Origin: Oikopleura dioica
Lineage: Eukaryota > Animalia > Chordata
Direction of reading: 5' to 3'
Assembly (NCBI GenBank): GCA_907165135.1
Contig: OU015569.1
Span: 6,324,001-6,388,000, forward strand
Length of the DNA: 64,000 nucleotides
Shown here: piece after piece, positions 1-64,000 of the stretch
How the letters are laid out: each line of letters starts with the position of its first letter
Numbering within the stretch: position 1 is the first letter of the stretch
The notes under the pieces: model-generated
The model's input: the letters and a program-made list of their open reading frames with translations, nothing else
What the model was told of the DNA's origin: nothing
The model's database searches: none
Program-made: the position numbers and the translations under genes

Positions 1-235
1 ATTGAAGTTACAGGTTAGGGTCGCAAGATGGCATGTCGAGTTGTTGGACTGATCAAAGTCGATAAATCATACGGAGATGGTGATGGGACTAGCAATTTTG
101 TTTGTTTATGCTGTTGATGTTTGAGATTGTTGTCGTGGATGTGTTCCGGTATTCTAACTTGAGTAACCTAAGCGGCGGCTGAACTCGGATCGACAAAAGT
201 GTCATTTTTATAATGAGATGATAAAATGCCAATAG

Positions 236-2166
236 TTTGAGATCCTTTCCTTCTCCCATGTCGACATAGTCGGCCGGGAAGAGTCCTTCAGTGCCATCTT
301 GTTTGCGCCCTTTGCACCAACCTTCTTCGTCTGGCTCGCCAAGAACGTAGATCATTTCTCCCTCTGTCAGCTCGAGCTCATCATCGTCCTGTTTGGTCCA
401 TGGATGTTTTACCATGGCCGTATATTCCCCGCCGGCTACAAAACGAGTCTCTATCAGTTCTTATATTTGCAAAAGACTCACTATCGGCTATTTGTACTTG
501 TGGCTCTGGTTCCGACTCGGGCTCGCTATCGTAGCCTGAAACAATTAAATACTCGCTGCGAAATTCAAACTTACTGGGACTCTTCTGCGGTGGAGGCGAG
601 TCGTACTGGGCAGACTGATTGTAAACGCCTTCTGTACCAGCTGCTACGTTTCCTGAAGCACTCGATCCAGACAATTTCTGTGCCTGCGCCAACTCATCGT
701 ACGGCTGATACTCCGGCCACACCATATTAACCGCGTTATTTGGCCCCATGGTGTTGTTGTATCTAAGGTATTCCTTGTTGATTGCAACACAAAAAAGAAC
801 ATTACATTTGGAGGTTTTGAGTGATGTCAATGGACTGCGCAGACTCTGCCACGCTTTCGAGGGTGTCTATAACATTGAATTTTTCTGATTCAGCGCCCTT
901 TTCTTTTGCCTTGAGTTCGAATACCATGTTTTCGTTCTTTTCAAGTCCCAGGGCCTCATTAAAATTGCCAATGAGCTCGCTAAATTCAGTCAGATTTTCT
1001 GGTATTTAGATTTGGCGGACCTGGTCTTTTGTAAACGCTGCTTTTCAAACTCCATGGCGGCTTCAAAGGCCTCATTCATTCTTCTCACATAATTGTCCTT
1101 TTCGTCAACTAGTTCTTGTGATGACGTCTTAAACATAATTCGAGTATTGTTCAAGATAATGTCAAGAAATTAACTTGTCATATTTAACTGTTTGGAAAAA
1201 CCGTTGCTTACCCTGTAATGCTGGTCTTTGGCCTGCAAATCCGCGGATTTTGTCTGCAAATCGTTTTCCAACTTCGCCGCCTTTTGGTCATTTTGTTCAA
1301 GTTTGGCTTGATCATGTTGTTGACGAGCAGTTTTCTCTGCTTGCGTCGCCTGATGAATTTATGTTTTCTGATGAGATGAGAAAATCAAAGTTTGCATGGT
1401 GTAATGATGGATTATCGGAATGTTGGCATACCTTGTAAAACTGGTCTCGCAGTTGAACATTCTTTTTGTACATCTTTTCCCATGAATCTTGAGCTTGTTT
1501 AAACTTTTTCGTTTGCTCTTTTTGGGCATTTGATGGCCCGAAAAAGGACTTTTTCCAAGTATCCTCCTTCCACGTCTTGGCTGGTTGGGAACATTTTTCA
1601 TTGATTTCAGCGGCGATCGCCCTCAAAATTTGTATCATTCATTATTTTTGACAATGATTTATTATGCACATATTTTTAAGCATGCAGCGGCTTTGATCGA
1701 ATTTTAATTATGCATTTTGGAAGTATTTAATCTTCTCTAAATTGTTTACAGTGCTTCGTAAATGCAAAGAAAATTTCCACAGGATTCTTTCCGTTTAAAA
1801 TACCTGTGATGAGCGGCGGCACAGCGAGCAATTTTGATCTGTTCCAGCATTACTTGCTTAACTGGATCGTATTCCACAATTTTGCTGATTTTAGCTTCAT
1901 GCGTGCTAGCATACTTTTCGAACTCCTTGGCAGTTTTCATCTGGAGCTTCTGCATGGCATCCATCATATTGAAAAGATGGCCGGCAGCTTTCATGCCATC
2001 ATCGATCTGTTTGGCGGCTGGATTGTGTCCGCCGATCTACGAAATCGTAAATAAAGCCAACTAGATTTCTGTAAAAAATTCTCATTTGATTTTTCTAGAA
2101 AAGCAATCATTTAAGAAAACGACTACTGTCTGCTGTGGCAACAGTGATGTCAGCTGATACTGACAT
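236..2166 (-). CDS. PACSIN: PACSIN/syndapin-like F-BAR + SH3 protein (multi-exon; 3' end approximate)
   Basis: N-terminal MSVSADITV..., then KQIDDG (PACSIN KRIDDG), F-BAR helices (WKEDTWKKSFFG...KKFKQAQDSWEKMYKK) and a C-terminal SH3 (DELELTEGEMIYVLGEPDEEGWCKGRKQDGTEGLFPADYV) in ORFs 1746-1994, 1312-1638, 381-830 and 89-415. Confidence 0.85.
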
Positions 2167-2728
2167 ATCGTCGTGGATAAAAAAGTCACATCAGAACGTA
2201 TTCTTTAGAAATTATTTACACTATTACGAGTTATTTACATCGTAAAACGCCGGTTGTGTTTTTTCTTTCTTTGGCATCTTTGCATCCACCTATCTGCTCT
2301 CTGGGTTTGTGAATTCTAGTGGCCAGAAGACTCCTTGTTGTTGGCGGTGCAATTGGCGCTTTGAATCGGCGAGTGTCAGAAGTGCCCGTTATTTCTAAAC
2401 AAAACTTTCTTCTCTTCCTGATGAATGCGTAACTCGCGGCTTTTAGGTGTGTGCCTCGCTTTTTGTTGGGCACAAAAGCTAAAAGCGTTGCGCGAAATTC
2501 AAGTACTAACGAGTGGACGATCTACTAAATCCCGCACAGGAATGCTAACTTTCTTTTCTCTGTTTGCTTTGAAAAGAACATTTGGCCCATTCCAGACGCG
2601 CGGGAGTGCCACGCGGTTAGCTAACGCACTTACCAGAAATGGGTGTTTTTCTTTTTAAAAATTTCTCTCTGCCGATAACGGCTCTTTATGCAAACAGCAT
2701 ATATTAAGTCAATTTAGAGAAAAAGAAT

Positions 2729-3180
2729 TTAAGAGAGGTGAATCGCAGTGTCAAGCCTTCTATTTGCCAACTCTTTCCGACTTGCCAAATTTTTCTGTTT
2801 GCCCAGAGCGTCATAACTGTACGCGTAGAATACTGCACCAGCAAAAATAGCTAACGGATTGTAGACTTGGACTGAGTTTTTATTTGCTAGGACGAAATTC
2901 CTATAATCTATTTTCTCATCTGCGCGCATGAGGCCGAATTCCCCTGTCAGTATTAATCGAAAGTAAACCCATCTGTACGATATCTGTAATCTTTCCAAGT
3001 TTTACAATGAAAATTATTTTGCTTTGTAAAAACTAACGTTATTCATCACTCAAAGTTGATTATCAACTGTTAATACGCAAATTAAATTCGCGGGAATAAT
3101 CATATTTTCAAATGTATTCACAAAAATGTACAGAGAGATATACAAAAGAACAGGGTCGCGGTCGGCTGGTGTTTTAGCAG
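2729..3180 (-). CDS. Probable NADH dehydrogenase subunit NDUFB4-like small membrane protein (5' exons unresolved)
   Basis: ORF 2729-2998 has YRNFVLANKNS (recalled human YPNFRPTPKNS, same spacing), one TM segment, and ends RRLDTAIHLS* (human GKLDRTFHLSY*). No start codon could be placed. Confidence 0.45.
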
Positions 3181-3238
3181 GTGTTTATGTTTGTTGAGTT
3201 TTGGGCATATCGTGAAGACTTAATTTGTTCGAGCACTT

Positions 3239-6200
3239 CTAGCACTTGACCTTTATTGTCCGTTTTATCGTCTTGAGATTTCGTACTTGGCGCACTTTGC
3301 TTGGCTTCCTCTTCTCCGTAGCTCTTGCTGAACGCCTCCGAGTGCTGATTGCGGGAGCCCATGCACATTCCCCATTAGCGCTGCAGTCGCACATCATTCC
3401 TGAGTAAAATCGTAACATTTGTTTTTAAATTTGTCTTTTACCCTCCGCTAGAGCGGCCGGTTGTCGAGAGCAGTTCTCGAGCTGACATTTGGTTCCTACT
3501 TCGTAGAAAAGTCCATCTTTGAGAGGAGAGTTGCAAGTGACGTCTGGGAACTTTGCCGAGAAATAGTGTCTCGGATGCTCGCAATGAAACCGTCCTAAAC
3601 ATCGTTTTAAATCTCTTTGAATCTAAAGGTACTTACGAATGCAAAAAGCGTCGATGATCGGCACTTTCTTGATTCCCCATAAGCAGTTGCTTCCTTTACA
3701 AAAGCACTTTGTCTCGAGTCGTGATGAGAACGTTTGTTTCTTTCGTTGGTAATTAGCAGTTGAGCAGCGCCCATGACAGTTGGCGTTCTTTGTCCTTGAG
3801 CTGCACTTGGAAAAATCCGGAAGAATGTCTGATAAAGTTCTTTTATCATTCATAACGATGTGTATCGAAAATCAAACATAAAAAAATAATTGAAAGAACT
3901 TTCCTTCGTTAAATTGAGTAACTTGATCGAGAATATTTGGACATGCAGGTTTGCAGGAGCAATCATTCTGAATTCAATAAATTAGTTTCATAAAGAAGAA
4001 AGAACGAAAACCTCTTTATTATTCGTCCATTCTCCATCGATGCAATCGAAGCTCGCTTCTTTCTTGGTAGAAACACACATCGCTACCATATTTGATGGGC
4101 AGGAAATCTTACACGAGCTTCCCTCTGTAACGGTTTCTACAAGAATCTCTCTTTTAGAAATAGGAAAAATTATTATTATTGAGTTTCTTCTAAACCGTTG
4201 CTTTGTCCCCGTCGGTGCACGAGTATTTTGCGTTTCTATTCAGCCACATTGGTGGAATTGCAACTAGTTTTCCACACGTAGCAGCTCTTTTCTATAGACC
4301 GAGATAAGATCATTAAATCTAGCGCATTTTAACCTTGCAAAAACAAGCACTATTATGTGGGCGACTCCAGAGGCCGCCAAAACATTGCGCACTTTCAGCT
4401 CCATCTTTGTTACAAACAAGCTCGAAGTTTGTTGGATTGTTGCACGAGGCACTGCAGCTGCTCGCTGAACACGACCATTTGCCATCAGGAATTCGTGGAA
4501 GATCCGACAATTGACAGCTCTTTTTGGTTGTTGTTGTAGTCCTCGTGGTAGTTGTAGTCGCTGTAGTTGTTGATTCCTAGGTTTATTTAGTTAATTCAAA
4601 ACAAACTATCAATACGATCACCTTAAATATCGACGCTGCAAAAAAATTTGCGGTTTCCGAATCGACTTCGTCTTTGACGCTCGCTACTTTATCATCAATG
4701 CAGTTCAACGTCATTGTATCTTTTCCTCCTTTAGTCCAGCTATAATACCAAAAAAGAGCTTCATCAGGACACTGGCCGTCCCATTTGGCGTGATAGTAGA
4801 AGCTGGGCTGACCGAGGGTTTGCGCGAATCCCCAGTAGTGGAAAAATGAAAATAAATACTTACCGTCTGTTTCTGAATAGAAATAATCTTTGCCTTTATA
4901 CTGACCTGCTCGGGAATACGCATGTGTTCGCCCGTTCAGAGTTATCTCGAAGTTGGAACAGCATCCCCAGTCACAACTTTCTTCGTCAGACTCATCTTAA
5001 AATCATATTACTGCATCACGTTCCCTGGACAACGAAGATGATTATTATTACGAATTTTCATTGCGAGAACGTGTGTTTCCGCATTACAAGTCTTTTTAAA
5101 ATATTCAAGTAAAATCGGCTGAAACATTCCGCGGTCAAAGTAACTTCAAAGTCTTCTCTTTAGAGTTCGTTCATGGTCAATTTATGTGGACATACCTTCG
5201 CAGTCGATGATGCCATCGCAGAATCGGTGTTTGAAGACTTCTTGGCCATTTTTGCACTGGCGCATCTCGTGCCCGCAATGTTCTGGACAACCGTAAATGT
5301 GACAAACCTGTGAAATGTCCAGAGTCGATGGCCGATTTCGCTGTGCCCGAACCGCCTCTCCATTGTCCCTCCTCGTCATCGTCGGCTTCGATCCAGCTGC
5401 AAAATTCGCCGACGAGTAGTGCATGACGGATAGAAAATCGTATGGAGAGCCAGTATTTTCCCAGTCGCCGTCGCCGAGAATCTGGAAGTTCCATTTCTTC
5501 GTCGGTGCTATGTTTTCCCAGTGTACCTTAATATTGTTAGCTTCTTGTTTGAGCTCCTGATTGATAAATGAATCCTAAATGTTACCTCAATATGTTCATC
5601 TCTGTCAGGCCTATTTTGCTCATGATCAAATCCAAGTGCATGCAGAAATTCGTGTAGAGCCAGTCCTCTCGTGTGGCAAAGCGTGCCAAGAGAGATGTCC
5701 TGAGGATTGTCGCCAGTCATGCCTATGTAAGACCAACAGCCGTTTCCGTCTATGATTCTTATTTTTTCCTCGTACTGCTTGTCGAATCGGTCGACTTCTT
5801 CGATCTTGATACAGAAGTTGGTCTCTTTGTTGAACCACTCAACGTGCGAGGCGATTTCTTTTCGGATTTCTCGAGAGCCTAAAAAGAGCCTTTTAATTCT
5901 TTGATATTGCAATTTTGTATGTGTATGTAAGGACATCTTCGTTGGACTTCCGGGCTTACTGACTTAACGTCAACGGAACTGCTCATTATTATTTTAGATA
6001 TATCTACGAAAATTGACATTGAAATCACTAACTTCCGTGTAAATTTTACACTGTAAATATAGTTGAACGAGTTAGTTCATGAACTCGAACTACAACCGTC
6101 GAAATTTATTTTTGTTCCAAGCCTCAAGCTTTTGTTGTAGTAGAACAACCTCTTATCGCTTATACACTTGGTTATTATAAATAAGTTATTTAAAATAACC

Positions 6201-6770
6201 CTTCCGGATTGTTTGAAACGAACATGACCGCAACACAATTATCAATTTCGTAAACACTGCCACTTCAAAAACATGCATTTCTACTCGGATTTCTTACCAG
6301 GGAAACTAGCTGAAAAATAGAAGGGAACAATATATGAACCGTTCTTCTTATACTTCGTCCAACGACTTTTCACCATTTTCGAGTTGACGGCGACAATTGC
6401 CGCGCGATCTCCAACTCTGCGGCCGGTGGCTGCGCTGGTACTGATCGCAGCGCTAGTGCCTCCTGAGCGAGTTATACCAAACCGAGCCGCCACTTCTAAG
6501 TTCGTCGGCAACACTCGGTAAGATGGAATGTTATAACCAGCTTTACGCAGCGACTTTGCCTGGAAGCGAGAGAAAACGATGTCGTCGCCAATATGTTCGT
6601 CGTCGCTAGCAATTTATTTTAGAAAATCTTCAATTAGTGTTCGACTTACATTTTGATGGTTTCGACCTCACTGACATTGAACGTAGGTGTCATTTCGAAA
6701 GGACCCATGGCTAAAAGAGCGGTTTCAAGCGAGTGACAGATAATTGCTCGCTCAGAACTTAGATTCATAG
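3239..6770 (-). CDS. Astacin (M12A) metalloprotease with LDLa, Cys/aromatic domain, Thr-rich linker and several CCP/sushi-like modules (5' end may extend further upstream)
   Basis: HEFLHALGFDHEQNRPDRD zinc motif (ORF 5508-5936), SVMHY Met-turn and a prodomain GDDIVF motif. A GT-AG splice from ~5190 to ~5000 joins FCDGIIDCE to DESDEESC, completing an LDLa. This is followed by a TTATTTTTRTTTTT linker and sushi-like exons (LPRIPDGKWSC...AQCFGGLW; SCKISCP...FDCIDGEW). Confidence 0.8.
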
Positions 6771-7650
6771 ATAGTCTAAGTTGTATTTGATTTTTACGGT
6801 CCATTACTAGCAATCAGTGACAAGGAAGTGATTAATGAGCGGTTAGAAGGCATATATGCGATTTATTAAGGAATTAAAATGTTCAATCTCCGTGAAACTC
6901 GTTAACTATTTACCGACTGGGTTGAACTGAACTTCAGACGCAGGGTCGAAAACGACGAATTCGAACTCGATCTCGCGAACAGGACTTTCTTGGGCAGACA
7001 GGGAGGGGGTCTGCTCGATCTCTCCGGGCATCAAATTGAACATCATCTGATGCTTTTATTGGGATAACTATTTTAAAGATATCGACTTGAAATTTGAGAG
7101 CTAATAAAAGATTGCCGCCTGGCCAGTCCCTTTCGCAAAAGTTCAAACATAATAGACTCGCCGATTGTAATGGGGAAATAATGGCTTCTCATGATCTCAT
7201 TGGATTTCTTGAGTTCCAGATTTTGGAAGGCCAGTCGTGTTTAAGGGCGCCTTCTAACGAGCAAGAAGTAGGTTGTTATCCGAGCCTGTAAGTCGAAGGT
7301 GTCTTTGTTTTGATCAACGTCGGCTTGAACGCATTTCATTGGCGTGTATCTTCGTCGTGGCATCCAGCGGCATCTGTCGCGCGGAACGTCCCCCGCCGCT
7401 CTAAAATGCAAAGGTCACATGTGAGGTCATTCGGGGTCACTCCGCTCGATATCATGGTGCTAATAGAGAAGCCCCTATTATGCGCCCGCTTTTTAGCTAT
7501 TTCCGCCAATAAAACGGTATTTAACCGAGTACCAAAAATCTTTTTATAAAGCTGACAAAAAAGGTTAACAAAATGCGATAAGAACTTTCCAAGTTCAAAA
7601 AAGTCCGATCAACTTTTTGAGAAAAAACAGAGTGATAGAAATGACTAAGT

Positions 7651-8280
7651 AATGGCACAGCGGGTGACGCTAGACGATAACCTCTTATCGCTAATTAAGC
7701 CTGTTCTAGATGAGTTTGAACGGGAATTCAGAGTTTCTTTGGCTGTCCAAGTTTGGAGACACGTGGACTGTTCATTACAAATTCACATTCAATGGCTCAT
7801 CTAATTGACTTCATTAAACCAAATAAATTACCTATAGCAGCTGCAGACGATTTCCGGATCAGTTGGCCGCATGTTTTTCGGACAAGAAACTAAAAAGAAG
7901 GTCAAATTCCATCACCAGATCTACTCGCTGCGTCTAATTTTTGGACAGATACTGTTTTAATATAAATATGCGTTATTTTGGGTGTATGATATCTTCACGT
8001 TCCATTTGAGCATTCGCGCGAAATTATCTTTCAGAGAGCCTCATTGATAAGGACTTTTGAAGGGCGCAAGTAAAAGAAAGAAATCAACTGATTAGGACCA
8101 GCCTTTTAAATTTCGGGAGTAAATTTCGAACAGCGATGAATATTATCTAGCTTGTACAGCCTGTAACAGCAAACGTGCGCTGTGAATTTGAGGCGCGAAT
8201 TAGATTGATCAAACGAGATTATCCGTTCATTACTTCCGTCTACGATCATGTTTACTGGCTTGCCCTTGGCACGAAGAGAT
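7651..8280 (+). CDS. Possible small multi-exon gene of unknown function
   Basis: ATG at 7651 (MAQRVTLDDNLLSLIKPVLDEFEREF) and several open segments bounded by AG/GT; no recognisable homology. Confidence 0.3.
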
Positions 8281-8359
8281 AGGTGAACTTGGATCGGGTT
8301 CCATTCTCAACTTACGCCTTTTCTACTCCTTGTAGATTAGCTTCCATAACACCTTATTC

Positions 8360-9043
8360 TAACATACCCCACCCCCAAATTTTCGCGCATTCCTCGGTGC
8401 ATTTTCCGTAATTTACTCTTCCTGATTTGTTCAAAACCCCCCAAATTTACGCCGCTTTACTTTTCCGCGCGCCTCAAAATTTCCTCTCCTAACTTTTCCG
8501 CGTGCGCCCTAATTTACGCTCGCGGCGCTAATTGGCTTCGTCGGTTACTTTTCTGAGTGCGCAAAAGTCTTGTTTTGCTCGCTCCGGGCAAAGAAAGGAT
8601 GATCTTTTATAAAAAGCCAGACTCCCTTATAGGGCAGCCCTATCTTATGTTATCTTTGATAAAATTATTGCTTATTGTTACAGTGAAGTTTATAAATATT
8701 TGATAGAACGTTATGCTAGTGCGATAGATGAAAATTTTTATGTGTCCAAGCCACGAAAAATTTCCAATTCTAGCGCCTCGAGTACCTGAAAAAGACTGAA
8801 ATCCTTTGGTTAGATTTGACGCTATGATTGCATAACGCGCCCGTTAATGAATCATTAGCGTTGACGAGCATTTCAGCGGGTCGCGAGTAAATTTGGGCGC
8901 ACGCGGAAAAGTTAGGAGAAGAAATTTGGAAACGCGGGGAAACGCGAGGAAGCGTAAATTTCGGGTGTTTCGGAAAAGTTAGGAAACGTAAACTTGGGCG
9001 AAATACCACGAATTGCGCGGAAATTTAGGGGGGGGGTATGTTA
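8360..9043. mobile_element. MITE/foldback-like non-autonomous element with ~170-bp imperfect terminal inverted repeats
   Basis: 8360-8525 (TAACATACCCC...CTCCTAACTTTTCCGCGTGCGCCC) is the reverse complement of ~8880-9043 (GGGCGCACGCGGAAAAGTTAGGAG...GGGGTATGTTA). Both ends carry TA (possible TA TSD). No transposase ORF inside. Confidence 0.7.
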
Positions 9044-9880
9044 TCAAGATTATAGAGAGCGCCCTTACAATAATGTTGAGCTTTTGGAAGAAAAACATAC
9101 CTCTGCATTTTGTTTTGTCTGGATAAAGTGAACTCTCGGTTTGCTCAGCGTCGCAAATAAAAGACATGGAGTTTCTTGTCTCATAGCTCCGCAAAAGCTT
9201 CGTCGAGCTTTCTTGTTCTCCCCAGTCGAGTCTATTTCGGCTTTTCTATTACAGCTCTTTTTAAAATATTCCGTAGATCTAATCTATTCATAGCAATATA
9301 AAAGCCACGCCTGTACCATTCTTCAGGAAGATTACAACCTGCGTTCGATCTGTCTGTGATGCGACTCTCTGCGAAGGCTATGCAGAGCAGTAGCTGCCAC
9401 ATCATAAACAAAAGGACTTCTCCAGTTTAATCGGCAATCTCTCTGTCTTCTGGATCTGGTTATTCGGATTATTTACTGTCACTGATGAGGTTCAGTAATA
9501 TCTCCTCTCCTTTCTCGATGGAAGAAAACCCTCTGCAAAAAATATCGAAGAGCGCGGAGGAAGAGCGTGACAGTCGCGCCACTCTGATGGCGCCAACGAG
9601 CCCCGCGCGCCTTCCCGATTTCACGATTTCATTTTAACGCGATCAGCTGGTAATATTAAAATACTATCTCGTAAAAATGAGCATTGCCTAACGTTAGAAC
9701 TATCCTAAATGAGATCAATTTAGACGCGTATCGAATAGTTCACTTTAGAATCTCTCCTCTAGACGACGATTATCGAGTCCCAATTCTTTTTCCCAACGAA
9801 AAGTGTAAATTCTCGTAATTTTGTTTATTTATTGTTATTTCTCATAATTTATTATAGTTGGAGATTTGCACCTTGCAGTT

Positions 9881-10400
9881 TCAAAATAGCTCTTCTATGT
9901 CGGGAGTTGCTGTTGCTGCGAATTCTGTCACCTTTACATCATTGAACTGATCTCCGGAGTCGAAAAAGCTTTCGGAAGTTTAATTTTTTTCTTTATCTTT
10001 TTCACTCTTGGCTTGAACAAATACTTGCGCATTTTTCCACCACCAGTTGTATCAATCTGAACAGAATGGACTCTCCAGTCATCGCGCCCGTTCTTTTTCA
10101 AACGAACTGCATTTATTGTTCCTAAAATCTTTTCATTATCTGCGTGTTACAGCTTATTATTACTAATGAGTCAAATTATATTGATGGATTAGGTACCTAA
10201 GTCCGTGAAATAAAGCTTGAACTTGTCAGTATTGCCTCTCTCGAAGTCGTTTTTGTAGGGATTGTCTAGCTTCGTCCATCCGGTCTGAACATCCGCCTAA
10301 CTCGCGAAGTGTAAATACGAATTACCTGTGCTGACTCGCCAATAATATCGATAAAAACATCATCGTCGGTGCCGGAGAAGATCTTGGTCGAGGTTCGTAC
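9881..10400 (-). CDS. PLAT/LH2-domain protein (C-terminal exons; 5' part unresolved upstream)
   Basis: Manually spliced exons not in the ORF track: VRTSTKIFSGTDDDVFIDIIGESAQ / GWTKLDNPYKNDFERGNTDKFKLYFTDLG / TINAVRLKKNGRDDWRVHSVQI. These match the PLAT consensus GTDxxV, FERG, DLG, GxDxW, with GT-AG introns. Confidence 0.75.
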
Positions 10401-13400
10401 TGAATGGTTAAATTTGTACCGCTCATCAGTTGAAGGATGATCTCATTAGGAGTTTAGAAAAATGTGAGAAGTGAACTCGAATATTTCTCTCAGGCGTGGT
10501 ATCGTTACCGTGAATGGTGAATTCATGAAAAGACATTTCTCGCCGCTCTTCAGTGCTCTCAGCTCGCAAGATTTGAAACTGGAAAGAAAAAAACTCTTGA
10601 GGAAAAATAAGGGGAGCTTTTGGCGATTTCAGGCGTTGTCAGTCGTAAACAGAAATCCGTTTTAAATTTCAACAAAAGGACATTCTTGCTGAGTAATAGA
10701 ACTCGAATTGAATAAGAATGTGGCCCACTGATCTTTTCCACTCGCCCATCGTAAAAAACTAAAGTAGAAAAGCGCGAGTGCAAAGAAAAGAAACTAGAGT
10801 TGAGGCATTCCTCCTGAACTGAGCCGGATTTAAACACTGAATGAAGGAAACGAGTGCCGCGCGAAAATCAGCTCCTTCCGTTCACAGATACAGTTTCTAG
10901 CGAGAGCACGTGTTCCACGACAGTGCACCAACAGATTCAATTGAATTAAAGTTTGGCGCAAAGTGAGCTGGTTAGCAGTTGTTTTTGATTCTTGCACCGA
11001 TTTGCCGCAATCTAACTTGATAACGAGCACATTTGTGCTACTGATTCGTAGTTTGATTTTTTTACTGCGCGGTCTTTGCTTTAACCGGGTTCGCTTTTCT
11101 GGAACTGTTCGTTTATTGCAGAGCGAGTTAAATTGAACAGTTCCAAGCGACAGAACAAAAAACCCTTGTTGTATCAAGAATTTGATTTTTGACTTGTTCT
11201 CGAGTGCTTTGAAGGTTTATTTGATGAAGCATTTCCGGATTTTGCTGAAAGGGGCAGCAGGGTGAGCTAAAATACAGATTCGTGGAGAAAGTGACAGAGG
11301 TGGCACACGAAATGCGAAACGGAACCCAAAATGCCAATCACGAATTCGAGAAGTTCCAGATCCTCCGTGAGTTCAACTAGATTCTAGTAATGCAGAAACG
11401 ACGCGTTTTAGAAAGCATAAACCGTAACTCGAGAGCTACATAATGAGGTGAAAAATACAGGGAACAGCCGCTCAACAAAGGGATTCTAGTGGGCAGGGCC
11501 CGGGCGGAAATGTGAAATTCTTATCGGGCCGGAATTTACGGAAACACGGAATTCCGTGTGGACGAGTTGCAAGATAAAGTTTCAAAAAGAAGAAAAAATG
11601 CGGTCTATGTTGCTCTCCGAGCAGTCTTATAGCTTTTGCTTTTCGTAATCTTTTGCAAAATTGTGATTGCTCGTCGCTTTTGTGGTTGGAGCAACGGAAA
11701 CACCATCGTTGGCAAAGAAAATGTTTTCTTTGCCTGCCGAACGTTCGAAAAAACAAAATCTGAGGGATATTCGTTTCGCTCAAACTATAAAATCACTTCG
11801 CTCAATATCCGGTGACCTAAATGTGAACATTCGTCCATTTGATTCCTGAGGCAAATTGAAGCCGATACAGTAATTTGAAAATATGCGCTCGAGCCATGTT
11901 GCCGGCGCAAAAACATAACTTCAATATTTTTAATTTCACCAACAACCGGTCGAACAAAGAGTTCACTTCAAACTTCACACTTTCGAACAATAAAGCAAAT
12001 CTAAAATACAGGCCTGGGAAAACAAGGAAACGGAAGGCTTCGTACTCGAACGTGAAAATCAAAGCGCTAGATTAAGGCTGCTCGAAAAAAATGAATGAAC
12101 TTTAGGCCGAAATCGTTTTCAGTTTTAAATTTTATTTTATCTGCAAAGTCGCTTCTTTTCAGTGTAACTCGCTAAGAATGTCGCTCAATCGGCGCGTGAG
12201 GTAGCAAGTTCAATTCCACGATATTTTCTAATTCGCACCGCGGAATTTTTCTCAGTCACCGTTCGTTCGAGCTCCATTATGCACGTTGCACTTAAACATT
12301 CTATTTTAACATTTGCATTTTGGCAGGCGCTCGAATATTCGTTTGCGAATCTCTGTCCCACAGCATCGACGCCCATACGATTTCTGTCTCCATCTGAGAG
12401 TCGAATCGGCTGCATGAACAATGGCTCGCCCTTGATATAATGTCCGGAGAAGGCTCATTTCGTTATAGTAGACGTGGTTTTGATCCCTTTCGAAAGTAGG
12501 CGATACTTTCCTGAAGATCCGCAAGCGCTCAATAGGCTTCCGGCGGAGCACCTTCTGGGAAATTACGTTGATCATCTTGATTAATGATTGAAAGCCCTCA
12601 AGTGGCTTCAAGGCCAACGCGACTCGTTCCACAAAACAGCGCTTAGAGAGAACCGCCCTTGGTAGAAAAGCTTCTCAACTCAAAATTGTTTGGTTGCTTT
12701 GCGTGGATCACCAAAGTGGAATTGTGCAGCACGTTTCGCTATTACGAGATTTCGCGCTATCATCTCTTCGAACAGGAACACGTGTTCAATGAGGCACTGG
12801 GCCGAGTATTGAGTTCGTTTCGAGAAAGCCACATGCACATGTTGTGCTTTTAGAAGTTTGGCTATATCGCTCTCGAACCTGAGAGCCCGTCCCACTCGTA
12901 TTAATGGCGCCCTAACTAATAGAACAGAGAGCAAAACAGAATTGTTGCGACTCGTTACTTTGTCGCCCGTTTCCTCTAACGAACGTTTTTTTTCAGCAAC
13001 TTGATCTTGATCTCTGGCTGCAGTTAGCGTGACACGAATTATATTCATTCCGGAGCAAGCTAAAGCCAAGAACTATCCCAGTTTTCCTCTCACGCTTTTT
13101 CAATTCTAGTTAGTCGCGAATAATCACTCTATGCATAGATCATCTAGTTTTACGCAATTCAAACAAGGAATTAATGCCCAGTATTGCTAATATGTGGAGT
13201 TCACCTGGTTAACCGAGGCTCTAATACAAGAAACAAGAAACGCCCGTTGAATGATAAGCGTTAAAAGGAAATATTTTTGCCTCTTGCATTACAAGTTCAC
13301 CTAAATTTGATAGAATTACTACCGCTCTGGGGACAGGAACAGGATTATAGAGTGAGAGTTAACATAGTACAAAAAAGAGCTAAAAATGTGGAATCCGTGA

Positions 13401-13453
13401 GGGATATATTCTGTTTTTAATCAAAAATTCATAACTGAGATTTACTTTTTCAG

Positions 13454-14592
13454 AAGACCTGAACAATCGGTACCGTCTTCCTGGCGAGTCTTCTCGCCGA
13501 TCTCAAATTAGTCAGGTAATTGTTATTTGCGGAAATATTACATTTTTACACACGTCTAAGGTTCGACAAATTCACGTGCAGCCAAGTGCCCCACTTGCCC
13601 CATCGTATCCAGGAAAGGTTAAGTTGCTTAACTGATCTTGTATGTTAATGTGATTTAATCGCATACGATGCATATTGAAAGTGGCTTTAACGCGAAAGAG
13701 AATTTTTAGCCGAATCTTCTCCAAACTTGGAACTCTTCGAAAAGATATCGGATTCAAAGATTAATACACAAATAGCTAAAGCGGGAAAGGGGAATTCGGA
13801 TCCATATTGAGGGAGAAGATCGCCAGACAGAAGTCTGGAACGAGCTGGCCGCAGATGGTGATCCCCGTAAGAATGCTAAGCAGCGTCGGAAAACTGTTCC
13901 GAATATCGGAACTCAACTCAAAAGCTTGAGGAAAGCTTTAAGACACCCTCGTCACCTTGATGAGGCTGGAAAAGATAAACGAAGAAGAAAGTCGATGATC
14001 TGGCTTCTATTGGGGATGCTCCTCTTACTCTTTTTATTAATAGCGCTTGTGACCTTGATTCTCACAAACTTACGCAGAATGTAATTATCGCCATTTAGAG
14101 CAAGAAGAATATTGAAATCTGGTTTTAAGAACAGGAAGCCGTGAGACGGTTTCTCTCTCTGGAACCGCTCAAACTCCAGCCTCACAGACAACCGTTGGAG
14201 ATTTGACGCCATCAATTGCCGCCTCAACGCAGGAAATGAGAATAAGTTGACGTCGTATTATAGTTTTTTAATAATCATTTTGGACTGTAACGATTTTATT
14301 CCTATGGAGACACCATTCTTGGGAAACACGTGTCTAAACAAAGAAGACTGTTGCGGGAATGTAAATTGCCAGACACTGCAGCCAGGCTATTGTGGGTGAG
14401 GAATGATATGTGTTGCACATTGTATGGATGCTTTTAGGAACTTGACCGAAATATGGTGTTGTGGGTTTAATTTGATCACGTGTTTCTGCAACGGGGCGAG
14501 GTATATTCCTGGCAAGAGGCCGTTCTTACGCGTTTGCTATTTTGAGCTGTTTCTTTAGTCCGTTCTGCCCCCTCTCGCGCCCAACTTGTCCA
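13454..14592 (+). CDS. Putative single-pass membrane protein gene with Cys-rich downstream exons (both ends uncertain)
   Basis: Exon 13454-13515 splices in phase to a long open exon at ~13776-14080 with a basic stretch followed by a TM helix (RRRKSMIWLLLGMLLLLFLLIALVTLIL). Further Cys-rich segments follow (CLNKEDCCGNVNC; WCCGFNLITCFC). Confidence 0.45.
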
Positions 14593-14634
14593 GTATAGAG
14601 TTCACAACAATTCCATGCAACTGAACATTAATAG

Positions 14635-14865
14635 TGTGAGGTCTAAGTGCTTAAGTCGGTTAGAGATCTGATCAGGATCTCGCGCCGCGCTCTTCTCTGC
14701 CACTTTTACTCACTGCTTCAGTCCGCGCACAGTAAAAGTGCAGAATACACGCTTTTTCGGAAACTACCTTTCCTCGTGTTTTATTGAAGATACAGTAGAG
14801 GCTACGACTAGCTGCAAGAGAACCGTCTAGTATAGAGAGCATACAGCAGTACTTAGACGCTTACA
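14635..14865 (+). repeat. 5' LTR (231 bp)
   Basis: TGTGAGGTCTAAG...GACGCTTACA; I found no difference from 21023-21253 by eye. Confidence 0.97.
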
Positions 14866-14867
14866 TC

Positions 14868-14874
14868 TGGTGAC
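14868..14874 (+). promoter_or_regulatory. Primer-binding site, short match to a tRNA 3' end (TGGTGAC, tRNA-Trp-like)
   Basis: TGGTGAC lies 2 nt after the 5' LTR and is complementary to ...GUCACCA. Only 7 nt match the canonical tRNA-Trp end that I recall. Confidence 0.55.
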
Positions 14875-15414
14875 AATACGCTAAGCTTCTTCTTCACTGG
14901 ACTCTTCCGAACCCAACGTTCGCCCTCATCACCGGCACTTCCCGCTGCAAAGCTAGAAGTGTTATTAAACTTGGTTCGACCACTCGCCAAGTCGATCGAG
15001 CGATCTTTCGCCGTTCCCGTGTTCGATAAACCGCTGGAGCTCGTAAATCAAGTCGCGTCCCCGCGCCGCACAGTAACCCTTCTGTGCGCTCTAACGAGGT
15101 CAGTCAAAGTTGTCAAACCCTAACTGCCGCATTTATCGCCGCAACACCGTGGAACTCGTCTCCGACCGCGCCTGAATTGCTCATTTTTTCGCCGCCGGCC
15201 ACCTGGAACACACACACTACGTGAAAAAGTCGCCACGTGCGCCGCTCAAGGAAAACTCCAGTTACTTGAGCGCTCCGTAAAGGTACAATTTCTTCGTTGT
15301 GAACCCTTTACCGCAAATTCCGTTACGCCGCGCCGCCGATTTTGATCAGTCCCGCCAACGAAACCCCGCGAACTTCGCCGATCCATATCTCCAACGACAT
15401 CTCGGCCCGCCAAA

Positions 15415-16650
15415 ATGTCTTCTACCAGCGCCTGTTACGCGCTCAACCTCTCCGAAGATCAAATCAACTCGTGCACCTGCATCACCATGTTGACCAACTT
15501 CTTGTCCGATATCATGGATTATACTATGGAGCTTGCATCGGATCCAACCGAACTCTCAAGCTACACTGACCGGATCAACGCACGCAAAAAGCTGATCAGT
15601 GCCCGAATTGTTGCCTTGTCGAAGTCAGGATCTTCTGCTCAGTCCACTGGAATCTCTCGAACTCGCCAAATCGAGATCCAGAATTGTTTGGACAAGCTCG
15701 AAGTCCATGATTTCTCCACTGGTTCCGACGCAGAGCAGTTCATTTCTACGCTCCGAACGGCCAGAACCGACCACGTCGCCACTCTTCCAAAGGCTCATCA
15801 AGCCGAGGGCGATGAAATTTTGGCTCGCACTGCCAAGAAGTTCTTGGCCAACGATGTCAAGGTCACTTTTCAGCGACTTGGCCTCGAGACCCGGACCATC
15901 GAACAGCTGATATCCGCCATTGAAGACAACTTCAGTAGCAAGCTGTCGATCTTTCAGGAGCTCCGCAAGCCGCACGATGTCACTTTCGACGCCTCCAAAG
16001 GCCTAGGCGCCTACTTCAATGAACTTCAGGAGGCCTCTAGACACAGCTTTCGACAAGTCGAGCGCATGGCTCGTCGAAAAGCCGCCGAATCCGCCAAAAC
16101 AGCTTCCGTCAAGGAAGAACCTGAGGTTTCCATAGTTGCCGAGGAGTCCACAAAAGCCGCTGATGGCGAAGCTATTACAGCTTCTGAGCTCAACGATCTC
16201 TACGCCGCCACGCTGGGTTACCTCACTGTTTGCCGCGCCTACCCAAATGTCGGAGTTCGACTCTGCGACACAATCGACGAGTGCTCCAACGCCCAGGACG
16301 TGTTTGTGAAGGCGAAAACTCTACTTGACCGTCTCCCAAGCAGCGTCACTTCCGAAGAATCTGTCGCCCTCGCTGGCAAGACCTTCGAAAAGACCTCTCA
16401 GCCCAACGACGAGATCGCAGCGATGCAGAAATGCATCAGAACCCTTACTGACAAGGTCAACGCGATCTCTAAAGCCGTCGTCCCCGCTAAGGACAATAAC
16501 AAGTCCAACGGAAAAGGAGGCCAGGGCCACGGGCGCAACAAAAAAGGCAAAAACAACAACGGCAACAAGTCCAACAACAACCAGTCCGAATCCAAAGCCG
16601 GATGCGCTGCTACGAAGGATACCGACTCGCTTTTTCGCATCGAGAGTTAG
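15415..16650 (+). CDS. gag: Gag (411 aa), no CCHC knuckle, Asn/Lys/Gly-rich basic C-terminus
   Basis: First long ORF after the 5' LTR, directly upstream of the protease ORF. Confidence 0.85.
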   Translation: MSSTSACYALNLSEDQINSCTCITMLTNFLSDIMDYTMELASDPTELSSYTDRINARKKLISARIVALSKSGSSAQSTGISRTRQIEIQNCLDKLEVHDFSTGSDAEQFISTLRTARTDHVATLPKAHQAEGDEILARTAKKFLANDVKVTFQRLGLETRTIEQLISAIEDNFSSKLSIFQELRKPHDVTFDASKGLGAYFNELQEASRHSFRQVERMARRKAAESAKTASVKEEPEVSIVAEESTKAADGEAITASELNDLYAATLGYLTVCRAYPNVGVRLCDTIDECSNAQDVFVKAKTLLDRLPSSVTSEESVALAGKTFEKTSQPNDEIAAMQKCIRTLTDKVNAISKAVVPAKDNNKSNGKGGQGHGRNKKGKNNNGNKSNNNQSESKAGCAATKDTDSLFRIES

Positions 16651-17738
16651 ATCGGCGCAGCTCTGACTCTCCTCTCATTTCCTCCGCGCAACTCACCTTC
16701 TCCAAACCCTCCAGACCCTGGTACGCTGACTTCACTGTCACCCTCGCCGGACATACTTTCACCGTCAAAAACGGCATGTTCGACACTGGCGCCGACGATG
16801 TAATACTGCCAAAACGGCTCATCCCTGATGAACTTTTGAAGCAACTGCAGAGCTCAAAGTTCACCGTCACTGGCGTCAACTCCGAAACCAAGGCCTTAGG
16901 CGAGTTCCGCACCACTATCAATTTCAGCGGTATAAAATTCGCTGGAATCCGCATTCTAGTTACAGATGGCCACAACGCGCCGCCGCTCATCGGCAGAACT
17001 GTCACCGATCACGCCACAAACGTCTCCTTTGGTAGAACTGGTACCAAAGTCATCTTTCAACGACGAGATAGCCCTGGAGCAGAAATCTACACACAGGCAC
17101 TCGAAATCAAGTCGTACGCTAGTGATCCTTGGAATGCACCTCAGATCGACCCTGGCATCTCCAGTAGCGCAGATTTTCGTAGTTATGCTGACGCTCTTCG
17201 ATCTGATCCTCCTCAAGCTGCTCAAAGCCAGCCCAAACCCTCTGCTCCAGGCCCCAACGCCTCTACTTCGGACCTTCTGAGCTACTTGCGAAGCCAGAAA
17301 GAGCTCGACCTTCCAGCCAACTACCACAACAAAAGCGAACTTCATGAACTCGCCCTTCGTTGTGTCCAGTATGAAGATGTTTTTGGAAGTTCTACTGACG
17401 AGCTTGGCCTGTTTTACCGACCCGTCCGAATTCCGACAAACGGCGAATCTGTCAGCCGCAAGCAACACCAGATTCCAGTCAACTTTAGAGGCTCAATGGA
17501 CAAGCACGTCCAAGAAATGCTCGATACTGGCGTCACTGAGCTCTGCTCTGATCCACGTGGATTCAACTCGCCGCTGTTCTGCGTCCCTAAAAGGATGGCT
17601 CCGCACGCCCTGTGGCCAACTTCAAGAACACGCTCAACCGAGTCCTTGTCGATCCCGACCCGTATCACATGCCCAACTTGCGCGAACTCTTCAACGAAAT
17701 GCGCCCGGGCTACAAGTATCTTGCCGGCCTCGATTTGA
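16602..17738 (+). CDS. pol: Aspartic protease plus N-terminal RT segment (-1 frame relative to gag)
   Basis: MFDTGADD active site; ...GFNSPLFCVPK (start of RT motif) near 17590. Confidence 0.9.
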   Translation: MRCYEGYRLAFSHRELDRRSSDSPLISSAQLTFSKPSRPWYADFTVTLAGHTFTVKNGMFDTGADDVILPKRLIPDELLKQLQSSKFTVTGVNSETKALGEFRTTINFSGIKFAGIRILVTDGHNAPPLIGRTVTDHATNVSFGRTGTKVIFQRRDSPGAEIYTQALEIKSYASDPWNAPQIDPGISSSADFRSYADALRSDPPQAAQSQPKPSAPGPNASTSDLLSYLRSQKELDLPANYHNKSELHELALRCVQYEDVFGSSTDELGLFYRPVRIPTNGESVSRKQHQIPVNFRGSMDKHVQEMLDTGVTELCSDPRGFNSPLFCVPKRMAPHALWPTSRTRSTESLSIPTRITCPTCANSSTKCARATSILPASI

Positions 17739-20700
17739 AGAGTGGCTATTGGCAAGTGGAGATCCACCCCGACGACAGGCACAAAACTGCCTTTTCATGG
17801 AACGGTCGCACCTTCCAATATCGTCGGCTCCCGTTTGGCCTCGCCACCGCGGGCCAAATATTTTCAAGGTGCGTTGGCGAGGCCCTAGAATCTCTCCCCG
17901 ACACTTCCGGCATTTTCTGCTACATCGACGACGTCTTGGTGGCAGCCAAATCCTTCTCCGACTACCTGGCGAAGCTTACTAGCCTGTTTGAAGCCGCCAG
18001 AAGATTTGGACTGCGTCTACACCCGAAGAAGTGCGAGTTTTTGGCGCCCCAGGTGAAATTCTTGGGTAGAATCGTCTCGCCTAAGGGGATGTCGGTGGAC
18101 CCAGAATACGTCGCTGGAGTTGATGCCTTCGTTCAACCCACAAATCGCACCGAACTACGCGCACTTCTCGGCAAGCTCACTTTCATCCGGGAATTCCTCG
18201 AAACTCGAATGTCCGAGCGGATGGACACAAGTTGCTTCTCGCAGCTCGTATTCCAGCTGAACCAGCTCAACAAGGATGGCGATTTCACGTGGACCACCAA
18301 AGCCCAGGAGGCTTTTGAGCGCGTGAAAAAGCGGCTCCGTACAAGCCCAGTCATCTCCTTTCCTGATCCCTCGCTCGACTTTCTACTCTGCACCGATGCT
18401 TCCGCAGTTGCCGTCGGCGCCGTCTTACTTCAACAGCAAGATGGATTCGACAGAATCGTCGGCGTCGCTTCACAAACCCTCACTTCCGTCGAGCAGCGCT
18501 GGAGCTGCACGGAACGCGAGGCCTACGGCATTCTGTTTGGCGTCCGCAGATTTCAGTACTTCCTACGCGGCAAGCCCTTTGTGGTGAAAACCGACCATCG
18601 AGCCCTCCAATATATCGACTCGGTCGACCACAAAAACGCGAAATTGGCTCGCTGGATGGACGAACTGAGCGCGTACAGGTTTATCGTCGAGTATCTCCCT
18701 GGCGAGCAAAATGTCTGGGCAGATCTCTTCTCGCGGCCCTTTGGCGTCAAAAAGGACCCTCCGTCTGACAATCAGAAGTCAGCCGGTAAATTTGTCGACT
18801 TCGGTGGCCTTCGCGCTTACATCCCCAGCTGGTGTACTAAGGATACCGTGATCCCGCCGAAATCTCCTCCCTCGAAATCGCTCCGCGAAGGTCTCACTCG
18901 CGCACTTACATGCTCCACTGGCGACGAGTTCACCCTCAACCAGAACGTCGAAGATCTACTTCAACTTGCTAATGCCCAGCGCGCCGACTCGGGCTTGGCG
19001 AAGCTCATTGATGCTCTTGAGAAGCACAAACGCGACCCAAAGCAAGTTCAACTCGACAAGCGCGATTCTAACTACGAATTGTATCGCGTGAACTGGCAGC
19101 ATTTCCGCATTTGTTCCCGTACGAATGTACTTCTCCACGTGCGCAATGGTAAAAAGCGCCAAGTTTTACCTCCTAAACTCGCGATCGAGCAACTTCGAAA
19201 AGCTCATGACAACTCCGCTCACCCTGGTGTACCTCGAGTAATTGAATCCCTCAGCAGCTACTGGTGGCCTCGCTATCAAGAAGATGCACAAAATTACGTG
19301 CAGAGCTGCGTGATTTGCGCGAAGCGCAAAGGTAACCAAGGGCAAGTGGCTCTACCTCAAATGCAACATGTCCCCCGCGGCTCTAAGCCCTTCGAAACGA
19401 TCATGATCGACTTCACCGTCTTCCCCAACTGTGCTGGCAAACGCTTCTGCTGCACCGTGCTCGACACATTCACGCGATATTTCGTCGCTCGAGCTTGCAC
19501 TGGGGAGCGAGCGATCGATGCTGCACGCACAATCGTCGAAGAAGTGGTTCTCCGGCATCAAGTTGTGCCCAAAATCGTCAGTTCTGACCGTGGTACCGCA
19601 TTCGTCTCTGCTACTATGAAAGAACTCTACTCACAACTTGGTATCACGCCTCAGTACCACACCGCTTACCGCCCCGAATCTACTGGTAATCTTGAAAGGT
19701 CACACAGAACCTTCAAGGACATGATTTTCATGTTGACTCATGAGCGAAACATGACTTGGGTTGATGCTGTCCCTTACTGCGTCGCCTTCATGAACTCTCA
19801 CAGGAACAGGTCTACTGGTCAGGTACCTCATACTCTCGTTACTGGCCGTCGTCCTAACTTCACAGTTCCTGAAACTCTACATGACCCCGATGTACGCTCT
19901 AACTCGCCTGAATCTTACGGCAAAATCGTCAGAAAGCGGATTCAAATGCTCTCGAAATTGGCGAAAATCGCCAACCGCTCCGCTGACCTGGCTCTAGAAC
20001 GCCAGCATAAGCGTCTTCATCGTGCTCGCCTTCTTAAAAACGGCGATATGGTTCATCTCTACAGGCCCGTCACTAAGGCTGCCAAGGACTCCAATTGTAA
20101 CTGGATAGGCCCTTATAAAGTCGTTAAAGCCTCCGAATCTGTCGTGAAAATCGTCGACGGAGCCGACTTTTGTGACTGGGTTCACCGATCTCATCTGCGT
20201 CTCGTGCCACCGCGCAAAGATCATCTTAAATCTCCCTCCGACCGGGCTCTAGAACAAGAGCTCATCTGTGGCGATGATCTTGATTCTCCTCAAAATCGAC
20301 CGGTCGGCGCTTCGGGTTCATATTCTGAACCTCTAGCAAAACTACCAAAGGTTGGGAGGCCGGCTGCTGAAAAGCAAAAAACAACCTCTGGCAAGTCTAC
20401 TAGAAAAAAGAGGAAAAGGGCGAGTCCCGACTCGTCACCTGATCCGAAGCGTCAAAATACTGCTTCAATTCCTCCCTCGACTGCTAGAAATTCGACCGCG
20501 CCCGCCCCATCAACGTCAACTTCAACTACGCCTCGCTCGACCGACTTGGTAGAAAATGATGTTCAAGATTTACCTGTTGAGACGACTTCTGCTCCTCGTT
20601 GTAGTGCGGCAGACTCTCTAAATGGGCATCATTTGTCTTCTTCGTCAGCTGATCTTTCTCCTATCTTCGAAAATCTCACCGTCCGTGGCGGTCGGATCAG

Positions 20701-20752
20701 GAAAAAACCTTCTCCGATACAAGTTGATCCAACTCGCAAGAGTTACTCGTAG
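17591..20752 (+). CDS. pol: RT-RNase H-integrase (-1 frame relative to the protease ORF)
   Basis: LDLKSGYWQ, RLPFGL, YIDD; RNase H TDAS/TERE/TDH/ADLFSR; integrase HHCC (HDNSAH...CVIC), D-D-E (MIDF, SDRG, LERSH) and GPY motif; Ser/Pro/Thr-rich tail. Confidence 0.95.
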   Translation, partial: KDGSARPVANFKNTLNRVLVDPDPYHMPNLRELFNEMRPGYKYLAGLDLKSGYWQVEIHPDDRHKTAFSWNGRTFQYRRLPFGLATAGQIFSRCVGEALESLPDTSGIFCYIDDVLVAAKSFSDYLAKLTSLFEAARRFGLRLHPKKCEFLAPQVKFLGRIVSPKGMSVDPEYVAGVDAFVQPTNRTELRALLGKLTFIREFLETRMSERMDTSCFSQLVFQLNQLNKDGDFTWTTKAQEAFERVKKRLRTSPVISFPDPSLDFLLCTDASAVAVGAVLLQQQDGFDRIVGVASQTLTSVEQRWSCTEREAYGILFGVRRFQYFLRGKPFVVKTDHRALQYIDSVDHKNAKLARWMDELSAYRFIVEYLPGEQNVWADLFSRPFGVKKDPPSDNQKSAGKFVDFGGLRAYIPSWCTKDTVIPPKSPPSKSLREGLTRALTCSTGDEFTLNQNVEDLLQLANAQRADSGLAKLIDALEKHKRDPKQVQLDKRDSNYELYRVNWQHFRICSRTNVLLHVRNGKKRQVLPPKLAIEQLRKAHDNSAHPGVPRVIESLSSYWWPRYQEDAQNYVQSCVICAKRKGNQGQVALPQMQHVPRGSKPFETIMIDFTVFPNCAGKRFCCTVLDTFTRYFVARACTGERAIDAARTIVEEVVLRHQVVPKIVSSDRGTAFVSATMKELYSQLGITPQYHTAYRPESTGNLERSHRTFKDMIFMLTHERNMTWVDAVPYCVAFMNSHRNRSTGQVPHTLVTGRRPNFTVPETLHDPDVRSNSPESYGKIVRKRIQMLSKLAKIANRSADLALERQHKRLHRARLLKNGDMVHLYRPVTKAAKDSNCNWIGPYKVVKASESVVKIVDGADFCDWVHRSHLRLVPPRKDHLKSPSDRALEQELICGDDLDSPQNRPVGASGSYSEPLAKLPKVGRPAAEKQKTTSGKSTRKKRKRASPDSSPDPKRQNTASIPPSTARNSTAPAPSTSTSTTPRSTDLVENDVQDLPVETTSAPRCSAADSLNGHHLSSSSADLSPIFENLTVRGGRIRKKPSPIQVDPTRKSYS

Positions 20753-21015
20753 AAAGGAGAAGTTTTCTTCAAAAGAAAACTCGTCTCGCGCGAGTCTACC
20801 TTTTCTCGCGCTCTGATTGGCTGTCGCTGTCCGGAAATGGTTCGATCTTCGTCCGACATTTCTCGACTTTTCGTCTCTACGCTGGTGCAATTCCGACGCC
20901 GCGCTGTGCTGATTGGCCGCCTTTCCTTTCTCCTTTCCCTTCTGCTCAACTACGATGACTCATCTCTCCGACTTCAACTCTTCAACTGAAGATTCTCGAA
21001 ACGTCTCTAGAATCT

Positions 21016-21021
21016 GGGGAG
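21016..21021 (+). promoter_or_regulatory. Short polypurine tract (GGGGAG)
   Basis: Purine run ending 1 nt before the 3' LTR. Confidence 0.6.
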
Positions 21022-21022
21022 C

Positions 21023-21253
21023 TGTGAGGTCTAAGTGCTTAAGTCGGTTAGAGATCTGATCAGGATCTCGCGCCGCGCTCTTCTCTGCCACTTTTACTCA
21101 CTGCTTCAGTCCGCGCACAGTAAAAGTGCAGAATACACGCTTTTTCGGAAACTACCTTTCCTCGTGTTTTATTGAAGATACAGTAGAGGCTACGACTAGC
21201 TGCAAGAGAACCGTCTAGTATAGAGAGCATACAGCAGTACTTAGACGCTTACA
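21023..21253 (+). repeat. 3' LTR (231 bp)
   Basis: Direct repeat of 14635-14865, followed by the AATAG TSD. Confidence 0.97.
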
Positions 21254-22590
21254 AATAGCAATTTTAACTCGGCAATCTGAACTCTCTCTAAAGCTGGAAC
21301 GACCCTGGTTCCTCTCTATCGCGCTGTGAGGTGAGTGGCTGGTCATTTCCATGTCCAAATTTATAATTCGCGAATTCGCTGCACTCGTGGCTTATTCACC
21401 AAATTACAAACAACTGCCAAATTCAGCTAATTAAAAAATTACTCGTGCGCGCAACTTGAAACACTTAAACTTCAGCAACCAAGTCGGTGGACGGGGAAAC
21501 TCCTTCCTACAAATATGCGACGGCGCCACCAACTTTCAATGCCCAGGTTTAATGATTTATCCTCTGATCATCCTGACTAATAATCCTTTAGACGAGTGGG
21601 ATTGTCAATAACACAGTTGAAAGCAGTTCTTTGCGCTTTTTAATAAACTTCTCAACGCGCGTTCTAAAATTCTCGAGTCTGAAAAAGATAGACTTCAGCC
21701 TCGCCGTGCGAAAATATTTCTTTAGCTCTGGCGAGAGAGCCCGCATCAAAAACCCCCTTAAGATTTGAACTTCTCGGTAAATACGTTACGTGGCCACGGG
21801 CTGATCTCCAAGATTTTATAATGGTCAGAATAAAAATCGACAAAACCGTTCGAAGAACGCCGAAAATTGGCGTCGACACCCTTAAGTTAATAACTCTTGA
21901 AATACACTTATACGTCGATCACTCTTACTTTTCCACGCGATAGTCAATTTTATCTTAATTCCCTTTCTACCATATGTGCGCAGCACCTTATCTTAAGAAA
22001 CAGTTTCTAAAAAACACAACAGAAATTTAAAATGCGCTTTACAAACATGCCACGCCATAACAGGTAAATTATCGAATCTCAACGCGAATTGAGTTTGTTC
22101 GAACTTGAACCGATTAAGCTAGTTTAGCATCTTTAGATGGAGCAACTTGCTTCTCTTGACGATTTAAAAAAAAAGAACATTGCAACGTTGTTTCTTTCAC
22201 CGACATTTTTGTGGAATGCTTCTATGTTAATAAGGGAGATCTTATCGTTAGGTCCCCTGAAACCCTGAATTTTGGTTATATAATTTGTTAAACGCTCGTT
22301 TCAATCATTTATTAGAGAGAAAATATGCTCCGGATAACAAGACGGAAATGGAGTCCAGTCAATTGTGGTCGCGACTAGACATTTTCAAGTGCATGTTTCG
22401 TTCCTACGTGGCTGCTTAAGAATTTCATTTGCTAATCATTTTCTCCTTCGCCAGAAAAAGTAATCAACGTGAGAGAAACTAACTGACAACTATGCGCCTT
22501 GATTTTTCGATGCTCAAAATTTGTGTTAGAGCTCCTTTCCCACGTTCGAATCAGACGATTAAATGGTTCAACAGAGATTCTATATTTCTC

Positions 22591-25340
22591 TCATGCGATG
22601 CTTTCAACACTAGCTGCGATATTTCGGTCAGAACGAGATGGAAATATAAGTCGGAAAAAGTCACGGAGCAAAAGTGTCAGGAAGTCGACCATTCCAACGA
22701 AGGAGCTTTCGATGATCATAAACTATTGAGAATCCCTCAAAAAGTCAAGATTATGACCAAGTCCTAAAGGATATTCCCAACATGAGGCCAGCTGCACCGC
22801 CGATGTCCGACCAGAGCTTAGATAAATTTTGACGATTGCTAGCTCAAGTGACCGGGATTACCTGGGTCAGGGCGTAATCTGGCTGTTCCATCATAACTCG
22901 GTCGCCTTCTTCAATAAGATACATCATAAATGAACTTTGCGGTTTTTGCCTTGGATCCGCTGGTACATCTACCACATATCGACCATAGTGAATATTTGCC
23001 GTTTCAAAAGCCTATGAGCAAGAGATTGAGCAGCTGATTTTGTTAAATTACTTTCCTCGGATTCGCAGCAATCTTTCTCAAATTCCTCTTTGACTCTAGT
23101 TAGTAAGCGAAAACGGTAGTTAGATAAGACAAGCTAGGCTCATGCTTAGAATGTTAATTTTTGGAACTTTGCCTGGACAGTGGCATCCTTTGTACTCGAA
23201 TTCGGATATGATCGGCCCGGCGCAGACAGCATGTTCATGAAATGAACAAAGCCGGATGTCCTCCAACCCGTTTCGCGGGTTCGGGAAATAAAACGTCCGG
23301 CATTTACAGGTCTTCTTGATGTATTCCAAAAGACAGTCTTTAGGCGAGATTACATTTAGAAAATTAATATATGAGAGTTTGGTTTGTCTTTTTCAAGCTC
23401 ATTCTCGTGATTGCCGAAGAATAATTTGTAACCAAGCAATAAGGCACTGGGGTTTCGTATAACTTTCGAAATAAAATGACGTGTTTTCCAAATTTTGGGT
23501 ATGTTGATGTCTAGAAATATGAAAATGGCTCTCAAATACAGTTGTTTTTCGTACTTGATGCATGTCGAGTAGGGTTCGCCAAGCATAAAACGCGTCGTTC
23601 GGCGGATTGAAATGATTGGCACCAAGTGGGTATTTACATTTAAACTTTCAAAGTTCATCGATTCCCAACAGGGTCGGCCAAATTATTAGACTTGAAATGA
23701 AAAAATAACTGTCCACATTGTGGACTCCACAATCGTATAATATTGTTTGTCGGAACTTTTCCTGTAGCATGCATCTTGCGTCTGTTCGTGAACAGATGAC
23801 TAAAAAATAAGTGAAAATGATGGCTAAAAAGAACTAACATAGAATATGTTACATAGTATACTGTAGCTCCTTCCATGAACGCGCGCCAGCCACCAAGAAG
23901 ATCTGTTTGGTCTGTTTCGAATGTGATCGTGACGTAATACTAGAAACGGTCAATGAAAATAGACGAGCTTGACAATGAAAGAAGCACGAACCTGGCGGCC
24001 GATGGTCTCCCTGGAATTCGGTGGCGACCACGGAATGAATTGAAGACAATATCCAAAAATTGTTTTGATTAATTTCCATTTCTTGCGACAGTCTTGGCCT
24101 ATGTACAGGCAGCGCTTAATTCTTCAGAGGATAACGCCATCGTCACTCATAGCTCGAAAAAGAGAGATTAGAGGGTGGGTACTTAAAGAAGCGAGACTCT
24201 CTTCATGCATAAAATGCGCATCCCTTTCAAGTGCTTCAAAAATATGATGATGTAAAAAGTTTATATGTTTCCATTCATTTTATAGACTCTATAATATAGA
24301 GCATTTCCTGGCTGTAAGGAGGAGCGGTTCTCATCGCAAATTGGTGCATGTCGACGTCGATACTTTCCAGATGTTCGCCGACAGACGAATTAAAAGGCGC
24401 TCCATACAAATGTGAAATGTACGGCATGAGCTGCAAAATTTTCAATAAGGAACTTATCTGAAAATAAAACCTCTGGAAAGTACTTTCTCGTTCGCGCTTT
24501 GGAATGCATGTTGTTTGAGCAAATTGTAATTTTAGGGAGGAAAGAGATGTTTGCCAATTGCAACTCGTCCAGCTTCTTTCGGATCGCGGGTGACTTGACA
24601 AAAGATTCCAATTTTAAAATCGAAGGTTAAATAATTCTGCTGAACCTAATCAGATGGAAAGTTCATAAACGGGCGTTGCCTGCCTATCTCATTCGAGATT
24701 TCACATTATCGCAGGCCAATTTCTAGCTTCCCCTATTGTCCAGCGTTTATTCACTTTGTGAATAGTCCTCCGTTTAATGGTACCCTGTTCATTAGTGAAA
24801 AGACAGGGCAGAATGAAATCAAGAAAGACTATATCTATGAGAGGGATCTTATTCCTGGGAAATGTTAGAGACAAGTTTCAGAGAAGAAGGATATTTATTA
24901 TAGGTCGAGATATTCTGTTAACGAGCTCGAAATTTACATACCGTGAAAATTTTCCAATGAAATGTCAAAAATCAAAATCAAAATTGTGAACTCATAAAGT
25001 TTTTTATTGGAGCACGCGCCGAGGAGATATTATAAAACGAATAGCCCAGACCGAAGAAAACAACGATGAACCATAAAATCCGACGAGACAGGACGATCGA
25101 GGGAGTCATCAAAAACCTATCAATCGTGTTAAATGAATTTCAACATCATCAAGTTATCAAAATTCTCGACGACAAAAATCCATTATTCTCGAACGACGCG
25201 ATTCGATTGATAGTATGTTCAAGAAGACAGTCTGTCTTCCACTTGATAAAGCTCTAGTGCCAAAAATAGTACCCAAAACCGAGCGGCAGAAGTGGTGCAT
25301 AATCGTCGATCGAGTTTGATATTAATTTTTTCCATCTTCG
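22591..25340 (-). CDS. DEG/ENaC (ASIC-like) sodium channel subunit, divergent (start approximate)
   Basis: TM1 RRILWFIVVFFGLGYSFY; post-TM1 LPKITICSNN; IISIRRTTRFMLGEPYSTC; Cys-rich thumb CKCRTFYFP...C...C...CHCP; TM2 EQPDYALTQLWSDIGGAAGLMLGISFSSFVGMVDFL after removing a 58-nt intron. Confidence 0.88.
22706..22763 (-). other. Non-canonical GA-AG intron (58 nt) in DEG/ENaC TM2
   Basis: AG|GACTTG...GAAAG|C. Removal restores the GxS+8+D spacing of the ASIC TM2; read-through hits TAA. Confidence 0.75.
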
Positions 25341-26099
25341 AAATAAAGCATTTTTCGTTTGTCGCCGAAGGATACTTCGGTATTTCTGCTTCAATCTCGA
25401 CTGAAATGTTTGGATTAACAAAGGCTAAAGCAGGTAAGTCTTTTTTATGATCGCATGATCCTGCGGGGCGATTTCACGAGGTTCTTGAAGATTTTTTTTT
25501 TCAAATTGAACGGAGCAGAAAAATACTTACTAGGGAATCTCTTCTTCTCGCAGCTCTCATTTTATTCCTGAAAAGTCAAAAAAAAATATTACCTTGTGGC
25601 TAGCTAGCCAAAACCAAAAATTAATTCAATTTTACATCTTAATCTTACTGCATGTTCTCAAATAATTAACTTGGCGCCAACACGCCCCAAAATCATTGGA
25701 AGTGACTGTATCAATCAATCTTCCATGTTCTACTCGCTTCGAGGAAAAACATGTTATGTAATGCTAATTTTTCTATCTATCAGGCTATCGACTTCAGGAG
25801 GCGGACGCATCAATTTCCGCCGATATTATGACCTTTGTGATAAGAATCTAAGTAACTATTGGTCATATATACAGTATCGTAAAGCTTTTGATGATTACAG
25901 CGTTGACCTAATTGGCGTTTATCAATAACCGGAACGCTGTTTGGTACCCTCGACTAGATGGCGCTGTGTGGCACGCCCATTTGAGCTGGGCAGCGAGTCT
26001 GCGGAAATCAAATCAGTCGAATAGCTCTAGTTCGATAAGAAACTCGATCTTAAGACTGCCGGTATTTTCAAACAGCTGAGAGTCTAAAACCCCGACGCT

Positions 26100-28290
26100 A
26101 TGTCCAAGTAAGTACCAAGTTGGTTACACAGAGATAACTGCCAAATCAAATGAATTACCAGCATAGTCGCAGAAAAGATCGTCACAACTAAAGTAATTTT
26201 GTAGAAACAAGGTCCAAGGCGTCCAGGCTCTTGCCGGATTTGGCCTAGAAGGCGCTGCCGTTATCAACGAAGAAGAGAAAAAACCAAAGCAATCGACTGT
26301 CGTCACTGTAAGCGCCACCAACCCAGCACAAGAAAATGCCTCCGAGAGTAAGCAAGTGATATCAATATCGTGTCTCACAGTTCTATTTAGTCAATCTGCG
26401 ACAGTCAAACTTCCTTCAACAGGCAGGCCTACAGCCATCTGACTACTTGGGTCGCTTCAAAGAGAACTCGTGGCAGTTTTGCTCTACGCTAGTCGTCTTC
26501 CAGATTATTTTCATCATTCTCTTCGCCATCTTCGTCGACTACGACTCCCATATTTACAAAGATAGCAAATACATTAGCAAACTAACTGCCGACCCAGCTT
26601 CTCAAGAGTACAAGGATGCCATCCAATTTTTCAAGGATGCTGACCACCACCTCGTTCGAGACTACGCCTGGTTCCAAGACGTTCACGTCATGATCATCGT
26701 CGGTTTCGGTTTTCTTATGACCTTCCTCAAGCGATACTCGTGGTCTTCACTCGGTTTCAACTTCCTCTTCTCCGCCTTTGCCATTCAATGGGGTATGCTT
26801 GTTCAGGGTTGGTTCTTCGAAACCTCCAAGCACCAAGTCAATATTGCCGCTTCTCACTGGGAAAATCTCAAGTCAATCCATATCAACATTCACGCAATGA
26901 TGGAAGCCGAGTTCTCTGCCGGTGTTTGCCTTATTTCTTTCGGTGCCGTCCTTGGTGTTGCCTCTCCAGTTCAGCTTCTTATTATGATTCTTTTCGAAAT
27001 GGTCTTTTACAAGGTAAATCACGCTTATGATTTCGTCTGAATTATTTTTCTTCACAGCTCAACGCATGGATTCTCCTCGACATCTACAACGTGGCTGATA
27101 TTGGTGGTTCCATGGTCATTCACGCTTTTGGTGCTTACTTTGGCCTTGCTGTCGCCCGATGCCTTTTCAAAAAGGGACACATTGACAACCCTGCTGAAGG
27201 TAACTAATCAATTAACGCCAGAGAGTCATCCTCAATTATCCTAGTACTTGCGTCATCTTTACTTTTAAAAACTTATATAACTCGGCTTATTTAAGGCGGT
27301 GAGTACCACTCTGATATCTTCTCTCTTGTCGGTACCGTCTTCCTCTGGATGTTCTGGCCTTCTTTCAACTCTATGCCCGGTGGTGATGACGATCCAGGCC
27401 GATACTTGGCCGTTATGAACACTTACCTCGCTCTTGCCGGTGCTTGCATGATGACCTACGCTACATCTATCTGGTGCACTCCCAATAGACGAATCACCAT
27501 GGAGCACGTTCAGAACGCCACTCTCGCCGGAGGTGTTGCTATGGGTTCTGCTGCTTCTATGCCTGTCACTCCCTTCGGAGCTATTATCATCGGTGCCATC
27601 GCTGGTATTCTCTCTACATGCGGATACTCCTTTATTAAGGTACTATTTCATTCAATAAACAAAATAATTAATCATCGATAAGCCCGCCCTTGCTAACGCC
27701 ATCAACCTTCACGATACCTGCGGTGTTCACAATCTCCACGGTATGCCCGCTGTCATGGGTGCTATCGCTTCAGTTATCCGATGTGCCGCTGGATACTACA
27801 CCTCAGATCAGTAAGTTTATAATGAATATTACTCACTAGAATTTCAATAATGAAATTTCTTCCCATAATATTGACCGCGTATATTTCGGTATTTTAATCG
27901 CTCGGCAAGAAAGGCCGTAAACTTTACTTGGTTTATCAGCGACTACGCTTAGCTTTGAGTTTTAAATCTGGGTTAGGCGGCTGATTTTTATTGCTTTTCT
28001 CGTTAATCTAACAAGACAATTAAGTTTAAGCGATAGCCAAAACGCTATTTCTTACGCTTATTTGATGATTTTGTACCGTGATTTACCATGTTTTTAGTGC
28101 CAGCGGAACAGAAATGGCCAACTTCCAGCTCGCTGGTCTTGCTACAACTCTTGGTATCTCACTGGTTGGTGGCACTATCACAGGCTTCATGATGAACATT
28201 CCTCTGTGGGAACAGCTCGAACTCGAGGAGTACTTCGAAGACGGCAAATACTGGGAGATGGAAGTCTACCAGGTTCCCCAAGAGGAATAA
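26100..28290 (+). CDS. Rh: Rh-type ammonium transporter (Rh glycoprotein), paralogue 1
   Basis: [89 protein letters not shown] at 26100; exons join via GT-AG introns. Confidence 0.95.
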
Positions 28291-28589
28291 GTTATTACTA
28301 TAAAGCCACTCTGTTCGCAAATTGGAAAGAATTTCCGAAGAACGCACTCAAAAATATCAACCATCATCAGCAAATCTTCAATTCAGAACTCTCTTTTTAT
28401 TTTAAGTATCTAGCATAAACACATTTCTTTTCGCTCTTTCCTCAGTGTTCCTTTCTCATGTTTTAAGAACCAGAGACTGTCCTTCTCTACTTTTCACGGT
28501 AATTTGATATAATTTCTGATTCCCTTACTTTCCTCTTTATCGTATTTTAATCTAAACCAATCACGTTGGCAGAACAAGTACCTTCGATG

Positions 28590-28691
28590 GGTGGAGTACG
28601 GGCGCAAACTTTCCCGATTTTGGCCCGGTCGGGAAAAATTTGTAACGGGCCAAAACTCGACAAAGTTTGCCCGACCGAGCTAAGTCCCACC
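28590..28691. repeat. ~100-bp nested palindrome (MITE-like remnant)
   Basis: Arms TTTTGGCCCG/CGGGCCAAAA (28618-27/28646-55), GCAAACTTT/AAAGTTTGC (28604-12/28662-70) and GGTGG/CCACC ends. Confidence 0.55.
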
Positions 28692-29999
28692 TCCTGGAAT
28701 CATCGAAGATTCTCTTCTCTTTTAAAAAACACTCCTTTCTTGTGGATATTATACTTCTGTAAAACCTTCGCAACATTTTATAGTTACTTTTCTGATTTTC
28801 AAAAATTTTAGAGTTTTCAGCTTGTCACCACATTTTTGACTTGGCCCCGAAATCTCTTTTCGAGGGTGTTTTTTTTATTGACGAACACTTATTCATTATG
28901 TCTTGATACAATTGTCTGATAAAGACCCTGTGACAACTTATAATATATATGAGTATGAATAAATATTCAAAAAAAAGATGTTCTCTTCACCAAGGAGTCT
29001 CATATTACGACATATTACGACGGGGCATTCCAAAAGAGATTTTCCTAATTGTCAGCTTCATTATTGAGTAGCCGCTGACACTCGTATTTTCGGTCACATT
29101 TGCTCTGTTAGTCAGAAAAAGATTATGCGTCTGAGATAAAATTTGAGATGTATTTGGATGTGCGAGAGACTTACAGTATTACTATTGTATGCAATAAAGG
29201 ACTCTACGCTCAAATCAATCTCTATTTAATGGAAACTAGTTTGATCTATTCTAAGATTATGAGCAAAAACAGTTACGGATTGTTCGGATGATCCAACCTT
29301 GGATCCTATCTCAGGTAGTTCGGTGGATTTCATTTTTCGTAAAAATTAAAGCGACCTAAACATCGATAACGGAAATTGACGCTAGTAAAAATGCCAAGAA
29401 ATCAGCCGCTGAAGCTATAAACCAAAAATATAAAATCCATTGTTGAAACTAAACTTGAACTCGCAGGTTTCACCTCTCTCAGACAAAGTAACTCTTCAAT
29501 ACAAACCCAAGAGCGTATCCTCCTTTTTTTACGCTTCTAATTACATGTCAGCTCAGAACGAAGAAAATTTATCTTATTGAAACTCATTCAATAAAAAGCG
29601 AAATTTCTTTGTATAGTTGTGGGAGTGCCCTGGGCGGCTGGATGGCTATCAATGTCTTTTATGCTGTGGGGTTAAAGAATTTCAATTCGAAATCAGCAAG
29701 TGAACTTTATTGAAACTTAGTTTTTGTGGCTGGTGTGCCCTGGGTGGTGATCATTGTCTTCCTTCTCTGTCAATGCCGGAAGAATAAGCCGATGGACGAA
29801 CTTGATGAACATTATAAGGAACGTTTACTGAATTCTTACTTGATTGACTTTGAAAAAAGACAGCATACTCAATAGAGGTCAGGTTTCATTTTTTACCGGG
29901 CACGGCATATCTGAAGGAACGGATTTGATTTTGTTTTTCTTTATTTATTTTAACATAAATCGAAATCCACAAAAGTGGACGTGTGGGGACATGAATTGT

Positions 30000-32601
30000 T
30001 TAAAGCTGTGACCGAGTGATTTCATTTTGGGAATATGAGTCGACGAGTCTTCTTATTTCTGCAATGTCTTTTCTTGTTGCCTCGGGAGCAGTTCCGCCTA
30101 TGCTTGTGTACTGCTCAATTGATCGTCTCTTATCTGATAGAAGTTCAACCACTCCTGAATAAATCATCCTTACAACTAATGCTCTTGAAACTGTATGCTT
30201 CGTTTAATAATAATGATTTTAGTGATAGAAAATTGGACCAAGAGGGACTTCAGATTTCAATAACTTATGATTGATCGTCCTTCAAGAAATTCTTTGGCAT
30301 GTTGTACCTGAACCATCGCCAAAGATGGGATTTAGTGCGGCTATTTCTTCCGCTGGTAATTGATCGATCACGGTGTTCTTGTTTTCAGCCAGGGCGACTA
30401 CTTCGCCAGCGATCTCGTGCGACACGCGGAAAGGAAGTCCCTGAAGAAGAAAAGCAGTTATGTAAGCTGCAATGCTCGATTGCTTGGTTTTCACAAACGA
30501 TCCATTAATCAAGATTGGCTTACCTGGCGCACACAAAAATAGGCAATGTCTTCGATGGAATTTTTACAACTTGTAAAATAAAGCTAGCGAAGAAACGGTC
30601 AATAGTAAATAAATCTGACGAAATAGAAGCAATGTAAAAACAATTTCCTGTGGCAAGCATTTCGGGAGAGAGTGACTTGGAAAGAGCACTTTTGTTCGGT
30701 TCCAAAGTATTTACGAGCCCTTTTTGGAGTTTTCATTTTGAAGTCTTAGGATTATTGCTGTTTGAAGAAGATTAGGAAACTCAGCTAAGGACAGCTGGAG
30801 AGCATCGTTGAATTCCTCGAAAGAGGAAAACATCGCCGATTTGTCTTCTTGGAGATCCTTGTTGTATCCACTCGGCAAATTCTTAATTTGTTAAGTTTCC
30901 TGTAAAGTACGCTCGTCGGTACTTTGATCGTAGAAAGCATTCCCGTAAGCCTTCCAATCGAAGTGCCGGCCTTGCCTCTTATGAGCTCTAGCGCGTCGGG
31001 ATTCTGCTTTTGCGGCATCAGACTCGATCCGGTGCAAAACTCTTGTCCGATCTTGACGAAGTTAAAATTCGGAGAGCTCATTTCAGTTTTCGAAATCCAA
31101 TAAACAAGACAACTTATTGTTAAAAAAACCGTTCCAAAAAATAATCAGATCCTCGCAAAATCGTGACAAGACGGTAAAACCGCTGCTGATGCAAAATAGG
31201 AAGTCGACGATAGCTTCCCTTGAGCCAGAAGTGTGGATTGAATTCAATGTCGGGCCGAGCGGGAACTTCAGTTCTTTGGACAAAAATTCACGGTCAATGC
31301 CGAACGCATTACCAGCAATAGCGCCGGCCCCTTTTCTATTTGTCATTAAGGTTTTTCAAGAATCAGTTATTTTGAGAAATTGGACAAGTTCCTAATGGAC
31401 ACCATTGATGGCTCTCTATCAAATTGAATCTACGCAAAACGGAGCGAAGACCTTCAGCATGATTGACGAGCCAATGTCCGAAAGTAGTGACTTGAGCGGG
31501 CTATTTCTGGGAGTTCCTAATGTTTGACTAGAAAAAAAATGATGGGGAGAGACTCTTTCCTGAAAATGTGTGAACGATGGCATCATCACATCCAGATTTT
31601 CTTCTGCAAGTTGGAGGATAGCTTTTTGAGTTCTAAACAAAAATCGGGCGATGAAGTACACACCCCTATCGATCAAGTGCGTGTCCCATTGACCGTTATT
31701 TCGCTTCCTTTATGAGTTTAACTCGTAAAGGTTAACCTGCGCCGGATACGTGCTCGACATGATTAATGACCGAATGTTAATAGACGCCATCTGGGTTTTC
31801 TATCTGAGCCGTTTAGAGCTGTCCCAATCCTTTGATGAGCTTCCTTAGCCGGTGCTCAAGCTCACAGATGCTCTGTCTTTTTTCGAGTTCAATAAAAACA
31901 TTTTTATTAACTATTTCTTGGCAATAATTCATTCGTAACTCGTTTTCTAAGCCACAAGTGAACGTCTAGTTGGACCTGCTCGTTTCTACTCCTCCCGGTG
32001 TGCAGCTTCCCCGCTTGAAATTTTCAATGAAAATATAAACTAATTTTCCAAGTGCTTCTCTAGCTACTTCTTACCGATTCCTGTTCCAATAATTTCGCCG
32101 AGACGTCGTTCATTAGCAGTGTGGATATCCTCGTCGCCTTTTTTCAGAAGGAATTCTTCCGCCGCCCATTCTTAATCGAAGTTGAAATTTATTCTCACAA
32201 CAAGAGCGCATTCCAATTATTTTATGGAAGTAATCAACAATTCGATGGGAGTTCAAATTAGACAAGGATACGCCTCGATTGGGACAATAAAATACTTACT
32301 TCTGCGGACATCTTTATTATTCTATTTTAATAAAGCACCTGATGAAATTTTATCGAGTCCAGCATGAATCGCAACAAGCTCTTCGTTTGAGATGATTTTT
32401 AACTTCTCGAGGCCTGCCGCAAATACTTTGCTACCTTCCAAGTCCTCTTTCCACAATTTTTTGCAGAGATTAATTGACGCATTATATTTCTAAATGTATA
32501 GATATCTTTGGCGAACTTGCATGATTTCTTACCCAGAGCAACTCGTCAGGCGACTTTTCGAAGCGCCCTCCCCAAAGTATTTTCTCTTTTTCCTCGGACA
32601 T
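30000..32601 (-). CDS. ASL: Argininosuccinate lyase
   Basis: [14 protein letters not shown] start, [24 protein letters not shown], signature [34 protein letters not shown], and a last exon [15 protein letters not shown] ending at TAA 30000-30002. Confidence 0.96.
31331..31391 (-). other. Non-canonical GA-AG intron (61 nt) in ASL
   Basis: TTA G|GAACTT...AAAAG|GG GCC. Removal yields the conserved PLGAGAIAG. Confidence 0.8.
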
Positions 32602-32939
32602 TTTTTGGGTTCTTTAACTCAGTTGCTATTTTTTGAAATTTGACATTTTACGCGTGATTTTTACTAGGGGGTGGTTTCGATGACTATTTTTCTATTTAAT
32701 GGTGCGAAAAATCCCCTTTACAGATGTTTTCGCAAATATCCTGCCATTTCTTGATAAACTGCGAAGAAAGAAAATATGACATAAGCTATATCATATAACT
32801 TCATTAATTGTAATATTTTTATTAGAGCAAGTTTTTGCCCTCTTGTGAGGTAAATGCGCTTTTTGTAAGATTTGATTAAGAATATAAGCTCAACATTGTT
32901 AAACGTAATTCATAGAGAAACAGATCAAAAATTGCGGGT

Positions 32940-35146
32940 TTAGTCTTCCTCTTCTTCTTCAATTTCCCAGTATTTTCCATCCTCGAAATACTCGTACGCG
33001 CCAAGATGTTCAACAGCTAAAGAAGTTTTCATCTATGTTTGTGATGATTTCATACCTGGAAGTCGAAGGAAACAACCAGTAAGAGTTCCTGTAGCAATTG
33101 CAGTTCCGAGGGTAGCGAGAAGAGCAAAAACTTGGGGCATCATCTGGTGACCATCTGGTTCACCATGATCGTTGATAGCGCAGTGGATGATTGAGAAGAT
33201 AGCAGCCATGATGGCGGGCATTCCATGAAGGTTGTTGACTCCACAGGTATCATGAAGAGAGAACTTCTCGGCGAGGAAAGGCTAGATAAGTAGTAATCGA
33301 AGATTCTATTCTTAAATTTAAAAAGTACCTTGATGTACTGATATCCAGCTGTAGAGAGGAGACCGGCGGAGAATCCGATAAAGAGTGCGCCGAATGGTTG
33401 GACTTGCATGTTTGCGGCTGTGCCCATAGCAACACCTCCAGCAAGAGTGGCATTTTGGATATGTTCTTCCAAAGGGATAAAAATATTTTTAAAAAATTAT
33501 TGAAATTAGAGGTTGAATATGAAATAATGAAATCTTTCGATTTCTTGAGAAAATTATAATCCCTCCCCATGGTGATTCGTCGCTTGGGATTGAAAAAAAT
33601 GGAAAAGATGAAGGTAGAGACACAGGCAGCAGAAAGGGCCAAGTAAGTGTTGCAGATAGCATAGTATCGGTCGACATCGCTTCCGGGAGCACTGTTGAAA
33701 GAAGGCCAGAACATCCAAAGGAAAACAGTTCCGATCATAGAGAACATATCGGAGTGGTACTCAGTTCCTGATCGTAACCTTTAGACTATTTTTTAAAAGA
33801 GAAGATTTACCCTCAGCAGCGTTGTCCATTTGTCCGTCAGATTTGTAAAGCACCCGAGCGACGGCAAGGCCAAAATAGGCGCCGAAAGCGTGAATCACCA
33901 TAGAACCACCAATGTCGGATGCTCCGATATGGTTGACAACGACGACAGCGTTGAGCTTTATTGTCTTAATTATTCGACCACAAAGTGAGTGAGCTTACAT
34001 TGTAAAAAACAACTTCGAAGAGGATCATGAAGAGAAGCTGGACGGGAGAGGCAACGCCCAAAACAGCACCGAAAGAAATGAGAATCGCACCGGTGGTGAA
34101 ATCAGCTTCGAGCATTCTGTATAAAAGTTTAAACGATGTCATTTGTGAGGTGCTTACCTTCCCATGTTGAGCTGGATAGTCAGGTCAGCAGTGTGATTTG
34201 AACCATGGGCGTCTGAGGTGATCGTGTGAAGAATGTCGTGGAAGAAGCCGGTACAAAGGAGAGACCATTGGATGGTGAATCCAGTGAACAAAAAGTTGAA
34301 CCCGACCGAACTCCATCCATATCGCTTGAGGAAAGTCATCAAGAAACCGAAACCGACGACAATCATAACATGTGTATCCTGGAACCCTTAATTATCACGT
34401 CAGAATGGTCCTATTTACCAACATCAAGTTTTCACGTGATTATAGAAATTTGAATATTAGAATGGGGCCCCACAGTCTGCGGGCCACAAAACTTGACGCT
34501 AAAAGATCATAAACGGTGGCCATAAATCAACAGTTTGCTCTTGACCCAATTTTCAACTCTACTAATTAAAGTCACATAAAAACGTAGCGCGAAACTTTGA
34601 TGTTCGCGTTCTATTTTCAAACTAAGATTATTAACTCACATGGGTATGTTCGATCCATATCAGCATCTACTCCTCCATCGTTGTAGCGGACAAACAGACC
34701 AAAGAGGATCATGAAAATGATTTGACAGACAAGTAGAACTCCAGCGAATTGAAGAGAATTCTCATTGTGTCTAAAAGTTTTGATCTCATTATCCTGCTCA
34801 GATTATTTCATTTCGACTACTACAATTATTGTTTCCAAACTTTGTGGTCTTTCTCTGTTATCTTACCCATCTTTTGGGGGATGGCCGTAGTCCACATCTT
34901 TTTTGTTCTTGGCGTGATCTCCCATAAGGACGCTATTTTCGTTTGCTTCTGTTCCCATTTTTTCAGTTTTTCAAAAAACAAAATCCGAGAAAATCTTTCC
35001 GGAACTTCGGTACTAGACAGCGAGGTATCTGTGGGCCGGACCGTGTCACACGATTTGGTAGATATATTTTTTATGAACGACCCAAGAGCGCTCGTATTTT
35101 TATCGTTATGGTGGTTGGGGCGGCCACGCTCTGTACGACCGGGCAA
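32940..35146 (-). CDS. Rh: Rh-type ammonium transporter, paralogue 2 (long N-terminal extension)
   Basis: [88 protein letters not shown]; stop at 32940-32942. Confidence 0.95.
33466..33565 (-). other. Non-canonical GG-AG intron (100 nt) present only in Rh paralogue 2
   Basis: ATG G|GGAGGG...GGAAG|AA CAT gives RITMEHIQN; paralogue 1 has RITMEHVQN uninterrupted. Confidence 0.8.
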
Positions 35147-36182
35147 TGCTCATAAGAAGTAACCTTCAGGGCAATAGACTATAATATCGGGACAACAATA
35201 CTGTCAACCCTGCGGGCGCTTCTCTTGAGAATCAATCAATTAAAATTTATACATTTTAAGTCAACTTTTCCTAAATAATCATGTCCCCCGAATTACGGAT
35301 AATTGAGCAAAGAAGTAAGAATAAGTATTGTTCATAAACTGTCCCTTTTTCATTTTTCTCGACATCTACTTATTTTCAAAGAAAGTGTATTCCTTGCATC
35401 AGATAAAATGCTCTTGACGTGGAGAACGAATTCGCACTTACTCTTAATTTTTGCAAGCAAATATTAAGACAAAGGAAGCATATTATTTATTTTTTATGTT
35501 TTAGCTATCGTATTATATTAAACATCAACAGAGGTCACAATGAACCCAAAAAATGATCTTGGACTGGAGCCAAGTGAGAGTCTTGATCGATCAAAAAATT
35601 CACGGACGCATCTTAAAATCTTTATTGCTTCTTTTGCCCAATTATTGTTTTGGAGCCAAGCTTTTTTTGTTTGTTGTTCTTGAACTTGAGTAGGACGGTT
35701 CCATGGTTTCAAAAAGACTCTCCCGAGCGTGTGAAATATCTTCATCACGAAAGAAGTACTGTCAATAAGAATTTATACGCTTTGTTGTTTGAAAAACTTC
35801 CCTTGAGCAGATGAGGGTCTTCTCTTACTAATGAACGTGAACTGGGGAGAGCACAGAGTGTCACTGTGGGAAGTCTTGTCTATTCTCACTTACTGTGAGC
35901 TTTCCTGCCGCGCCCACAAAATACCAATGCAAATGCGTCTTATCACTGATAAGTTTTCATGCGAAGAGGTACATCCATCCACTTTCCGGTCAGATTGACT
36001 CTGGTCAGAAAGAGATACATAAGGTAAATCATGGTTTATTCAAAAATATAGAAAAACATAAAAATACATTTTGAGAACCCCGTCCAAGACAACATGAGGA
36101 CGGGGCTCATAAGGCACAGAAAAAGAGGCAGTTATGACTGGCGCACTTTGAGTCCAAAGAAAAAAGTTGTGAAGAAAATATT

Positions 36183-38710
36183 TTAATCAATCGAAATCGG
36201 TTCCCCAGAAACCTCAGGCATTCCTTCCACGTACTCTCCAGGCTCGGGCGACTTCGCCACGGCAAACTCGCTGAAGGCACCAACTCGACCATAGCGATCC
36301 TTCGCGCGTATGATGAAAATGTAATCGCCTTTTTTCGGAAAGTTCTTTAATGAACATCTGACTGGAATCCGGTGAAACATAACGTCTGAGAAACCTCAAC
36401 TGTAAAGCTTATGCGTACCGAATATCTTTACCTTTATTGCCAATAAGTTTCCATTTGATTCCTCGGTCTCTGATATCTCGATGCGCTGAACGTCTCTCTT
36501 CGGCGGGAATCTTTAAGACGTAGAGCTCAAAAGACTCTGGTTTGGCTCTATCCTTCAGTTCCTTTTCAGTCTTGTCAATGTCCCACATACAAACGACCGT
36601 GTTGTTCGATGAAAATGTAGCTTTTAACTTCAATCTATGAGGGAGTTGCTGTAAAATGCCATTTACATCTTTCGAAGACGTTGTGAATTTGGGAACTGGG
36701 GGAAGGGGCGGGAGAATTCGCGTAACGCCGTCGTTGAGCTTCACTTTATTGCACTCGGGGATGTCGGAATACAACAATCTTAATCAGTAAAATTGGTGTT
36801 TTTTATTATGAAATCGTACCTCGGGAGATTCTTTCTCGGGGGCGACTCTGGACTCGAAGAGTCTGTGTTCTTAGGCGATCGCGAACAACGGCCCGTCGTG
36901 GGAGCATTGACGATTTTTATAGGCAGAGCTTTCGCTATCACGACGCAAGGTGCCTGAACGTTCGTTGTGGGGATTCCGTTTGCAATTGTCACAGGATTCG
37001 TCGTTGAGTATGTTTGCCCTGGATTGGAAATCAGGCGTGGAGAAACTGGAGCGCTCCCGTTCAAGTTGATTTTCTTCGCTGGCTGTATGATTTCGTCATC
37101 ACTAGTTAGGTCGATCGCGCCATTAGTTTCAGACATCTCTTGCGATTTACGCTTCTGAATTACGTTTAATACATTTCATGACTAAATAGATTAACCTTTC
37201 CGGGAGGTGTCGTTTTCATTAAATTAATCGATTGCTGGAACTGTTCAATAACCGGCTGAAGGGACTTCGGGAGAATTGGACGATCAGTAGGAGATACACT
37301 TGGACTAGGTCTGATTGCTTCGGAATTTGTCGATGGAGAAGGCCTGTTTGTGTCTGAAGCGGCTGCTGGAGGAGCTACGGTTTGGTTTGAAGTTGCGGAC
37401 AGGTCTTTTTGGTCGATGATACTTCCATACTAAAAATACATTGCAAAGAAGAAAGCTGCAGACTGCAGTCACCTACAGCGAATTTTGCATAAAATAGGCT
37501 TGCTCGATTCCGAAAGTTTTGTTCGATGACGCGCTTTTACGGCGATAACTTAAGATTCGCAAAATAAACCTTCTGGAATCGACCAAACATATTTTAACAC
37601 CTAACACGATGAATTACGGACCTGGAACATCCAGGGCTGGATGACTTTAGTATCATAGGGTAATGGAATGGAATGGATTTGATTCAGATTTGAGGGCATG
37701 CCTGTGCTAACACCGATTTGGCTTGGAACCTGGTGGAAAGGAGCGGTATTTATCGATGGCGTCGCTTGAGACTGCTGAGGATCAGGGATTCTGGCAGCTG
37801 CGTTGTTTTGCTGGAAATTATCGGAACTTGACGACGAACAGGCTGGATAAGAAGAACCGTGAAAGATTGCACTAGATTCTGAAGGTTTCGACGTTTGGCC
37901 ATTCGAATCGCTCGGCGAGATATCGTTGAACGCAATAGGAGTCCATTTTTCTTGAACAGTGAGCTGCTTGTATTTCGTATTCTTGTTGTCGGCCAGAAGG
38001 GGGGTGTTCGTAGCCGCGTCGCAATACTTTTTCTCGTCGAAAAAGTGCAACTTTTTTGCGCGCTCTGGCAGACGTCGATATGTCTTTCCAAAATTTTTCA
38101 CAATTATTTTGGCTTCGGGAAAGTATTTATCAACCTGAATAAAATTATGAAATGAATTACATTCTATGATGAAATATAACTCTAAAAAGAACGTCACTTA
38201 TGTATTGGAGCGTAAATCTACACTTTCAGCTTCAAATTCCAGAGAAGAGATTTCTGTGGTATATGTACCTGTTCCCAAATTGTTTTTTGGTTGGCGGAAA
38301 GAATTGGGATGCTCCTAATCACTTCCTTGTAGGCTTCTGCTTCGGTTTTCCCTTTCGCCGCTCTGTCGCTGATTTTCTGCATGCGACTGAAACCTATTTT
38401 TAAATGAACATACAGAGAAAACATACTTGATTATAATGTCCTCGTATTTTGCTACAGGCTTGTAGTTCGCTTTCAGAGTCTTTGCTTTTTCGTAAAAACT
38501 CTCGGCCTCGTCGCGTTGTTTCTTCATTCTGCGAATTTCGTTTTGCAGATTCTTTATTTCCTGCGCCTGTTGTCTTATCGTCGCATCCTTAACCTTGAGC
38601 AGATCGCGGTTCTCTTTCTGGCTCCCGTTTTTCTTCGTTGTGCTAGGTTCATTCTTCGCTTTCAGATTTTCCATGCCATTTACTGACACTGGCTTTTCGT
38701 CAACTAAATA
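36183..38710 (-). CDS. ATF7IP: ATF7IP/MCAF (Windei/LIN-65)-like protein with coiled coil and C-terminal FN3 domain (5' end uncertain)
   Basis: LPPLPPVP...LKLKATF...VCMWD...KWKLIG and YIFIIRAKDRYGRVGAFS (ATF7IP YYFAVRAKDIYGRFGPF); coiled coil in ORF 38315-38689; Ser/Pro-rich middle. Confidence 0.75.
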
Positions 38711-40155
38711 AATTTGTTATGGTGCGGGGCAATGCAGTTGAAGTTTGGATGATGTAGATATTCACAGAATAAGAATTTTTACTGAAACGAAACACATTCT
38801 TAGGTTGAAAAGAAAGAAACAGTATTTTAGTTGTTTTCAATGCCCACTTGTGCAGGTAGAAACAATAATTTGGAGCTACAACAATTTTGCCCTTTTCAAG
38901 TGTTCTAGAAACATATCCATGGGATACAATTAGTGAGTTTTGTAAAACTTGTGCAAAGAACCTTTTTGAGTCGAAAATTTTGGATCCCGAAAAAATGAGT
39001 TTTCCTTTAGCGACACCGAATTTCTCTCCAGGTAAAAAAGAACCAATCAGAATCGACTTGAGGGTGTGTTGGTGATGATGGCCTGTAGACATTACCTGTA
39101 GTTTCTGAAAAATTGACCATGACTATTACTCTCCATCAAGAAACAAAAAACACGCGAATATCAGCCTTTGGTTGGCTTGGCTCGAACACGTGACCGGGGG
39201 CGTTTTTTCCCACGCTGGCCAGCAGAGGGACTCGAGCGCGAAGAAATTTCGGCGCGAACTTCAAATTTGTCGATCCCGCTCGTCTTCGAAAGCGTTAACG
39301 TGAAGTTCCACTCGCTGGCGAGGTCACTTTGCGTAGGTGGAGGTTGCCACGGTTGCGAAGATGGAAGCCTTGGTTCGCGCGTGGGCGTCAGCGGCTATCG
39401 ACTCGACCGCGCGCGACCCTCGCCACCCATCACCAAACCCCGCAATTGCCCAGACGAAAAGGGACACCCAAAATTTCGGTCCCCCAAATGATTGCAATCA
39501 TTAATTTTTACCCAATCTACGGCTCATCTTCACGCGGATCATCTTATTTTTCTAACATTTCCAACTCCGTTTCTAACTTTTCCCCTCAGTGGCAGATTTT
39601 TTCAGCAATTGCTTTCAGGCATTTTCCATTGCCATCAGCTGTGTATTCTCTCTTTCGAAGTCTTTGCTGGACTTTGGAACGCTTACTTCTTGGCTGAATG
39701 AGAACCTTCAAAAAGTTTGTTTTCAACTCACTCCACGGTTTTCCTTCCCGACATCTTAGTTTGTTGGATTTAACTTCGGCAACTGTTTGTTTTCTTTCTC
39801 AATTTAAGTAATATAATAACGAATAAGATACTCATCCATGGAAGAAATCTAAACAAGTGGCCGTTTTCTAAAATCCCGATGAAAGTAGATTGGTGGCCCA
39901 TGAGAAGCTACTTTCACGGTGGGAATTATTTGACTTGATTTTTCAAATAATAAGGGCGTTATTATAAGGCTAATGTGTGGAAAAAATATTCTTATCGAGA
40001 AGTGCTTTAAATAGTCATGACAATGCAATTTTCATAAGTTGTGGCGACTGAATAATAACTCCATGTAAGAGGATATCTTCTTTTCATTACAAGGCGGCTG
40101 CTGTATTATACATAAAACGTGCACTTGATAGATAGGAAGTCAAGTGCCGAAAATA

Positions 40156-41941
40156 ATGTCAGAGAAGGCTGAAGAAGGAGTCGAGAATCGAGCATTTGAA
40201 GATGAAACAGAGAAAAGAGATGAGGATGAAAGTGAAGACAGAGAAGAGGAAAACCAAGAAAGCGGGGTAAAAGAAGACGGCGAAGAAGATAAGAATGACG
40301 ACGGTAATTCGAAATGGAAACGCGCTGCAAAAAATGCTGTTCATCCAAGTCTACAAAATAAAGAACCTAAAGAAGATGAGGAAAGTGGTTTACAATTCTG
40401 AATAGTTCATTCAAACGTTGACTTTTTAATAGACAACTGTAGTAAATCGGCTAAAGAGTGAAATTTCATCTGGAAACGAGTCAGATTCAGGAAGCGAAAG
40501 AGACATGTCAGAAAGGTATTCTTCTCTCACGTGAACAATTTAAGACGTTCTTAGCTCAGACGAAGACGAACCTGAAATATCTCTAGCCCCGTAGTTTAAA
40601 AATTCTATTAAAACAGATGATAGATAATATAAACTATGTCAAGTTGGGAAAGAGATGAGCAAGAGGGAAGCCTTAAAAGCTCTTCTTGATTACATTGACG
40701 ATCATTGCTGCTGGGGCCGACGCCCTGCGAAGAAATTAGAAGTCAAGTCAGTCACATCGTCGACTGCTTTTAAGGTCTTTAAAAACTGGGAAAATCAAAA
40801 ATATCGGAATAGAGTCGGATCGTAACACAAAGTTCTAGTACCAAATTGCTTCTTACACAGAGACAAGGAGGATCGTAAGACGCCACCGACCATATTCAGG
40901 GCTTTTTCATTGTCAATTGATCATCAACTAAATTGAATACTTTAAAATTGCGTATGAAGCATGGAGGGTGGATTGACGATGATGGCGAAGTCTCACGCAT
41001 GTGGGACATCGCCGTACCGAAACCGTTTTACCCTGAAGACGAGGCGTCGAACCCAGTGGAGTACGAGGTCGACAGTACGTACGATACAAAACTAAACCAC
41101 ACGGAAGAAGTTTGGACTTGCCATAGATGTAGAGGCAGCGGCCGTGTTCGATGCACGCGCTGCCGTGGAAGTGGGCGAATCAATAGAACGTTGGTTTATT
41201 TTTTGGTTACAAGTTGCATCACTGCTGATGTTTTAGAGATTCAGAGGGTCGACAATATAGAGCAAACTGTCCGAGATGTTATGGTTCTGGGCGAGTGACA
41301 TGTGGAACTTGCGACGGCTCTGGTCGACTCGTTTGGTACAAAGTCGTGGTCACCACTTTTAAGACAATCTTCGATGATTATATATTTATGGTTTTCGTTA
41401 TGATGCAAAGAAACATTTTCCCACACAGGTTGCGAAAACTTAATTAAGATGAAAAGACAAAAATGGACGATGACGTTATTCACGCAGCAACAGGCGACAA
41501 GATTATGTTCTCTGCTGGAAGAAGGGTCGGCGCCATAACTCACTTTGAGCCAGAAGAAGTCGCTCAGAATTCCAAGCGATTGGTAGGAAGACATAGAGGA
41601 CTCAACAATGGAAGATGCAATCTCTGGCGAATGACTCATGTTAGTCAATTTTGAAAACTCATTAAAATCATGGTCTTTAGAAACTTCAATCTGTGCCTGT
41701 TTTTGAAGTCAAATACGAGCTCGACGATGATGATGGAATCTTCTGGATCGCGGGTAACAATAAAACGATTTACTCCGAAGAAATAGTTGACAACTTTACA
41801 AGCCTTTGTCATTATTTTCTATCACTTTTCAACTCCTTAAAGATTATCCTGCTCAATGCTGCTGTATTTGTAACGTTCCTGGATGCTTCAACAACTGTCA
41901 TAAATGTAACAACTGCGTGCTTCTCTAACTGTAGCATATAG
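40156..41941 (+). CDS. SSUH2: SSUH2 homolog (DnaJ-type CxxCxGxG repeats)
   Basis: Acidic N-terminus, EALKALLDYIDDHCCW, RMWDIAVP, CHRCRGSGRVRCTRCRGSG, and C-terminal PVFEVKY...FWIAGNNKTIY, all parallel to SSUH2. Confidence 0.85.
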
Positions 41942-42452
41942 ATTCCCTAGCAAATTTTAGGTAGATGTCTAGCATAAATCTGCGAAAATATACAGTCACA
42001 AACACTTGTTTCGGATTTATAAGCCACCAGCTTCAATACAGTATCAAAAAGTTGTTTAACCGTTCGGTATGTTTTTGTTTAGCACGTAAGACAGATGGCA
42101 CACATTTTGCACTGAAGAGACCTTCTGTATAATCTATAGACTATATTATTCAGAAATAGAGATTTTAAGGGTCGTGAGATTGATAAAAAGAAAGAAGAAA
42201 GAAGATAAATAGAATGATAAGACATTTTAATCAGACTTGTTCATTTTATAAAAACAGAGCATAATTACTTGAACTTATTTTGTATGGCCACCAATTACAA
42301 TTTATCTGTTGTTACAAAAAGCAGAGGCTCGGAAATAGTCTTTTCATAAAAAGTGTGTTATCTTGACAGTCGGAAGGTGAAAAAAATAATATTAGAATGG
42401 CGTTCTCCTGAAGTAGGCTTGCTGTTTGACTAGTCGAAGAGGCAGAGCATGA

Positions 42453-43371
42453 TTAGTCTGATTCGTAGCCACCACTTGCTCCACACAGCCGTTCATGCTC
42501 ACTCAGAATTGCTCGTAGGCCATTTGCTTGCTCCCTCAGCAGGTGAATCTCTTCCGATACTTCGTTCGTCGCCGCTCGAAGAACTCCCACTAAGTTTTCA
42601 GTAGAGCATATTTTCAAGTGGAGAGAAACTAACCTTTCTTTTCTAACGCCTCGGTTTGCTTTTTTTTCTTCGCACGGCTTTTGGCTGCTGCTTCTCGGTT
42701 TTTCACTCGTTTTGCTTCCACTCGTGCACGCTCCATTTCATCAGAAATCTAGACAACTTTGATGACATGGATTCCAAAAGGAAGTATTCAACAATGAGTA
42801 AGTTCTGCAAGTGTTTAATAAGGATTAGCATTTGAACGTGACAGGCAGGTGTTTTCCTAGATTGGCACGTTCTAAAAAGGGATGACTAAAAGTGTCGTCA
42901 CTGTCCGAATCATGCAGTGACTGAGATTTGACAAGTAGCTACTTTCCTCGGGCCAAAGTACGGAAATTCCTTCACGTGTGTCCCGTGATCAAAAGAAGAG
43001 TAATTTAAACTCACCAGTTCGAGGTTGATCTTCCCAGAGGTATCTTTGTAGTGATCGTAGTGGCCCTTCACTCTTCGTGGAGCAGCACTGCAGCTTTCGT
43101 TCCCGGACGAGCGAGCGGGACTCTGGATAGGTGTCGACTGCCCAGAGCCGAATATTTCATCTTCCAAGTATCTAAACACTCCTAGAAACCGTCTGACTTG
43201 AATAACATACTCTTGCTTGATCAACGAGGGCAGATCTTGAATGCACTTGATTTCCGATTGACAGTGGTCCAGCTGATGTCCGAGCACCTGATCCAGAACG
43301 TTGATTCCTTCTTCCAAATGAATCGAGGTGTTCCTGTTGAAAAGGACCAGGTCTATTTCATCTGGCGACAT
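42453..43371 (-). CDS. ATF3/JDP2/Fos-like bZIP factor, apparent frameshift in the zipper
   Basis: Basic region EAKRVKNREAAAKSRAKKKKQTEAL and a C-terminal LRAILSEHERLC (Fos/ATF3-type HxxxC). Linkage of the upstream exon (ORF 42910-43371) is inferred. Confidence 0.7.
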
Positions 43372-45875
43372 CTTGAGTAGAATGATGACTGCTTCTCCGC
43401 AATCTAAATGATTTCGTTATTTTCCGGCGGCGGCGATTGCGAGAACTTTTAAATAGACGAGTTAGCCTTTAGCGCCAGCAATAAACCCACTAACTGTTCA
43501 AGTCCGCCCATGTTCTTGACAGTTAGCAGCTCTAAATATGAGTGCCTTTTTAATTATCGCGAGCCTCCTGTTATTTTAACAGAGGGTTTGCAATAATCTG
43601 TTTTTGCATCAACGAAATTTACATTCTTGAAATAGCCTCTCAAATGTTTTGAGCACGCCAGTGCCTGTTTCAAATGGCAGCCTGTAACTGTATATCATAC
43701 CTCGGTTAGACAAAATTGTTTGTTATCTGCGCTGTTTTCTAGTTTTTTTTTCTTGGCTGGTATAAGCGGTGTTGGGGATTTATTATTTCTCTCGAAAATA
43801 CTTTCTCGGAATGTGCGCCGCACGTGAAATAACTGCGACAGCACTTAAGTTCTCTCCCGCCGTGGTGTTGGTGCAGCACAGTATCGCCAATCACGCTGAA
43901 CACGTGATAAGTCAGGGAAGGTTAGTTGAGATTTAAAAGTTATTCCGAAACGACGCCTTTGGAATAAGCTTGTTCGTGGTTGACAAAAACCCTCCTCCGC
44001 CTGGGATGGAGCCTCAGGCCACTTCTCAGAAGAATATTCCTCGGTAATTCCCCACCTCTTTCTATTATTTCTTTATCATCCCGCCCGTGCTTGTTTCCCC
44101 AACATGCGGGAGTCAAGTCCTACCCTCTGGCTCACCAGAATCAGCTTATTTCTAGCGCCGGATTCTTTCTCAGCAGAATAAGTAGCACGTTCAGTCGGAT
44201 GTACTTTAGTTTACTAGAACTAATCGCCAGAACGTGCGCTAGAATCGACTTACGCAAGGATAATATTCAACTGAATTTATGAGATTTATCAATTGTTCGA
44301 ACATGGAAAGGCAGACTTCAAATGTACAAAAATTAGAATACTTAGTCTTTCTACTCTGATGATAGCGAATTCTCTGTTAGAGCAAGACTCTTACCTGCAA
44401 TTTTTAGTTTGATGTTATTTTTCTTTTCCAGCTCTTATGATAAAAATATGACGAAAAAATAAAAACTGAAGTTTAGGTGTGTGTCTGTGAGCTGGTCTCA
44501 CTATATTATGAAATTTCGATGGTGGTGCTGCTGGTGGCGCAAAACACTTATCGCTTAGTAATCTTAACGTGTTGAGCCTTTCAAGCTTTCTCGCCGAGAG
44601 ATGAAATGATGATTCTTGATGCTCAAGGGAACGTCGGTTCCGTTCTGGTAATGTCTAGTATGAGCCAGATTCGTCACGTTAGATATCAAAGCCTTGATAA
44701 TGAAGAATGCGCCCTCGGGCACTGGGCTCCGATTAGGTCGACCTGGAAGAATCCACTGCACTCTTTTTGCGCGAAATAGTCCGAAGCACAGAAGAGTACT
44801 TCCCGCTGTGTTTTGCAAGCACGCATCACGGGATCAGGCGATGGAACGTGCTGGAAATGTTTTTGCTCCAGGTGGTGGCGCAATACAATCAGCGTTGCGG
44901 AATGTGACCACACAGACGTCTGCGAGAATCGTTTTTAGCCTATTTTAAATAATAATATCATCTTTCACAAGTCTTTTTTCTTCTAATCTAAGAACCATGT
45001 ACAATTGTAAGAGCATTCTCCAGCTTGTCTAGCGTTGACGGGGAAAAGAATCTGACTGTCAGAAGAAAGCTCGCCGGAATCTAGACTCTCGTTTGGGAGT
45101 GACAGACTTGTAATTCCCTCGGATCCACCAGATCAGTAAGCGGATTATCTCCAAGTTTCTGCAATATTAGTCAAAAAACTATATTTAGGCTATGAAATCC
45201 TCAATAATAGGTACGTTAATCAAACTAACAAGAGTCCATCGGAGCAGCATTAGTTCAACAGAAGCACCGATGTGACAAGAAGTCAATCTATTCGTCGTTA
45301 TGAAGAGATGCAAAGGTTGTCATTTTGTCGAAATTTTGGCCGCGTGACGAAGAAAATTTAGACAGTTTTTGCAATTCAACTTTGACCTAGTAATGAAACG
45401 TCGACGGACTTGAGTATCAATAAAATAGTTTTGTCCGTCGTCGATTCCTGTGTCTGCGGATAATCCGTCCTCGCAGAACCGTCTGTGGAAGCTTTGTCTT
45501 GATATCCTAATTGCCTATAAGATTCTCTTTTCCGCTTCGAAGTACTTGGGTTGCACTTTCCTTGTGGTATTTTAGGGTCTGAATGAGACCATTAAATTAG
45601 GCTGACGGATGATTTGGCGAGAGTTTCTTGTCAGAGCAGTACCGAATCTGGACCAAAGAGTACAAGAAGTATTTATTTGTTTCTGATCAACAAACTGAGA
45701 AGACACTTCATTCAAATACACCACACGACTTTTTCATAATTTCAGTATTCCTCAGAAGCAATGAAGAGTTCGCACAGGAAGGCCTGGCAGGTACCTCAAT
45801 AAACGAGAAATTAAAACAGTGAAACCCCGGATATTTTTAAACAACGCTGAGAAAATAATTTAAACATGCTTACGG

Positions 45876-48800
45876 ATGAAAATACAAGTATTTCTCGCTT
45901 TTTCATCCGTCAGAAGTTTTTCCGAGAGAATCGACACTAATTATATGATAAGGTCTTCTTTGCCGCTCTCCTTCTTATGGATGGAGTAGCTGGCCAAGTT
46001 TGGAGGCATCAACCTAGAGCTGCTCGTTCAATCCAGAAATTTGAATTTACAGAAGCCCAGAAAACCTCGCTTGCAAACGAAGTCAGCTGCCAATTTATGG
46101 GAAAGTATAACGAAGCCAGCAATGAAGTAGGGAAGGTGCCTAAAGTTGTAACGGCAAAGTTGTGTTTGATCACGTGACTAACGACACCGGGATGGTCGCT
46201 TGATTTTGAGTGACATCGCTATGAGCACCTTAAATAGCCAGAATGACCTTGTTAATGGACGCGATGGATCAGTACGACGAGCTTATGGCGTCAGAAGATG
46301 AACAGCTCGCTGCTCTACAGGATTCCTATAAAGCTTTCGAGATCTTGCACGAAGAACAAAATCAGCAGTGCCAGACAAATTTCACATCAATGCATAAATC
46401 CTGCAACACGTGCATCATGGAGAAATGCCAGGATTACTACAGAAACAACTGTGCCTCTTTGGAGCCCGACCCAATGGAAATTATTGAACCCCCGTGCAAG
46501 ACAAGGCCCGACTCGCCTTGCGAAGAGCCAGAAAGAACTGATCAAAGCATCGGAAGTAATATTGATAGATTTCCTCCTCGGCCTACCCCTGTTCAGGTAT
46601 CTTTCACTTGTCTTATTTATAGAGACTTAAAATTTAAAGCCTTCTTCTGGAATGAATATTCAAATTTCGGTCAATGGCGAGTCTGTTCCTTCCATGACCC
46701 AAGCATTGGAAATGATCAGAACTACAATGACTCAAAAGGTTACGGAACCGGAAGCTGACTGTGAACCAGGAAATTCTTTTGCGGAGTTTAAAGAAGTTGT
46801 CAGTCCAGTTTCGCGGAGCTCGTCTTACCAAGTTTCGATGTCCTCAAGTGGAGGAAACGGCAACACAGGCGCGGCGATGGGCTCATTGGGATCTCTTGAC
46901 GACATGATGCAAAATGAAAATGCGAAGGTGCAATTTAGAGCCAATATTAATGGAAAGGAAATCGAATGTGACTCTTACGAATGTATCCAGCAGCACAAGG
47001 AATGGTGGAAACATACAGAAATTTTGATTTCATATAATTTGTCGTAAATAATTAGAGTCAGTAGCCATGTTTAATCCAAATTGAAAGGAACAAATGTCCC
47101 GCTTTGAAAATCTATGGAATCAAAGAGCTGGTGCTTTTGGGCAGGATAGATCTGACTCTTCTGGTGCATCACGATTTTCGTATTCAATGAGTGGTAGCTC
47201 GGGATCGGGTCCTCGAACTTCATCGTCGTCCTTCCGAATGACATCATCATCCGGCGGCAGCTTTCCTCAGGCGCAGAGTCTCGGGTCCTCCATGACTGGT
47301 GGCTGCTCAGAGTGTGGAGGCTGTGGACAGCAGCAACAGGGAAGTTCTGCATTCCGCCAAAACCCCGTGGCTAACAGCGGCCCTTGCGGATTCCAGGAAC
47401 GAGCAGAGGTCGGTCATGGACGAGACTTATTTGGTGAAGTCAGACGTGATCTTGTTTCACTTGAAAACAGCGGCAATGGCAAAATTACAGGTGAAGCAAT
47501 ATTTGTTTTTGTGATGTTTGCGTCATTTACGGCCAAAGTTCGAAAAAAGGTAATCTTTTTCTTAGAGAATGGAAATACCTTTTCTTACTCTTGGGAAGGA
47601 ACTGGTGGCATTCCAGAAAACCTAGAAGAAATAATGAATCTTGGCTTAAGTCGACTAAATCGCCAGCGAGCGCACATGCGCAGCGGATGTAACACCGGTA
47701 GATGCACCAGGAATTTGCGAGAAGGACTTGCTCGTTCTCGACGATACTACCCAACAAAAACTCGACGAGCGGTTTCTCAATGCGCCATCGAACAAGCTGC
47801 CAAAGAAGCTGCCGAGCGTGCTCGCCAAGAAGAAGCTCGTCGACTAAGCGAACTCGCCAAGCAGGGTGGATACAACTCAGCATGCTCAATGCTCAACTCT
47901 CAACATGGGGAAGCACAAACGAATATGATGGTAACACAGCTTTTGACAAACCTCAAAGGAGAGCTCAGTCGCGCAACAGAAAAGTGTATGTCCAGTGGAA
48001 ACTGCCATAACACTCGAGTTAATATCAACATCGTTGGACGAACTTCTGGCGGCGGGTGCAACCCTGATGATTCCAACTCACCATGCAATCAAGCTCAGTC
48101 GCTTTACGATCAAACCCGAAACAAGATCAATGAGTGGACCAATACGCAGACAAATACACGAATCGACTTCTCCTTCAATGGCTCTGGTCAACCACAGCCT
48201 CAACCAACACAATCACCAACTCGACGACCTTATTACCCAGAAACTGATGCACCTTATGTCGCTCCTCAGCGCACGACCCCAGGTCGAAATGCTCCAGTTC
48301 AGCCAAATACCGACTCTAGCAGCGTCCCTGTTGATAATTTCCCCTCAAGACCAAATCCAGACGACTATTCGTATGATGGTTCACAGTCGTACGATGACAG
48401 CACAGTAGACTCAGATTACTATTCCAGTCTAGAAGAAAATATGAACCAGCTCGTTGAAAATCCAGCTGAGTGGGCGATTTGGGGTTCGTGGAGCTCATGC
48501 GACATCAACTGCGCAAACGGAAACGAAAAAGGAACTCAAGTTCGACGCCGAAATTGTGAAATCGACCGACAAGTAGTGTCCAATCTTCCAGTTGAAAATT
48601 GTAACATTGGAGACGATGTACAATACAGAGAGTGCCTGCCAGTACCCAAGCCATGCAATACCGTTAGTTTTTTGTAAAAATATGGTGAAACTAAGACGTT
48701 TTTAGTGGGCCCACTGGGGTTTCTGGACAGAATGCTCTGCAACTTGCGGTGCTGGTACCCGAGAGCGAACTCGCTCCTGCATGTATGGTGGCGAGTGCCA

Positions 48801-50715
48801 GGGACCGAAGACTCAACAGGAAGCTTGCACAAACCTTATTCACCCTGAGTGTCCGACTTGGTCCGATTGGAAAATCGCTGCCGAATGCTCAGTCACCTGT
48901 GGTCAAGGTGTTCGCTCATACTTTAGGACTTGCCAAAATGGACGAATCAATGAGCCCGGTTGTGTTGGACCTGCTGCTCGACAAGAACCTTGTGATACAG
49001 GTACTATTAGTTTTGTAGATCATCATTTACTACATCGTCAACGACAGATTAATGACATAACATAAAACTAGGAAGGGAGTGTGCACTCTGGACTCAGTGG
49101 TGCGAGTGGACTGGTTGCTCCGCCACATGTGGTCGAGGAGCTCAAGTAAGAGAACGTCAGTGTGTCAATGGCGAGCCTGGAGAACCTGGATGCGAGGGAC
49201 GAGCAAACGAGAGAAAGGTAACTTGGATCAGATTTCATCTCATAAAATTTAATGAAGATCTGTTATGCCGAGCAAATAGCATGTCCCGAGTGGACACCAT
49301 GGAGCGAATTTACCGCTTGCTCTGTGTCTTGTGGAGAAGGCCTGAGAACTCGAGTTCGTGATTGTCGCAACGGAAACATCGGCGACGATGGATGTATCGG
49401 AGAGCCCGAAGAAGCTGTCGAGTGCGAAGCCAGTCGTCAATGTCCCTTCTGGTCTATTTGGGGATCATTTTCTTCTTGTTCCGTCACTTGTGGAGAAGGT
49501 GAGAGGACAAGAACACGCGAATGTGTCCATGGGAGAGAAGGAGAAATTGGATGCGAGGGCACCTCCGTCGTTGTGAGCATGTGCTACGGTGCTAGACGAG
49601 AATGCGAATACTGGAGTGAATGGAGCGAGTATGGACAGTGTTCTGGTGGGCATTGAACTAGTTTTCAGTATTTTATCTATTAAGTAACTTGTGACCGTGG
49701 AACACAACAACGAACTCGTGAGTGCATCAATGGACGGCCAGGTGACGTAGGCTGCCCTGGAAGCGCCTTCGAAGCTATCCCCTGCGAAGAAGAGGCGTGC
49801 ATCCGATATGTTGATTATCCTGATGCCAATCCTGAGCCAGTAGAATGTGACGAGAATCCTGATTATGGAGGTGACCCTAAATCAAATCGGAATCGGCATT
49901 CATTTTTTATATAGATCAAGATAATCAGGAGCCACTCGAACGAATTGAAATCGAGCATCGCGAGGATGAGCCATTTGTCATGCCTGCTCCACCTGTAATT
50001 ACTTTCCTTTGCATACGTCATGCTAAACTGGTTTTAGCCAACCAAGGAACCCACCCCAGCCCAAGATATCACTTGCGGTGGAATTCTCGAACGCGACTCC
50101 CAGCAATGCTCCTCTCTTTTCCAAGAGAGTTGCGCAGCCTGTGACTCTTCCCTAAGCTCTGTCTGCTCCGAGTATTATAGCCTCAAAGTCAAATTGGAAG
50201 AGCTTCATCACGAGATGAAACAATGTGAAGCTCGCAAGAAGTTCTACGCTGAGCGAAAAGCTGAACTTAACATTCAATACATGGAACTCCAACAGGTAAA
50301 AACTCCGCGATTACAGAAAGCGTTAAAAATGTAAACCAGAATGTAAACGAAAACCACCAATGGGCGTTGAATATGGCTGTCAGTCTTCTCCCCGCTGACG
50401 CTACATCTCCAGCGGAATACCCACCTTGCGATATCAAATCTGGTAAGAGAAGTTTATGAGACTATTTATCATTTAAAATTTTCAGCAACCGTACAACCCG
50501 AGCCTAGCCAATTCGGCTTCACGATCTCCGTTGTTGCGAAAATGAACGTAACCCCCTATTCCGAAATTCGGATCGACATGGACTTCAACCAACCTTTCTC
50601 CAACTGCTGCAGCAGCAGACAAACAATGGCACGAACTCGACGATCTCTTGGAAATCGGCTTATTCTTAAATTGAGGCAGATTTCTGAGCGAAATACGCCC
50701 ATGTCTTACCCCTAG
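45876..50715 (+). CDS. Secreted clusterin-like protein with an inserted Ser/Gly-rich region and seven thrombospondin type-1 repeats
   Basis: Signal peptide MKIQVFFAALLLMDGVAG, coiled coil, Cys cluster CQTNFTSMHKSCNTCIMEKCQDYYRNNC, seven WxxWxxCSxTCGxG repeats (~48460-49800), second Cys cluster CGGILERDSQQCSSLFQESCAACDSSLSSVC, coiled coil, NVNENHQWAL, stop at 50713-50715. Confidence 0.8.
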
Positions 50716-50972
50716 CCTTTACCAAATTTACATCCATTGAACAAAACTCATTGAAAAAAAATACGCGAGCTTTTATCGCGTGGATATCTTACTGCTTCTA
50801 TGTTCTATAATGATAATGAATAACGCGAGACAAAAAGTCTTTTTGTTCAAGATGGTTATTTATTCAATTTATTAAGCAATTGACCTTTTTCCAGTCTGGA
50901 AAATTCCAGATACTAGATAAAGAAATATTTCTCTGACAAAGAAATAGAAAAATGGCCGATCCTTATCTAGAA

Positions 50973-52067
50973 TCAGAAGAAACAGTCAAACTCGTCCTCA
51001 TCAAGAACTGGCTCTTCTTTTATTTCAGTTTTGGTCGGCTGAAAGTCGTAGATGATGTTCTCTGTCAAGATTCTTTCAACGGGCTCTTCCTTAACTTCGG
51101 CTTTGATCTCTTCTTTGACACTTTCTTGAACCAGGATAGTTAAAGCTGTGTCATCGTTGATTTTTGGACTTTCAGGACTCTTTTCAAGGGACGCTGTGGG
51201 ATGAAAGATCTTGATCTGAATCTCTCCAGTTAGCGTGTCGGTATATTCTAAGCTTCTTGGAATCCCTGAAACTTTTGCATGGTCAATGAAGTTCTGCTGC
51301 AAGTTGTCGTTGTTATTGGCCTGTCACAAGGGTCGGGGAATGAAAACAAAGAGATCACACCCATTATAAGAATTTATATGAATTTCAATTTAGCACTTTC
51401 AAGAATCTTGAAGTTCAAGATAACGATTTCCGCGCCGGTTCCTGGTGTTCGAGCTCGACATACTCTTGCGTTGGTCCGCGCGTCATTTCGTCGTGAACGC
51501 GTAGACGCTTAGCATCCGGGTGATAGTCCCATTTGTCGAAGCGCTTCGGGTTCTTGGGAAATTGTGGAATCGTAAGCGTTCCCCTGATTGTACTTTCATC
51601 GCCGTCCACAGGTCGCGGGTAGAGATCATATTCTTTCACATCAAATTTAGTTGGTGTGCAGGTGTGGATGTGCTTGTAATGATTGAAAAGGATGAACTTG
51701 AAATCAGAGAGATCGTTGTGATTGTCCCTCAGGAATTCCCAGTATGACTTGTGATCAAGGCACGGACCAGTGAAATATTCAGGAAACTTGATGGCGATTA
51801 CTGAAAGGCATTTCTTGTGGATGCAGCGGATAACCCTTGTGTTCTACGAAGAAATTTTCAAGCTGATTTCATTATCTAAATCACCTTAGATTTCGCTGTC
51901 GATCTCACTCGAAGTGTTGTCACGTACAATTCTCCCTCTATTTCTAAGTGGAAATGGATGGCCCCATGTTTGGAAACTCCAACAGCGTACAAGTTGGGAT
52001 TGCTCATGGTACCAGTCTTTTGTTTCGGGATCCTCGCCAAAATTTGTTCGGAGTTCATGATATTCAA
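50973..52067 (-). CDS. FLYWCH/WRKY-like zinc-finger nuclear protein
   Basis: SKHGAIHFHLEIEGELYV...IRCIHKKCLSVIAI...NHYKHIH pattern; acidic tail with VKEEP/IKEEP motifs. Confidence 0.5.
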
Positions 52068-52545
52068 GCAATCTAAAAAGAAACGGAATTAAATAGTCGG
52101 GGAATAAGTGGCCTATTCAGTTAAAAATTAAATTTTAATAATAGTAGTTCATATTTATTTAATTGGATATTTTTTGTAGAATATTCTTTTATTTTCCTTA
52201 TAATAAAAGCGAGCGAAAACTCAACTGAAAAATCTAACACATTGCGCGAAAGTTGATCGAGAGGCAGCCTCTGCGCTGAATTTTGCCAGAAAAGAGCGGG
52301 AAAAACAGAGAGTCAAGCAAAATTGGGAGCTATCATCCTTGTTTCTAGTGATGACAGGAGCGTGGAGAGTACGTTTAGGTAGAGAACCGAACAGGTTTTC
52401 TCCATTTTTATCGCGAGTTAATCAGGTAACTTTAATCAATTACCCAGCATCGGATAATTTAAGATTTTCTCACCTCGTCGAACTAGAGCACAGCCTAGTA
52501 CCAGTTCAGGTACGACCCTTTATATTTTTTGTTTAAAATCACTAG

Positions 52546-54235
52546 TTTCAAACCGACCGGGTACTCCTGTGAGACGCCGCCGCAGAACTGTTTCTGATTC
52601 TTCACTCAACACTGATCGCTTTTTGACACAAGTTGAGCGGGACGCCCTTGGACCTGTCAAGGAAAGGGCTTTGCTTTAGTTTACGTTCATAGTACTGAGC
52701 TTTGATCAGCTCTAGCAGCCAAGATCGAATACGAGTGTTTTGCCACCTCTGGTTGTTCTCGACAATCCAGACGAAGATCGCATCGAAAGACTACGAGAAC
52801 ACTGCCAGGTGAGATGAAAACATAGGCTTTAAAAAATTTTTACTAAGTGCACAATCTGCTTGGACTTGCCCGAAGAAAATGATGCGATCTATCAGTGTCA
52901 AATGGGCCACATTTATTGCCAGTTTTGTTTAGGTACTTAAAGAGCGAGATTATTGTGATAACCTTCATTTAGCTCGACTGATCGCCGACGGGGTCATAAT
53001 TGGAGGTGGTGCACACTGCGCCACTTGTAGAAGTACCTTAGATTGGAAACACGTCGTTAGGGTTCGAGCGATTGAAATGATGGCCCGAGAGTTGCCCAAG
53101 GACTGCGAATATTGCAATATGACAGGTACCTTTGAATGTCAGAACATTATACACAAGTTTTACCAGTTCAGAATACAACGATGAGTGCCCATAGAGAAGT
53201 CTGCGCTTTTAAAACCATTGAATGTGATTACAAATGGGCTGGCTGCACCTGGAAGGGCAGACGAGGCCAATCTTTGGAGCATATTGGGTAAGTCGGTTCA
53301 ATCTTACTCAATTGAAGCTATTATAAATAGAACATGTGATGTTGGGCAAATGCCACTTTCTCAAACGTTAGAGAGCGCGAAATCCGCCATCCAGTTGGTC
53401 AAAAACAAAGGCAACAAGGTGCAGCAGTTGCTGAAGCTTTACACAAGTGCCAACTGCTGGATGCAAGATATCTATATGAAAGCGTATCGAGTGAGCGAGT
53501 ATGGCCCCGGAAAACTTCGCTTTATATCTCCCGAGTTTGTCGCTCTTGATATAAGGAACCCGTTTTCTCCTCTAAATTCATTTATAAATCTGTAGTTTTT
53601 AACGGTTTAAAGTTGGCAGATGACTGGAACGATCGTTTCGGTGGAAAAAAATCCATCCAGGCCAACTCATGGCGAAGATCGCTCAGTGGAAATTCAGTTA
53701 ACAGCGGTGAATTTCCTCTTGAAATTTCTCATCTAAGTCATTCTAGCGGGGGCTTTCTTACGACGAGGTGCGATCAATTAACTTCATCATTCTGAAGTCG
53801 CCTAAAAGCATCGTGGAAATTATTCCAAGCCAGCATAAGCACCGCTTTGATCACGAATCCCCCTCTTCCGAAAAATACAAAGTCCATGTCAAGGAGAATT
53901 CCGACTATAATCGCCTTATTGGGGCACAGGAATGCGTTTGAAAATTTTATAAATCAAATAGCTGAAAAAGGGAAACTTTCCAAACGCTGTAAAGGGTATT
54001 TATCTGCGCGTTGTTCTGGCAAGGGTTGATGACGAGTATTCTGATGCATTGTCGCTTGAGTGTCTATATAATTTAAAATGAAAGTAACTCAACGAACTAA
54101 AATTCATTCGTTTTAAAGCGTGGACTTAACCCTTACTAACAGTTTGAAGACCGACGGGCATCCAATAACAACGCCGAGATCGATTACGACTCCTTCGTTG
54201 CTAATCTTCCTACGAGTATCGATCCTGTGCTTTAG
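52546..54235 (+). CDS. ZFTRAF1: CYHR1/ZFTRAF1-like RING + TRAF-type zinc-finger protein (start upstream, unresolved)
   Basis: CTICLDLPEENDAIYQCQMGHIYCQFC...CATCR...VRAIEMMARELPKDCEYC and ECDYKWAGCTWKG, matching CYHR1 CTVCLDLP..VYQCTNGH..C and CKYKRIGCPW. Confidence 0.85.
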
Positions 54236-55339
54236 CTCTTTATTTATTTTAAATATATTTTAATCGAAAAATTTGTATCACCGTGCGTTTGGTATTGATA
54301 GCAAGGAAGACAACTAAACTATGTTCGGATTAGAAGCTAAATGACAATGAAATTAAGTATCCGCGCCTTAAAGAAACTTGAGGTTATTGCGTTCAGTATC
54401 TCGGGTTTCCCGAAAAAGCTGGGGCCCAGCGCAAAATGTGAACGGTGAGTTAAGCTTGGTTAAGTCTCCCGCAGTACACAGATTCTCGTTTGTGATCCTT
54501 TTAAATGCGCGAGCCCTTGATACCCACCCATCTTTTTTTTAATATCCGGAGCTTTGGTTACGCAAAAAAAAACTCTTTGCATCCTTCTTTGATACCGTAT
54601 CATTGATATGAAACTCAAAAAGAACTCCTTTTCAAAGCGGGCGAGATCCAAAGGGGCAAAATTCATCTCAGATTCACGCTATCGATCACGGTGGTAAGAC
54701 TCTCGGCAATGAATTTAATCCACAGATTTGCGTTAAAACGCGGCTGGGAAAAAGGCACAAAGAAGCTAAAAATATGCTTCTGTTTGGCGCTCATGAACGT
54801 GAAAGATGTTTGGTTTTAAAGGCAGTTCATCGCACATTTCGAAAATTCATAAGCGAACCGTAGTAATCTTATCTGTAAAACCCCCAGCGAGCGATATCAG
54901 TTCTTGTCTGTTTTCTATACTTTCATATTAAGACAATCGGTAATACTTAACGTACTTTTGCTTTACACCAAACACAGCGAGTAATGGCAATCTGAAGAGT
55001 AATTCTATATATATTTCATTACATATTTGATTACAGTATTACGATAAGTTGCGCGAAGGATATATTACGAGAAGAGAAATAGACACTGGGATAAAATCAA
55101 ACTCAAGAAAAATTTGGAGACCAGAAACAAATGTTGATTAGCCAAATAATTTAACAATAAAAGCAGTGGAACGTTGAGAAGCATGATTTGAAAAAAAAAA
55201 CGAAAAAAATGCCGTAAAAAACAGTGAAAAAAAAACGAGAAAATAAACAACGCAAATAAGTAAAACGGGAGTATAGTAGAACTCTAAGAAGTTTAAAATT
55301 TACAGACGATGGTCATATTCATAATAGATGTCTCCGCCT

Positions 55340-56560
55340 CCATCTCTGTTTACGAACTCCACGCCGTTAATGAATGGTTGGCCACCAATGTCATTTGTGA
55401 TGTAGCGGACGGGTCCGTAGTTCGAGCTATCCATCGCCACCCAGTTTCCATTGCTTGAAAAAGGATAAAGCTGCCATCAAATTATTTTTACCCGTATGGC
55501 TGAGGAGGAGCAGCTGAAATGTAAGGTGTTGGCATAGGAGCACTTGCAAAAGCAGGAAAGTGCCCTTCATACCCAGTTATAGGCGGGGACAAGGCAGGAG
55601 AGAGGGGTGGAGCAGAACAAGGTGAGCTGCTGAGAGCGAGGGAATTGGGAGTCACGCTCAGCGGCAAGTAGCTCTGCGAAGAGGGCTGAATATTTTGAAA
55701 AATCGCAGCGCAGCGACGCAGAGGGATTCGGGTTGTGCTCTAAATAAAGATAATTCATGCAGACTTATACAATTATACTTTCGCCATCTCGACCTTGAGC
55801 TGGTTATGGAGCGTCAACCGAAAGCCATCCAACGACTCTTTGGCCCGTCGAGCGGCGAAATGACTCGTGAACGTCGCAAAGCACACTGTCTGGCCACCAG
55901 TGGGTGGAGGAGGCTTCAGCACGCATCCTTCATACTCAGCTACAATTTATAAGAAATCTTGTAAACGGTTATTCATTTCATACCACGAGAGCCACCACCA
56001 GTGAAGAGCAAAAAGAGCTCACGGTGGTGCACGTTTCGTGGCAAACCAGTGACAAATATCGTTCGCACTTCCTCCTAAAATGATTATTACCTCTCGCGCA
56101 CAAACAACTGGAAAAAATGCTTACATTAAATAACTTGCTAGGCTAACTCATCGAAATGCCACTTACCTTACTTTCGCCGGAACGAATGAAAGAATGCTCC
56201 TCAGCATGTTCCACGCTGGAAATAGAGATTTCGTGATTAACCTCCGATTGGACAGCATCGACCTCAGGGTAATAATATTCCTGGGGAAGATGCTGTTGGC
56301 CACAGACGATATGAGACGGCGGATGGCCAAACGAAGGATCGACGTAAACCTGGTTGTAACTCTGGTTGTATGTAGAAGCATGGTTGACGTATTGTTGCTG
56401 AGGGCATTGATGGTTCCATTGAAACTGATTCACGTACTGCGGCGGTTGCTGGAACTGCTGGTATTGAAACCCATAGTCGGGTGGATTCTGCACTGGAAAG
56501 CCGTGAAACTGGCCTCGGAATCGGCTAGCTTGACCAGCCTTAACAGCAAGTAAAGTAAGT
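55340..56560 (-). CDS. RBPMS/couch-potato-like single-RRM RNA-binding protein (ends approximate)
   Basis: EEVRTIFVTGLPRNVHHRELFLLF, YEGCVLK...VCFATFTSHFAARRAKESLDG and LRCDFSK (RBPMS LRLEFAK); Gln/Tyr-rich N-terminus. Confidence 0.8.
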
Positions 56561-59500
56561 ACAGGCGGCCTTGATTGGTTAATTAACGAACACTTATGAA
56601 ATCGAAACTCTAATAAAAACTTTTCCAATTTGTTTTAACCTTCAATGCACATTCCCCATATTTAAAATCAAACTGATAACTTTGCTTGATAAGAAATTTT
56701 ATCTAAGAAAGAGATTTGGCGCTTCACGCTGCGCGGCGCCCCCTAAACTGTCTGGCAGACAATCGGGAAAACGCTCAAATGCGCCGTGCGAGTCGTCGGC
56801 GGTGCTGCAAGTCTTTCTCTTATTCCAAAAAATCTTACCCGCGATCGCTTATTCTTGGTCATCCTTAGAAGTCAGAATTTCGACTCGAAAAGAAAGTAGC
56901 TGTCGAGAAAGTAAGCTTTTCCGGCTCGTTTATTGGATAGTTCCGAATGCGCACGCGCAGCTGCTTCGTCCATTCGCAGGCCGCCAATCTCAACTCGTCA
57001 ACTTTGACTCAAACCTACTACTACCCCTTTGCTCACATTTCCGCTTCCTTATCACGGCCTAACCGGACCTACTTACGAAATACTGCAGCCAACACACAAA
57101 ACGGAAATACCGCAAACGCACAAAACACCCCGATGCAGCTCAAAAGGGGAAGACAAAAAATCCTCAGGAAACCTACTATTGATAACTCACTAACCTGCTG
57201 TAGATTATAGAAGCTGGCGGGACTCTCGTAAATAGGAGCATAAATCATTTCTGATTTTTCTACTTATCAGAATTGGCAAGAGTGAGGCGCCGTTAGAAAC
57301 GACTAGCAATCACCGCCGCCGATTCTAGAAAAAAACTGCCTGCTCTCTGCACGTCGTGCTATTTAGGGAGATGCTACATTCAAGCGGCTACATCATTGTT
57401 ATACCGGCGATTTTGCTTACTTTCAACTCACCTTGAAATTTCCACTCATATTAATTTCTCGACTATTAATGGCCGTATGAGGAGCCATCAGTGCTTTAGC
57501 CCTGCCTCAGACAAAATTAAGATAAGCAGTCGATCTCCTTCTCTCTTACATCAGTGAAGCAAATGCCAGAATAGCTGAGGAGATGGGATGACAGTAATTC
57601 TGTCTCCATCGCCGAAAAAACAGTAATCTGTCTAAGAAGTTCGTGTTTTCTAATTGATTTAGAATTATCAGTTCAAAGGGAACTAATAGAGCATAACTTT
57701 CATCTTTCCATATTCTCGTTAAAACTTGTGCAGTTGAAAATACAAATGATTTTTTCTCAAAGGGGGCCTGAACATACTATCTGTGTGTGTGCAAAACAGC
57801 TTTCAGAAGCTTTAGAAAAGCTTCTTGGGCGAAAGTGGGAGAAGCTACGAGATCGGCTCGTCGAAAAGCTGAGAATATTTTGGGAATACAGAAAATTTCC
57901 CGAGAGACAGAAATCGACTTCCGAACGGGTCTACTTGTCCAGTTCAAAGAAACGGCGACATTTCTTGCAATTGCAGTTGATTTGGGATGACTTAACGAGT
58001 CACAAGTAGCCAGTTGTGTTGTTTTCATATCAGTTTCATTGAAAAAGAAAATAAGCGTTTTGGAATCGGATGAGGTGTTATCGTGCGAAGAAAAATTGTG
58101 TTGTTGGGATACACAAGGGAAAATGAAATTAATAAGCCGATTGGCAGAAAATATACACGGACGTTTATAGCCTTATGAGATTATATTTTGCGCCAGGTGG
58201 CCCCGGCGCTCTAGCGTTATTCAGTGAATTCTATTTTTTCGAAAATTTCGCGCTCCGCCCGCCTCTCTCCGCACTGAAACAACTTTCTTTGTTATTTCAA
58301 AAAGCCAACCTCAAGGCGGATTCGATGGAGTCGTAATTTCCGAAAAAATGGAAAGCCAAAACTCGTCTGGTATTGATGCACTTCAGAGGGCGATGCCGCT
58401 TCGAAACCATCTTCAAGTTTTTCGCCCTGGGAGCTTTCATTTTCAATTGGCCTGAATCTCTTCTGGTGGTTTATAAACACTGTGTATTTTTAGAAGAATT
58501 GAAGCAACGGGACGCTCCCGTTTTGGGCTTTTCGGTCGGGTTGCGGTCGACACCTGTTTATCAGGCACGGACACTATCGCCGAGGCCGTTAAGGTTACCG
58601 TAACCTGGGCCCGATTCATCTCAGAGGACTAAACAAAGCAATATGCAGCAAAGCACGTCTTTTAACGTGAAAGATGAAAGCCCGGGACGGCTGATGTCTT
58701 CGCCGAATTAAAATGGAGAAGGAGCTGTGTTCGTTATCACAAAAAAGAGCACGTTTCGTAATTGATTTTGGAATGAAGTTTTCTGTTGAACCAACCGGGG
58801 CAAAATCATTAACCTTCATCCCACTTCAAAAACAATCCAAAATCTGGCAAAGACAACCAATTTTTTGAAGCGTTTTATCACAGAAAGAGCTCCAGGCTCT
58901 AATTTAAGGAATTTTCTGGATTTGGACGGGTAAAAAGTGTGTATAAACGGTGGTGATGGAAATGAGCTCACTTAATAGTGCGCTAATCGGTCGGTTAGAG
59001 GTCATATCCTTAAGTTACTTCCGTCTCGCAGCCAGTACGAGTGTTTGGGCTTCACCAAAGCCAGAGGTAGTTGCGGGCTGGGCGTGCCTGTCCGGCCGGA
59101 TTTTTCGTCAAACGGCCGATCACGAAATTTCCAATAAGCAGCCACTCGTCCGATAATCCCTTCACTTTTGCCCAGGCCAGAGGTTTCTAACCTATTGTTG
59201 GATATTAGGGCCGGCATATAGCGATTTAATAAATCGACTTATCCAGCCAGCTCCGCACTGTTTTGGGCAATACAGTTCCTCACTTAGAGAGCTTTTCTGA
59301 TGGGATTTGTTAGACACGGGATTGCCGAAGCGGAATCAATCACTAGAAAACGCGCCAAAAAATGACTCTCGTGAAAACTGTTCAAAGAAAAGAGCTTGGT
59401 TATCTGTTAGTGTTGCAAAAGAGTGACTCGTTTAGAACCTTTTTGTTGCTTATCTCGCAGCTGGAGCCGTAATGAATGGGATTTATTCAAATCACTCGGA

Positions 59501-62500
59501 GACAACTCTCGAGCATGGAGCAAAGCTTTACTACCGAATTACGCGCACATTTCTTGAAACGCGTTATCAGATGACCAAAACAAGATGTACCGGGCATTAT
59601 TCTAGTAGTGAGCGTGTTGCTACGTCCCAGCTGACGTTGAAAAAGAAAGATAACTTGCTCCGCCGTTTTCTTTTTTACTTAATTTTCGCAAGCAGATCGA
59701 GTAGTAGTAGTCCCGTTTTCTTGAGTAGGAAATGCGACACTCTGTGTGTGTCTTGAAAAGTGGCGAGTTTTTTCCCATCAGATTCCTTGCCGGACATTCC
59801 ATGCAAAGGGCCTCTCAGCGCGTAAAATGATTTTTGTTCAACCGGGAAGCCAATACTACTGCATGCTGGTAAATGCTACCGAAAGCAATTTGCAGGAGGA
59901 GCGAAAAAGATCGCTAATCCGCTCTTATTGACACGTGCATTTGCGATAGTCTGGCTATCGACAGTCCCTTAGTCCACAGGAGGATTTCCGAATCGAAGCG
60001 AGTTAGTTAGTAGCGGCGCATATTCGAATTAATATTTACTTTCTGGAGAAAGTTTTTTGAAGTAGCGTCGGCGCCTCGACTGATTAAAATGACGCGAGCG
60101 CAAACAGCCGGTGACAGTGCGGACGCAGACGGGTTAACCGAAGATGCCATGGGCCGTGCAATACCGAATGTAAACCCCTTCAGAAGATGCATACTTTCAA
60201 CTTTGCTTAGGGTCAGTTTTATCAAAAACTCATCGAAAAGAGAATTCGCTAGTTGGCAACGGCTGCCCTGATTGCTTTTAATAGGCTGCGGTAAATGGAG
60301 ATTTACCGGGAAATTGTACAAATATCACACGAGCCTAAATCGCGAAACGAAGAGAGCAAAGAAAGTGGTCTAATTAGCACCGACCGGTGGAGTGATAAAT
60401 CACACCATTCTCAGATCGGCATTTGAGTTTTCAAAGAGAAGAAAAAAAAATTCTTGAACGCGGCGCGGAGGAGCGCTGCGCGGCGCCAGAGAGGTGGAAA
60501 ACGCGTGAAACGCCAACATGCGTACTTGAAAGTATTTTTACAGTTTTCTTAAAATAAATTCCTTCTAACGTTTTGTCAACCGACTGTTTATACATAACGT
60601 CGTCAAATAGAGATTCACGACACTCTGCGAAGAAGAGCTAAAGAAGCAAGGGAAGTCTTTCTACAGAGCAGGTAAAGTTTCTTCTGAAATAGATCTTCTG
60701 CGATTCAGTGAATGGTGTTTTATTTGCATTTGCTTGGCAATTTATAACACTTATCTATAATAGTAGAAAATCGGAGTTTTTTTCTGGAGAAAAGTTTTGA
60801 ATGTTTCCAATCTTTCTCACTCAGTCATTAGTGACATCGTTCAAATTGCATAAGAAATGCGATTTGCCGAAACCAGTGTTTTGGCAAAGGGATAAATGCG
60901 TATGTTCGCGATTGAAGTGGAAATGTCGTAGCTCGTTGTTCTTCTGGTGCTCTCCCAAAGTGGTTCCATTCCGAATGAATATTCAATCGTACTTGGTTTC
61001 CTTATTTATTCAAGCTCTTATATCCGGTAGAATCGTGGGATCCTCGTAAACCAATCGATCTCAATATAGTAGAGTTTGTCTACTCTGCGCTCATTATCAT
61101 TATTCTTCTCTTATCATAATAAAAAAATAATCAGATTAGTGGCCACTCATTCAATGCGATTCCATAACTTAAAAATAGATTTTCTTTTGACGAACTTTTT
61201 ACTTTTCAATTCGTAATTACGGCTAGATACGAGTTGTTTACCTTTCGGAAAACTGGAAGCTAATGTTGGCAGGATGCATAACCCCACTTGTTCAAATGAG
61301 GTTAATATTCGACCCCAAAACTAACCCGAGATACAAAACACGGATTAGTTAGTCGCTATTTAACACACAGCGGGCTTTGTTTATACCTTTCTAGCTTGGC
61401 ATTGAAAGCACTGCCTGATTTGCTCAATACAAGCTGAATATCATGCAGATACAGGTAGGCTAACCACAAAAAAAAATTAAACGGCGATTCCACTTTAAAT
61501 GTCACATACGGCGGCAGATACTTGGCACTAATCGAGAGCTTAGCTCCAGCTTCCGGACAAGCCTCTAGAACAACTTAGCGAACACTAAGTTTCCCTCAAC
61601 AAAAATTTTACCTATTCTGCGAAGAAGGGTTTTTCTGTTGTTTAGCGAATGTAGTGCGGGAGTGCCGTCAGGTGCTTAGCATGAACCGGCCTCCAAGTCG
61701 CCAAGTCACGATAATGTGATAAATGGGAGTCGGGAGTAGCCAGCTGCTCGTCCGCTCCGGCGCTGATGAATTAGCCGCTTTATCGCCAAAAATGTGAGAA
61801 AACAGAAACTCCGCTAGAAGTTTCTTGGCGCGATACAGTGATCGATTTGACACAGCCGCTATCCTTTCCATCTCATTCAAGCACCTCCGCCAGGCCTCTT
61901 CCATCCTGTCAATGATAACCATCTCATAGCTCTAAAATTTAGTCAGCTTCATCTTCTTCATTTCAGTCTCTAACGATTTTGTGATAACGTGAATTATGTA
62001 ATTCTCCCAGAAATTAATTGCTACATTAAATATCTTTATTCTGATTAATCAAGCTGAAAGAATAATTGACTAGAGCCCATGATCCTTGGTGTTTAATTGA
62101 TTCGCGGAAGCTGGCGGAGATGATCGAGCTTTGTGTAATCGGCAGACGCACGTTTACGAATTTTCGCATTTTTGGCGAAAGTGGGAATGGCGAAATCGAG
62201 CACCGTGGCCAGAACAATGTTTCATGTTTTTGTTCGACATTGTTTTACAACGAAATGCGGTACCGCTCTTTTGTTGACTTATTTACGTGTTCCAGTCTTG
62301 TCGCTTTCCTTGCTCTTGAGAAGACATTTAATTACGTGAAGAGCAAGATAGTGAAGAGCGTCTTTAGACAAATTCAAAAAGGAGTAACTTTCGTGATCGT
62401 AAGATAATTAATGGCTTCTGTTTTTCGGAAAGAGAGGGAATGTTCCCCACCGTGGTGCGTAAATTGCTGCTTCTGTCACGCTGATAAGGAGGAGCGTTTT

Positions 62501-64000
62501 CTCTCCTTCCGAGAAAAACGCATCAGCCAAAGAGTTTTCTATTATAATGGTGGAGCTTTGATTCGAAGTGCCTCAGTTCAGAACGTCTCTATAATTTTGC
62601 CACTTAGTGCGCATTGTTCACATTCACGCGCGCAATTTCTCCATCGCCGATTCAGGTGTGTAATGAAACCTTTCGAGGATTTAACCCGCGCATGTCGAGT
62701 GTTTAACCCTTTGACAACGGTTATTCACTACAGCTGCGCAGGGGCTGCTCTTGCTTTAAAGCATCGCTAGAACTGACCGTAGAAAGATCGTGTTGACTGT
62801 TGGTGATCCAATGGGCGAATTCTGTGGGATCTAGTCGACCACTCAAGTCGTTTTCTTGAAAATGTCAGGGAGCAGCGGTGGCTCGATTCGATTTTGAGCT
62901 TTTCTGGTTTTGCTATTTTGAGAAGATACTTTTCGCCAAGTGTTACCGCACGTGCATCCGGTGCTGGTCATCCATTTTCCAAAATTTTCGGTTCCATTTC
63001 CGCCCCTTTTGAAGCATCGCCTAATCGGATGGAACGTACGCAACTACAGCCATCCGCCAATTTCTGCATCATCCCAAATACCGTTTTTCCCTGAATACTC
63101 ACTTACTTCACTGTCGGCCTTATGCAAATTTTCACAGAGCAGTCGCCCGAATTTTGCATAATTATGAATCGAAAATGTTTTGACGCTGAAGTTGTTTTCC
63201 AGCGCTGCTGCTGCTGCTGGAAATGCAGCGACACATTGCAGATTATGTCTTCGAGGAAAGGAGCTAGTAATTGTCCAAAAAGTCGCGATTTGGGACAGAT
63301 TCTTCGAGTGCCCGTAGCAAGTGGCTCCGTTTTTCCGTACCATTCAAGAGCTGAAGGCGCCGACCGCTGGTGAATTTTGTGAATTTGTTGAGAATAATTT
63401 CTCAACAGCACAAACAGCACCTCCACCACCGCCCAAAGTTTCTTAATTAGCTTATTATTAATGGAATTGTCAGTCGCCTTCTTTCGTCAGCGTCTGAGGG
63501 TCTCGAAGTTTACGATAAGTGATATAGGCAGACTAGATAAGGGCCGGCGTGGAATCTGTATCTCAAATTCGGTATGCAAATTTGATAAGAACAATAGTTA
63601 TCTCCCCGAGCGGCAATTTTTGTTTTCGCCGAAATGAAGATGAAAGTAAACGTAACACCGAAAATCGAAGTGCAGCTTCCGATAATGACATTTGATCGAG
63701 AAAAAAAATGAATTTTTGATTATAGGCGCCCCGTGAGAAGTGCACAGTGAGGGAGATCTCGTTCGAAATGAAATTTGTTCAATTTTGGATCTCGACTCGC
63801 ATGGAAATTTATATTTGATTGCGACCGGCCGGAGTGAAAGTTTGACTTTGTTTTTATCGAAATAAGTCGCAAGTGCAAAACTTTTTTAACTGCATATAGT
63901 TAAGGTAGTGCTTTAGAAGTCTGTTGGATGTTTTTATGACTTTTCAACCGCTCAAAATAGCCTGGAAATCAGCTCGTTTGAAAACTGATTATCGTAGCCG

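Follow-up and report, generated by a model that had tools for sequence, protein, structure and literature searches.

We found a single gene on the + strand at positions 45761-50715 of the window, that is, the whole 64,000-nucleotide stretch of the Oikopleura dioica contig OU015569.1 that was analysed. The gene has 14 exons and a coding sequence of 4113 nt (sum of the exons, in frame), which is translated into 1370 amino acids. Transcript evidence comes from X1 and X2, metatranscriptome RNA contigs of two studies with 99% similarity to the window, and from L003, a natural full-length cDNA of a sister lineage with an ORF of 1375 aa. Further relatives are P0002, a divergent orthologue fragment, and L001, a divergent larvacean-like genomic contig. 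The exons are as follows.

Exon 1, 45761..45790, + strand: start codon and signal-peptide residues 1-10 (MKSSHRKAWQ); joint 45790>45953 in X1, GT..AG; N-terminus the same in the L003 ORF.
Exon 2, 45953..46130, + strand: remaining signal peptide (to ~45994, ...DGVAG) and start of the N-terminal helix; joint in X1 and X2 (two studies).
Exon 3, 46238..46596, + strand: helix, Cys cluster 1 (46369-46452) and Pro-rich tail with an extra Cys pair; Pfam PF01093.
Exon 4, 46640..46999, + strand: block GMNIQISVNGESV... (46649-46687) and Ser/Gly-rich segment; RNA joints; block kept in P0002 and L001.
Exon 5, 47088..47490, + strand: Ser/Gly-rich low-complexity sequence with a GGCSECGGCG motif (47298-47327); continuous frame.
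Exon 6, 47566..48662, + strand: NTFSYSW block (conserved), RSRR, KTRR, helix 47769-47861 (conserved) and TSP1 repeat 1.
Exon 7, 48706..49000, + strand: TSP1 repeats 2 and 3; Pfam TSP_1 E 1.3e-17, two stretches; joints 48662>48706 and 49000>49072.
Exon 8, 49072..49217, + strand: TSP1 repeat 4; Pfam TSP_1 E 2.2e-8; RNA joints.
Exon 9, 49258..49645, + strand: TSP1 repeats 5, 6 and the start of 7; Pfam TSP_1 E 4.2e-16, two stretches; RNA joints.
Exon 10, 49685..49870, + strand: remainder of TSP1 repeat 7 (to ~49800) and acidic linker; TSP_1 18.8 bits, profile 12-49; RNA joints.
Exon 11, 49915..49994, + strand: acidic linker; RNA joints.
Exon 12, 50038..50295, + strand: Cys cluster 2 (50074-50166) and long helix (50167-50295); Pfam PF01093 E 0.003-0.008.
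Exon 13, 50340..50442, + strand: NVNENHQWAL motif (50340-50369) and linker; X2 joints.
Exon 14, 50486..50715, + strand: CC pair (in NCCSS, 50602-50616), RTRR site (50632-50643), terminal helix and stop; AF2 secondary structure of low confidence.

Exon 4 shows no significant Pfam family. Exon 6 further holds a Cys-containing helical region and a linker that is Pro/Thr-rich and acidic Tyr-rich.

The metatranscriptome RNA contigs back 12 of the 13 splice junctions. The start codon is the ATG at 45761, and the signal peptide, MKSSHRKAWQ followed by VFFAALLLMDGVAG, is split over exons 1 and 2 and conserved in L003. A preliminary description of this DNA had placed the start at the ATG at 45876, with MKIQVFLAFSSV as signal peptide; both lie inside intron 1 (45791-45952), which is removed in the RNA contigs. 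The stop codon occupies 50713-50715, and the X2 contig covering 49347-50836 terminates in a poly(A) run, the poly(A) tail beginning near 50836. The junction 47490/47566 of the intron 47491-47565 is absent from all RNA contigs of this lineage, and the residues that read-through of this intron would add are missing in L003 and P0002; the 3′ boundary of exon 5 would accordingly be at 47490. Two introns, 46131-46237 (GG..AG) and 47000-47087 (GA..AG), are non-canonical.

Both clusterin-like halves described below lie within the single 1375-aa ORF of L003. An ORF of the same length is also present in two further SRA assemblies, and it is a member of a 27-sequence cluster. Transcripts had been proposed as the means of deciding whether the two halves are separate genes, and the RNA contigs, L003 and the two further assemblies all speak for a single gene. 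The two-gene reading is rejected, as one transcript carries both halves. No paralogues were found in this genome, and the gene is single-copy. The raw reads of two 'organism A' runs belong to an L003-like lineage; they map to exon 11 only, with 90-95% identity, and run from it into spliced flanks matching L003, so that these reads, from one exon and another lineage, yield no expression level.

We then investigated the N-terminal half. Its ~140 residues comprise a helix and a five-Cys cluster, C-x10-C-x2-C-x4-C-x7-C, located at 46369-46452 as first described. The human spacings given for comparison in the preliminary description agree with the clusterin chain in 7ZET, which shows C-x10-C-x2-C-x4-C-x7-C and C-x9-C-x6-C-x2-C-x7-C. 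Exon 3 matches Pfam Clusterin (PF01093) with 19.1 bits (E 7.5e-4, profile 43-102). The gathering cut-off of this family is 23.6 bits, which none of the window exons attains, and the whole L003 protein is also below it (9.9 bits, E 0.44), its N part aligning to profile 18-102. On the other hand, P0001 and P0002, both fragments of divergent orthologues, exceed the cut-off with 26.5 and 25.8 bits. A profile built from three sequences (A1) has human clusterin, 7ZET, as its sole match in the PDB (E 1.1e-3, threshold E up to 10), with all five Cys in register at 7ZET chain residues 79-106. In the Atlas search, the best three matches of exon 3 are Clusterin. In single-sequence searches, phmmer with exon 3 against 1.84 billion representatives matched, up to an E of 0.001, just two larvacean-like fragments and no clusterin of vertebrates, and phmmer with exon 3 or exon 12 against the PDB found no clusterin. 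A six-frame search of the whole genome with Pfam Clusterin returned nothing, not even this locus, and is therefore uninformative. The homology of the N-terminal half to clusterin is solid, because orthologues pass the Pfam cut-off and the A1 profile matches 7ZET only.

In the C-terminal ~190 residues, a five-Cys cluster is followed by a long helix, a Trp-ending motif and a tail. Cluster 2, C-x10-C-x7-C-x2-C-x7-C, was correctly placed at 50074-50166. The coiled coil noted behind it appears as a long predicted helix, and the NVNENHQWAL motif follows at 50340-50369. The spacing of x10, x7, x2, x7, compared with x9, x6, x2, x7 in human, is identical in L001, which carries SINSEFEWVNTV in the place of NVNENHQWAL, at the same distance of 51 residues past the last Cys. 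Exon 12 matches Pfam Clusterin at profile 268-316 with a sub-threshold 15.7-17.0 bits, in the window copy only; its E of 0.003-0.008 refers to the whole Pfam library and corresponds to ~1e-7 per family. Each cluster thus matches Clusterin independently, at collinear and correct positions (43-102 and 271-316), below the cut-off. The C-terminal copies of L003, P0003 and L001 did not match Pfam Clusterin, clusterin was not found in the PDB with the C-terminal profiles A3 and A4, and the Atlas search gave no usable match for exon 12. Protein homologue searches with exon 12, the L003 C-terminal region and profile A3 returned close fragments only, and no full-length named protein. The AF2 model of the C-terminal 200 aa is poor (pLDDT 52.7); behind the one long helix predicted across exon 12 it has only two short strands and then a helix at the terminus, so that an alpha/beta-roll domain is not borne out. 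Judging from the Cys pattern, the one sub-threshold match and a weak co-fold (below), the C-terminal half is probably homologous to clusterin.

Between the Cys clusters lie ~1,050 residues of Ser/Gly low-complexity sequence, conserved helical Cys-containing blocks, a dibasic site and seven TSP1 repeats. The furin-type sites RSRR (47733-47744) and KTRR (47757-47768) are kept in L003, and P0002 has RTKR before VVSQCAIEQAA; cleavage by furin at RSRR/KTRR is predicted from these motifs. Inspection by eye of the surroundings of the dibasic site shows no evident hydrophobic tails of clusterin type. The count of seven TSP1 repeats (48471-49800) was borne out: six are strong on Pfam TSP_1 (PF00090), and seven were counted in L003 (151.8 bits, seven stretches). 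The window exons score 34.6-64.2 bits, above the gathering cut-off, and have the WxxW and six-Cys pattern, while repeat 1 (48471-48662) is divergent and sub-threshold (13.2 bits). Glycosylation motifs of the WxxW and CxxS/TCG types occur, and the best solved match of the array is properdin (E 9e-22, L003 residues 808-1104). A Ser/Gly-rich segment and seven TSP1 repeats do separate the clusters, as had been described; the insertion proposed there is one of two possibilities, as the ~1,050-residue middle may have been either gained in larvaceans or lost in vertebrates.

The whole architecture is conserved in a divergent relative. L001 is collinear over the full length; it has seven TSRs, and the spacing within both clusters is identical. 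The spacing of cluster 2 is retained at an overall identity of only ~22-31%. The long MAFFT alignments A2, A5 and A7, in which exon fragments were misplaced, were left out.

We then investigated the pairing of the two clusters. The products of exons 3 and 12 co-fold with an ipSAE of 0.60, against 0.00 for the best control (the partner pLDDT was 70 or more, and the runs shared at least 74% of their contacts); the verdict was 'weak support', with no contacts given. Of the pairing anticipated in the preliminary description, the association of the halves is thus favoured over the controls, and the support is weak. Together with the profile matches of both clusters and the single transcript, this means that none of the three refuting outcomes named in that description was obtained. 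In the mechanism that we propose, the clusters would pair in the ER through five antiparallel disulfides and the flanking helices would pack together, stapling the chain ends as in clusterin. A furin-like protease could then cut at RSRR/KTRR, leaving two disulfide-linked chains. Judging from the domains, the TSR array may bind matrix, glycans or cell surfaces, and the clusterin-type module may serve as a clasp and possibly bind clients.

The domain layout of clusterin, its cleavage by furin and its five antiparallel disulfides are known from PMC12527946, which describes it as a protein of vertebrates. Vertebrate clusterin (CLU or apolipoprotein J; PF01093; 7ZET) and its paralogue CLUL1 are secreted like the larvacean protein. 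Shared features are an N-terminal helix followed by C-x10-C-x2-C-x4-C-x7-C, with residue similarity at W, K-Q-x-C and F-Y-A; a second five-Cys cluster with mirrored spacing, behind which come a long helix and the motif N-E-x-x-x-W; between the clusters, a site of furin type; and a C-terminal tail of similar length. However, the inter-cluster gap is ~155 residues in human and ~1,050 in the larvacean protein, which alone has seven TSP1 repeats and low-complexity segments. Two loops of its C-cluster are each one residue longer, it is without evident hydrophobic tails, its whole-protein Pfam score is under the cut-off and its host is not a vertebrate. Properdin (complement factor P) has a similar contiguous TSP1 rod but consists of TSRs only, forms head-to-tail oligomers via terminal TSRs and lacks clusterin-type ends, a coiled coil and a low-complexity region. 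Thrombospondin-1, SCO-spondin, ADAMTSL and the oikosin oik23 are likewise secreted, with tandem TSP1 repeats and a presumed matrix or adhesive role; none of these TSR matrix proteins is known to have clusterin-type Cys clusters. Oik23 combines 2 TSP repeats with 2 CCP domains (PMC3390340). The role in the larvacean house suggested earlier finds no support, as the paper on the house proteome gives TSP repeats, in its main text, only for oik23 (PMC3390340).

Taking all its parts jointly, we regard as probable the explanation that this locus is one protein-coding gene for a secreted multidomain glycoprotein whose two ends are of clusterin type. Alternatively, only the N-terminal module might derive from clusterin, with the C-terminal cluster and helix being an unrelated or convergent TSR-matrix module and the ends not paired as in clusterin. 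The orthologue copies that do not match Clusterin, the failure of A3 and A4 to find 7ZET, the blank Atlas result for exon 12 and the weak co-fold would all fit such an origin, which we nevertheless consider unlikely: cluster 2 has exactly five Cys in a clusterin-like mirrored spacing, the x2 loop standing at the pairing position, and this spacing is identical in L001 despite the low overall identity. In addition, the window copy falls at the correct Clusterin profile positions with a low per-family E, and the co-fold controls are at zero. That the resemblance as a whole arose by chance, the protein being simply a novel TSR protein with Cys-rich and coiled-coil segments, is very improbable. All window scores are indeed under the Pfam cut-off, and a composition of coiled coil and Cys can push scores up, but two orthologues score above the curated cut-off, A1 finds clusterin alone in the PDB even at E up to 10, both halves match independently and collinearly, and the best Atlas matches are Clusterin.

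The clusters could also pair between molecules, producing disulfide-linked head-to-tail dimers, rings or polymers of TSR rods and hence a fibre-forming matrix protein. Across a gap of this length, the kinetic benefit of pairing within one molecule would be expected to be smaller than across clusterin's much shorter gap, TSR-rich secreted proteins often build fibres, and the co-fold is blind to pairing in cis or in trans. There is, however, no direct evidence for pairing in trans, the bonds of clusterin form within the precursor (PMC12527946) and the house-proteome paper describes no such protein in its main text (PMC3390340), so that we give this arrangement a small chance, somewhat below that of a clusterin-derived N-terminus alone. 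If true, extracellular fibres would here be built in a way not known before, and this would hint at an origin of vertebrate clusterin from a matrix protein whose middle was lost.

We found no description in the literature of clusterin ends combined with seven TSP1 repeats, and nothing relevant on clusterin in Oikopleura or tunicates; the main text of an O. dioica single-cell preprint mentions no such protein. Clusterin, an extracellular chaperone, is of medical importance, and the finding under our preferred explanation bears on its origin. The clasp, made of a disulfide domain and a coiled coil, would tolerate, or would once have contained, a loop of roughly 1,000 residues. Its combination in cis with a properdin-like TSR rod is intriguing with regard to complement; the complement targets of clusterin, C7, C8 and C9, themselves have TSP1 domains. 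The larvacean protein may be a natural experiment in which the clasp role is separable from the hydrophobic tails.

The preliminary observation holds in all but the start codon. We found that the clusterin-like ends around a long middle region with seven TSP1 repeats (TSRs) are real, are encoded by one mRNA, and are kept in a distant relative. The start had been placed at ATG 45876, which falls within intron 1; the actual start is at 45761, from which the signal peptide reads MKSSHRKAWQ followed by VFFAALLLMDGVAG. Positions 45700-50900 hold eukaryotic coding sequence broken by very short introns, and the gene (45761-50715, + strand) has 14 exons totaling 4113 nt, or 1370 codons and a stop. To locate the splice junctions, we aligned to the window metatranscriptome contigs from two marine studies, X1 and X2; they are mostly 99% alike to it.

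Splice junctions of the clusterin-like gene.
45790>45953, + strand, junction in metatranscriptome contigs
46130>46238, + strand, GG..AG junction in contigs of both studies
46596>46640, + strand, junction in metatranscriptome contigs
46999>47088, + strand, GA..AG junction in metatranscriptome contigs
48662>48706, + strand, junction in metatranscriptome contigs
49000>49072, + strand, junction in metatranscriptome contigs
49217>49258, + strand, junction in metatranscriptome contigs
49645>49685, + strand, junction in metatranscriptome contigs
49870>49915, + strand, junction in metatranscriptome contigs
49994>50038, + strand, junction in metatranscriptome contigs
50295>50340, + strand, junction in metatranscriptome contigs
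50442>50486, + strand, junction in metatranscriptome contigs

No X1 or X2 contig spans 47490>47566, where read-through keeps the frame; we took it as an intron because the read-through residues are missing from both orthologues. Two introns have non-canonical donors, 46131-46237 (GG..AG) and 47000-47087 (GA..AG), the first of which was confirmed by two independent studies. Introns of 39-162 nt and such GG..AG and GA..AG borders are consistent with a larvacean from the Oikopleura dioica complex. The metatranscriptome contigs carry a poly(A) run after 50836, and one X2 contig links TSP1 repeat 5 with the poly(A) tail. In the 3' UTR (50716-50836), both metatranscriptome contigs share several SNPs and one extra A after 50753 relative to the window, reflecting either population variation or an assembly homopolymer error.

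A natural cDNA from a sister lineage (L003) served as the full-length proxy for the window protein. This JGI metatranscriptome contig (4261 nt; DNA identity to the window about 75%) has a single ORF of 1375 aa with all parts in the same order as in the window gene, ending in ...NTPMSYP. The two halves, proposed to belong to one gene, thus lie within one ORF. Two more SRA assemblies contain an equally long ORF, and none of the 27 members of its 90% cluster has an informative name. Raw reads from the 'organism A' runs, which bear the same species label, are 90-95% identical to the window only in exon 49915-49994. Their spliced flanks match L003, indicating that the label spans deeply divergent lineages. 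A transcript-level contig of the sister lineage (L009:4982-6283) runs past the clusterin-like gene into a same-strand CYHR1/TRAF-type gene, which may reflect polycistronic (operon) transcription or the joining of two sequences in assembly; the downstream neighbours in the window differ from those on L009.

We then compared the two ends with clusterin. The exon 3 product, containing the N-terminal five-Cys cluster, matches Pfam Clusterin with an E-value of 7.5e-4 (19.1 bits, profile 43-102), and with the N-terminal part of L003 the match widens to profile 18-102. Two divergent orthologue fragments, P0001 (26.5 bits) and P0002 (25.8 bits), exceed the curated cut-off of 23.6. A three-sequence N-terminal profile found human clusterin (7ZET) as its sole PDB match at E up to 10 (E 1.1e-3), with five of five Cys, a Trp and an F-Y-A segment in register. 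In the Atlas, Clusterin accounts for each of the three nearest clusters (score 0.80), which we regard only as a lead. These Pfam and PDB matches bear out the N-terminal resemblance noticed earlier, and we take the homology of this half to clusterin as established.

The C-terminal clusterin half proposed in the preliminary description stands in part. The exon 12 product matches the alpha-chain cluster of Pfam Clusterin (profile 268-316) with a library-wide E-value of 0.003-0.008, and its Cys spacing mirrors the N-terminal cluster, being x10, x7, x2, x7 as against x9, x6, x2, x7 in the 7ZET chain. Its x2 loop lies at the position needed for antiparallel pairing with that of the N-terminal cluster. 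By eye, Ile at +3 after Cys 1, [ML] at +3 after Cys 2 and [LM] at +4 after Cys 4 also agree with clusterin. A helix of about 50 residues follows, and then an N-E-x-x-x-W motif that has a counterpart in human clusterin. However, Pfam Clusterin did not match the C-terminal copies of L003, L001 (a divergent genomic contig) or P0003 (another orthologue), two C-terminal profiles did not find 7ZET in the PDB, and an Atlas search with this half returned nothing. AF2 modeled the C-terminal 200 aa poorly (pLDDT 52.7); the only elements of this low-confidence model are a long helix spanning both the cluster and the coiled coil, a pair of short strands and a last helix at the end. When exon 3 (residues 1-82) and exon 12 were co-folded, the ipSAE was 0.56-0.61, compared to 0.00 for three controls, with a partner pLDDT of at least 70 and at least 74% of contacts shared between runs; this weakly supports the suggested pairing between clusters.

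In the middle region, exons 4 to 6 fit no Pfam family. Blocks kept in both lineages include ...VNG..V..M..ALE..., NTFSYSW, and a dibasic site with VSQCAIEQAA and then a helix behind it. This site is RSRR...KTRR before AVSQC in the window (47733-47768) and L003, and RTKR before VVSQC in P0002, in agreement with the furin consensus R-x-K/R-R. It sits between the two clusters, as does the cleavage site of clusterin (PMC12527946). A second site, R-T-R-R (50632-50643), lies 24 residues from the C-terminus; it is kept in L003, degenerate in L001 (D-T-R-R), and may be a C-terminal trimming site. The TSR array has WxxW and CxxS/TCG motifs, scores 151.8 bits over seven stretches in L003, and has properdin as its closest solved structure.

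L001 (11 kb, from an ENA metagenome) carries P0002 and is collinear with L003 end to end. It keeps the same N cluster behind a signal peptide, as well as the conserved blocks of the middle region, seven TSRs and the C cluster. The two are 31% identical over the N-terminal and middle parts; in the TSR array the figure is about 47%, and the C-terminal parts match at E 6e-13. The L001 C cluster is split by an intron, and its spacing is still C-x10-C-x7-C-x2-C-x7-C as in the window; SINSEFEW follows 51 residues past the last Cys, the same distance as the window motif.

Searches of the 64.3 Mb assembly (19 contigs) with N- and C-terminal profiles (A1 and A3) found this locus only. Our literature search found no paper tying clusterin to Oikopleura or tunicates, and the house-proteome paper, in its main text, mentions TSP repeats for oik23 alone. 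Because Pfam's formal whole-protein test did not assign the protein to Clusterin, and because homology of the C-terminal half, although probable, is not proven, we filed it as a clusterin-like protein, not a clusterin. We infer that the protein would form a disulfide clasp and be cleaved, and that it may have an adhesive or chaperone function.
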